Shown piece by piece: positions 1 through 64,000 of a stretch of DNA of 64,000 nt (position 1 is the stretch's first letter; each line of letters begins with the position of its first letter). The stretch is from the human T2T-CHM13v2.0 reference genome, Homo sapiens. Made by a program: the position numbers and the translations under genes. Below the pieces are notes generated by a model that made no database searches, was not told where the DNA came from, and saw only the letters and a program-made list of their open reading frames with translations. Location: assembly GCF_009914755.1 (NCBI RefSeq), contig NC_060936.1. One strand, given 5' to 3'.

Positions 1-942
1 AATAGAATATATAAACTCTCTCAGGGAAGAGGACCCAGTAGGTAATCTAAATTTGGATGTGCTCAATTTATAGATGGTGTTTAAATCCAGGAGATCAGAT
101 GAAGTCACTAGGGGTGAATCAGAGAGAAGAAAGGAAAGCTACCTAGAAACTTCAAATTGTAGAGATAAAGATGGAAAGGGAAACACTGAGAAAAGAGTTT
201 GAGCCTACAGAGGGTTTTGCTGATAATGGACTGTGAGTACAGTTAGTTTAGTGGAAATTTGAGGAATTATAGAAGATGTGGTCAGATTAGTGAATGTGCC
301 CATCTAAATGGGATGATAGTTCAGACATGAGATATGATCTGGGATTTACTCTCTCTGGAGACTGACATAAGCAAGGATGCAAAGCATGGCATGATTAGTA
401 CTCTTGGTTGCTTAGGCAGATTGTTGGAGTTACAAGGCTTTGGTAGGTGGTGGGGGAGTGGGTTCTGGGGATATTGCCAGGAGCACACAGAGCTTTGGAT
501 AACATAACATGCATAACAGCATCACGTCCAAAATTCACAATCTGCTCAAAAACTACTTCTTTAAATACATACCAGTCACAGTAAACTTCTGATGATTCAT
601 CAAATCAATCATCTTGATTTTCTTTGTGCCGTTGCAGAGGATTCATCCTCTACTTAGAATGCTCTACCTTTATGAAGATCATATATGTCTTTAAGAGGCT
701 ACTAAAAATGTAATCTCTGTGTTGTTTTTGTGAACTACCTCAGAAAGAATCAGATACTATATTCTAGGCCCCACATTACATTGTTCTAAAGACCTATCTT
801 TCAGGAGATTGTGGACACCTTGACTGTAGAATTAGTTATTTTTAATTGCTTCATAATATGCAGCATCCAGTAGGGTTAAATGTATAATTGTTCTCTTTCC
901 TCTATTCTTCATCTTTTCCAATACCTTCTATATCCCATACTA

Positions 943-1120
943 TCCCTCCCTCCCTCCCTCCCTCCCTTCCTTCCTTCCTTCCTTCCTTCCTTCCTTCCTT
1001 CCTTCCTTCCTTCCCTCCCTCTTCCCTTTCCTTCCCTTCCCTTCCCTCCCTTCTTTCTTCCCCCTCTCCCTTCTTTCCTTCATTCTCTTTTTCCCTTCCT
1101 TCTCTCTCTCCATTTCTTCT
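943..1120 (+). repeat. (CCTT)n/(CCCT)n polypyrimidine-polypurine microsatellite
   Basis: Directly visible; explains ORFs 880..1188, 888..1145 and 902..1150. Confidence 0.97.
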
Positions 1121-1719
1121 ATCTTTTCTCAACATACAGTTATAGATCACTTCTTAAGTTAGCAATCCTTTCTTCTTTAAAAAAATAAGATAAAATTGCT
1201 AACAATAACTTTAAAGGCTAATGAAGAAGGAAAATACTATTAGCAATTACCATTAAAATTTCACAATCTGCCCTTAGTTTCCTCTTCTACCACATACCCT
1301 ACAACAGGAATAATTGATTCCAGCCAAATAGTTGTGCCTATTATTTAAAATGTCACACTCATTACCCATCCCCTCACCCCACCAAGCACCTGTGATCATG
1401 CCACATGCACTATGTTTGAAAGCCTGGGGTCAGAGTCCTACTTTCCCTTAAATCTTCAGTCAAGTCCCTCCTTCCTGAAGTCTTCTTCACAGCAGCAATA
1501 TATCATGGTCTTTCCTACCTGTAGCTCTTACTGCCTACTTCACTAATTTGGCATTTGGCATCTGCTACCCTGCATCCTCATTGGTTTGTAAGGGCTGTGT
1601 TCTCTCTCCTCAGTTAGATTTTTTTAGCTCCTTTGGAACTAGGATTATGTTTGGACATATATAACTTAGCATAATTCTATTTATAATAGTATTTAATGTA
1701 TTTCTGCTGAAAGAATATC

Positions 1720-1960
1720 TAAAACTGACATAAATTAGCGCATATATTTTAATTCTATTTATATAAGGCATAAAGCAAGGCAAAACCATTTTTTAATGTT
1801 ATAAGTCAAGATAGTGATTATCCTTTAATGGAAGAGTATGAGTATAGACTAATTTGGGGGGAGTTTCTGAAGTGCTAATTTTTGGTGAATTTGGGTTACA
1901 AAGATTCATGAAGCTCTTCCTCTCTATGTACGCTTTTCTGCACATATTCTAAAAAGTTAA
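1720..1960 (+). mobile_element. Old L1 (L1ME-like) 3' UTR fragment
   Basis: ttctatttatataag...aggcaaaac...agtcaagatagtgattatcctt pattern typical of L1ME 3' ends; very diverged. Confidence 0.5.
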
Positions 1961-2083
1961 AATTGTTTTACAAAGATAGCATACTAAAATTATTTTTTCA
2001 AATTTATTTTACAACAAAACATTCATCAGTGGAATAGAAAATAAAAATAGAAAATGGGCCCAAAACATAAGTTTCCATTATAC

Positions 2084-2146
2084 CTTATCATGTAAAGATT
2101 CTTCAAGATTCTTTCTGAAAGTTTCTGATTCTTGAATTAAAACATT
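2084..2146 (-). CDS. PPFIA2: PPFIA2 coding exon, 63 nt, NVLIQESETFRKNLEESLHDK (about aa 495-515)
   Basis: Manual translation; acceptor TTTCTTTTCTTTAG, donor AAG|GTATAA. Confidence 0.95.
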
Positions 2147-2268
2147 CTAAAGAAAAGAAAATAGCAGAAATAATTAATAAATTAAACATAAAATACTTAA
2201 AAATATATTGATTAATATCTTATCACTCAAGAATCCTCTTAGATTCCTTCCTTAGTTCAGGTATTTCT

Positions 2269-2286
2269 TGGTTTCCATGGAAACCA
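2269..2286. promoter_or_regulatory. Palindromic RFX X-box motif (core GTTTCCATGGAAAC, 2271-2284)
   Basis: Perfect 18-bp palindrome TGGTTTCCATGGAAACCA matching X-box consensus GTTNCCATGGNAAC. Confidence 0.55.
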
Positions 2287-3700
2287 TGCTTTGATGAAAT
2301 TTTCAAATGTGAGACCTTCACATTTAAAAAATACATAATTTAAATGGGAAATGCTATTTTGTAACACTTGAATGAACAAATGAAATAAATATTGCATTTT
2401 AAGCTACTTCTGTTTGCCTTTTCTCAGACCACATTTTAAATCAGAAACTATTGGTTATTCTTCAAGTAAGAAAAAGTGAGCAACAAGCTAAATCTTAGAG
2501 GTGTTATAAAAAATTCAGAAGAACTCACTTCTATTGTCTGAAGAAAGAAGAAATCATGAAATCATATTTTTTAAAATTTCACTTTCTGGACATCTACTGC
2601 AATGTGGAATTAACAATTTATAATGATACTTAAATTATTAGAGAAATAACAAACTCTAGCTATTCAGAAACCTAATATTACATGTCACAAAGTCAGTGGA
2701 AATAAGTTGGCATCATAGATACTTAAAATAAACCTTGCCAGAAAATTATTTTTGTTGTTAAAAATTATTTATTTTTCTACAAAACACACAAGTACTATAA
2801 GACATTATTTAAAATAATGTATTCTTTTTCAAAGTTATAGAATAAAATTAAACTAAGAGTGTAGTAATTGCATAGGGGCCATGTATTTGAAGTTGTATGA
2901 GAGGAAGTCATGTCTTATTACTTTCTAATGGGTAAATTAATCAAACTAACTTTTTGTCAAAACATTTTCCCTATTTTGGTTTATTTTATGTACTAATGGA
3001 AAATGTCTAGCTAAAATAGTGATTGGCATTCAATCTAGATTTCTAAAATGATGTGATCATCCGGGTTTTATACCCTACCTTAATTTATGCTCTGGAATTG
3101 GTAACCAGCTCTCATAACTCTTGCTGGTCTGGTAGCTGCCAACTATCAATGAGACATATATAACTGTAAATCACATTGCAGACTGTACAGAAGCACTATT
3201 TCTGAAATAATGCAGCTGAAAATACTGGGTTCCTAAACCCTCTACTGGGATTGATACTAGTTCTTTTGATGATATAAACTCACTTACATTTTGACTTTTA
3301 GACTGGTGTGTAGGTATCAGTCACTTGACACGTGAATATTTCAAATCACCTTCCCCCCAAAAAAGTATTGACTTGTGTCTCATCACTTTTCTATTTTGCA
3401 TACCAGGCAAAGGATATATAAAATATTTTCATCATAAAAGCACAGCATATTTTAATACATTTGCCTCATATGAACATGTGAATATAAAAGATTTATATAT
3501 CATGCAAATTTTTTATTCATCCCAAATTTGATCTTACACTTTTTTAAATAAAAAATATGCATTCCTTTCTAAGAATATACCAGGCATTTTTAAAAACTAA
3601 GTAAATGGATCATCTGACCATTACAATGATTGCAGCTGTATATAAAACAAACATGAGCATTGCAAAATATTCATGTGATTTTACCCTTCTATCGTTTTAC

Positions 3701-3832
3701 CTTTTCTTCTAGAGCAGCCATTCTTTCCTTTAAGTGTAGTTGTAGGCGTTCATTGGATTCAGTCAGAAGTCTATCAACCGTATCCGATAATCTCTTGTTA
3801 TGCTCCTCATTCATTTTCTCTCTTTGCCTAGC
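3701..3832 (-). CDS. PPFIA2: PPFIA2 coding exon, 132 nt, [44 protein letters not shown] (about aa 451-494)
   Basis: Conserved liprin-alpha motif [23 protein letters not shown]; weak acceptor AATGTAAG, donor AAG|GTAAAA. Confidence 0.96.
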
Positions 3833-4086
3833 CTTACATTTTAAAAAATGACATAAAAATCCATTCAAAAACTGTTTGAGATTATTTTTATAGTGTTGCT
3901 AGTTTTAAATTGAATTTAATTTTACATCTGTTTTGATTAAAGTGGTGGAAACATTTTATTCAAGTCAACAGGTCATATTTGTAAGTTTTAAATATAACCC
4001 ATACTCAGTTAAAGGCTTTCTTCTTATATACAGAATACGAATTCATAAACCAATGATTGGGGGGTAATAGTTCTTAATATACATAC

Positions 4087-4170
4087 TCTTTGAAGTTCTT
4101 GATTCTTCTCTTCAAGTTGACCCTCTAAATGTCTCATACGTTCTTCAATATTTCCATGTCTCTCTTCAGC
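4087..4170 (-). CDS. PPFIA2: PPFIA2 coding exon, 84 nt, [28 protein letters not shown] (about aa 423-450)
   Basis: Manual translation; acceptor TTTCTTAACAG, donor AGA|GTATGT. Confidence 0.96.
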
Positions 4171-4597
4171 CTGTTAAGAAATATGAAGAATACACCTGAA
4201 ATGTAAGATTTGGTTAACACTTTTCCTCTAAATAAATTGAAATAAAATGTAAAGCAAGCTACTACCAACTGCAAACATAGTTTTTAAAAAATAAACTTTC
4301 TTCAAACAGGCAGCTGAACAGCATTGCTTGAAATGTGTCAGCTACAAAGGCCTGTTACATCCAAGCATCAGCAAAACATTGGAGTTATTTATGAGCAATG
4401 AAATCAGCCAAATGTAACATGCAGACTGTGCATGGTTTGAACACAAACCTGCCATTGTCCAATCTTAAGCTCCTGAAGCACTGAACTGCACAGATGGTTG
4501 ATTATCAATAAATAAAAGTAACATAATTTTTATAAATGAAAAGAAAAACTTAGATGGATTCTATTTAGCAATAGAAAGTAAAGTCCAGTAGGACTAC

Positions 4598-4684
4598 CTT
4601 CCTACGTATGGAGATCATTTCTTGTAGTTTAGCTTCCATAACATATTGATAATCATCAGATGAGGTAGAAGAGGTTGGATCAGA
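4598..4684 (-). CDS. PPFIA2: Putative alternative cassette exon of PPFIA2, 87 nt, SDPTSSTSSDDYQYVMEAKLQEMISIRRK
   Basis: Long polypyrimidine tract (TTTTGTCCCTCTCCTTTTCCTTGACTCGTTAG), open phase-0 frame, length a multiple of 3, donor AAG|GTAGTC; lies between the ...AALTK and AEERH... exons. Confidence 0.78.
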
Positions 4685-5315
4685 CTAACGAGTCAAGGAA
4701 AAGGAGAGGGACAAAATTGAAAAATCAGAACTAAAGACACTGACACCAAACAGAACATAGCACAGAATGCTTAAAAGAAAAGTGTGACAGCAAATTTAAT
4801 ACTTTAATAGACAGAATTTTATGTGGAAAGAACTACATTGATATTTGGTGAACACGATGCAGTTGATGGTTTTAAATAAAAAACAATAATATACTAAAAT
4901 AAAAAGCTATCAACCTAAGATATGAAAGGTTAGTGATGGCTGGCAATGAAAGACTACTACAGAATGAATAAAGCAACTCTGAAAGAGTTATATAATAATT
5001 GGAATTATGGGAAACCAAACACCAGAATATGTCTCTGATAGATTGTTAAAAGTTTGTATTAGGGTTTGTTTGTCTATATTACTTAAAAATAATGGAAACA
5101 GTAGTTTCACAATGTTGAGGAAAATGCTAGACAATGACTCAGGTGTAATTAATTTGGAACAAAATTTATTCTAAACCTTGCTCTGTAGAAAAAAAGATAA
5201 AAAAACTAAGCCTGGGGGTTATTGTGAGTAGTCCCCAATTCAAGCAAGATTGAGTTTCCTCAGCAACAGGAAAACTTATGAAATGACTTCTGGTCTCTGA
5301 ATGCACACTATGGTC

Positions 5316-5422
5316 ATTGGTCTAGAATCTAATGGCCTACTCTCAGATACTTGGTCTCAAATATTGGTCTAACGGTCCACTCTCAGATATTGGTCTAGAA
5401 TTTAATGGCTTACTCTCAGATA
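5316..5422 (+). repeat. Degenerate local tandem duplication (34-bp unit)
   Basis: attggtctagaatctaatggcctactctcagata (5316-5349) vs 5389-5422, 32/34 identical, with partial copies between. Confidence 0.85.
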
Positions 5423-6843
5423 GGTTTAATTAGAAATTTTAAATGAAAATGATTGAAAGTCCTCAAATTATCAATTGACAACAATGCTGTGAGAACAAGA
5501 AATCTTGTTTGTGACTCTCCTAAATGACATTAGGGGCCAATCCCAAACTGTTCCTGCATTGATTTGTTGCTGTGGAAACAAAATAGTGCCTAAAGTGAAT
5601 AGGCAGCACAGTTTCCTTGTAAGCTCATGTTTGCCCAGTGCCAAGGTTAGATACATGTCTTGGAGGTGACCGTCAGGTTACCACAGGTGCAGAGTGTTCA
5701 ACACATGTGACATTGCTGATAGCAAAATTGTTAGTATGTTATGCAAGGATTACATATGAAGTTATATCAACATTTTAATCATTGCAAGTTAAGTAATTAT
5801 TACATTTAAAGGACTCTATGTCAGGACTACAAATTTAACTCCACAGCATATTCTGTCACATTTTATAAGCTCATTCTAAAACAGTGAAACTCACTTTATG
5901 CCAATATAGAACTATATATAAATATGTCATGCAGTAACTGAAAAGAAATAGTAACCTATTCATTTGATTCAGATGCATATATACTATTTTATGCAATAAA
6001 TTCAAATTTAATCTATGAAAGCAAACATTTAACATTTCAATTCTGGTGTGCTTATGCAAACTACAATTCAACATTTACATTTTGTAAGGCTTTCCTTCTG
6101 ATATTCTTATTTTATAAATGTGGAAGATAATAAAGACATGATAACCAATTCCTTTCCTCCAAGTCGTCCTCAAATTTCCAATTTAGAAGCTATACAGAGT
6201 TACCATGGTCCCCAAATGCCATAATTTTTTAAATAATATTATTTAAATTTTAGAGTTCTATTAAGAATACAGTAAGTGGATCAAAATGTTGTTGAAATTA
6301 TATAATCTAAATTCATAAAGATATCTGTGATCCTTCAAAATTACATTTTAACATGCAGTTAGTAGTGTTTAAATTAATTAGGTGACTGACTCAAGACACT
6401 TGAGACATGAATATTTCAGCTGCCAAAACTGTGTCTTCAAAAATACAAGTTTTTAGAGGTCTTTAAAACTTCTAGTTGTTTCTGTTTACTTATTAAAAAC
6501 ACATCAAACTTAAAAAGAAAAAACACACAAAACACCAAAATTGTGAAAATTCCCTTCAGAGAAAAAAAAAGAATTTGGTCCTGTTTAAATTCCTATTATT
6601 GCTGATACATTTTATTGGTACTAGAAATAAATAAAATACCTCATTCAAGATGAATTATGTCCTTGCTAAAGGAATATGCATTTTAATTAAAAAGTAGATA
6701 TTATAAATCATAAGACTGGGAGCCCAAAGTAATCTTTATTGGTTAATTGCGTATAAACTCGCCAAAGCAAAACTTTTAGTTGTATCCATAACCATTAATC
6801 AATCATTCTGACTTTCTAAAAGACATAAATAAGCTTTGCCTAT

Positions 6844-6892
<49 letters not shown>

Positions 6893-6900
6893 CAAACACA
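6844..6900 (+). repeat. Interrupted (CA)n microsatellite
   Basis: Directly visible. Confidence 0.95.
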
Positions 6901-9582
6901 TTAGAAGGAGAAAAATAGTTTATCAACCAAAGAATGCATTCAGACATCCCATCTAAATAATATATACTGGGACCAATTTTCAACCAACACTACTGATTTG
7001 CATTCTATGTGAAAACTATAGTTTTAGCAATTGTTGTAAATACAAAGATCACACAGAAACAGTCTGCTATTTTTTATACTCCTTGGTGAAAAACTGTTTA
7101 TCTTAGTTTCACTCCTTAATATGATATAGGAAAATTTAAAATATACTAAAGTTTTAGGATGAACTACAGGCAGAAATGGTTTTGAGAACATGAATAACCT
7201 CAGAAAGGGAGAAGAAATTAAATTTAAAGAGAAAGACCTAGAAAAAAGAAGAAAAAAAGGTGACAGTAAAGTAGAAAAACGTATATTGGTGAAATAAAAT
7301 GTCTGAGGGGTTATTAAGAATATCATTCAAAATATAGGAGGAGGAACCCATGTTTAAGCTAAGAAGAAATATTTTTACTTTAGTGAGTAGTCAAAAGGTT
7401 AATGAACAGAAAAAGACTATGATGATCCATAATAAGGAAATATCAGAAACAAATTGAAACAGAAAAAAAAAAAAAAAACAGATATAAAAATAGACCCTAA
7501 AGGTCTTGAGAACAGAGTACAAGAAAAAGTACAAGGCTGTTGAAACCACAAAACTTGGGAAAAGGAATGAAAGAGTGATCCTCAAATGTTTAAAAAAAAA
7601 AAATGACAGGCAAAAGGAATGTGTTCAGGATAAAATCTCAGTACTTAAGGAGCTTTCATAATGAATAAAATATGGTCATAATATAAAAAGTATATATTTA
7701 AAATATGTTGTTGACAAAGCACCAGTCAGAAGAGAAAGTGATAAAAAGGAGAGTGAATCAGAGCATTTGAAGACTTTTTGGAAGAATTCCAATTTTCTGA
7801 AAAATGAAATCAAAGAGGTTCAGGGACAGTAAAGGGAGGAGAAAGCTGAGGGGAGCTATTTTTTGTGCCCAAGGTAATATTGTGCCCAAGATATATATAT
7901 ATCAACTTAACAGACTAGACAAGATAAGAGGAAAAAATATAAGGCACCTAATTCCAGTTATTTTTATATATTCTAAATCAATAATTCTTGGGAGTATTTA
8001 ATATAGTGTTTTTTATGTCAAATATTATATTTTAAATTGTTTTTATTCTCAGTCTATCAAAGGTTAATGTGGGGCAGTGATTTTCTGAATTGTAAATTGT
8101 GTTACTTGGGGGAAATTGCAGATTTTCTTGTGTTTTAGTCAAGATAATATTGATAATTATTTTAAGCTACAATTTTACAAAAGTTATTTTTCTTATTCAG
8201 TAACTCATCTAACCCCCCAAAACAGTGCAATTGAAAAAGATAACTCTTTTTGAAAGTCCTTTATGTTCTTTAGATGAAAGGCCTAATTATGCATATCTTA
8301 GTCTAGGTTATAGTCATTTAAGATCTGTGTTTGCAAGAAAAAATGAAATAATATGAACATGTTTAAATATTTTTTCAAATTAAATGATAAATTAATCTTT
8401 ATCTTAGAAATCACATATTCCTGAAATTGCCAGAGTGGTTTACTGGCATGGTTTGTGACTACAGAACGATCCAAATTATAATCCCATCTTAATCAGTTTT
8501 ATCCAACTAGTTACTCCAACACTCTGTAAACAAGCAACTATTTAAATGCTCTCTAATCCTGCTCTACGCAGTCAAAGGTTTGTCTTTCATTACCTGGTTA
8601 ATTGTCCTATTTTAACCAACAGGAAGATCAGTCCACTGTTCATTTTTAATTATTTGCTTTTTTAGAAAATCAGATGTGTGTGTCTACTTCATTGCTGCAT
8701 CAATTATTTTGGGTAAATCCTAATCCCGTAATTTTAAACTTGAAGTCCAGATACCTATCATACTCACTTATTGTAGTGGCCTTGAAAACTTAGCAAATAT
8801 TAATGATTGTATAAAAATATAAATTGTGTGATTATTTTTGAATTCATATTAAATGTCAAACATGCTTTTAGTGACAAAATGTAGTTTTATATAACTTGTG
8901 ACATATACATACACTTTGAAATGATGCCATTTCCGTTTGATTGTCAGAGGTCAGAATAGTTCTTTTTAACATTATAATGCTTGTAAAATTCTAAAATATT
9001 CAGATAGTTGCAGAATCTACTGGCCATATTATACAGAAAATTTTGAACACTCTTCAGCGTATTATTGATTTTAATTTTCAGATGAAATTACAACTATAAA
9101 ACTGCTTTCTGATTTTTAATTGTTTTAGACCTCAGACTTTTATAAGTCTAACTTCCCACTTCTAACAAGTTTTATACTGTAGTTGGAGAGGAATCAAGAA
9201 GTTATGATATTCTCTATACTTCTAATAGCAATTGATGTGAAGCCTGTTAAATTGTTATGTCTCATATAACATTATCTTTTTTGTTTATCTCCAGGATTAT
9301 TATACAAATATTACCATGGAAAATTAACTATAACAATGACATGAAATTTTACTTGTTTTGTTAATGTTTAAATAGGCAGGGGGATCATCACATTTGTATA
9401 ACAATTATTCCTGCTGGCATAAATATGTATGACAAGAAAAAAATTGACTTAATAACAGCTCAATATAATAGAGATTAAACTTAATTTTCATAAAGCCTAT
9501 AGAAAATCTTTACACATTCCATTTTGATTACAAGTCCTTTCTACAAATATATCTAGGTTGACCAGTTGTTCTAGTGCAGTAC

Positions 9583-9717
9583 CTTGGTTAGGGCTGCAAT
9601 TCTCTGAGCCAGTTCAGCCTCTACTTCAGGCAAGGTTTCAGCCTTTCTCATGGTCTGCTGCAACTTTTGTTCAGCTAGCTCAAGACGTTCTTGTAACTGT
9701 CTGTTTTTCTCTTCCAT
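9583..9717 (-). CDS. PPFIA2: PPFIA2 coding exon, 135 nt, [45 protein letters not shown] (about aa 378-422)
   Basis: Manual translation; acceptor CCCATTCCCATTTCAG, donor AAG|GTACTG; in frame with neighbours. Confidence 0.96.
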
Positions 9718-10101
9718 CTGAAATGGGAATGGGAGCAGAGACACTTAAAGAGTCAGAGTTTGGATAGCAAACACCAGTCGCCAGGGGCTTTGCACTTCAG
9801 CCATGATTCTAGATTTAAATCAGCCACTACCACACCTAAATGTGCAAAGTGTTGATTGTTGTCTTGTTATCATATATTGCTTATCTGTTTCCTTCATACA
9901 TTTCAGCACATTAAAACAATGAAGAAGCTCTTACCACTGGCAGCAAAAAGGAAAGAAATTACTCATGAGTATACATTTTAACAAAGGGAATATAGCTCAG
10001 TACTAAGACATCAGATATACCACCGTAGCAAAATATTGAAAATCATGGTATTTAGACTGGAGTTGGAGAGGTAATGTAGCATGATGATCCAGGCTCTAGA
10101 G

Positions 10102-10321
10102 ATAAGGTTGACAAACATTTTCTGTAACAGGTCAGATAGTAAAAATGTTAGGCCTCCTGTATCATATGGCCTCAATCCCAAATACTCAACTGCGTTGTAG
10201 CACAAAAACAGTCATAGACAATGATTAAATGATTGGGCATGGCTGTGTTCCAATAAGACTTTATTAACAAGAGCAGGCAACCAACCAGCTTTGGCCCACG
10301 GCTATAGTTTGCCTGTTTCTG
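10102..10321 (+). mobile_element. MER58A (hAT-Charlie MITE) nested in a MIR
   Basis: Matches recalled MER58A (caaac..tttctgtaa..ggtcagatagtaaa...ggctgtgttccaataa...tagtttgcc); 8-bp TSD ctctagag at 10094-10101 and 10322-10329. Confidence 0.85.
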
Positions 10322-10329
10322 CTCTAGAG

Positions 10330-10540
10330 CCCAATAAACTTAGTATTCCATTATTGGCTCTGGTGTTTAGCAGATGTATGATCTTGGGAAAGTCTGACTG
10401 TCTCTGAACTGTAGTGTCTTTACTACAATAACGCCACCTACTTCATAGGTGGTGGTTAGAATTAAGTGAGGTAATACATGAAAACTGTTTAGCACAGATT
10501 CTGGCTCATGCCTATATGAAAAGTAAATCAGAGTCATTAT
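10330..10540 (+). mobile_element. MIR SINE (3' part; 5' part about 10060-10101)
   Basis: MIR core: tgatcttgggaaagt...cctacttcataggtggtggttagaattaagtgaggtaatacatgaaaac. Confidence 0.75.
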
Positions 10541-10744
10541 TTGTATTACTATTAAGATAAATAATTTATCTTTCTGGAAAGTAAATTTCACACTGAAAAT
10601 CGTATTTGTTTTGCTAGAGAATTTCAAATTTTAGAGAATGATTACTCAAACATCTGTCAAGAAGTACCCTATTTTATTTACTCCGTTTTGTGAGAATGAT
10701 GAGAACGCACAGACCAGAAGAAAACCAAGACAGAGATACTGAAC

Positions 10745-10891
10745 CTGCCGCAGGATAGCTTCTTTATTTGCTAACTCATTTTCTAGTTTATCATTCATGT
10801 CATGTATGGAGGTAGATTCTCTCTGAGCACTGAGGTAACGCTTTTCAAGGGTTGTAATTCTTTCTTCCATATCTTCCTTTTGTGCCATGGC
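10745..10891 (-). CDS. PPFIA2: PPFIA2 coding exon, 147 nt, [20 protein letters not shown]...EAILRQ (about aa 329-377)
   Basis: Overlaps ORF 10646..10888; [16 protein letters not shown] is a hallmark liprin-alpha motif; acceptor TTTAATTGTAG, donor CAG|GTTCAG. Confidence 0.97.
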
Positions 10892-12212
10892 CTACAATTA
10901 AAATAATTTAGAAAAAGCAAATCAGATTCTCAGATTGTTTAATTATTGTCTTGTTAGTTAAATAAAAAAGAAACATAAAAACTATTGCATTCTTGAAGTA
11001 AATACTCATTCCTTTCTTTTCATTGAACGAATGTGAGATTGCAGGTGCATGTTCCCAACTTAGCTATCAGAATTATTTTTGTATCTTCGGTTAACCAAAA
11101 GCTTTCTGCTGTCTAAGAATGCAATGGAGTAGCTTTTGAAACTCTCTACTGTAGAATTGGCATTCTTGTAAGACAAGTGGCAGATAAATTAGTTCATTAT
11201 GCAGTAAAATTAAGTACAATAATGAGTAGAGTTGCAAATCATAAAATTGTTAAAATGGTGGCTACAGTTCTAAATTGTAAAGCAGTCTTCAAATAGATAA
11301 CAAATACCATCCGTATTCTTACCTTTACATTAAGAAAGAGGAACTCTGTGGTTAAAAGGCCAGGCCAAAAAAAAAAATAGTACATTTGGATCTTATTTAT
11401 AAGTTTACCAGCTGACTTAGAAACTTAGCCATTTACCTAGTTATATATGTTTCAATTACATAAGATTTTAAAGAAGTCCATGAACACATAAATATAGGAA
11501 AAAATCAAGTTCAAGTGGAGAAAATCATGGCATTGATAATATTTTAAACAGTAATTTTTAAATAATAGAATTTATAGATAGTAATATGGAGATAATTTTA
11601 CCTCACAGCTTACATGGAAATTTATTGGTAGTTAGATAACCTACTTTATTGACAAGATGTTGGGTGAAAATCAAGTGCAGAAGTGAGGCTCATTGGCCTG
11701 GAATTGTTTCCTGAGAATGTGGGAAGCTTCTTTGTATAAGGATCCTGGAATTGAGGAAATGGCTATAGTTTCCATATCTTATTATCCAGAATCATTTCAT
11801 CACTTATTCTTAATCAGTGCCTTTGTCACTCTCCTACAGGGTCCAGAGCCAGTCCTGTCACATATAATAATCAGATAAACAGACAGCCTTTCTTCCAATT
11901 TTCTTTCTTTTTTTTTTCAGATGATAACTCTAATGAAAAGATAGGTTGAATAAAAAGTAAAATAAGAAATAAAATAGGTAATGTCCTAATCTAATATAAT
12001 AGCAAGACATAAATTTTGTTTAAATAAAGAGAGAAAATACCAGAAGTAGTGGATAAAAGGGTTGAAATTAAGAATTTCAGGGAAATGGGATGAAAACTTG
12101 AAGTGAGATGCTGTGTGTGTTTATACATGTACCATATTTATACGTGCCATTATTTGACTTTGAGAATTTTTGTATATATAAAAAATTAAAATTAATTAAA
12201 AAGTAATAGATC

Positions 12213-12581
<369 letters not shown>

Positions 12582-12780
12582 TTAGCTCTCTCTCTTGTAT
12601 TTTTTGTCTTTTATTCTCCTTACTTTTCCTCCACGCTGCTGCCTGAGAGATATTTCTAAATGATCATATTGCTTCTTGGTTTCAATACTTTTATTTCTTC
12701 CCCTCCATCTTCAGGGTAAAATCTGAGCTACAAAGCCTGGAATAAAAGTGGTTTTGTGACCTGATACTTCCTTACTTCAG

Positions 12781-13232
12781 TGTACTGGGGCTAATAACAT
12801 CCCCCCAAAATTCGTGTCCACTCTGAACCTGTGAATGTGACCTTATGTGCAAATAAGATTTTGTTGACATAATCAAGTTAAGATGAGGTCACACAGGATT
12901 AGGATAGGCCCTAAATCCAATGACTGGTGTTTTTACAAGGAGGGGATTTGGGGACACAGAGATATACCGGGAAGAAGGAGGAAGTCAGTCAGAGAATTGC
13001 GTTATACGGAGTTGTACTGCTACCAGCCAAGAATGCCAATGACTCCCAGTAACCATTAGAAGCTAGAAGGGGGGAAGAAGAAATCTCACTAGAGCCTTCA
13101 GAGAGAATATGGCCCTGCTGAAACATTGATTTCAGACTTAAAGCCTCCAAAACAGTGAGTGACTAAATTATGGTTGTTTTAAGCCACCCAGTTGGTGGCA
13201 ATTTGTTATGGCAGGTTTACAAAACTAATGCA
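12781..13232 (+). mobile_element. MLT1 (MLT1B/C-like) MaLR solo LTR within an L2 fragment
   Basis: gaacctgtgaatgtgacctta...gttgttttaagccacccagtt.gtggcaatttgttatggcag...aaactaatgca. Confidence 0.85.
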
Positions 13233-14780
13233 CTCTGACATCATGTCTACCTGGAATGTGTGCTGTCTTCTTTGTCTAGCTCAATCCTACTGACCACCAA
13301 GACCCAGTCAAAAGCTACTTGATTAATTATGTTGACATTAAAGTGCAAACATAAAAAATTAAATTTAATCTATGAATTCAGCAAAAAATAGCCAGACTAA
13401 TTTTTAAGAAATATTATATACATACTCCTAGATTTTAGATATCCTAAATAATGCCTACTATTTAAAAAGCTATTTATTTTCACTTTTGACTTTTTCTACT
13501 TTACATATTTTTTATCTCAATGATGGTAGAGTTTTTATCTTAGAGGATCTTTTCAGAGTGCTTAATATTGTATTCTGTCAGTTTCATTTGCAAACAGAAC
13601 TCTGGGAAAATTTTGTGGTCTGAAGAGAAAAGTCTAAAGCTAACCTGTGTAAATAAACTTCTTACTAAATTTTAACAGCAATAAAGTCAATAAAAGATAT
13701 ACACACATTTCTCAAGAACGTGAGCACTGAAGTAGTACATACTTGCTCCAAATGCTAGTTTGGGACACTTATTAACTCTGTTATAAGGGATCAGTATTGG
13801 TCACCTTTTCCGTGCTTCACCTTCTTCATATATTGTGTGGGTTGAGATTCTAATATGTAGCACATAGCATTGTTGTTAAGAATCAGGAAGTGCTTTGTAT
13901 GGTGTCTCATGCAGAAAACACCCTCGATAAATAATAGCTGTTATTTATTATTAATTACTATTATGTACACAATTAGATGATCTCACTCTATGACGTAGAT
14001 TACATGCAGGAATTTTTGCATTTTGTAATTTTGGTACTGCATTTTTTGATTCAGTGATTCATGTGGGAGATTCAATTTTTAACTGCAGGCTGTGTTGCCA
14101 AAAATAAACTGGATTTACAAGTCAGAGAAATAGCTTTTCCCTCTGTCATTTGAAAAATTCTGAAAGAGGAAGCTTTTTCTAGTCCCTAAAACTTGCTACC
14201 TACAAAAAAAATGAGAAAAAATAAAGATTCAATGATCTCTTGACCTGAAGTTCATGTATAAATTGGATTTTGTTCATATTTAATAAATATAACTCTCTGG
14301 TAATTTAGATCTATTAAAGTGAAAAATATAACTACATGTTTCAGATAACAGAAAAGGCAACACTGAGATGTATTTAATTCATTTAATCACATAGTGAAAT
14401 TCTGAAGAACTGTTAATAGGAAGTTGGAAATACAGGATGGTTTTATTCACAAAACAAAATGTAATTAAAATACTCCACTGAAAATTTTAGCTACTGGCAC
14501 AGCTATGTATTTGATATATCATTATCCATACACAATTAATAATCCTTTTGATTAAAAACTGGAGAGATAATCCACTTGTATGAGATTGTCTATTTTTCTA
14601 ATTTGAGTGCTGTGTCTAGCTTTAATCCAACTCACGTATTCTTCCTAGATCAAAATCAATTTAAGGAGTTTTGTTTGAAGACAAAATGTAAAATGAAATT
14701 AAATTTTGGATAATTTCTTTTTTGACAAAGAAAAATTACAAAAGTATATTCTGAAGCCATCAGTGGAACATATTTATAAA

Positions 14781-14828
14781 TTAGATTGGTGCAAAAGTAA
14801 TTGCAGTTTTTGCTATTCAAAGTAATAG
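14781..14828 (+). mobile_element. MADE1 (Mariner MITE) partial
   Basis: ttagattggtgcaaaagtaattgcagtttttgc resembles the Hsmar1/MADE1 TIR. Confidence 0.75.
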
Positions 14829-15043
14829 TTAATTTTAGATACCTTAGAATGTCCTCACATGCAAAGCAAATTATATTTCTGTTTTTTATTATATGGTTGT
14901 TTTTTCTTATTTCCTAATTTTTACTCAATTATTACAACATACATTTATTACCTGTACAATTTATAAATCATACTATGCTAGCAATGCTATAGGAGTATCA
15001 AGAAAAACGAGCTTATTTTTTTCTACTAAGAAACTTGCAATCC

Positions 15044-15357
15044 GTGGCTTATGCCTATAATTGCAGCCCACTGGGAGGATGAGGTGGGAGGATCCCTTGA
15101 ACCAGGAATTTGAGACCAGCCTAAGCAACATAGTGGGACCCTTTCTCTACAAAAAACACAAAAATTTTCCAGACATCGTGACATGTGCCCTGTAGTCTTA
15201 GCTACTCCAAAGGCTGAGGTGAGAGGATTGCTTGAGCCTAGGAGTTCGAGGTTGCAGTGAGCTGAAAACACTACTGCACTTCAGCCTGGACAACAGAGCA
15301 AGACTCTTTCTCTAAAATAAATAAATAATATTTTAAAAGAATAATTAAGAAAAGGAA
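15044..15357 (+). mobile_element. AluJ element, slightly 5'-truncated
   Basis: Diverged Alu dimer; perfect 16-bp TSD aagaaacttgcaatcc at 15028-15043 and 15358-15373. Confidence 0.9.
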
Positions 15358-15589
15358 AAGAAACTTGCAATCCAGTTGACTCTATGTGACCATAACCCGG
15401 AAAAATATTATTCAGGAAAATAAAAGCTTTAAGTGCTAAGTAATTTGTTTTTTAAGTACGTGATTTTCACATCTTCCTGCTTATTGAAAAAAAAAGATCC
15501 AAATATTGATTATTTAGAGGACAGTTATGTTGTAGCTTCATTTTATGATAGTTGCTATCACTGAATTATTTATTGTGCTGTGTTGATTT

Positions 15590-15830
15590 TGGAAGCAGTT
15601 CATAGTGGAAGAAGCACAGGTTTTGAAGCCATGCTGATCTTATTTCTCTTCCGTGCTGCCGAGGAGGGAACTGCATAGATCTTTGGCAAGTTACTTTACC
15701 TCACTGAACCTTGTGGGTCTCATCTGAGAAAAATGGAGATAATAATTAGCATTGCCCCTTTTGCCAGTTGTGAGGAATTTGAGACTTTCCATGTAATACA
15801 CCCGTAATAGTTTTCACATGTGACTCGTCC
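15590..15830 (+). mobile_element. MIR SINE
   Basis: catagtggaagaagcacaggttttg...ttggcaagttactttacctcactgaacc...catctgagaaaaatggagataataat. Confidence 0.7.
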
Positions 15831-15910
15831 TTAAAAAATCTTTCATAAACCATGGGCCTGGGTCTTGAGACCTGAATATTTCAGAATTCGTTTATTTAGC
15901 TTTCACAGTG

Positions 15911-15911
<1 letters not shown>

Positions 15912-15955
<44 letters not shown>

Positions 15956-15968
15956 CAAAAAAAAAAAA
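15912..15968 (+). repeat. (TG)~20 microsatellite followed by an A-run
   Basis: Directly visible. Confidence 0.95.
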
Positions 15969-16837
15969 GTGATGCATGCAGTAACGCAGGCTGAGTGTAG
16001 GCCATTTCACAGGTTTCATCAACGCCATCAGTTCCTACAGTCTTGCACCTGGCACTTTACACTTTTCCATTGCCAGCCTGGCTCTGAAAACATTTGTGTT
16101 TGCAACCTCCCTTCAAAGGTGGATGATGAGAGATATTCCTTTCTCAGGAAACTCTTCTAAAATATATACATAGAAACGATGGGGCTGATAAGAGTAGTTG
16201 TATTTTAAAATAATTCCACATGAAAGGAGAACGTTTTGCCCATTAGAATGGATTCTTAATAAAAGAACACCTGGCATCATAGGAGTGACATTTTCCATCT
16301 GACTGGGTGTTTTGTTACCTACATTCAGAGGCTATTAGTATCAAGGAGTTATTTTTAAATAGGCAGTTAGAAAATGGGGATTGAATGTTGGGCCTTACCT
16401 GTAAGTGATGCTGGATTAGATAAGCATTAATAGAGCAATGAGTACTAAGATGAAAGGAAATCATCTAAATCTCCAGGGCCAAGAGAATGAAGATGGAGAG
16501 AATGAACAACAGACCAAGAAGTGAGCCCGGTGATTTGATAGCCAGAAATCCTAGTAATTCCTTAACAGTGATACAGAAGAGGGGTTAAACTGCCTTTACT
16601 TTATGAATTCTCTGAGTTTGAATTGTGGGGAGTAGTGAAGAGAAGAGATGCATCCATGAACTATTATATTAATTCATAAAAAGTTGTATCATTATCTGTG
16701 CTGCAGTGGAGCAGTCTACCACTTCATGGTTCATCTATCTCTTTTTTTTGTTTTGTTTTGTTTTGTTTTGCTTTCAGGCATTGTCGTAGTACATATTCTG
16801 ATATCATTCACACCTTCTGATATTTACTTATAAATAT

Positions 16838-18150
16838 CTATTCTTTCAGCAAAGATTTTTTGAGTGCCTATTATACAATCAATAGCTGCGCAGGTTCTCT
16901 GAAGACAGCAGTGAACAAAACAAGAAAAAAACCCTAGCTCTTATAGATGTTTACGAATAGTTGGGGTGGGAGGCATATGATAACCAAGTATATCAGTAAA
17001 ATATACATTGTGTCAGGTGATAGAAAGTCCTGTGGGATAAGCAAACAAAAGAAGAGGGAGAGTGTATATGTGTAAATAACAAGGTCAGGGGACATTTCAC
17101 TGAGAAAACAACATTGAACAAAAGGCAGAGAGAAAAGAAAATGTAACAAAACAGGTCTGGCTTGCTTAAGAGGTCACTCCAGTTGAGCAGAGCATGTTAG
17201 GATGAGACAGTAGATGATCTCCAAGAGGTCAGGAAGGTGGTAGTAGAGAGATTGTACATGGCTTGTAGACCACTGTGAGGGTTTTGATAATAGTGTAAGT
17301 AGAATAGGTAGTCACTGAAAAGTTTTAAGCAGAAAAGTGACATGAACTGACTTATAGGCAGGCTGCTCAAGCTGCTGTGTTGAGCACAGACTGAGGTGAG
17401 CTGAACGCATGAGCAGGAAGACCAGGAAACAGATGACCATTGAAATAATCCAGTGAGAGAAAGTGATTGTGTAGAAAAAGCAAAAGCCATGAAGATTCTG
17501 AGAAGAGGTCCCATTATGAATACTTTGAAATTGTAAATAACAGGATTTACTGCTGAATCAAAGCAAGTGTGTGAGGGGAGAGATCTTAAGGACAGCTTCA
17601 AGATTGTTGGCCTGAGCAACAATAATAATGGATAAGGAAGACTGCAGGAGGGTCTGGTTTGCTGAGAAAATATCAAGAAAAGAGTCTGAAGTGCTAATTT
17701 TGAGATATCCCTTAGTGACTGAGAGAGAAACATCTGGAAATCAGGAAAGAAGGACAAGTTGGAGATATTAATTGGGAATCCTAAGATGATGGTGGCTTTT
17801 GGAGCCATGAGACTGCAGAAATTCACCAGGGAAATAAAGGTAGGTAGAGAAGGGAAGACACTCCAAGGTCGGGGAGGAGAAATAGAAGCAGTAAAGGAGC
17901 CTTCGAAGAGGTAAGCAAGTAAATACGGATGAAAACCAGAAGAGGATAATGTGCTATGAGCCCAGTGAAGAAGTCCTCTGGAAAATGGATCAAGTGCTTC
18001 AGAAGACTGAGAATTGAACCTTGGATTCAGTAACATGGAGGTCAGTAATGACTTTTATGAGAAGAGTTTTGGTGGAACAGTCAGGGAAAAAGTAAGATAC
18101 AATTGGCTTACGAGAGAATGGGAAGAAAAGAATTGGACACATAGAATAGG
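16838..18150 (-). mobile_element. L2 (L2a-like) LINE 3' portion
   Basis: Antisense L2 3' end (ttcagcaaag.ttttttgagtgcctattat) and L2 motifs (ttttaagcagaaaagtgacatga, ccagtgagagaaagtga); ORF 17197..18036 has patches resembling L2 ORF2. Confidence 0.85.
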
Positions 18151-18971
18151 GCCAACTTGATGAACAACTAGCTAGTTATATACAAAAGATACTTTTAAAA
18201 GATAAAAATACATTTAAAAGAATATGTAAAAATGGAAAAGGCAAAAAGTCAGAAAACGCAATTTCCACAAATATAATTTTCTTTTCAGTTGTGACTGAAA
18301 AGGTGAAAAAGTGAAAAGATTCTAAACTTTCACCTTAGCAGGTAAAATGATTTGACAGTGTTACAAATTAAACATCTCCTAGTATTTTTTTTTAGTAACT
18401 TAAAGTACTCTCTTCACTTGATATTAGCCAAGAGACTGAGAAATGACTAAAGTACTCATTTTTTTAAGTAGAAAAAGGGATGTTATGTCTAACAGGAATT
18501 TAATATATAGACAAAGAAAGGTCATGTTATACATATGCGTGTATATGTATATTAACAGAGATACATTCCCCTTCATGACACAAAACCAAAATAAGCAATG
18601 GAACAATTTAAGGCATTTTTGTAGTATTCCTATATGCTAAGAGTATAGCAATTCATGATTCATACACATATCTAGAGTTATTTAAAATTAAAAGCTTACA
18701 TTTAAAAAATTTTATTAACAGCTTCAGAATGTCTTTGTTATATCTGACCCTTGATAGCACAAATTTCTTTCCATATATCATGGGCATTTAAAATGCTCAT
18801 GAAGTAAACTATGTTTGCGCTATTGAACAAGTTTCATAACTAATATAATGCATGCCAAAGTATGGTCTTTTGAGAAGTAAAAAGTGTATGGTCATTACGG
18901 GAAATTATGGAAACAGTATCTCAGAAGCAGCATTCAGAAATCAAAGACTGAAAGTGGCATGAATCACTTAC

Positions 18972-19193
18972 CTCCCTAATGTCCCTTTGATACTTGGTGT
19001 TCATTTCTTCTGTTTTAATGAGATCCTTTCTTGCTGTCTCTGCTTCCTGTTCCACCTCTCCCACTCGGGAAGAAAGGGCTGCTAAACGTTCTTTCATCTG
19101 GGCCATTTCATAGTTTTGCTTTTCAAGCAATTCTTGTAGTTCAACTATTTGACTAGTTTCATCGGTTGAGTCTATAGAACCATTGGACAAACG
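18972..19193 (-). CDS. PPFIA2: PPFIA2 coding exon, 222 nt, RLSNGSIDSTDE...KYQRDIRE (about aa 255-328)
   Basis: Within ORF 18921..19220; acceptor TTTCTATTTCTGCAG, donor GAG|GTAAGT; coiled-coil sequence matching recalled liprin-alpha-2. Confidence 0.97.
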
Positions 19194-19914
19194 CTGCAGA
19201 AATAGAAAAAGAAATGGCACTTAAGAATTTTCATCTTTAATTTAAAATTTAAAATAAACTTAAAGAAATTAAACTGACACTGCTTTCACAGTGAGAAATA
19301 AGAAATTCTGAAAAGAACTAGTTTTGCCGAAAAACTAAGTTTCTAAGGAAACTGTTAATTGACATTAAAATATGAAGGTAGATCAGTAATTTTCAAACAG
19401 TTTAATAGATGTATTTGAAATATGCTATGCTATGCTCTCTCTATATATAAAACATAGCATAAAACATTGATGTATCCTAAACATTTAAGTGTTAGCTACT
19501 ATTTTATAAATTAGATATATAATTTATTATTAATTTACAATGCTATGATATAACACCATACATTATTTTTAATTAATGGGTAAGGACCTATAAGGTGTAC
19601 AATTTTAAAATTTTTCTTCAAGATCCCTTGTAAATTTTTAAGTTTTATTTTCAATGATGCCCAGAAGAATAACTTACCAAATATTTTTTATCAAAGATTA
19701 TTCCTGCTGTGAATCTGACCTAGCTGGAACAAACATATAGTATAGAAAAGTTTTTATTTCTATATTGCTATTAACATAAAATCATGTGTGCACACAACTC
19801 ACAGGAAGGAGGTTGAAAGGGGTTAAATATTTTGAGAGCTGATTTTTCTTCTTTCCGAAAGGACTGCTTAGAAACCAGGGTTTTCTAAAAATATGTCTTC
19901 AGAAGTATGCCCTA

Positions 19915-20942
19915 CAGCTAAAGTCCGAAATATATAAACAACTCAAACAACTCAATAGAAAGAAAATAAATCCCCAGATAAGAAACAGGGAAGAGACCTG
20001 AATAAACATTTCTCAAAAGAAGACATACAGATGACCAGCAGATACATGAAAAAATGCTCAATACCAACAACGCATCAGGAAAATGCAAATTAAAACCACG
20101 ATGAGATATCACTTCATACCTGTTAGAATGGCTATTAGCAAAAAGCCAATAAGTGTTGGTAAAAGAATAAGAATGTGGTAAAATGGAACCCTTGTATGCT
20201 ACTAGTAAAAATGTAAATTAGTATAGCCACTACAGAAAAAGGTATGAGAGTTCCTCAAAAAATCAAAATTATCATATGATCCAGAAATCTCACTTCTGGG
20301 TATATAACCAAAGGAATTGAAATCACTGTGTGGAAGAGATATCTGCACTCCTATGTTCAATGCAAAATTATTTACAATAGCCAAGAAACGGAATCAACCT
20401 AACTAAGTGTCTATCAACGGATGAATGGATAAAAGCGAGTGTGGCATACATACACAATGAAATCCTATTCAGTTTCTAAGAAGAAGGAAATTCTGTCATT
20501 TGTGACAACATGGATGAGCCTGGAGGACATTATTCTAAGTGAAATAAGCCAGGCACAGAAAGACAAATACTTCTTCACCTCGCTTATCTGTAGAATCTAA
20601 AAAGTCAAACTCATAGAAGTTGATAGAAGAATGGTGGTTGCCAGAGGCTGGAAAAAAAGGATAGCTGTGATGAGTTAATGGGAGATGTTAGTCAAAGAGT
20701 AAAATAATTCAATTATACAGTAAGAATAATGGTCTATTACACAGCATGATAGCTACAGTTAATAATAAATAATACATTGCTAGAAGAGTAGATTTTAAGT
20801 GCTCTCACCACAAAAATGATAAGTGAGTGAGTGATGGATATATTAACTTGATTGAATCATTCCACATTGTATACATATAGCAAAACATTACATTGTAACT
20901 CACGAATATGTACATTTATTATTTGTCAATTAAAAAGTAAAA
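19915..20942 (+). mobile_element. L1M (L1MA/MB) ORF2 C-terminus and 3' UTR
   Basis: gacctgaataaacatttctcaaaagaagacatacagatg...atgcaaattaaaaccacgatgagatatcac...acatggatgagcctggaggacattattctaagtgaaataagccaggcacagaaagac. Confidence 0.92.
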
Positions 20943-21748
<806 letters not shown>

Positions 21749-23239
21749 TCATGTTTTCAGCACTTGTTTAAAAACATGAATTTGTTTCAACATGATAGAT
21801 ATATTATAAAACAATTTCAATGTAATGCAAATTTTTTTTAATATGCAATTTTGTTCCTGAGAAGCACTGGCTAAATACAGAAAACCACACCTGGCTGAAA
21901 CAAGCCACATAGGAACACATAAAATGCACACATGCCCATTCCTCAAATATCTAAAACTGACCTCAATGCCCCTTGTATGTCATAAATTTGCCCATCGACA
22001 CCTGTGTTACAACTTTCTGATTTCAGATACCTTTCCTTCTACCACTTCACAAGAAATGAAAGCCTTTAAGTCTTCTAACACTTCTACAAGCAAACTTCAG
22101 CTCTTTCTCGGGGAAAAAAAAATACTTATCACTGTATTTGTGCTATCTCCAACTATTTAACAGGTGTAAAATTGTGCTACCATTTTTATTAGCTTTTTTA
22201 CTTTTATTTTAATGTGACACTGATAAAGTTTTTAGTGTTGTGCCATAAACTTCATTACCCCCTTAAGCCCTGTGATTTTTATTGCACAATATTGCATAGT
22301 TCATGATATTTAGGAATGCAAATGACACATAGAGTAGAATGGACTATAGAAGAATGAGAAGAACAGAAAGCATCATGAAAGCAGTGAGAAAGATAAAACA
22401 CAGAGAAAGGAAATGCAGGCAAATGGCAAGAAGTACTGTAAGTCCAATAACCTAAACAATGTGAGAGTGTGGAGAAATAGCTGAGAGAATCAAAATTAAA
22501 AGAGCAGAGAAAGATAGAGACAATTGCCTTTTTAAAGTTGACTAGAGGAATTTCTCAATGTGAGAAGGTAGAAGTTCTAATAAATCTTATGGTGGTCTAG
22601 TTACTTGTAGACTTTATACAGGATTTGAAGATATTTAAAATTATGGCAAAACCCCTCTAAAATCAGTTATCATACCTCAGTTATCTCAAATTTGGAAATA
22701 ACTGACTGGCAATTGGTTCCACCCATCTTCCCTAATCCAGATCTTGGGTGCTGCCTAATGATTATAAACTGGCCTTTCTGAGTTCAGTGTACAGATAGTT
22801 GTGTACTGTAGAAGTTCACAATTCCCTCCCTCTAAGAGCAATTCCCAGAGAAATGTTCAGCTCTGATCCTTCAACCAGCAACATTTCCAGCAGAAAGGGG
22901 AATACAGACTCTAAAGGGAAATGTGATTAATGAACTGCAGTATGCACTCCAACATTCCCACATATTCGTAGCAGCACTTACCCCTTTTATTAAATAGAAT
23001 TTGGCACCCAAAATACAGGAGTTCTATGTTCAGATATGGAATGATATCTTCAAAGAATTAGGTCTGTAGATTCAACTTGTATCTTAAGAGACAATTTAGT
23101 AACCAACAGGGATTCCTTGGAAATAACGTTTACATACTATAAATAAAAGTACAATGCAATCATGCTAAATAATTAAATTCAAACACACTTCTTAAAAATA
23201 GAAGAAACTATTGTACTCTTGGGGTAAACAAATATAACT

Positions 23240-23620
23240 TGATATGCTTGTACAATGAAAACAAACATATTACTGATCTCTCCAATACAATGAATGAATC
23301 ACAAAAACATTAAGCTGAGAAATAGAAAGTAGATACAAAAGAGTACATAATGTGTGATTCAATTTATTTGAAATTCTAGAAAAGATCATCCTAATCTATC
23401 ATGGCAGGAAAACAGATTGGTTGTTGCCTGGGCTGGGAGTTGGAATGGGGGAGGTGGGGTTGACTTCAAGGGGGCATGAGAGCACTTCTAAGGTTTATGG
23501 GGATGTTCTTTATCTTGATTTGGGTGTTTACGGAGGCACATATATTTATCAAAATTGACAGAATTGTGCACTTAAATTGTATGTTACTTGTACATTAATA
23601 CATTTGCTTAAAAGCCTATA
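23240..23620 (+). mobile_element. L1MD/ME 3' UTR fragment
   Basis: atgaatcacaaaaacattaagctgag...gtgattcaatttatttgaaattctagaaaag...ggttgttgcctggg...ggggcatgagagcactt. Confidence 0.75.
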
Positions 23621-23911
23621 AAAACCTTGAAAAACAAATTTTTATTTTGAAAAATGTTTCATAGAATTGAAAAATCATATTTAAGATTCTAGAGCTCTGA
23701 AGAATTTTGGAGAAACTGAGACTCAGGTAATCACATAGAGGTGATCTGAATTAAAATGCAGAACTTTTATTCCCAGTTCAGTTAATTTACGCTTTACCAC
23801 ATTGCCTCTAATCAGAACATATAAATCAACAGGATAAAATTATATATGACGCATGGTATAGGCATGTACCAAGCAGGTACCAAGCATCCACACACCATTA
23901 TATATATATAT

Positions 23912-24066
23912 ATCACTCACACACCCCAAGCCCCAGACAACCACTAACTACTTTCTGTCACACAGATTCGCTGTTCTGGACTTTTCACAGAAGTGGAGCC
24001 GCTGAACATGTGTTCTTTCGTGACTAGTTTTATGCACTGAGCATGATGTTTTTGAATTTTATTCAA
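23912..24066. repeat. 155-bp local duplicate of 24887-25041, embedded in (TA)n
   Basis: Manual alignment at a constant 975-bp offset, about 8 mismatches. Confidence 0.93.
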
Positions 24067-24721
24067 TATTTTATATATATATATATATATACACACACAC
24101 ATATATGTATTCAGTGGAGTTTATATATATACACATATATTATATATATATAATATTGATAAATATTTATTTGGTGCAAATGAACGATATTTATTTTCTA
24201 ATTTGAAAAATGTTTGTTCCAATTCTGTGCACCTGCGCTCCATTAAAATCTTGTTAATGCACTTAACAAGAAAATTGCATACTTTTAAATGGGCTCAAGG
24301 TAAGAGAAATTTAACTAACTATAGATAGTAATCAGGCAATTAAAATAAAACGCTTTTAAAATGTTAACTTTTTAAATTCCATTAAGCAGTAAATGTTCAC
24401 TGCATAGTCTTTATGCTACTGTGTTGGGATTACCCATGAGGAGATTTTAAAACTCTCAATTTTTATTCCATAGTGTTTATGAAACTTGCATTTGCAGAAA
24501 ATATATAATCTTTTATTTGTTCTCATTACCTTAAATAGATTGTATCGTGAGCTTACTGTGTGTCTTAATAATATCAGAATAAAAAGTCATATTAAAACTG
24601 TGATTTATATCTTAGAAAAAGATCTTGTTTTTGTTCCAAACCATTGTTAACTTGACTTACCTTTAAAATAAATTGTGGCACTTTAATTTAAATGACAAAT
24701 GGCTGTATTAAAAGTCAGTAC

Positions 24722-25830
24722 TTATTTTAAGCAGCTCTACTGGGATATAATTTACACGCCATAAAACGCACCCTTTAAACATAAAAAGTTCAGTGGAGTT
24801 TAGTATACTTACAGAGTTGCGCAACTATCAACATTAGTTAATCTCACATTTTTTCACCCTTAGTGGAAATCTTATAATTATTAGCAATCACTGACACACC
24901 CCCAGCCCCAGACAACCACTAACTACTTTCTGTCATACAGATTCGCAGTTCTGGACTTTTCACAGAAGTGGAGTTGCTGAACATGTGTTCTTTCGTGACT
25001 AGTTTTATGCACTGAGCATGATGTTTTTGAATTTCGTTCAAGTACCGTAGCATGTTATCCACACCTCATTTCTACATTGATGAATAGTATTCCATCATGG
25101 GGATATATTACATGTTATTTATATATTCATCAGTTGAGGGACATTAACGTTGTGTCCACCTTTTGGCTACTATAAATAACTGCCGTGAACTTTTGTGTAT
25201 AAGTCTTTATACGGACAAATGTTTTCAGTTCTCTTGGATCGATTCCTAGAGTAGAATTGATGGACCATATGACAATTCTATCTTTAACATGTTGAGGAAA
25301 TGTTTTCCAAAGTGGTTGCACCATTGTACATTCCTACCAGCAATGTATGAGAGTTCTAATTTTCCACATCTTCACCAAAACTTATTATTGTCTATCTTTT
25401 TATTTCAGCTATTCTAGTGGGTGCAAAGTGATATTTCCTTATGGTTTGGATTTGCATTTCCTAATAACTGATGAAGTTGGACATCTTTTCATGTACTTAT
25501 TGTTCATTTGTATATCTTATTTGGAGAAATGTCTATTTAAATTATTTGCCTTCATATTAATTGATTTACATGTATTTTTATTGTTGATTTACATGAATTT
25601 TTTACATATATTTTGATTCAAGTATTTTATGAAACATATGGCTTGAAAATAGCTTTTCTCTATTCTGTAGACCATCTTTTCACTTTCTTTCATGATAGTA
25701 TTCTTTGAATTTCAAATGTTTTTAATTTTAAGAAGTTCCAGTTTATCATTTTTTTTTCTTTGTGGCTTGGGCTCACGGTGTCATTTCTAAAAAATCAATC
25801 CCCAACAGAAGGTCATAAAGATTTTCAATT
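24722..25830 (-). mobile_element. L1MB-like 3' end
   Basis: Antisense L1: gttttccaaagtggttgcaccattgtacattcctaccagcaatgtatgagagttc...ttggagaaatgtctatttaaatt. Confidence 0.9.
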
Positions 25831-26576
25831 TTTTAAAGCAGTACAAGTATATATTTGAAATTATTAATGATCAAATACAATGGTGTCTCATATGTTAAAT
25901 TTTAAAATATATATTTATATTTACTCATTCATCAATATTTATTAATCACCTACTTTGGTGTCAAGTGGAAGATAATAAGTTTTAGAATGTTTTAAAAGGT
26001 GATAATACTTTTCTGACATCAAGGCAATTCTATCAAGCAAAGAAGTAATACACAAATAGGCAAGGATATGCATTGCAATAAAGTATTATCATAAAGTTTT
26101 ATTTTGCTTCATATTTATGTGTGGGAGCAGAAAGCAGAGAATATCTTTGTGATATCCTTTGAGTTGGGTCTTCAAAGATGAGTTATTATATTTCAAGTAA
26201 AGGAAAGGAGGGGAGTACTTATTCTAGGAGCAGAAAATAACATGAGCAAAGGGAGGGGGATATCCCTGAAGAATAATTGTAAGTCGTCCTGTATGCAGAG
26301 CAGAAAACATGTGCTATAAGGAAATGGTAAAATATGAGACTTGAAAGGGAAGGCCAGCATAGATTACGATGGCCTTTGTTTTTCCATACTGAATAGAATA
26401 AACTTTGGGTACCAGATAGAATGACAAGGAGCCATCAAAGTTGTTTGAACAGGGAAGTAACATGTAAAACTGTGCAAGTAAACTGTTACTCTGTCATCAC
26501 AAACCCGGTAATTCAGATAAAGCCATTCCTATCTGTAATGGATAATTTTTGCTTGTTTGTTCAATATCCTCACAGC

Positions 26577-26690
26577 TAGGGTTGCCAGATGAAATATAGG
26601 ATGTACAGTTAGATTTGAATTTTCAATAAACAATGAAAAACTTGAGTGTAATGATGTCACATGCAGTATTTGGGTCAAGCTTATACTAGG
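26577..26690 (+). mobile_element. MER53 (hAT) partial
   Basis: tagggttgccagatgaaatataggatg..cagttagatttgaattttcaataaacaa matches the recalled MER53 start. Confidence 0.75.
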
Positions 26691-26739
26691 GGAATTGATA
26701 ATGAAAAGAAAGCATTGAGCTAAACCCTGCAATACAAGC

Positions 26740-27460
26740 ATAAATCATGCAGTTTTCTGGCAGAGGAAACAGAAAGATCAAAGACAAAGTGACACAAGTG
26801 GGTTTAGGATTTTCAAGGAGACCATTGTAGCTAGAATGGACTGGACTAAATAAAGCAAGAGGGTGGGAGTGGATATAGATGGAAATATGATGTGTGTTCT
26901 TGAGATCATTTTAAGACTGGCTTTTGCTCAAGGTGATATGAAAACTATAGGAAGGTGTTGAGCAGAGGAGTGACATGATTTCACTTACATTTTCGATGGA
27001 TTCCTCAGTCCTCTTATAAAAGACAGGACAAAAAAAGGAATTTAAGAAAATGAATTAAGAGGTGAAAAATTACGTTGGCTTAGACCAGGGTAATAGGACT
27101 AAAGGTTATAAAAGGGGTCATATTCTTTGAATGGATTGAATATGATATGGGACAAAAAGCATAGACTCAAGGATGACTGCAAGATTTGTAGTCTTCGATT
27201 AGAAAGATGGAGTTGCTATTTTTTGAGAAGAGAAAATCTGTAGGAGAAGCAGATTTGTGGTTAGGATGGGGCAAAATCCTGGACTGGGTTTTGAAAACAA
27301 TGTTTGAAATGACTAATTAGATGTCAAAATAAAGGTGTCAGGCAAGCTATTGTATAAGCCCACAGTAAAGAATAGTGAATATATGGATGTTTTCTGCAAG
27401 CAGCTATAACATTGGATGAGATCACCTGTGGAGTGAAGTAGGGGGTCGTCAAAGATGACT
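26740..27460 (-). mobile_element. L2 fragment
   Basis: ttgagcagaggagtgacatgatt...gtcaaggatgac-like motif, gatggagttgctattt, ttggatgagatcacc. Confidence 0.7.
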
Positions 27461-27649
27461 AATAACGTCTTTGTAGAACTCTCTTCAATTGTTACTTTAT
27501 CAGAAAGGCCTTTCACCCCTGCCATATTATATATTTACAAAATATGTTTGTTGTCTTTCTCACCTACCAAAATATATATTCCTAAAATTTTTATCTCTAT
27601 TAAAAGTTTAAATCTTAACTTATATATTATTGTACATTCAACTGCAATA

Positions 27650-28030
27650 CAATTTTCACACTTGGCTGTCAAACAGACTTTCCAAACTCAATATGTTTAA
27701 AATCTGTGTTCAGAACGTGCTTCTCCCCCAAATATGTTTTGCTTTAATTCATCCCCAACTCAATTAGTGAGAACTTCACTTTTTCACTTTCTCCAAAAAC
27801 GGTGGAGTCATCCTTGAGTTCTCTCTTTTTCTCCCATCTTTTATACAATCTATGAGAAAAACTTGTTGGCTTTCTTTTCACAAAATATGTGAATGTGACC
27901 CACTGTCATGACCTCCACCATTGTCACCCTTGTCTGGGTCATCTACTCTCCTTTGAATTACTGTAACAATCTTGTAACTGGTTCTTTTTTTCTAACCTTG
28001 TTTCTTATTTTCATTCTTATAGCAGTCAGA
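27650..28030 (+). mobile_element. L2 fragment, opposite orientation
   Basis: caaactcaatatgttt...ggagtcatccttgagttctctc...ctcctttgaattactgtaacaatct. Confidence 0.65.
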
Positions 28031-29470
28031 CTGATTCATGGTGATCCTGTTACATTGCAGTTAAGTGAATATTCCCATGATAAATGTTAATAATTATCAG
28101 AAATATAAAAAATAGCTAGGTCCCACATTACAGCATGAAATAAACATGTTAATGATTGATAGAGAAAAACATTCATCTGTGAAATTCTTACTCTGTATAG
28201 TTTGAAGAGATGAGAAGTGTGTATATTGAGTTTATTTTGTGTATATTGAGTTTATTTTTTTCTTTAGAGAAAGTCATCAAATTGAAAGCTTTCAAATGTT
28301 TTGTTGCTATTGTTGTTCATCTATAAAATAAAGAATCAACACTAGAGTGGATCTTTCTTCCTGGATGAATTACCAAGTAGTCCTTTTAGATGTGTAAATA
28401 TAAGTCAAGTAGGCTCCCACATCCCAAGGAAGAATATTTAATAGAACCCTGACAAAAAGTGTCTCCTCTACTGTGTCTTGATATTAAGAGAGTGGAGGAG
28501 GAAGATATTTGACATAAACCAGGAAACTTCAGGAAGGAGAGGAAAAAACAGATTGCTCCCCTTTCAATTGTGAAGTTCAATGTTTTTCTTAATTCTCTGG
28601 TAGACTGACAATTGACTAGATCACAAGGAGTACCAAGAGTCCACAAAGAGAACTTACCATGAGGGAAGTAAGAGTATGAATTTGAACTATGGTCCAACAC
28701 CCAGTGGTGGTTCTGGCATGGAATCTGAAAGACCTTCCTGGCTCAGTCATCTTGATGAATTTGGGAACATGAGTATGAACCTAAACTTCAACTGGTAAAA
28801 CTTGGAGAATGGAAAATTCTTCCTGAAGAATCACTTTGGTAGAGGTTGTCACTACTGCTGGTGGAACTAGTTTGGAAAAACTAGGCCATTTATTGGCATA
28901 AGATGGTTTAATTTGGCCTGTATGACAGTGGGTTATTGCAGTGGTGCATGGATGGTGTTGGATTTTGAGGGAACACTTGTTTCAAAAGTGATACTTTGAG
29001 GGCTAAAAATATGCAATAGCAGTTTTTTAAAAATTTACTCACTTGTTACTTTATCACATTTTCCAGTTATCTTTTCATGAATTGTAAACAAACAAAAAAC
29101 AAAAACAAACAATCAAACAAAAAAATTCCTTTTTGGTCTGATCAAGTTTTGAAAGTTTTTAGATAACTTAGGCAGAACAACATTGGCCCCAAGAGGCTGG
29201 TACCAGACTTACTGTTACTTGGATTACTTGGGCTCTTATATATTTTAGATAGTCAAAAAAGAGCTCAACTTGCCTGTATCCAGGTCACAAAAATTATGTA
29301 TGTAAAGGATTAATGGTAGGCATAGAAATAATGAACACTAATCAAGTACAACAGAGTTTAATTTATTTTCTATTTTTAAAAATTTCACTTCTGTCAGAGA
29401 ATCATGCATACAAAAAAAAAATCAAGTTGTTTATCCCTAGGAAAAGAAAAACAGTTCCAAAAGAATATGT

Positions 29471-29769
29471 GCCATCATTCTCAGCAAACTAACACAGGAA
29501 CAAAAAACCAAACACCGCATGTTCTCAGTTATAAGTGGAAGTTGAACAACGAGAACACATGGACACAGGGAGGGGAACATCACACACTGGGGCCTGTCAG
29601 GGTGTTGGGGGCAAGGGGAGGGAGAGCATTAGGACAAATACCTAATGCATGTGGGGCTTAAAACCTAGAGACAGGTTGATAGGTGCAGCAAACCACCATG
29701 GCACATGTATATCTATGTAACAAACCTGCATATTCTGCATGTGTCCCAGAAGTTAAAAAAAAAAAAAAA
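29471..29769 (+). mobile_element. Primate L1PA 3' end, 5'-truncated (about 300 bp)
   Basis: catcattctcagcaaactaacacaggaac...caaacaccgcatgttctca...ggtgcagcaaaccaccatggcacatgtata, then polyA. Confidence 0.93.
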
Positions 29770-30372
29770 CTGTCCATGAAATCCACTACTTTTGAAAGAT
29801 GAGTATATTGTATTCTGAAAATACTTCTTAGCAAACTTGTAAATGAAATTCCAAACCTGATAAAAGCTATCTACCAGTTACTATGATAAGCATCACATTA
29901 ATGAATAGCATTATTATTAAAGTCTATACTTTTACAAGCTTTATATGTCTTGGACAATAACAATAAATGAAAACTGAAAAGGAAGAGAAGAGAAAAGTAA
30001 ATCCTCCCAATCTGTGTAATTACTTAGAAAATACCAAGAGTATAGCAAACTCTTAGAACTAATAGTTTTGCAAGTTTGCTGTAATCCATATCAATATTGG
30101 AAAATCAATAGCATCTTTATATGCCAGTATTAATTTATTAGGAAAAACATATAAAGGAGATAACAATCACAGTAACTATAAATGCCTAGAAATAAATCTA
30201 ATCATATATAAGATCTCTATGGGAAAAATTAAACAATTTTATTGAAGAACATAAAATAATACACAAATGAATGGAGACATAAGCCATATGTACACATGGT
30301 AAAACAGTATACAATAGAGGCAATAACTTCCCGAAGTTAATTTATTAATTTAAGCAATTGCAGTAAAAATCT

Positions 30373-31021
30373 TGTTGGGGCACAGAAAACGATTCCCCCA
30401 AATATGACTTTGGCTTGTTGAGCGCTTTGAAAATTGAAAGGCCTCAGAAATAATCCTTAGAACCAAGATCTGTCTCTGACCTTCCTCTCCTCCCTTTCTC
30501 TCTCTCTCTCTCTGGAATTTCCTTATCTGACTGAAAACACTTCTTTCCACAAGGAATGTAATTGTCTCAAGATTCCCCTCTTCAGGAATCCTGTCAGATT
30601 AACCACTAGAGAAGAGCAGAAATTGGGAGTCGTCATGCCAAGACAGATTTATAATCTGTTCTTCAGAGGACAGCTCCCAGAGATTACCCAGGGGACTTAA
30701 TCTGCAATAATAAAGCAATATTTATTCCTGCACAGTCTTTCCCCTTACTTTCCTTTAATTTGTCAGTCCCACCCAGCTTCCAAAAAGAATCATTTGCAAA
30801 ATGTCTGCCTCCTGAATCCATACATATCTCCTATGTCGAGAATATTTAAGCATCAGCCCTCTGGCCCCTCTTCCAGTCTAATACATTGTAAATGGCAGTT
30901 ATATCCATATGCGTGTTAAAATAAGTTTTGTGTGCCTTTTTTCACATTAATCTGCCTTCCCTCAATTCATTTTCAGCAAACCTTTAGAGGGTGGAAGAAA
31001 ATTTTCTCCTTGGCCCCTACA
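30373..31021 (+). mobile_element. ERV1 solo LTR (MER34/MER39 family) inserted in an old L1 ORF2 relic
   Basis: TG...CA termini (tgttggggcacagaaaacgattcccc...ttggcccctaca); 4-bp TSD atct (30369-30372, 31022-31025). Confidence 0.85.
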
Positions 31022-31129
31022 ATCTCAACAGAGTTGAAAAATGGAATTTGAAAAGTTGATATTATAATTAAGCTCTAAGAATCAAGATTTATAAAGTTAA
31101 TCATTAAAACAGTGTGATATTTATTTCTT

Positions 31130-32620
31130 ATTCTTGAACACGTATTTATTAAGTGTTCATCATGTTCTAGGAACTATTCTAGGTACCTGAGCTTCATCAG
31201 GAATAAAACAAGGATCCTAACTTTTATGGAGGTTATTATCTAACTGGGCTGGCAGACAATACATTACAGACATTATAAATAAGTAAAGCATATAAACACA
31301 TGCTGTGCTATAATACATTACTATGTTAGAATATGTTATGACATTTGAACAAAGACTGGATGGAAGTGGGGAAGTTAGCCATGTATCTGGAGGAAAGGCA
31401 ATTCAGACAAAGGAAAGAGGAAATCAAAAGTCAACAGGAGGCCAGTGTGGCTGGGGTGGATTTGGATGTGAAGTCAGAAGATAAAGACAGTGAGATTTAT
31501 GTAGAGCCTTGTGTAAGTGGAAAGAAGTTGCAGAGTTTTGAGCAGACGATTGATGTGTTCAGATATATGGTTTAAAACATCACTCTTGTATCAAAATATC
31601 ACATGCACCATATAAATATGCATAATTAGAATATATCCATAGACATTTTTTTAAAAATGAAAATGAACAGATTACTCTGATTCATGCTGTTTTAAAAATA
31701 GACTGGAGATGGCCCATGGGAGAAGCAGAGAGACCTCATAAAAAGTGATTGATTACAATAATTCAGCTGAGAGATGACAGTGGTTCAAAACAGAGTGATC
31801 AATGGAAGTGGTAGGATTCTGGATATATTTTGAAGGTAGAGTAAATCAAATTTCTTTATAGTTGGATGGGAGGTGTGAGACATAGGGAGGATGTGAGAGT
31901 AATTCCAAATTCTTTAGCTTGAGCAACTGGAAAGGCAAAGTTTTCATCATGTAAACTGGAGATGATGGATCAAATTTTTTAAGGGGGGATATCAAATACG
32001 TAAGCTTTTGATATTTTAAATGTGCAAAGTCTTTTAGATATACAAGTGGAGATGTTCGATTGTGGCTGGATATATGCATTTGGTTGTAGGGTCTGAACTA
32101 GAGGTAAAGATTCATAAATTATTAGTATATGAATAGGATGAGATTGATTGGAATCATGGAGAGAGTGTAGGTAGAGAACATGTGGAGGGCTGAGCCCTGG
32201 GGTGAAGAAAGAAAGAGAAGAAGAGAAGAAACTGGGAGTTGTCATGCCAAGACAGACTTATCATCTGTTCTTCAGAGAGCAGATGCTCCAACATTCAGAA
32301 GTCAGAGGGAGGAAAATAGATGGAGATGTAGCCACTGGTAAGTAAGAGGAAAACAATGTAGTTTCCTGTAATGCAAGTGAAGAAGTATATGAAGGAAGAA
32401 AACTATTAACTATGTCATATACTGCTGAGACATCAACTATAGCAAGGCCTGAGAATTGGCCTTATATTTAGCACTATAAATTTAGTGATGACTGTAGCAG
32501 GAGTGGCTTCTGTGCTATGGTGGGGCAAAACCTTATTGAAATAGGTTTATAAGGGATTTTAAAATGTGGGGCCAAAAGATAATTTTTTTTAAGTTAGGGA
32601 AACTTTGTATATTATAAGAA
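31130..32620 (-). mobile_element. L2a-like LINE (interrupted)
   Basis: gtatttattaagtgttcatcatgttctagg...ggattctggatatattttgaaggtagag...ttgagcaactggaaagg. Confidence 0.8.
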
Positions 32621-32630
32621 TACAGTCGAC

Positions 32631-33139
32631 CAGGGGTGCCCACGTTCCAAGCCATGGACATGTACTGGTCTGTGGCCTGTTTGGGACCAGACTTCTCAGT
32701 AGGAGGTAAAGGTGTGAGCAAAGCTTGATCTGTATTTACAACCACTCCCTATCACTTGCATTACCGTCTGAGCTCTACTTTCTGTAAGATCAGCGGCAGC
32801 ATTAGATTCACAAAGTAGTGTGAACCCTATTGTGAACTGTCCATTCGAGGGATCTAGGTTGTGCACTCCTTATGAGAATCTAATGCCTGACTATCTGTCA
32901 CTGTCAGACAGGACCATCTAGTTGCAGGAAAACAAGCTCAGAGCTCCCACTGATTCTACATTATGGTGAGTTGTATAATTATTTCATTATATATTTCAAT
33001 GTAATAATTTAAATAAAGTGCAAAATAAATGTAATGTGCTTGAATCATCCTGAAACCATCCCCAACCACACCCCCAGTTGGTGGAAAAATTGTCTTCCAC
33101 AAAACTGGTTCCTGTTGCCAAAAACTTTGGGGACCATTG
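32631..33139 (+). mobile_element. MER1A (hAT-Charlie)
   Basis: caggggt...catctagttgcaggaaaacaagctcag.gctcccactgattctacattatggtgagttgtata...aaaactggttcctg...ggggaccattg. Confidence 0.9.
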
Positions 33140-36100
33140 GAGTAGACAAAGAAAAGAAAATGATGGCAAAGGAAAGAGCAGTAAAATTTGCTGGGGAAAT
33201 ATACTTGATTAAATGTTTGCTGAAGACATTACACATGGTGTAACAAAGTTTTCTTTGACTAGGCTTTTTTGAAATTTTTGTAAGCCTCATGCTCAGTCTA
33301 ATAAACTCTTCCATCCTCTTAGAAACATGGACAGGTTTAAGACTTTGCTTAAAGTAAATAATCTTATATTTTGAAATCTATAAAATCAGGTAGTTTTTAT
33401 GCTGCCTTTTCCCTCCATAGTTCACATTTATTCTTTACTTACTTGTTACCTGTTTATCTCCAATCCCCCTGTTCATGAGCTACATTACTTTGAGCCATTG
33501 ATCCTTGCTCTGCAAACCTCACAGGGTTGTTGTTACAGAGATCAAATAAAACAACTCACATAAAGGACTTTATGCTGGTTACTTATCTCATTCTTAAAGA
33601 CCCGTAGCCGCTTTGTTAATGAGGTTTCCAGACAAGTTTGAAAAACAATTTGGCTAACTTTAAAGGTTAAGCACCAGCATTCCTTAATTCCATATTAAGG
33701 CATGTCCTGTTGAATTCTCATTCTGGGATACTCTTATTTCCCTGTGGGTAAAGAGCGTCTCTGGAAACACTACATACTGTGTTTCTTTCTTGACGCTCGA
33801 CAATACTAAGAGTTAAAATATAAATACTGTAGTACTTACACCAGTTAAAAATTGTACACAACAATATTTCCTAATCTGCTTCTCCTGGGAATTTCATTTG
33901 TTGGGTGAGTGGGTCCTATCAAACACCCACTAAATTTCTGGGGAGCTTGTGTTTCATGAGAAATGATGAAATAGATAAATTCTACCAAAGTGAAAAAATA
34001 CAATTAGATCAACTGAGGAACTTCTGAATGAAAAACTTAAAAATTCTCCTAGCCTTGCTTAACAGATCGCACAAAACAAAACAGAGGAAAAAGAACTTAT
34101 TCTTGTGTACATCACCAAAAGACAACAGATTCCTTGGCACAAAATGAACCCTCCAATTATGTTAATAAGATAAAGGTAACTGAACAAATTTCCAGTCAGT
34201 CAGTCTTTTAAAGTCTTTGGAAATATCCTTCTTCACAAAAAAAAAAAAAAAAAAAAAAAAAAAATTCTGAGTCCCTCAAATCCTGGCTAATACAAATGAT
34301 ACTTCTTACTGAAGACAGCAGAGTGGATTTCACTTCATCTTTCCATCTAACAAGGTCTTAGTTAACACACAATAACCCAGTCACTGCACCCAGAGCGATT
34401 TGTTTTGAACCTAATGAGTTTCCACACAGCATTAGAAGACTTTTATTTTTGCCATTGCATATAGAAGATTCCAGACCTTTCGTTATGTGCTTCCTCGCCA
34501 ACTCAGCTTCTAGAAAATTGATACAACTTCATGTATATATGGATAAGCCATGGAAGATCCTAACCTTACTCTTTTGGTCCCTTTTCTAGCCAATCATTGA
34601 ACCTCTGGGCCAGTCCAGCCCATGTATATCTTTAGACCTGCTCTTTCCAAGTTGGCAAATTCATAAACTCCATTCAGTTTGGTGTTTCACTGCTTGACAA
34701 TTCAATTGAAGAATAAAGGAGAAACATTCAAGTCGTTATGTTTTGTAAGGAATTAGAATACAATATATGGAATCAATACACAGAAGAAAATATTCTGTGA
34801 GTGCAATCCATTTGTAAATAAGCCCAATTATATTTTTGAGAGAGGGAATCAATAATGCATAAAATGAGCTACAGTTGACAAGACTGAATCTTTGAAAGAA
34901 TGGTTGTTGGCCGTAGTTAACATGTATTGATGAACACAAAAAAATGAACAAAATATAGTCAATATATTGAAGACATGCCTGTGGATGATGACTTTTAGTC
35001 AGAACTTAGTGAGAATGATTAAAAGAATGGCATTTGTGATAAATGATGTTTATTAGTATTTTAAAATAGGATGAGATATTGATAAGCCAAACTTTTAACT
35101 GGACAGCTGACAGGTTTGCATGAGAGTGTGCAAATCTTCACACTATGATATCTCAATATTTCACAATAGCATGATGGAATGAAATACTTTGTCTCCACTG
35201 AGGATCACATTGCTTGTAGAGCTATGTTGGCTTGTTCTAAGTACCTATTTTTGTCATTGGTTGTTCATTCTAAAACAGCATTGTATTGCTAAAAGTCCAC
35301 AAAACCCTTAATTTTGATAAAGGCACATCCCGTATTCCATTTTTATCACTTTGGCTCAATATTCTTCATGAACAGTAGTTCTATAATAAAAATACTAGAC
35401 AATTATTTATTAAATTTACCGATCTGAGGATTATTCTTGCCACTGATTCTTCATTTTGCTTTATGTACTTTTTTGTCCATAATTCTTCTATCTGACAAGA
35501 ACTAAAGAACTGAAAACATGCAAACAAAAATCTATTTCTGATTTTACATTTATTCAGCTTTCACATTTCCATATTACTGTTGCTTAAATTGTTATGTTGC
35601 ATTTTTAGAGAACAGTCACGAATAAATGTCAGATTCAAAGAGGAGAGAAGAATAAGAGCAACAACTTAAAAAAGGAAGCTTTAACTTAGTTCACTTAGTA
35701 ATTAAGCTCAAAGTGGGAATGATAAGCAAACAGGCCTGGGAGGCGAGAAGAGGCCAGCCAGCTTGGGAAGAACCTCATGTGACATGCCGAGGATGTGCCT
35801 CATTTGTTGTATGGTCATTGAAGGATCAGTCAACTCCACTCTTCGATCTATGAAGAACTAGTGTCTCAGTCACTAATACATGACACGTATAAAAATTCAC
35901 TGCATATAGTTAAGTGTGACTACTGTTTTGTGAAAGTTTTTCATATTGTTGACTCCTGGTACTTTTTCAGGCATCAGTTCAAATCCCACCATCTTAAAAA
36001 GATCCCTTCTTTAATGTCTTCACCACTCACCTTGTACGGGTCCCTTGATCATATCTATGCCCTTTTACACTGTGTATATTTGTTTATTGCCTGTACCCTC

Positions 36101-37517
36101 AACTGTCTTATCATCATTATATTCCTACCACCTAGAATAGGGCCCATTTCTTAGCACCTTTAATAAGGTTGCCACTAAATATTTATTTGATTGAAAACAC
36201 AGGATTAATAAATAGAATAAGCATTTATTGCTTCTATACAATATGCCTAAGATGATGTAATTCATTGAATATAGTGTTTCTATTCTTATAACTCTGTAAG
36301 TTGGCAAGACTATTTTATCTGAAACTCAGAGTCAGCGGTGTTAAGGGTAAGGTTCATACAGCTGGTAGCTGGCAGAGACAGGAACTTCAAACAAATCGCT
36401 ATTCCACATTGCCTCTCTGACACCCCTCAATGAGGATTAATTAACCTTGTTTTTAAACTCTAATATTATTTTTGATACCACAATATTTATCATGTTTTAT
36501 GATATTAATTTGGGCATGTTTATTTCTCACTGTAGATTCTTATCAAATTTATTACAGACTATATCTTCTGAATCTCTAACATATCTAATATTCTACTGAT
36601 TCACATCAGTTAGCAAATACTTGCAGCTGAAAAAATAATTAGAAGTACAGATTATACAAGTAATGAGCATTATTATAACCTTTACAAGAGTAGCATGTTT
36701 ACTTTTTAAAATTCACCAATTAACTTCCATCTAGAAAGAAATAGGAAAAAGTTATTAGAGCCTGGTTCTGAAAAGGTGGAATTTAGTGTTATGAAAATTT
36801 GTATTATCCTTGAATATTTATATTCTTCTCAATCAGTTAAATTTAAGACCACACAGAAATATTTAAATTCGTTTCAGTTAAGTGTATTTTTTCTTTTTAT
36901 TTTTTCTTTTAAAAAGGCTGATAATAATTACCAGAGTTTTCCATGAATAATAAGGCCTATTTCAGATTGTGCTTTTGTGAGGCTATTTTTGTCAACTATT
37001 TTGTCAACAGAGTTCTCAATCCACCGACACAAAACATCTTCTTTGGGCTAATCACCCACCCTGACTGTGTAACTTAAGCAAATTAACTGCCCTAAACAAA
37101 GGGTAATCCTTCCAACTAGGATTTAGAAGTCACTTTCTTAGTTCTATCAGTATCTAATAATAGTTTTACATTTTTGTCCTGATCAACCACTTTTCAATTT
37201 ACACACTAACACTACAGTCATCGTTGATAATCTGCCAAAATAATAATTTCTTTTCTTTTGTTTGAATATACCTTTTTAAAAGTTCTCAATAAAAAAAAAA
37301 TAAGTATTAGGCTTTAAATTACAATCCTTTGACAACTTGTTTTATGGCATTAATATACCTTGAATAATCATGTCATGGAGGATGATTTTGATAAGAAAAA
37401 TGCTCTATAATATTATATGTGTGTAACTTGGGAGTATTTATATAAGGACAATGAAAATAATAATCAGGATACTGTTTTATGTTTTATCAAGAAATGTCAG
37501 GTAAAAAAATGTGGTAT

Positions 37518-37810
37518 AGCTGAGCACGGTGGCTCACACCTGTAATTCCAGCACTTTGGGAGGCCGAGGTGGGCAGATTGCTTGAGCTCAGGAGTTCAAG
37601 ACCAGCCTGGTCAACATGATGAAACTCTGTCTCTACAAAAATTACCAAAATTAGCCAGGCAGGGTGGCTCACGCCAGTAATGTTAGCTACTTGGAACATT
37701 GAGATGGGAGGATTGCTTGAGCCCAGGAGAAGGAGGTTGCAGTGAGCCAAGTTCATGCCACTGCACTACAGCCTGGACTGTCTCAAAAATATGTAAATAA
37801 AAATAAATTT
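37518..37810 (+). mobile_element. AluJ element
   Basis: Alu dimer; TSD about aaaaatgtggtat / aaaaatgtggcat. Confidence 0.93.
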
Positions 37811-38399
37811 AAAAATGTGGCATAAATAAAACTTCTTATTACAACACTTTATTGGAACATCCTGAGAAATCAATCACAGGATTAATATAAATTGAAACAT
37901 GTTTACATATTTTTAAATTTAGACTAAATATATATGATACATTATACACATTTTAGGTTTACACCAAAGGATATGGGCATGATATTATGCATGATAATAA
38001 TATATAATTATTCTAAAGCATTTAGAAATCACTGTTTTAGAAATTCAAGGAAGCTGAAAAAAGCAAATGAATACCAGTAATCATAATGTTTAAAAACCTT
38101 TAGTTACACCAACACAAGAAGTGAATGACTTAGCATTGGCACACAATTTCTTTTCTCCACTGGCTGAAATGCCTTCACTAAGAACTGGAAGTCAAAAAAA
38201 GTTAAAGACAATTGCTTTGGGTCACCAATGTCTCAAAATCCTCCATATGTGCACTTATATCTGTGAAGACCAATAGAGACAAATATCAATTATGCATAAA
38301 TCCTCATCCTAATTCTGTAACCAGTTCCCGAAAAATAATCTGTCATAAACTGTCTTACATTCTCTAATGTCTGCATATTCAAATATTTAGTGGTTATAT

Positions 38400-39045
38400 T
38401 GTTAGAGTAGGTAGTTAGGCAACCAATAGGTGATGGTCAGGTGGTTGTTAAACTCTCTCTGTAAAACAATTATTGGTTGCTGCCAGTGCCAGGGAAGACA
38501 GACTGTAATAAATAGAAAACATTGAATCTGGTGATCAGCAGTTTCCAGATAAGATCTCAGGAGTTGGGCAAGTGGACTCAAGCATGTGCACTGAGAAGCA
38601 AAATGGCAGCATTTAACTGGTATAGGAATAGAACATTCCTCTAGGAACACTCAACTGGTAAGGGAAAAATGCCTCCAGTAAGCATGTATAGGACTTCAGT
38701 AAACATGCTGTGCATGCGGCCCCTCCCAAGTGCTGACAGGCCACCGTGCATGCAGACAGCCCACCCCAAAGGAAGAATCAGGGCAGAAGTACCACAACTC
38801 CAGAAGCATGCCAGTGTATAAAACCCCAATTCAGAGGTCAAATTGCACACTTGAATCTCTCAAGTTGCCCATTTGGCCCTTTTCCAGCTGTACTTTATCT
38901 CCTCTTGTTCCTGCTCTAAAACTTTCCTGCCCTGAAACTTGCCTTGGTCTCTCCCTTTGCCTCATGCCCCACAGTCAATTTCTTTCTTCTGAGAAAACAA
39001 GAATTGAGGTTGCTGCAGACCTGTATGGATTTGCTGCTGCTAACA
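38400..39045 (+). mobile_element. MER50 ERV1 solo LTR
   Basis: tgttagagtaggtagttaggca...gataagatctcaggagttgggc...gaattgaggttgctgcagacc..tggattt...ctaaca; explains the ORFs at 38402-39134. Confidence 0.85.
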
Positions 39046-40017
39046 GTACCTTGATGAAAAAATATTTGAAAAAAATATATATGTATGAGCATTCCCTGCC
39101 CTCCTCCTCCATAAGAAGAACACTTCAAGTATGAAATAACCTGTTAGGGGATAAAAAAAATCTGAAGTTGTTCATGTCTGAGAAAGGTATATTTCTTCAT
39201 TTCTGGAGTAGATTAGCATAAATACAGCATTATTATAGAAAACAATAATTTGTAGCCTTTTATGAAAAAGACTAGATGACCATAAAATCCATTTTTTATA
39301 ACCAGCCAATTGTGATTCTATAATTCTCTGAGGAGAGGTATACTACTAATGACATAATTAAAATGAAAGAGCAATATCAAATTACATGTTGGTTTCCTAA
39401 ACTGAGTGCTGAGTGAAAATGCCTTATTAAAGAGCTTGGTGGTGTATCTACTGAAGCAGTATCAGTTTATTTAGTTGAAGGAAAGATAAATAATGTTATT
39501 CTAATCTCAGATACAGCTAATGAAATACGTCAAATTGTAGTTTATGTTTTATATTTAGCTTAAGATTTCTATAAAATACATGGATAAAGGCTAAATTCGT
39601 GGTCTTATGTGAAGATCTGTTCATTTGTCAGCCACCAGAATTGAAGCTTCTTTCCGGAAATTCATCTGATTTACTTACTTTATTTTGCTTTTCTACTTGA
39701 AGGAAGAAACATAAGAAGTCCCTCTATTTTTTCTAACCACATAAGTGAGGAAATGCTAAACTTAATTTATAGTAAGAATTCTAGTGCTATTTATTGTATT
39801 GTCCAGTCACTTGCTTCTTAATCGCTAGGTTTTAGAAACTCTTGACATTTTCAATTACAGCAATTTAGCTAGCTGATTCATGTGGTCTTCATTTAGGAGC
39901 TTAAGAATCCAAAGATATAACTTGTTACAGGCAAATGATTCTCCTGAGTTTCCAACACAGGATGTGTGAATGCCTCCATGTAATTTTCATCTGATTCTAG
40001 ACCTACCAATAACTTAC

Positions 40018-40029
40018 CTTCTTCCTCTT
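40018..40029 (-). CDS. Candidate 12-nt microexon of PPFIA2 (AAGAGGAAGAAG, KRKK)
   Basis: Minus strand reads CCACCTCTTTCCAACAG|AAGAGGAAGAAG|GTAAGT: consensus donor, pyrimidine tract, frame-preserving. No expression evidence available. Confidence 0.4.
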
Positions 40030-40732
40030 CTGTTGGAAAGAGGTGGTCCAGCACAGACACCTTTTGTCTTTTGCTAGTGGAGCAACAGAGCGCTAGTTTC
40101 CTTTGTGTGGGACTAAACTTCACCCAAAAGGAGAATCATTCCATTATAAAAAATGTAAAAGTCCCATGACTTCACATTTCATTTTATGTTATCTCTCATT
40201 AACAAGAGTACTGCTGAGGCCTCAAACAATGCAAGAAAAATACTAATCAAATAAAAGATTACCAACAATTTTCGCAGTCATAAACAACAAATAAGTTACC
40301 AATTGTATATTATATCACTTACAATTCAAAAGTGTTGTTTTGCACTTAAAATAGTCCTGCCTATATATGTACATATATATACATATGCCATATATACACA
40401 CAATGTGTATATATGTACTTTAAATTATATTCTTTATACATATTATAAATTCAATTCTATATAATTTAAATACTTTTAAGAAAATCAATTAAGAGCAGGT
40501 AAAAAATTTGAATATGTGTATATGCATACACACAACATATACACATATGTATTATATTTAAGAGAATCAAAATAAGAACAAATATTAGAAAGGAAATAAC
40601 CATAAACCTTGAACCTTTGACCAAAGAATCAACAAATACTAAAAAAATGTTCATTATGTGGTTTTTATATTTCCTGTCAAATGATATAAGAAGTAAACAT
40701 TTCCATGTAAGAGCATGTGGGGTGTGTCATAC

Positions 40733-40849
40733 CTTCTCATGGACTTTCTGTCCAGGTTCCATCCCTTCAAGATGTTCTGACTCTGTGGATCCCTCGCTTG
40801 ATGCCATTTTTCTTTGTATATGAACATTTTGTTCACGCAAGGCAACAAT
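40733..40849 (-). CDS. PPFIA2: PPFIA2 coding exon, 117 nt, IVALREQNVHIQRKMASSEGSTESEHLEGMEPGQKVHEK (about aa 216-254)
   Basis: Manual minus-strand translation matches recalled liprin-alpha-2; acceptor TTATTTTGCAG (AG 40851-40850), donor AAG|GTATGA; phase 0-0; not in this frame in the ORF track. Confidence 0.96.
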
Positions 40850-42148
40850 CTGCAAAATAAAAGCACTATGCCTTTAAAGTCTAAATAGGGAATAAAATAT
40901 AAAAAGAAAATGAATTTACTTCAATGTGGTTAAGAACTAATGAACACTAACAAATAACCAGAAAGTGAACATTACATTTTACTGAATTATTATTCAAAAT
41001 ATGTGTTTCAATGTAGGTCACCATTTTGAACAATATTTACAAAAATTCATAATATCTCTACTAAGAAGAGGTTAAAGCACTGTAAAATTTACCTAAGAAA
41101 ATATTTTCTTGTTGGAAATGTATCTAAAATCAATGATATATTTGTATTCACGTGATGTTAATTCAGAAATTATTTTTTAAATTAATTTGTAGGATGTAAT
41201 AAAAATGTTTTTTTGGTCTGTATTTTTAAAGTATACAAGAAACATAAAAGATTGAAGGTTAAAGACTAATTATGAGCACAGCAATTTCGCCTACACTGAT
41301 AGCCCATCTGCAATTTAATATAAGCAGACACACAGCTGAACTTAAAAAAAAATTTGTAATGCTGTCATGAGCATGTATTAAATTTGTTTTATTATTATAA
41401 TTTTAATGTCCATTATTTTACCAAATTTAGTTAATTTGCAAACACAAATTAAGAAAGCAGTTATTCTTGCAAACTTTCAGCTCAATTTTAATGACATAAT
41501 TATTTCAATTAAAAAACAAATTCTCGGGTACTTATAGCATAAGTGATCCTAGTAATAGAGTGAAAAATAGTATTTCAGTCTTTTTAAAATGATGTTTTAA
41601 AATACATTTGCTAAATATATATATATATATCACTTTGAAAATATTTTACATTATATTAATGCTGTAACTTATTTATTCCATGGCATATTTTATTGTATTA
41701 TCAACTCAGATAGTAGTCAATATTAGTTCTGGGAGAAATAAAGGTACATAGTATTTAGTGCACAATAAGATCTGAATAATATTAAACTTACATGTGGAAA
41801 TTACAAGACCAACATGTCACAAGACGAATAATCATTAACTGAAAAAAACATGATATCAAGGGGTTGGGTGTTTGCCCTGCTACTTGACACTATTTCAATG
41901 CCATATTACCACCATGTGTCCATGACATCAGTTGATCTAGCTATATGATCTCTGGTATTTGAGCATTTGGTATATCCTTCTCTAGGTATATGTTCTTTTC
42001 TCTCGTATAACTGTAAACACCAAATAATTGGCTCCCTCACGCTTACTCTTGTTCATCTACAATCTATTATCCACAAAGCAGCCAGGTACATCTTTCAAAC
42101 TTAAATTAGATTGTGTAACCCTTCAGCTTTCTAACAAAACTAATGTTT

Positions 42149-42481
<333 letters not shown>

Positions 42482-44254
42482 TTAAAATTTTGTTAAAAAA
42501 ACCTAAAGTTTTCCCAGCTTATTTAGCCAAAATTTAAACTTCTTAACAAGGTCTATACTGTCCTACTTGAGCCCTTTGCTTCAGCGACACTGGCCTCCTT
42601 TCCATCCCTCAAACATATCTGTCTCTTTCTTACACAGAACTGAGGAATTTGATGATCTTCCTGTCTAAAACATTCTTCCTCAGCTATCACAGGGGACACA
42701 ATCCCAGCTTTAAAAACAGTTGAGATACAACTCCTCAGAGTGAATGTGTGTTGTCATCAAACACTTTGTACAATATATCCCTATTTATTTTTGTGCATGT
42801 AGCACTCAATAAAGTTTATTATTCCATTTCTCCACTTCCTCATTTGCTTATTTATTTAGCTAGCACAAGTCCTAATAATATCTCCTGAGAAAATAATTTT
42901 CAAAAGAATGCTTCATTGAAAACAGCATTTTCATATGAAGTAGCACATCAAATTATTATGTGCAGGGTATTCACTAAAAATGTGTTGAATTAAATAATAC
43001 ATGGATATGGGAAAACAAAGAATCTAAACCTGATTAATTCAAAAAATAACAAAAGATAAAGATTTGGAGTGTAAAAAAAACTTCAGAAACATTCTTTTCA
43101 CATTAGTCAACATGGAAATAGATTACATCAAAGGAATGACAAGAAGAATAAAATAGCTCCTAGATATATCATTTTTATATTACACTCTTAACTTATTGCT
43201 TTTTGCATAAATATTACAATTGATACATGAGATTTTATGAATTATAAATTTTAAAATATTCAAGTATCATTTGTTGACATTCCACTAAGAAAACATCTAT
43301 GACTAACAGAAATGCTAATACAAAGTACCAGGCCATTTAAAAATTATATGCTTTGTTCTATTATTAATCTACTCAGAAGTGAAGGGAGACATTTAAAAAA
43401 TATTTAAAGAACAAATTTAACTCTCAGCTTACAGATTAGCTTACATTTGTTTAATAAACAGATGACTTTCAAATATGTCCTGGTGCCTGAAATAAAGCAG
43501 GCCATCTATAAAAGTTTATTGAATGAATCAGTGAAAAGATGAATTAATGTCCCTATTAAAAAATAATCAAAAAATCAAATTCATTCAGAAAAAAGTACAA
43601 ATATAATTGAGCCACTATGATTTTTAAAATTCTAAACTTCAAGTTTGCTACAGTGTATACATGACAATTAGTTCCAAAAATGACATAATTTTCAACCACT
43701 AACATGCAAACTTTGTTTTGTAAAAATGAATCAAGGCTAAAAATGTTGGCTCTTGATACAGAAGAACAAATGTGACATATTCTATATTCTCTACCACTGT
43801 AATATGCTATTTTCTCCAATAACAAATTATCCTGGGTAGTTATGAAACCAAAGTTTCAGCACCTGATTTAATTGTGGGTGTTAATAAGTGGATTATTTTT
43901 GACACTGGGGAAAGGGGGAAAGTTTGTAGTTCTCTTTTAAAAATTCCCCTTTGGGTGTTAAGCATTTTCTTCAATCTGTTTTAAAGAGTGAAGAGGTCAC
44001 CAATAAATAACTGGAGCCTAAGGTAGCACAGACTTCTTTAGGAAATTCTCTTAGCTGGTTTGAGAAGTGAACACAAGAGATGGCTAGGGAACCAGCTTGG
44101 GACAATAAATAGAATGAAAAGAAGCTAATGGCCTCAAAATATTCCCTAGGCTCTCACTGAGAGGGAATGTTGTCAGAAGGAGGGCCCAAGCAAATTGCCT
44201 ACAAGAAAACTAACGTAGGTCTGGATGCCTCACCACTAAACAACATGGCCTACT

Positions 44255-44654
44255 TGCTATGGTTTAAATGTTCCCTCCAAAACTTATGTTGAAATGTAAT
44301 TGCCTTTGTAATGGTATTAAGAGGTGGGACCTTTAACAGGTTTTTACGGCATGAGGGCTTTGCTCTCATAAATGGATTAAGGCTGTTATCTCTGGAGTGG
44401 GTTATTTATCATTGGAGTGGGTTCTGGATAAAAGGATGGAGTTTGCCCCTCATCCTCTCTCTGTATCATCTCACATGCTTTTATGCCCTTCCATCCCTCT
44501 ACTATGGGATAAGGCATCATAAAAACTCATGCCAGATGCCAGTGTCATGCCTTGGACTTCCCAGCCTCCAGAACTTTCAGAAATAAATTTATTTTCTTTA
44601 AAAATCATCCAGTCTGTGATATTCTGTTATAGCAACACAAAACAGACTAAGACA
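44255..44654 (+). mobile_element. MST-family MaLR solo LTR
   Basis: tgctatggtttaaatg...agcaacacaaaacagactaagaca; 5-bp TSD ctact (44250-44254, 44655-44659). Confidence 0.9.
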
Positions 44655-44852
44655 CTACTCCAAATATGATTACATGTTGAGTAGGAGGAACCACTTATGT
44701 ACAAGTCCTGTTGTTTACCCAGTTCTTATATAACTGTACTGAAAAACTCACTATGTACAAGTACTGTGCTAAACTATTTTTATCTGCTAAGGGGGTATGA
44801 TTCATATTTAACAAATGATCAGATTAAGATAAAGAAAGATTAATGGGGACAA

Positions 44853-45207
44853 CTGCTATGGTTTGAATATATGCCCTCCTCCAACCCCCAACATTTGTAT
44901 GTTGAAACCTAGGGCTCAATGTGATAGTTTTGAGAGGTAAGGTCTTTAGGAGACGATAAATGGAATTAGTACCAATATAAAAGGCCTCAAGGGTACTAGC
45001 TAATTAAGCCTTTTGCCAGCCACCTTCTGCCATGTGAGGACGCATTGTTCAGGGTGCCATAATGGAAGTAGAAGGCAGTCCTTCCAAATCTGCTGATGCC
45101 TTGATGTTGGACTTTCCTGTCTCCACAACTGTGATACATATACTTCTATTGTTTATAAATTATGCAGTCTCAGACATTTTGTCACAGCAGCACAAATGGA
45201 CTAAGAA
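44853..45207 (+). mobile_element. MST/MLT1A-family MaLR solo LTR
   Basis: tgctatggtttgaat...ccttctgccatgtgaggac...cagcagcacaaatggactaaga. Confidence 0.85.
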
Positions 45208-45559
45208 GTAAGAGTCAAATAAAACTTAACTCCGTATCCTTATACTTCCTAATTTGTAACATTGGCTCAAATGGCTCCCCTTTTAAATTTGGGGTCTACT
45301 AAATCAGAAGTTAATAGCGGGCTGGGATAGGAAGCATAATCATTTTATTTCCAAGGGCTGATACCCTTGCTGGAATCCTTTGTATGTCATTAAGATTGGA
45401 CGTCTCCCTGGACAGATTCATATGGAGGCAAAGTTTTGCATATATTTTCAGTGAGTTAGCAACCCACTGAAGGCTCATGGAACTCTGTTCAAGATAAATA
45501 TTTCACAACTGTTTTTAATGTTCAATCATCATTTATCAAGTGTCTGTTGACATTTGCTT

Positions 45560-46005
45560 TCAGGTATCCCTTCACATTTCTTTGATAATAACATCTTATA
45601 TTTTCACTGGAGACTTTTCCTTTCTTATTCTAATCCCACAGAGACTGTCAATGAAGGAACCAAGAGCCCATGGCAAATGGGTGGGCACATGACCCAAGCC
45701 AGGGAAATCAGAATATTATTACTTTACATGTTTCTGGCTGAGCTATGGGAAACGATTCTCTCTATCTACTAAGGAAGGTAAGCTGGTAGAATATGAAAGG
45801 GGTACTCTTTGCCATTAATTCCTATTCATGCAGAAAACACATGGAAGAGATGAGGCCCTAACAAATTGCTTCTGGTCCTGATTCTAGGCATCCTTAAATC
45901 ATTCCTACCCTTGGCATTTTAGTAATATGATCCAAGCCCCAAATTTCCCCTTTTGTGCCCCAACTCATTTGAAATGGTTTTCTGTCACTTGCAACTAAAA
46001 GTGAC
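45560..46005 (+). mobile_element. Old MLT1 (J/K-like) LTR
   Basis: gggtgggcacatgacccaagcc...ggttttctgtcacttgcaactaaaag. Confidence 0.65.
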
Positions 46006-47480
46006 TTGCAAATGCAGCAGGAAACATGGAAGACAATACAGAGTATGCAATACCTAAGTGAGGATTTTGGAGAATGGCTAAGAATTTACCAGACAGACAT
46101 GGTAGAAGACTTTTTTAGGTGTGTAGAAGATCACAGGCATTTTGTGTTTCTACAACTTTGTGTTCCTCGCACTGTAAGTTGTTTAATATTCCTGTGGCAA
46201 AAAGTACCTGGAAAAAGTTGGAGGAATGATGGGACTAGCAAAGCTAAAGTGCTTCAACTAAATCTCAGGCATCTGTGTGCTTTTTCTCTCTGGCTTATTG
46301 CTTTGTCTTGATCCTTATTTGTGTTTTCTGGTTGCTCATAAGCTTATAACAGCCTGATCCATTCCTTCTAGGCACTCTCAAACACGTTATATTTTCAAGC
46401 CAATCTTCTAGGTTTCATTCATATCCTTGCCTCTGTCAGGTTGATTTTGGCTCTGACAAGCTCTGACCCTACACAATAGACAACTGGTAGTCTTGGCGGC
46501 TGGGCCTCCAGTCTGCAAAATTCTTTAGCCTTCATTTTTCTTTTCTACCAGCTTGAACACTACTATGTCTTGCAACAGACTCTCTTCTAGCTCCTTGCCT
46601 GTGAACAACTGTTTTTCTTTGATATCCTGGAGAGATTCATTTATCTCAAAAATATTCATTCAGCACTGATGACATACCAGGCGTTAGGGAAACACAATGG
46701 GAGGAAAAGGCAGAAATCCTTCCTAATGGAAATTGTACTCTCATTGGGGAAAATAAGTTATAAACAAACATAAGTAGAGCATATTTTTAAATGGTGTTAA
46801 CAGAAAAGAGAAAATCAAACCAAGTGAGGAATGCTGTGAGGTATAATTTGATTACAAATTAGGTGATTTCTGAGTATGGGCTTGAGGACAAGAGGGAACA
46901 GCAATGTGGATATCTGGGAGAATAACTTTCTAGAAAATGTAAATAACTATTGAAAACAAATATTGAGATTTATAACAATATTTCAGGGAGTTCTTTCAAT
47001 GATGTAAAATGTCCTCCCTAAAAGAGAGGTAAAACATCAGTGCAAGTTGATGCCTTGGAGACTTAAGGAAACATATTATCATGAAAAAAATGATTTGGGC
47101 AAAAATAACAAAGACCATTAAATATCTTTTTATGCTAAAATTTTAGGATTTCTTGAGGGTTTAATAAATATTAATACATTTATTCAACAAATATTCATTT
47201 GATCACTGTTCTAAGTATCACAAAATACTGGGAAAAATGCAGACAGTTTCCTTCTCTTGTGTAGATTACATTCTAGTTAAGGAGGCAAAAAAAAAAAAAA
47301 AAAAAGGAAGCAGTAGGACTACAATAACAAAATAGCAATTATTTATTTAGCTCTTATAATGTGCCAGAAACTGTGCTAAGTACATTATATAAATTTGCTT
47401 CTTTTCATAAACTTTGCATCTACATTATCTTTTCTTTCCAGGTTTGAGATTTCTTGGTAAAAGACCCTGAGACTATTATA

Positions 47481-47523
47481 TTTAATGGCAACAACCACAA
47501 TTGCTTTTGCACCAACCTAATAA
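47481..47523 (+). mobile_element. MADE1 partial (right TIR)
   Basis: taatggcaacaaccacaattgcttttgcaccaacctaata. Confidence 0.75.
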
Positions 47524-50125
47524 TAATCAGGTACAAGTAGTTTGAAAGGTGATTCCTGGAAGTGAAACATTCCTTAAATATGCTTGAAAGGCTGAGGATG
47601 AATCCTGGCCCATGTAGTTGTTGCTGGTTGTACGATCTTGTACAAGCTATTTAACCTCAAGTTCAGGTTCTTGTTATATCAAATGGAGGGCAAATAATAT
47701 CTACTTTATATTGTATTTGTTTGTAAAATACTTAGTCAAATTTGATGTACATTAAACACTTGCTATGTAATGACAATGACAATAATGAATTGACTTCCAC
47801 TTGCCTCTTCAATTTTATCTTTCTATTCATATTGCGTGCTCTAGCTTACTGAAAGGCTTCGATCACACATATAAAAAGTGCCGTCTTGGCTGTGAGTTTT
47901 TATATTCACCTGGGTAACCTTTGTTCCTCTTTAACTGCCTCTTAGTCACTTAGCTTTTAAGTCTTTCAGATGAATTCGGGGACAATATCTTCCCAAGGAG
48001 TTACAGAATGCCTTAGTAATCTCCAGTAACTCATGTCATGCAAGTGATTATCACAACTGGATGTTAGTTTTCTCACCAACCATTTTGACACAGTGCCTTG
48101 AGACTAGAAACTGTTTCTGATTCATTACTTATTCTCAGTTCTTAGGACACTGACTGACAAACAGGAGGCACTCTAGAAATATTTGTAGAATGTCAAAAAA
48201 AATGATGACAGGCTACATGAATGAAAAAAAAGCATATGAGGAGTTGGAAAAATTGGACAGAAATGTTCACAGGATGTATACATGGAGAAGAAAATTAGTT
48301 ATCCATATAGAGGAATATAAGAACTTGAAGGTCTTTCAAATGTTCATATTATAGGCTTCAAGGTTAAAAAGGATTCTGGGTAGAGCTCACTGGGGAAATA
48401 AAGAAATAAAAGAATGGGAAATACTGCAATGGCTTTGTAGGAAAGTCACTGCTCTAGCGTGAGGAGGCAGATAAAGTAGAAGGCATAAGCAACTGTAAAG
48501 GAGGCTAGCAGCAGGATCATGGAAGGACAGTTTAATGAAAGTCATCAAGAGTTGTTTTGTAAACTCAAAGTAATAGGCAATTTCATTGCATCTTAAAATA
48601 TAACATTAAAATGTATTCTCAAGTATACTGCAGCTTAGGTAATATGATTCACATGCATTGAAGCACATTGTGTATTTGCTTTAGATTTAGAATGAATCGT
48701 TGTTTGTGGACAGAAAAATGGAATTCTAAGAGTGTCTAAGAAACTAATTTCTGCCAATAGAATTTTCCAATAAAAAAGGAAAAGCAATGTAAATTGATTT
48801 AGTATTCACTTCATTTTCCTTTGTCTTTCTGAAATATTAATATACATGAAGAAATGGGAGTTGAGAAATTAAATTTCTAATTAAGAACTTCTAGCTGTAA
48901 TAATAGCTATGTCTTGAACATTTATTACATGCCCCATATGAAATAAAACAATTTACATACATTACCTCATTTAATCTTTCCAGTAACCTTGTAAATTTGG
49001 TATTTTTATTTTCATTTTACAAATGAGGCAACTAACACAGAGGAAATATGTAATATACTTGAAGTCATACAGAAAAAGACACAACAGAGATATTTCTGAT
49101 TCAGGTCTGATTCCTTCAAAACATTTTAAAAATATTATGCTGTAATGCCTTTTGGTAATCAGTGAAATGATTCATTGCATACACAATTTAAATATTTATC
49201 AAGGTCAGGACTACAAGTTTGTGGTCTGATTGCAGGGGGCTTTTCCTGACCTGCGTTGGCAAACAATTTAGAAGATGTCTTCAAAAACATTTAAAAGGTG
49301 TCTTCATATATTCCCCAAAATAAAAAAAGTCATGGTTTTTACCTTACTGATTATTTTCATTTATAACTCGTATACAGCATAAGCACTTAAACTTACCCTG
49401 AAAAAAAATTAACTACTTTTTAAAATAAACTACATCTACATAAAATCTTTCATGCTATTTCTACAGGGATTTTCATTCTCATGTTTTTAAATTAATATTT
49501 GTCTCTACTTATTTAACAACTTCCAGATAGTGCCCACATCTAATTAACAAAGATTCTTTTCATCTATTTTTATCCCAAATTCAATTAACAATTCCCAGGG
49601 TGACACTTATTGAAGTCTCACTACACCAACACATAATTTGCTTCTACACAGATACTTATTCTACTTCTAGCTGAATTCCATGCTTAGATTATAATGAAGT
49701 TGAAACACACACACAAACAACAAGAAAAAACTAGTAAAACAGTAGGGATTTACAATTTAAACTTAAGCAACTTTCAGTCACAATAGTTTGCATTTGTATC
49801 GCTATTTATTAATTGGGAAACCATAAAGGTTGAAACACTTATTTAAATAGAATTAAGAAACCCAAGCCAGTAACTATTTCCTTTTCTAGCTCTGCATTTG
49901 GAAATAAGATTTATAAGCATCACTGAAGCACGTTAAAACCAATGGAGAGCAACTTCATGTAGTCTGTGCAGTTTGATCAGCTTACATGTAACATTCAATT
50001 TAAATGGCTTTCATTAACCATGGGCAGATTTTGAAAGCTTGTGACACCAAACTGTTCCAGTGAATAATCAAATTGCTTTGAGGTAAGAATGAGAGGTTTG
50101 CATTGTGAGAATTTATCTTGGTTCA

Positions 50126-50128
<3 letters not shown>

Positions 50129-50218
<90 letters not shown>
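50129..50218 (+). repeat. A34 followed by pure (TA)28
   Basis: Directly visible; explains ORF 49995..50255. Confidence 0.97.
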
Positions 50219-50222
<4 letters not shown>

Positions 50223-53200
50223 TGTAAGAATTTTTACTACATAAAATACTTCCACTCAGTCAACTAATATTTATTGGATGAATAAGAATATTCTACATTT
50301 ATTTATTTTAAACTTCCCACCCCAAATTTGGCTGACTAGTACTCCCAATTCCTATACAGATAAATTACCTAAGTGCTAAAATTTAAATGCACATTACCAG
50401 TAAGTTTCTGGTGACCTTTTAATTGAAAATACATCATATAAAAAGTACATAAATTTGGCTATTTCCAAATTTTACATCTAAACTAGTCTTTCTTGTATCT
50501 AAATACACATGGAATTCAAACTCAGTTAGTTTATAATGATTAAAAAATCCTCTTTAAATTAATATTTAAAGGGTTTTTTAAAAAAGAAATCTTCCTAAAA
50601 CAGTAACTGGAATGCAAAACTGTTATTTTTAGTTTTAAGTTTAAAACAGAATGATTCCAATAGCAAAAAAAAAAAAATCAAATATATTCTCAGGTAGAAA
50701 GTTTTGCTTTTTTGCAGGAGATGTTTACACTATCCATTTAACTTAGAATTATAATATTCAACAATAGTAATTTTGACAATAGCTATACTTTGTCATTGTT
50801 ATTAACATGTAATTCTAATGAAAATTACAACTTTGTACTAACATCTCTCTTCTTTTTGTCTAATCAGTATTTCAGTCAATACATTTTCTGATGCTTGATA
50901 ATGCATCATTTATTTTAACCATCTATGTAGTTCCCTAATAATTAAAATGACAATAAAATAAAATACTAGCATCTTCATTAGAGGCATGTAAAAGGCTACA
51001 GAATATACAAAACAATTTATATTGGTCAGAAGAATTAGTGGACATTGTTAAGGCAAGACTGTTATTTTACTAGGTTAGCAACTAAGAGTGGCATAATATG
51101 GAAGAATAGTAAGAAAAATAGCCAAGGAAGCTGTTAATACAGGAAAGTGAAAGAATTAATCCAGAGAATGAAAGCAAACACCAATTTCTAAACAGTTTTT
51201 CAAAAGTGTTAGTGGTAGGAAAACACATTCTTAACCACTTGTATGTATCACTGCATGAAAGCAAGACTCAATTTAGAATATATATAAGCAGATAAATAAG
51301 GAAGGGTAGAGAGTATTCATTAAGGTAAACAGTACTGAGAAGTGCCCTACCAAAGATAAAGAAACTGCAATAATTCAGTGTTGAGTGCTGACAGTATTGG
51401 CAGTAATTGCGTTAAAAGTTTTGAATTTCATAAAGAAAATATGGTAAAATCTCCATCACCAAGGAAGATGCTATTGCTAATAACTTCTCACCTCCTTGAA
51501 CAAGACAGAAAAATCCTATTCAAAAAGGGAAATAGGTGTCTCACAGTGAAAACAGCAAACAGAACTTACTGAAGGTATTGATTATTATAAAGTACTTCTT
51601 TGTACAGAATGGAGGCTATCTTGATTCATACTGGTTCCTCACAATCACTCCCACAGGGCTCTTTGCCCTCTAAAGTCAGAGGTATCAAAATCTGCTAACT
51701 TGGTTTAGTTTCAGCTAAGGGCATAAATGACAACTGACTGCAGTAATTAATTATCTCCCCAACTACAATAAAAAGGAAAAGCAAAATTAAAGATACTGAG
51801 TTAGGCTGAGAAGAGAGTGAATGCAAACTAAATAATCCAATGTGTGTGTACGTGATCATTTTATAAAGCAGGAAACATGCTCTGTGAATGAGAGCATTTG
51901 TTTTCAAAAGTCTCAATAAATATTTATTTTTAAATAAAATGAAATGTTAATATATGACTAAAAGTTTATATTTCATTTACTTTATGTATGCTAAGAAGTA
52001 TAAAAATACTTTGAGCAAACACTGTTAATAGTATTAAATTTAAAAAGATAAATCTGCCCTATTCTAATCATGTCTTTGTCTTCTGTTTATTCAAGTGTAT
52101 TCCATTTGCTTTCGGGAATATTTGGATGTTTTAGAACTAACATTCTGCTTTAATAATCCAAACACACTATAATTCCATCAATTTGAGTCTCTTAAAATGT
52201 TACACTGAAATGAATCTCTCTGAAGATGGACTTATTGATTTCTATATTCTTCCTCTAGCATCATGAAATTTGACCTCTTCAGCCGTGCATGGTTAACACT
52301 GTAAGTATACATGTGTTTTTTTGTTTTTTCTCCAATCATGGCAAATGTGTCGAAATTATAGGCTGTGTCCTAGATCTATTATTTTAGTTCTATTATGGCA
52401 AAGAAGAGAGTTTTAGGGAAAAGCGTTTCAAAGTGTTTGAAAAGTGCTTGAAAAAAATATAGAAAGCAGAAACAATATTCATTAATCAATCTTGCATATA
52501 ACAAAGCAAGCTAGGGCAATAAAAAGGATTTATTCATTTAGTTCCTTTCTTAGAAATAACAAAAGCATACTAAACCCATTGTTCTGGCCAATTCCTTTTA
52601 AAGTAATCCATTTACTTCAGTTCTAATGGTAATTATCATGTTACATTTATCTGTACCCATTTCCATTTTATTTTTATGTGATTTTTAAATGTGCACATAT
52701 CAAAATAATGTCAGTATGAGAAGGAAGCAGAACTTAAGTGGTCTTTACACCCTTACTATTATGAATAAAGAAAATGAGATTTACAGAGAATAGTGATAAT
52801 TCTATTTGTCTCCAACAAATTGCCATCTAGTCAGTCTCACTGTAGACAGGACACTCTGCCTCCCTAAATCTCAGTTCAATTACCTTTAAAGGAGATGGAT
52901 AGTATCATATCTAAAAAGACCACAATGACATTACCAAAATCAATAATAAGCATAATATTTACTGAAAGACTCTTTATGCCAACCACAGTTTTACGTTGTT
53001 TGAATGTATTAATTAATTTAAAACTCACAACATCATTATAAGTTATTATTATGGTTCAGCCAATTAAGGTAAAAAGAAAAAGGAAATTGCCTATGGTTAC
53101 AAAGCTAGTGAATAGCAGAATGACTTAGGGAGAAAGTAAGTTTCACTTGGTGGGCGTTATAGCTCCTCTTTGGAGTAGGTTTGTCTCTTTCCTTAGCCTT

Positions 53201-53369
53201 CTATTTCCAGAGTAGAATATATTTACTGGAACCAAGTAAATACTCTATTTAGAATAAAGGTTTTTTTATTTACCACTTTTCCTTACTTGCCAACGCTAAT
53301 TTCTAACTACTCAAAGCTATCCACTTTCCATAAAATATTTCATACTTTTATTGCTCCTTATTTCTGTTT

Positions 53370-53637
53370 TTGTCAGACCTGCAAGCTAAAAATTGTTTTG
53401 ACATTTTTGAATAGTTGAAAAACATTAAAAGAGAATAATATTGTGTAAATTATAAGAAATTCACTTTCAGTGTCCATGAATAAATTTTAATTGGAAAATG
53501 GCCAAACTCATTTGTTTACACATTGTCTATGATTGTTTTCACTCCACAATGGTAGAGAAGTTGTGACAGAGACCATCTGGCTCATAAAGCCAAAAATATT
53601 TACTAGTTGGACTTTTACCGAAGTTTGCTGATACCTG
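53370..53637 (-). mobile_element. MER58B-like hAT element
   Basis: ttcagtgtccatgaataaa...cattgtctatg...gttgtgacagagaccat...aaaatatttactagttggac...gtttgctgatacctg. Confidence 0.75.
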
Positions 53638-54744
53638 GTCTAGTGGTTCTTGTCTATCTCTTTAAGGAAAAAAAAACTGTTCAAATGGATACAGTTAAAG
53701 TCAGAACTATAACTAAAATTCCTGAGTTTTAGGTTTATACGTTGTTTCTAATTTCCTTCACATAAGTACAAAGAAAAAATTACCCCTGAAAATGAAATTA
53801 TTTGATAGTGATAATGTGTTTTTTCACATGCTATTTTGTCTACTCATGTCTAAATAGCAGAGATTCAGATAATATAATGATGTTGGTTAATATTAAAATG
53901 GAAACAGTTGAGAGAACACAGAAAAAAAACAGTTTAAAATTGAATGTCAATTGCATTTTCAATATTCTCCTTCTATAGAGGTGAAATTTATTTCACCGAA
54001 TTTATCAGTATATAAAAATAGTTTTAACTTATATATTTCTAATATAAGACCCTTAAGGAAAGCAGTTTATTCTTTGGTTACTGATATGCCCTTGACATCC
54101 AAAACATTGCTTGGTATCCACCAAGTAGACAGTATAAAGTACTGATTAAGATTATGATTTGTGCGGTAGAATTCTGGTTCTACCACTTACTAACACTGAA
54201 ATTAAACCAGTTGCTCAACTACGCTCTGCCTCAATTTTCCTATCTATAAAGTAATGATGTTTGCAACATCAGTCTGAAATGTTATTCATGAAAAAAAGAA
54301 AATCAGTTAAAATATATAAAGTACTTACAAGAGAACCTCACATGTTGTAGGGAATCCATAAGTGTTATTATTGTTGTTTTTATAAATATTTATTGAATGA
54401 ATGTTCTTACAATAAACATAAAGTCTCATGATATTGCCCTTGTATACACGTTTTGATTTAATCATGTTACATGGTATTCATTTTTTTCTGTTTTTTTATT
54501 GTAATAAAAATTTTAACTTTTCTAAGATGGAATCCCAGTTTTTCTTTTGCTATACCTTGTATTGTTTGAAAGATGTCAGTGTATTATTTCAATACAAATA
54601 ATATTTCATTCCCTAGTTATAATTTCACTTTTTATATTTAACTCATTTTTCACCTTATTTATGTTGGATATTCAAGTTTGAGAAGGAATAAAGAGTATAT
54701 ACATGACTTCTGGATATAAATTAGCTTTAAAAATGAAGTGGTTT

Positions 54745-57000
54745 GGCCATGTGCATTTGCATCCATATCCAAATCCATAGCCATGCCATATGAACCTGCA
54801 TTCCAGACCTAGTACCACCATTGTTCGATGTATGTTCACAGTTCAGACACAGGCACCAAGAAGAATCCCCTCTACCACAACTTCTCCTGTGGGTGAAAAG
54901 GAAAGCAGGAGGACTTCAAAAGCTTTCATGACTGGGGACCCTGCAAGTCATTGCTGCCTTTGCAGACACTCTCAGCCTTGTCTACTAAAAACGCTGTAGT
55001 CTTCACCAGTGCTGACCTCAGCTGATGGAACTACCTGGAGTCTAACTGCTGCCCACTCCTGGAGCTGGAACAGCCACTGTGTCCTTCAGAGAAGAAGCTA
55101 CCATACCCACCCAGTTGGTGGCTTCATACCTTCCCATAGGTGAGGTCTTTCCTTACTGAAGCCAGTACATAAAGTTTAAAGAGGTGACAACTCCTTCAAA
55201 TGTGCAGACATCAATGCATGTCTATGAGAATATGAAAAATCAAGAAAATGCCACAAAAGGAACACAATAATTTTCTAGTAACTGACCACAAAGAAATGGA
55301 GAATAATAAGTTGCCTGACAGGGAATTCAAAATAATTATTTTAAAGAAGCTCAGCAAGCTACAAGCAAACACAGATACACAACTTGAAAATAATCAGCAG
55401 AACAATACATGAAAAAAATAAAAGTTCAATAAAGAGGTAAAAATCATAAAAAAGAGTCTAACAGAAGTTCTGGAGCTGAAGAATAAAATGAAAACTACAA
55501 TAGAGTGCTTCAATAGCAGACTTGATCAAACAGAAGAAAGAATCTAAAAATTCAAGGACAGGTCTTTTGATCTTAACCAGTCATAGGAGAGAAAAATGAA
55601 AAAAAGGGAAGAAAGCCTATCATATCTATGGAACACCATCAAGTGGGCCAGTTTATGCATTATGGGAGTCCCAAAAAGAGAAAAAGAAAGAAAGAAATTG
55701 ATAGAAAGCATATTTAGAGAAATAACAGCTGAAAAATCCCCAAATCTCAGGAGAGAAATGGCATGCAAATTCATGAAGCTCAAAAGTTCCCAAATAAGAT
55801 CAACCCCAAAACACTGCACCGAGACAAATTATAATCAAATTATCAAAAGTCAAGGACAAAGAGATTAGAAAGCCAAAAGAAAAAAGCAACTCATTATGTG
55901 AAAGAGAATCCCTGTAAGACTATTAGTAGATTTCTCAGCAGAAACATTGCAGGCCAAGAGACAGTGGGATGATATATTCAAAGTACTGAAAGAAAATAAC
56001 TGTCTACCAAGAACAATATATCCAACAAAATTATTCTTTAAAAGTGAAGAAGGGATAAAGTCTTTCCAATACAAATGAAAATTGAAGGAGTTTTTCAACT
56101 ATAGACCTGCCTTAAAAGAAATGCACAAGGAAGTTCTTCAAATTTTAACAAAAACATGCTGAGTAGCAACATGAAAGCATGTAAGAGTATAAATCTCACT
56201 GGTTAAGGTAAACATACAGAGAAATGGAGGTTAAAGTAACATTATAATTGTATTGTATAAATTACTTTTAATCCTACTATAAAGGTTAGAGATACAAAAT
56301 TGTTAATGGATACACAATATAAAAAGAAACTCTAACTACAAGAACACAAATCGGGCAGAGTAAAAAGGGGAGTAAAAGTGTGGAGGTTTTGTATTCAATT
56401 GAAGTTAAGTTGCTATTAACTTAAAAAAGACTGTTGTAACTACAAGATATTTTATGAAAGCTTTGAGCTAACCACAAATAAAATTCCCACAATATACATA
56501 AAATATACAAGAAGAAAAAAAATCAAAGCAAATAACTACAAAAAACCATCTAATTAAAAAGAAGACAGTAAGAGAGCAGAGAGAGAAAAATCAATGGCAA
56601 AATGTATAGAAAGCAATTAACAAAAAGAAATTAGTAATTCCTCACCTGTCAATAATTACTTTAAATATACATGAATTAAAATCACCAATCAAAAGGCATA
56701 GCATGGCTGAATGGATTTAAAGGAAAACAATAATATAACAAGATCCAGTGGTTTATTTTTCATAAGACACTCATTTTACATATAAAGACACACACAGTTT
56801 GAAAATGAGGAGCTGAAGAAAGTTATGTTATGCAAATGGTAACCAAAAGAAAGCTAGGGGTAGTTATGCTTATATCATGAAAAGTTATGCCATGCAAACG
56901 GTAATCAAAAGAAAGCTGGGAATGGCTATGCTTATATCAGACAAAATAGACTTTAAGTCTAGAACTGTCTCTAGAGGCAAGAAGGTGATTATATAAACAG
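54745..57000 (+). mobile_element. Old L1M: 5' UTR remnant, degenerate ORF1 and start of ORF2 endonuclease
   Basis: ORF 55596..55868 (LWNTIKWASLCIMGVP...IFREITAEKSPNL) resembles the L1 ORF1p RRM; EN-coding motifs at about 56640-56995. Confidence 0.9.
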
Positions 57001-57001
57001 G

Positions 57002-57135
57002 TATATATATATACATATATATATACGTGTGTGTGTGTATATATATGTGTATATATATGTGTGTATATATATGTGTATATATATGTGTGTATATATATGT
57101 GTATATATATGTGTGTATATATATATATATATATG
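57002..57135 (+). repeat. Compound (TA)n/(TG)n microsatellite
   Basis: Directly visible. Confidence 0.95.
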
Positions 57136-57139
57136 TCAT

Positions 57140-57540
57140 TTTCATGAGATCTCAGATGAAAACGAGAAACAAGGTATTGGAAACTAAAGTAAATGCCATC
57201 CTGTTACACCTCTGCAAAGACTAGTAGAATTGTGTCTATATTATTGGACTTTATGGAATGAAGAACTTAAGAGTGAGGAACTATGATATCTGGTGAAAGA
57301 AATATCTAAGCAGCAAAGCATTCACCCTGCTGCATGACTACTTTTAACTGTTTACAGTGAAGTGTGACAGAAAAGGATTGTCTTAAGGGCAGAATTTATA
57401 ATTAAAAGGAAAGCAGAGTGAAAAACCTTGGAAAATTCACAGCATGGGAAGGTAAAATGTGAAAAAATGTGGCCAAGCAACCATTTGCTAAAGAAATTAC
57501 TACAGATGGAAGGGAGTCAAGGGCTACTCTTTAAGATAAA
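57140..57540 (+). mobile_element. MaLR internal sequence (MST/THE1-int-like)
   Basis: gagatctcagatgaaaacgagaaac..ggtattggaaac...gaaatatctaagcagcaaagcattca...aaggaaagcagagtgaaaaaccttggaaaatt. Confidence 0.8.
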
Positions 57541-57754
57541 CAAGTCACTTCTTACATGGACGGCAGCAGGCAAAGAGAGAGCTCATACAGGAGCTCTTAT
57601 AATAACCCTCAGATCTCATGAGACTTATTCACTATCACAAGAACAGCACAGGAAAGACCTACCCCCATGATAAAATTACCTCCCATTGGGTCCCTCCCAC
57701 AACACGTGGGAATTCAAGATGAGATTTGGGTGGGGACACAGCCAAATCATATCA
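57541..57754 (-). mobile_element. THE1 LTR fragment
   Basis: Reverse complement of the THE1 5' end: gatgagatttgggtggggacacagccaaatcatatca. Confidence 0.88.
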
Positions 57755-57868
57755 CCACTCATTAGGCTCTACCTCCCAAAACTGTTGCACTGGGATTAAG
57801 TTTCAAACCTATGAACTTTTGGGAGATGTATTCAAGCCATAGCTTTCTGCCCCTGGTTCCCAAAATTA
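57755..57868 (-). mobile_element. MST LTR 5' end with adjacent internal/PPT remnant
   Basis: cattaggctctacctcccaaaactgttgcactgggattaagtttcaa...ttcaagccatagc followed by ttctgcccctgg. Confidence 0.75.
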
Positions 57869-59010
57869 ATAAATTTAATAAAATCAGACATGAAAGAGGA
57901 GACATTACAACGAATGCCTAAAAAATATAAAGGATCATAAGAGACTACTATGAACAATTATAACCCAGCAAACTGCAGAGCCAAGAAGGAATGGGTAAAT
58001 TCCAATAAACATACAATCTGCCAATACTGAATCAAAAAGAAATAGATAATCCGAACAGAAAAATAACAAATAAGGGGATTGAATCAGTAATAAACCAACC
58101 CAAATATGTCCATGAACCAATGCCTTCACAGATGAATTCTACCAAACACTGAAAGAGGAATTGATACCAACTCATCTTAAGCTCTTCCAAAAAATAGAAG
58201 AAGCAGTAACACTTAAAAGGTCAGGATCCCCTAATTCCAAAATCAGAGATACTACAAGAGAATAAAATTACAGGCCAATATTTCTGATGAACAAACATGC
58301 AAAAATCCTCAATATAATACTAGCAAACCCAATGCAACAGAACATTAAATAGATCACATATCATGACCAAGAGAGATTTATCTCTGGAATGCAAGGATAG
58401 TTTAACATACACAAATCAATCAATATGATACAACACATCAGCAAAATTTTTTAGAAACAGAATTATCTCAACAGATACAGAAAAGGCAAATGAAAAAGTT
58501 CAACATCTATTTATGAAAAATATTCTCAACAAAATTGGTATAGAAGAAAATTACCTCAGCACAATAAAGATCATGCGGGAAAAGTACATAGCTAACATCT
58601 TAATCCGTGGAGAAAAACTGAAAGCTTTCCTTCTAAGATCCAGCACAAGAAAAGGATGCCCACTTTTACTACTTCTTTTTGACATAGTACTGAAGTCCTA
58701 GCCATAGCAATTAGACAGGGAAAGAAAATAAAAAGCAAACAATTGGAAAGGAAGAAGTAAATAATCTGTATGCAAATGACATGACCACAGACATAAAAAA
58801 CTGTAAAGGCTCACTGTTATAACTAATATCTATTTTAACTAATAAACAAAACAGTAAAGTTGCAGAATACAAAATCAACATTCAAAAATTAGTTGCATTT
58901 CCACACACAAACAACAATATAAAAAGGAAATTAAGAAAACAACCCCCTTAATAATAGCAATGAAAAGAATCAAATACTTAGCAATAAACTTAATCAAAGT
59001 GGTAAAAAAC
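57869..59010 (+). mobile_element. L1M ORF2 reverse-transcriptase region (degenerate)
   Basis: ORF 58513..58701 (GEKLKAFLLRSSTRKGCPLLLLLFDIVL) resembles L1 RT [28 protein letters not shown]. Confidence 0.92.
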
Positions 59011-60297
59011 TTTAAAATGTATTTTAATATCTGTGCATTCTAGGGAAACCCCATACTCAACAATCTTTTAATTTTCATAACATTATTAAATGTTTTACAT
59101 TAATATTTAATAAGGAAATTTCAGAATTATTTTATTTAAATCTCAAAACCATTATATTAGAATTTTGATTGAATTACACCTATAAAATAACTTGGGAAAA
59201 ATAGATATCTTTACAATATCTAGCTCCAGACACAAAAATGAAACTGTTGTTTCCATGTATTTAGGACATTTTGTATTTCCTAAAACAATGGGATTTGCTA
59301 CTTTAGCTAAAAATTTCTAAACATAATTCAGTGTTTACATATAAAATACATCTATATATCTATCTTTATAGTTATTTGAACGAAATATGCTTTTCACTAA
59401 TGCTTTCTATTTATTGCTGGTGTGGGAATACTACTGATATTTACATATACATTTTTATATTACTTTATTAAGTTCATTAATAAATTCCAAACATTCTTTA
59501 TGTTTTGTGTGTTCTAGAGTCTGCTTTTTGTACATTAATATTCATTCTCACATTCTTTAGCAATAGAACTTTTGTATATGGCCATGAAAATAGAGATTGC
59601 ATGTCCTGGTCTCTTTTACAGCTTAGAGTGATGTGAGACCAAGTTTTCTTCAATGGCATGTAAGTAAGAGTCATGTGTGCTACTTCCTGATCTCGCCCTT
59701 AAAAGTTTTCTTTATATGTTTATTAGCTCCCTATAATACCTGCTGGCTGGAAGTAGTGCCATCTGTGACAGGCACTTTAACCCATACAGCGTATTTTTAT
59801 GTCCCTCAGCCCACTTGTTCTGGATACAACAGACATATCAGTGCAGGTGCAAATCCATCTAATTCCATGGATAGATACAAATGTATGCTTCTTGGAATAA
59901 GTGTTGATTAACCAAAACCTGGAGAAAAGATTTTAAAAGGAGAGATTAGAAGAAATGAATACATCCAAGAAAAGGGAAATGGCTCAGGCATTTACTAACT
60001 ATGTAATTCAGGTGAATTACTTTAAGCATTAGAACCATATTTTCTGCATCTTTAAAGTGGTGATAGTACTCCCTGTTTTAAAGGTGATTAGATAATCGCA
60101 AGATCTCAATACATTTTCACTGTTAATAACAGCAATAACCTCGTAATGTGGGGATCCATCAACTTGAAGGTAGGGAAAGGTAAGTAAGTGGTTGGAGCTT
60201 TCTGAGAACGATAAAACAGCACTTACATAAATATACTTGACTCAGCCTTATGCCTCAAAAACACCAGTTGCCTTTCCCAAACTTGCTAGTGACAGTA

Positions 60298-60634
<337 letters not shown>

Positions 60635-60893
60635 CCTACAGTATTATTTAATTGTTTTGTAATTTTCTTTTAAAAGACTCTCTCTCTCTCTGCACTGGCT
60701 TTACAAAACTTCCACGACACATTTTCTGATTGTACTGTAAGTTATTTTCTTCCTTATCTCCCAATGACACTGTTTTCTACATGAAAAATACCATTTTGGC
60801 TTTATCAACATGTTATTAATTCATAATATGAGAGATCTATCAGCACTATTTGTAAAAATATTCAATTAAAAAAATTAAGATGATTTATAGTTG

Positions 60894-61417
60894 TGTGGTA
60901 AAGAATTTGACCTTACCCAAAGGAGGTCAGGCTTTTGCCCTCAGCCTTAAGGAGATAATCTTGTCATACCCAATAAAAGTGTTATTTTAAAGTGAGGCTG
61001 ACTACACCTGATAATCCAGCTTGAGGGACAGTTATGCCAGTTTGACCAACTAGATGATTTAGGGAGCTTTCTCTCCCAACTTCAAAGCTGTGATGAATCA
61101 AACAGGTAATTAATCGATCATGCTTATGTAATGAAGCCTTGATTGAAACTTCAAAGATTGATTGACGTTCCTTGGTTGGTAATACTCTGTCATGTGTCAA
61201 TTCTAGAAGGGTAATACGTCCTGAGGATAACAGAAGCTCTGTGTTTGGAATCATCCTGGACTCTGCACTTTGTTTCTCCTGCTTTGGCTGATTTTGATCT
61301 GTAACCTTTACCTATAATAAACCATAACTATAATATAATAGATTTCAGTGAGTGCTGTGAGGCTTTCTAGTGATTTATTGAACCTAAGGGTGGATGTGAG
61401 AATTTCCTGAACTTGCA
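60894..61417 (+). mobile_element. ERVL-class LTR (MER21/MER68/MER77 family) followed by a PBS
   Basis: tgtggtaaagaatttgacctt.cccaaag...ggttggtaatactc...ggctgattttgatctgta...aataaacc...gaacttgca; then tggtatcagaagtgagg at 61420-61436. Confidence 0.8.
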
Positions 61418-62179
61418 GTTGGTATCAGAAGTGAGGGAGGTCCTATGGAGGACTGTGCCCTCAGATGTTGCAGTTTGGCTAAACTCAGGTAATAGTATAT
61501 GGTAAATACCAACTGATCAAGTTATATTTGTTTTTTGCTAGGAAGTTTTTTAAAAGTAAAATCATTAGCAGTCAATTATCAATTAAAAAATTAAGTCAAT
61601 TAATGTATATCTTTTTCATCCATCTTATTTATTTATTTATTTATTTATTTAGTGTTCCAAGAGTTCAGTTATTTGGAACTTCCACAGTTTTCAAGACTTG
61701 AGAGCTATTGCACTTTCTTGTTAAAAATGACATGGGAACAAATAGGTACTGCAGAAATCCTTTCATCTTGTTTAATATGACCTGAGGTGTCACATTTTCT
61801 ATATTTAAAACATAGTGGCCACTGCAATGTTCTCATGCTATTTATTACTATTATACTGAAGTCTATACTGTGATATAATAATCAAATGTATCTTAAAAAC
61901 TGTAAATATCTGGATGCTTTAATTAATCTTTTATGTATAGTTAAATGTTAAATTTTATCAAAGTATTTGGCATTTTTAAAGGTAGTTTAATTTGATTAAT
62001 TGATTGAATACATGCTTTATTGATTTACACATTTTATGTCTCTTTCAGTGTAATGGAGTTATAAATTTTGAGATAATTCATGTATATATACTAGATATGA
62101 AGATATCATGATGGATTCAAATTACTGAAAGATGAGGAAACTATACCAGTTTTATACAGGAGGAAATATTGTTGGGAGA

Positions 62180-62450
62180 AAGGCCAGGTGACATAGTAAC
62201 TACACCGAAATTGAAAGTCAGACATCTTGGATTTGGATTCCTGTCGACTAGTGATAACACTCAGAACAATTCACTTAGGTTCTATATGACTCAATTTCTT
62301 AACTTTCAAAATGCTAGTAATAATTATCCTTTTCTCATACATTAATTATGATAACTAAAAAATGTGTGTGGGTTCGGGGTATTGTTACAGTCCTTACTGT
62401 AGTACCAAGCACACAGTAACCTCCTCTAAAATTGCAGATGCTATTATTTT
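62180..62450 (+). mobile_element. MIR SINE
   Basis: gaaagtcagacatcttggatttggattcctg...ctcaatttcttaactttcaaaatg...taccaagcacacagtaa. Confidence 0.6.
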
Positions 62451-64000
62451 TATCAAACATGTGAATAAGTGAAATGCAATATCATTTATAAAATGCATAT
62501 AGTGCTACAGAATTATTCTATGAACAAATAAGGTATTTGTTTATTCACAAGAAGAAGATTTCAAAATACAAAAAAAAGGAGATGTAGTCGTGGGTATAAC
62601 ATAAAGTACAGAGTACTACTATCATTTCATTTTTTATCACATTCAAAGTATCAACAGAAAAGTATTTTCATTTGCTCAACTAATAACTAATGTTTACTTT
62701 TGAGTCCAATAATAGCAATACAACTTCAGTATGCCAAGTTTACAAAGTGCTTCCCTGTATATTGTCTCATCCAAATATTACGACTTCTTTGAAAGATACG
62801 TCCAAAATTTACTAATACATTCTATTTCATGGATGAAAAAGAATGAGGCACTGAGAAGTTGAATTAATTGCCAGGTGCTATGGAATTAGTAAATGATAGC
62901 TCTATAATTCAATCTTGAATCTTCTGACTTAAAGTTAATATTCTTTAACTTTTTATCTTGCCTCTCACCAAAGTTCAATATTTCATCTAAATTTCTAAGC
63001 AATAAGTAATCTTTCTCAAAATGTTAGCTTAAAAACAATAAGAATAAATATGGGTAAAATAAAATAGGTCAATTTATGATGCTTATGATCAAAGTATTAA
63101 TATCAAACACGATCTTACTATTAATAGAGAAAAAAAGCATTCAAAATCTCCACATGCAACAATAGAACTATGTCTGCTACCACAAATAAAAAAAAACCTT
63201 ATGCTCTCATCAAAGAAAATATTCTAATCAAAATAGGAGAGAGTCTGGAAAGATTTGCAAACAAACTTCAAATGTCTTATACACAGTAGGTGACACTTTT
63301 AACTTCTATTTTAGATAATTGCTTCACACAAGACTTGGAACTAGTAAAATTAGTGGAAGTAGCAAACAGCAATTTTGTTACCTATCTTCTTTGTTGGATT
63401 TTAACAGGTATTGTTATAAAACACCTTGATTTTTTTTGTCTGGGAAAGATTCTTTGTATTATAACAGTACAATCATCAACAGCAAAAGATACATTTTCTA
63501 TTCATGATAATAACTTGGACAATTTACAGTTTATTCATTTATCTTTATAATACAATATCATCATAAAGGATAATCAAGAGGTACAATAAGAAATCATAGG
63601 TCTTTGTAAATAACTACTGGTTTAACAATACTGAAACTTTTAGTTTACCAATCTAAAATTAAAAAAAAATCCATTGTTCAACCATTATTCAACTTTTCTA
63701 GGAAATTAAAATCTATACAATCTTCTAACCAAAAATGATACATTTCCAACAGGAATAATACGTTCCCAATAAGTGGGTCTTTTGGAATCTCACAACTGTT
63801 GGCAGGCAAGCTAAAAGCATAGCATCAGACAGTTTTGCATTATCTTTAAGGAATATAAGTTCAGAGCTCCAAGGGTGTCACTGTCCTATGCAAACACTGT
63901 TGTCATTAAACGCATACTGTCATCTGGTAAGTTTAGTCATGGCGACTTGTTTCAATTGTTAATAAAACAAACAAACAAAAAATCTCTTTTATCTGACTTT

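What the first reader, a model, noticed from the sequence alone, without database searches (positions are those of the whole stretch)
4598..4684. Hidden in-frame 87-nt cassette exon inserting 29 aa into the liprin-alpha-2 coiled coil
Seen: on the gene strand, an unusually long pyrimidine tract ends in TAG, followed by an open phase-0 frame TCT GAT CCA...AGG AAG (SDPTSSTSSDDYQYVMEAKLQEMISIRRK) and a suboptimal donor AAG|GTAGTC. It would splice in frame between ...AALTK and AEERH..., and it is too short for the ORF track. Recollection, unverified: the canonical protein lacks this peptide, while PPFIA1 has an alternative insert at the same junction with a similar outline (SDP...EAKL.E..S..RK), which would make it an ancient paralogous exon; it may already appear in predicted isoforms. 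Inference: a Pro/Ser/Thr-acidic hinge (CK2-type S/T-x-x-D sites) plus a short helix would break the coiled coil in the N-terminal region that binds active-zone partners such as RIM and ELKS, acting as a splice switch for scaffold assembly.
Basis: partly seen in the sequence, partly recalled or inferred. Interest (0 to 1): 0.82.

Follow-up and report, generated by a model that had tools for sequence, protein, structure and literature searches.

The report
Conserved PPFIA2 alternative coding exon
This is a real, very old alternative exon of the synaptic scaffold gene PPFIA2 that adds 29 amino acids inside a partner-binding coiled coil; it is already present in predicted protein isoforms of many vertebrates, and its function is untested.

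Summary
On the minus strand, 4684-4598 is an 87-nt open frame. It has a pyrimidine-rich tract and an AG acceptor, a weak GT donor, and sits in phase 0 between coding exons 9717-9583 and 4170-4087. It is not a chance frame. The identical 29-aa peptide is spliced at exactly this junction in every listed hit of two database searches: 120 of 120 bird and reptile isoforms and 120 of 120 mammalian isoforms, including chimpanzee, gorilla, macaque and rat. Frog and teleost versions differ slightly. The matching human PPFIA1 intron holds a paralogous 75-nt candidate exon with the same splice-site layout; the PPFIA3 and PPFIA4 introns do not. The insertion falls at K422|A423, 18 residues after the crystallised RIM-binding CC2N segment and inside the ELKS-binding CC2C half. 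AlphaFold2 predicts an 8-residue non-helical linker followed by an extension of the downstream helix. The skipping form is one continuous helix. So the exon is real but not hidden: it is already in public predicted isoforms, and human RefSeq already annotates its donor. The proposed splice switch remains inference.

The parts
4598..4684 (-). 87-nt alternative coding cassette exon of PPFIA2 (29 aa, P0001), phase 0 at both ends
   Evidence: The identical peptide sits at this junction in 120 of 120 listed hits (recounted) and 120 of 120 listed hits (by that call's table).
4685..4744 (-). 3' splice site: AG acceptor (part of an in-frame TAG) preceded by a pyrimidine-rich tract of roughly 45-55 nt
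   Evidence: It is the only one of 48 open AG..GT candidates in the intron with at least 75% pyrimidines upstream and an AG|GTR donor.
4590..4597 (-). 5' splice site GTAGTCCT. It matches the textbook donor consensus (recalled) at +1 to +3 only, so it is weak. The PPFIA1 copy also begins GTAG.
   Evidence: The hub table lists an exon of other transcripts that ends at 4598.
9583..9717 (-). Upstream constitutive coding exon (P0002), ending in phase 0 at K422
4087..4170 (-). Downstream constitutive coding exon (P0003), starting in phase 0 at A423
4598..4863 (-). Exon of other RefSeq transcripts (hub table) that shares the donor. Position 4863 is preceded by CA, not AG, so it reads as a first exon (transcription start) rather than an internal exon.
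   Evidence: Hub table; (bases 4865-4864)
4637..4639 (-). First in-frame ATG (residue 16 of the cassette). It is a possible start codon for transcripts that begin at 4863. A 21-codon upstream ORF (4758-4693) lies in the same exon.
4418..4423 (-). One TGCATG on the gene strand, 175 nt downstream of the donor. This is the Rbfox-type motif (name recalled). It is not enriched, so it is only a weak lead.
   Evidence: 4 matches in L001 against 2.46 expected; 45 of 200 shuffles reach 4

Best explanation
Window 4684-4598 (minus strand) is a genuine alternative cassette exon of PPFIA2 (liprin-alpha-2), conserved across jawed vertebrates. Shown: when it is spliced between exons 9717-9583 and 4170-4087, it inserts 29 residues at K422|A423 without changing the frame. 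That position lies inside the Pfam 'Liprin-alpha-like coiled coil domain 2'. It is 18 residues after the end of the crystallised RIM1-C2B-binding CC2N segment (300-404) and within CC2C (405-542), the half needed for ELKS1 binding. Predicted: the first 8 residues, rich in Ser, Thr, Pro and Asp, form a flexible non-helical linker, and the remaining 21 residues extend the downstream helix. Inclusion therefore turns one continuous helix into helix-linker-helix. Inferred, not tested: this loosens the mechanical coupling between the RIM-binding and ELKS-binding halves of the dimeric CC2 coiled coil. It also alters the N-terminal end of the ELKS-binding half and adds phosphorylatable serines and threonines, and so tunes liprin/RIM/ELKS assembly. 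The weak donor and long pyrimidine tract fit a regulated exon that is mostly skipped. A paralogous 75-nt copy in the same PPFIA1 intron suggests the exon is older than the PPFIA1/PPFIA2 duplication.
For: - **Anatomy and frame:**
- **Conservation, first search:** of the 120 hits listed, 59 span both flanking exons. Of these, 44 skip the cassette and 15 carry an insert at exactly this junction. Eight inserts are identical to human (whale, pangolin, four lizard entries, cobra and the unnamed spliced contig protein P0056). One frog insert has one change, two teleost inserts are 29 aa, and four cyprinid inserts are 16 aa. A camel model also carries it.
- **Conservation, birds and reptiles:** one search found 677 proteins at E<=10, and 120 of the 120 listed have the identical insert (recount).
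- **Conservation, mammals:** one search found 699 proteins at E<=1e-30. All 120 listed are 100% identical over 100% of the 102-aa region made of upstream exon, cassette and downstream exon. They include chimpanzee, bonobo, gorilla, macaques, marmoset, rat, pig, dog, horse, cattle, bats and whales.
- **Spliced-sequence evidence:** P0056 (397 aa, from a 3,722-nt unnamed contig) joins the cassette to many downstream exons, so it comes from spliced sequence.
- **Paralogue:** L002:1127-1201 in the PPFIA1 intron aligns end to end with P0001. It has AG and GT at the same places, is phase 0 and shares 49 of 75 nt. Only 3 of 1000 dinucleotide shuffles reach its alignment score.
- **Location:** PF25526 is matched as one stretch in the human skipping isoform and is split in two by the insert in the finch isoform. 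PDB 8Z22 chain C ends at residue 27 of P0002, which places the junction at 422|423. CC2N and CC2C boundaries and partners come from PMC12151379 (passages).
- **Structure prediction:** in the insert form, residues 46-53 are coil with block pLDDT of 60-72, followed by helix 54-188 at pLDDT above 94. In the skipping form, helix 162-249 runs through the junction at pLDDT 93-95.
Against: - No human RNA-seq junction counts could be examined, so the inclusion level and tissue in human are unknown.
- None of the 120 names listed is Homo sapiens. That list is cut at 1,261 aa, and identical primate sequences may be shown under one name. The hub table lists 4598-4863 but no separate 4598-4684 exon.
- Nearly all insert-bearing proteins are computational gene models, some of which may have been guided by homology rather than RNA.
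- Among unnamed transcript-like contigs spanning the junction (P0056) includes the exon and 4 (P0022, P0065, P0092, P0093) skip it.
- The functional part rests on AlphaFold2 monomer models of a protein that works as a dimer, and on domain mapping done with the skipping isoform.
- The Ser/Thr-acidic stretch is absent from the cyprinid versions, and the PPFIA1 copy lacks the acidic residues. The helix part, not the hinge, is therefore the most conserved.
- PMC12151379 contradicts itself on which CC2 half binds ELKS1: the main text says CC2C, the S1 Fig legend says CC2N.
Confidence: 0.85

Rival explanations
1. In human the stretch works mainly as part of an alternative first exon (4863-4598) driven by an intronic start site. 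This would give an N-terminally truncated liprin-alpha-2 that starts at the Met at cassette residue 16 and lacks CC1 and most of CC2. Conservation would then reflect that use, not cassette use.
For: The hub table lists exon 4598-4863 in other transcripts. Position 4863 is preceded by CA, not AG, so it reads as a transcript start. An in-frame ATG lies at 4639-4637 with G at -3 and G at +4. That Met is kept in all liprin-alpha-2 versions seen, including the 16-aa cyprinid form.
Against: The 15 residues before the Met are identical from mammals to squamates and birds, which an untranslated leader would not explain. The acceptor AG and pyrimidine tract are kept in the PPFIA1 copy, which has no Met at that position. 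Hundreds of models splice the exon to the upstream exon. The 266-nt exon holds upstream ATGs, including a 21-codon upstream ORF. The two uses do not exclude each other.
Confidence: 0.08
2. The exon is conserved in genomes and copied from one gene model to the next by homology-guided annotation, but it is rarely or never spliced into productive mRNA. That would make it an annotation echo or a relic exon.
For: Most insert-bearing entries are predicted isoforms or 'hypothetical protein' models. The donor is weak. Neither review passages nor splicing-paper passages mention it. The peptide word search found 0 papers.
Against: A relic would not stay 29 of 29 identical across mammals, birds and squamates with intact splice sites. 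It would also not survive as a recognisable paralogue in PPFIA1. P0056 is a spliced contig that contains it.
Confidence: 0.05
3. It is a chance open frame between a chance AG and a chance GT in a long intron.
For: The intron holds 48 such phase-0 open AG..GT segments of 60-150 nt.
Against: Only this one of the 48 has a strong pyrimidine tract and an AG|GTR donor. The peptide is found spliced in at this junction across vertebrates.
Confidence: 0.01

Closest known systems
Predicted liprin-alpha-2 isoforms that already carry this insert (for example zebra finch isoform X1, P0222, insert at 426-454; chimpanzee, gorilla, macaque and rat X-isoforms)
   Same: The identical 29-aa peptide sits at the identical exon junction, so this is the same exon in orthologous genes.
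   Different: Those are other species' models. For human, I could confirm only the genomic exon and the hub's annotated donor, not a named human isoform with the cassette.
Candidate paralogous exon in human PPFIA1 (L002:1127-1201 = G000:C11:70347976-70348050)
   Same: It lies in the same intron and is phase 0. It shares the same tAG|TCTGA... start, the same ...AGGAAG|GTAG end, a pyrimidine-rich upstream tract and the same outline in the C-terminal helix part. Nucleotide identity is 49 of 75.
   Different: It is 75 nt, not 87 (a 4-codon gap). It has no Met and no acidic residues after the Ser-rich stretch. Its use in transcripts was not shown here (one search gave no relevant hit).
[quoted passage not shown]
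   Same: Both are alternative exons in the same gene family that add or remove a partner-binding element.
   Different: Those sites are in the C-terminal half. This exon is in the N-terminal CC2 coiled coil and is not mentioned in the passages I read.
nSR100/SRRM4-regulated microexons in Ppfia2 (PMC4387716 and PMC7821500, single passages read)
   Same: Both are frame-preserving alternative exons of the same gene.
   Different: Those are microexons adding one to nine residues, not an 87-nt exon. Nothing in those passages points to this exon.
Splice inserts that change coiled-coil behaviour, e.g. the STIM 2-beta variation (PMC6274866; search listing only)
   Same: A short alternative insert inside a coiled-coil region is reported to alter structure and function.
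   Different: It is an unrelated protein, and I saw only the title and the start of the abstract. It is an analogy, not homology.

Membership tests
Conserved frame-preserving alternative cassette exon | AG acceptor with a pyrimidine tract, and a GT donor | tested here: met
Conserved frame-preserving alternative cassette exon | Length divisible by 3, no in-frame stop, same phase as both neighbouring exons | tested here: met
Conserved frame-preserving alternative cassette exon | Peptide conserved in orthologues at the same junction | tested here: met
   15 of the 59 junction-spanning hits; 120 of 120 listed; 120 of 120 listed
Conserved frame-preserving alternative cassette exon | Both inclusion and skipping forms exist | tested here: met
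   44 skipping and 15 including among the 59 junction-spanning hits. Both forms are gene models or unnamed contigs, not measured human transcripts.
Conserved frame-preserving alternative cassette exon | Junction reads for inclusion in human tissues | not testable with these tools
Pfam PF25526 (Liprin-alpha-like coiled coil domain 2) as the site of insertion | Both flanking exons fall inside the domain match | tested here: met
   one stretch, 267-515, in the human skipping isoform. In the finch insert isoform the match is split in two, the first stretch ending at 446.
Alternative first exon / internal promoter | The exon start is not a splice acceptor, and an in-frame start codon follows | tested here: inconclusive
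   CA precedes 4863 and an ATG lies at 4639-4637. There are no data on transcription starts, and upstream ATGs are present.
Poison (NMD-inducing) exon | Inclusion shifts the frame or brings in a stop codon | tested here: not met
   87 nt, open, in frame
CK2-type phospho-acidic cluster | Ser/Thr with an acidic residue at +3 (consensus recalled), conserved, and phosphorylated in cells | tested here: inconclusive
   The pattern is present in P0001 and in the 29-aa teleost versions by reading. It is absent from the 16-aa cyprinid versions and from the PPFIA1 copy. Phosphorylation cannot be tested here.

The most novel reading that the evidence does not exclude
The cassette is an alternative exon older than the PPFIA1/PPFIA2 duplication. 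It is kept in PPFIA1 and PPFIA2 and absent from the matching human PPFIA3 and PPFIA4 introns. It acts as a regulated hinge 18 residues after the RIM-binding CC2N segment and inside the ELKS-binding CC2C segment. Inclusion would uncouple or re-register the two halves of the CC2 dimer. That would change ELKS binding and liprin/RIM/ELKS co-condensation in particular cell types or developmental stages, a layer of active-zone control that current structural and rescue work, all done with the skipping isoform, has not looked at.
Probability: 0.25. Interest if true: 0.6.

Novelty: already known. Interest (0 to 1): 0.35.

Why it matters
Liprin-alpha is described as a master organiser of presynaptic active zones, and CC2 is where it binds RIM and ELKS (PMC8044993, PMC12151379). 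The constructs named in the PMC12151379 passages I read are numbered on the skipping isoform. A 29-residue insert that has not changed from mammals to birds and squamates, placed just after the RIM-binding segment and inside the ELKS-binding segment, is a ready-made natural variant to test in those same assays. As a sequence feature it is not new, because public gene models in many species already contain it. The open question is what it does and where it is included.

Tried and rejected
- **Whole-genome look with the 29-aa peptide.** It found only the exon itself. The PPFIA1 copy appeared only after I fetched the matching introns and ran a permissive tblastn.
- **PPFIA3 and PPFIA4 introns.** Best local scores were 14 and 25. 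The only shuffle background I have is for the 1,375-nt PPFIA1 intron (mean 22.5), so I call no copy there.
- **Database search with the bare peptide.** I queried with the upstream exon and with regions of retrieved proteins instead.
- **PDB search with the peptide.** No chain matched, so no solved structure contains the insert.
- **Representative-library search for PPFIA1.** The query was the PPFIA1 open frame, 25 exon-coded plus 34 intron-coded residues. The single hit was an unrelated repeat protein matching across the exon/intron boundary. This neither supports nor contradicts use of the PPFIA1 exon.
- **Literature.**
  - A word taken from the peptide matched 0 papers.
  - Zurner and Schoch 2009, the paper most likely to describe N-terminal liprin splicing, is not held, so I cannot say the exon is absent from print.
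  - Passages in two reviews and five other papers do not mention it.
  - The searches found nothing specific.
- **TGCATG downstream of the exon.** One copy lies at +175 nt, but the motif is not enriched, so it is only a weak lead.
- **Left out.** A script meant to recount the hits and lay out heptad registers was not run. The one search count therefore rests on that call's own identity and coverage columns. Continuity of the coiled-coil register across the insert is judged only from the two AlphaFold2 models.

Full report
**1. The observation**

Read on the minus strand, the window shows a pyrimidine-rich stretch ending in ...TTAG. An 87-nt open frame follows from 4684 to 4598, then the donor AAG|GTAGTC.

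The upstream coding exon 9717-9583 ends on a complete codon and the downstream exon 4170-4087 begins on one. Inclusion therefore keeps the frame. The acceptor AG is the end of an in-frame TAG, so the frame cannot run further upstream.

An open frame between an AG and a GT is not remarkable in itself. The 5,412-nt intron holds 48 phase-0 open AG...GT segments of 60-150 nt. Only 1 of the 48, this one, also has at least 75% pyrimidines at -22..-3 and an AG|GTR donor.

**2. Is it a real exon?**

The protein database turned out to hold vertebrate proteins.

- **Query with the upstream exon (7,369 hits, 120 listed).**
  - 59 of the listed proteins span both flanking exons. Of these, 44 join the exons directly and 15 carry an insert at exactly this junction.
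  - Eight inserts are identical to the human peptide: a whale, a pangolin, four lizard entries, a cobra and an unnamed contig protein, P0056.
  - One frog insert differs at one residue.
  - Two teleost inserts are 29 aa and, by my own reading, match at about 20 of 29 positions.
  - Four cyprinid entries carry a 16-aa version that keeps the first two and last fourteen positions.
  - A camel model carries the insert but then skips the next exon.
- **Query limited to the insert plus six flanking residues on each side.** It gave 677 proteins at E<=10. All 120 listed, mostly bird and squamate predicted isoforms, hold the identical 29 residues between the same flanks (recount).
- **Query covering upstream exon, insert and downstream exon of the mammal-like P0056.** It gave 699 proteins at E<=1e-30. 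All 120 listed are 100% identical over 100% of the 102 residues. They are named as isoforms from chimpanzee, bonobo, gorilla, macaques, marmoset, rat, deer mice, pig, dog, fox, horse, cattle, bats, shrews and whales.
- **Spliced-sequence evidence.** P0056 is 397 aa from a 3,722-nt contig and joins the insert to many downstream exons, so it derives from spliced sequence.

A peptide unchanged from mammals to birds and squamates, with working splice sites in each genome, is under strong constraint.

**3. The paralogue**

I located the matching exons of PPFIA1, PPFIA4 and PPFIA3 in the same genome and fetched the introns between them.

A permissive tblastn found one end-to-end match of P0001, in the PPFIA1 intron at L002:1127-1201. 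It shows 14 of 29 aligned columns identical, one 4-residue gap and E = 0.062 in that small database. The DNA there has a pyrimidine-rich tract, tAG|TCTGA... at the start and ...AGGAAG|GTAG at the end. It is 75 nt long, open and phase 0.

Nucleotide identity to the PPFIA2 exon is 49 of 75. The flanks are no better than 8 of 20 upstream and 10 of 20 downstream. The local alignment score is 34. Dinucleotide shuffles of the intron average 22.5 (sd 2.9), and 3 of 1000 reach 34. That test does not count the coincidence of both splice sites.

The PPFIA4 and PPFIA3 introns score 25 and 14, so I call no match there. Whether PPFIA1 transcripts use it I could not test, because the one remaining search returned only an unrelated repeat protein.

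**4. Where the insert sits**

- **Domain.** Pfam PF25526, 'Liprin-alpha-like coiled coil domain 2', covers residues 267-515 of a human skipping isoform in one stretch. In the finch insert isoform it is split in two.
- **Numbering.** The junction is K422|A423 in the human isoform. PDB 8Z22 chain C (liprin-alpha-2) ends at residue 27 of the upstream exon. The published CC2N construct is 300-404 (PMC12151379, Methods passage). That places the exon end at 422.
- **Partners.** The same paper reports that CC2N binds RIM1 C2B and that deleting CC2C (405-542) disrupts ELKS1 binding. Its S1 Fig legend says CC2N instead, an inconsistency I cannot resolve. A review also names CC2 as the ELKS- and RIM-binding region (PMC8044993, section read).

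The insert is therefore 18 residues past the RIM-binding segment and inside the ELKS-binding half.

**5. Predicted structure**

- **Insert form (P0056, with a 21-row alignment).** AlphaFold2 gives helices 2-27 and 29-45, a non-helical stretch at 46-53 (the first 8 insert residues; block pLDDT 60-72), then one helix from 54 to 188 at pLDDT above 94.
- **Skipping form (P0050, 19-row alignment).** It has a helix from 162 to 249 that runs through the junction at pLDDT 93-95.

These are monomer models of a dimeric coiled coil, so they show tendency and not proof. A heptad-register analysis was not done.

**6. How it most likely works**

- **Shown.** This is a conserved, frame-preserving cassette, and both inclusion and skipping forms exist in gene models.
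- **Predicted.** Inclusion replaces a continuous helix with helix, short flexible linker, helix.
- **Inferred.** This loosens the link between the RIM-binding and ELKS-binding halves of CC2 and reshapes the start of the ELKS-binding half. The Ser/Thr run may be phosphorylated.
- **Caution on the hinge.** The most conserved part across PPFIA2 orthologues and PPFIA1 is the C-terminal helix portion. The Ser/Thr-acidic stretch is absent in cyprinids, and the PPFIA1 copy lacks the acidic residues. This argues against the CK2-hinge detail being the core function.
- **Regulation.** The weak donor, which matches the recalled consensus only at +1 to +3, and the long pyrimidine tract fit a regulated, mostly skipped exon. 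The single downstream TGCATG is not significant.

**7. The annotated exon 4598-4863**

The hub table lists this exon in other RefSeq transcripts. Position 4863 is preceded by CA, so it is a transcript start and not an acceptor. The first in-frame ATG is residue 16 of the cassette, at 4639-4637, and an upstream 21-codon ORF lies in the same exon.

Use as an alternative first exon is a possible second role. It cannot explain the identity of the 15 residues before the Met, nor the conserved acceptor in PPFIA1, which has no Met there.

Whether human RefSeq also has a 4598-4684 exon I cannot tell. The table may merge overlapping exons. No listed name is human, but that list is cut at 1,261 aa and identical primate sequences may share one entry.

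**8. What is known**

The exon is already present in hundreds of public predicted isoforms, so it is not new as a sequence feature.

[quoted passage not shown] For PPFIA2, only microexons are discussed (PMC4387716 and PMC7821500, single passages).

The peptide word search found no paper. The primary paper on liprin-alpha splicing, Zurner and Schoch 2009, is not held. Supplementary tables of the splicing papers were not opened. I therefore do not claim that the exon is undescribed.

**9. Verdict**

- **Observation:** confirmed.
- **Interpretation:** right on the exon, its frame, its paralogue and its likely structural effect. It is overstated on 'hidden' and untested on function.
- **Novelty:** already known.
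- **Interest:** modest, because it offers a concrete, testable natural variant at the boundary between the RIM-binding and ELKS-binding parts of liprin-alpha-2.

Noticed in passing
window 4266-4345 (minus strand): The hub table lists this as an exon of other transcripts, and it lies between the cassette and the next coding exon. It has an AG before it and GTAGTA after it. It is 80 nt, so inclusion would shift the frame, making it a likely poison or non-coding exon.
   Followed up: partly
window 3079-3142 (minus strand): This is another exon of other transcripts (hub table). It is 64 nt and flanked by ...GATAG| and |GTAGGG. It is also not a multiple of 3, so it would shift the frame if included in the coding transcript.
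   Followed up: partly
L003 position 185 (G000:C1:202309134), the PPFIA4 intron at the matching junction: The intron begins GCAAGT rather than GT, so it appears to be a GC-AG intron.
   Followed up: no
P0089, P0090, P0096, P0121 (cyprinid liprin-alpha-2-like models): These carry a 16-aa version of the insert that keeps the first two and last fourteen positions and lacks the Ser/Thr-acidic middle. It could be a lineage-specific deletion or an alternative acceptor in one duplicated gene copy.
   Followed up: no
P0061 (camel model): The insert is present, but it is joined directly to the exon after next, so the exon equivalent to window 4170-4087 is skipped. This is either a mis-prediction or a further isoform.
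   Followed up: no
P0050 (deer model), residues about 124-133: The model has ten extra residues just before the upstream exon's sequence. AlphaFold2 gives pLDDT below 50 at 126-129. It looks like a mis-predicted exon boundary in that model.
   Followed up: no
PMC12151379, main text versus S1 Fig legend: The main text says deleting CC2C disrupts ELKS1 binding and deleting CC2N does not. The S1 Fig legend says CC2N is essential for ELKS1 binding. This bears on which partner the insert is most likely to affect.
   Followed up: no
window 4886-4893 (minus strand): A TATA-like AT-rich word lies about 23-30 nt upstream of the annotated transcript start at 4863. The region is AT-rich throughout, so this may mean nothing.
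   Followed up: no
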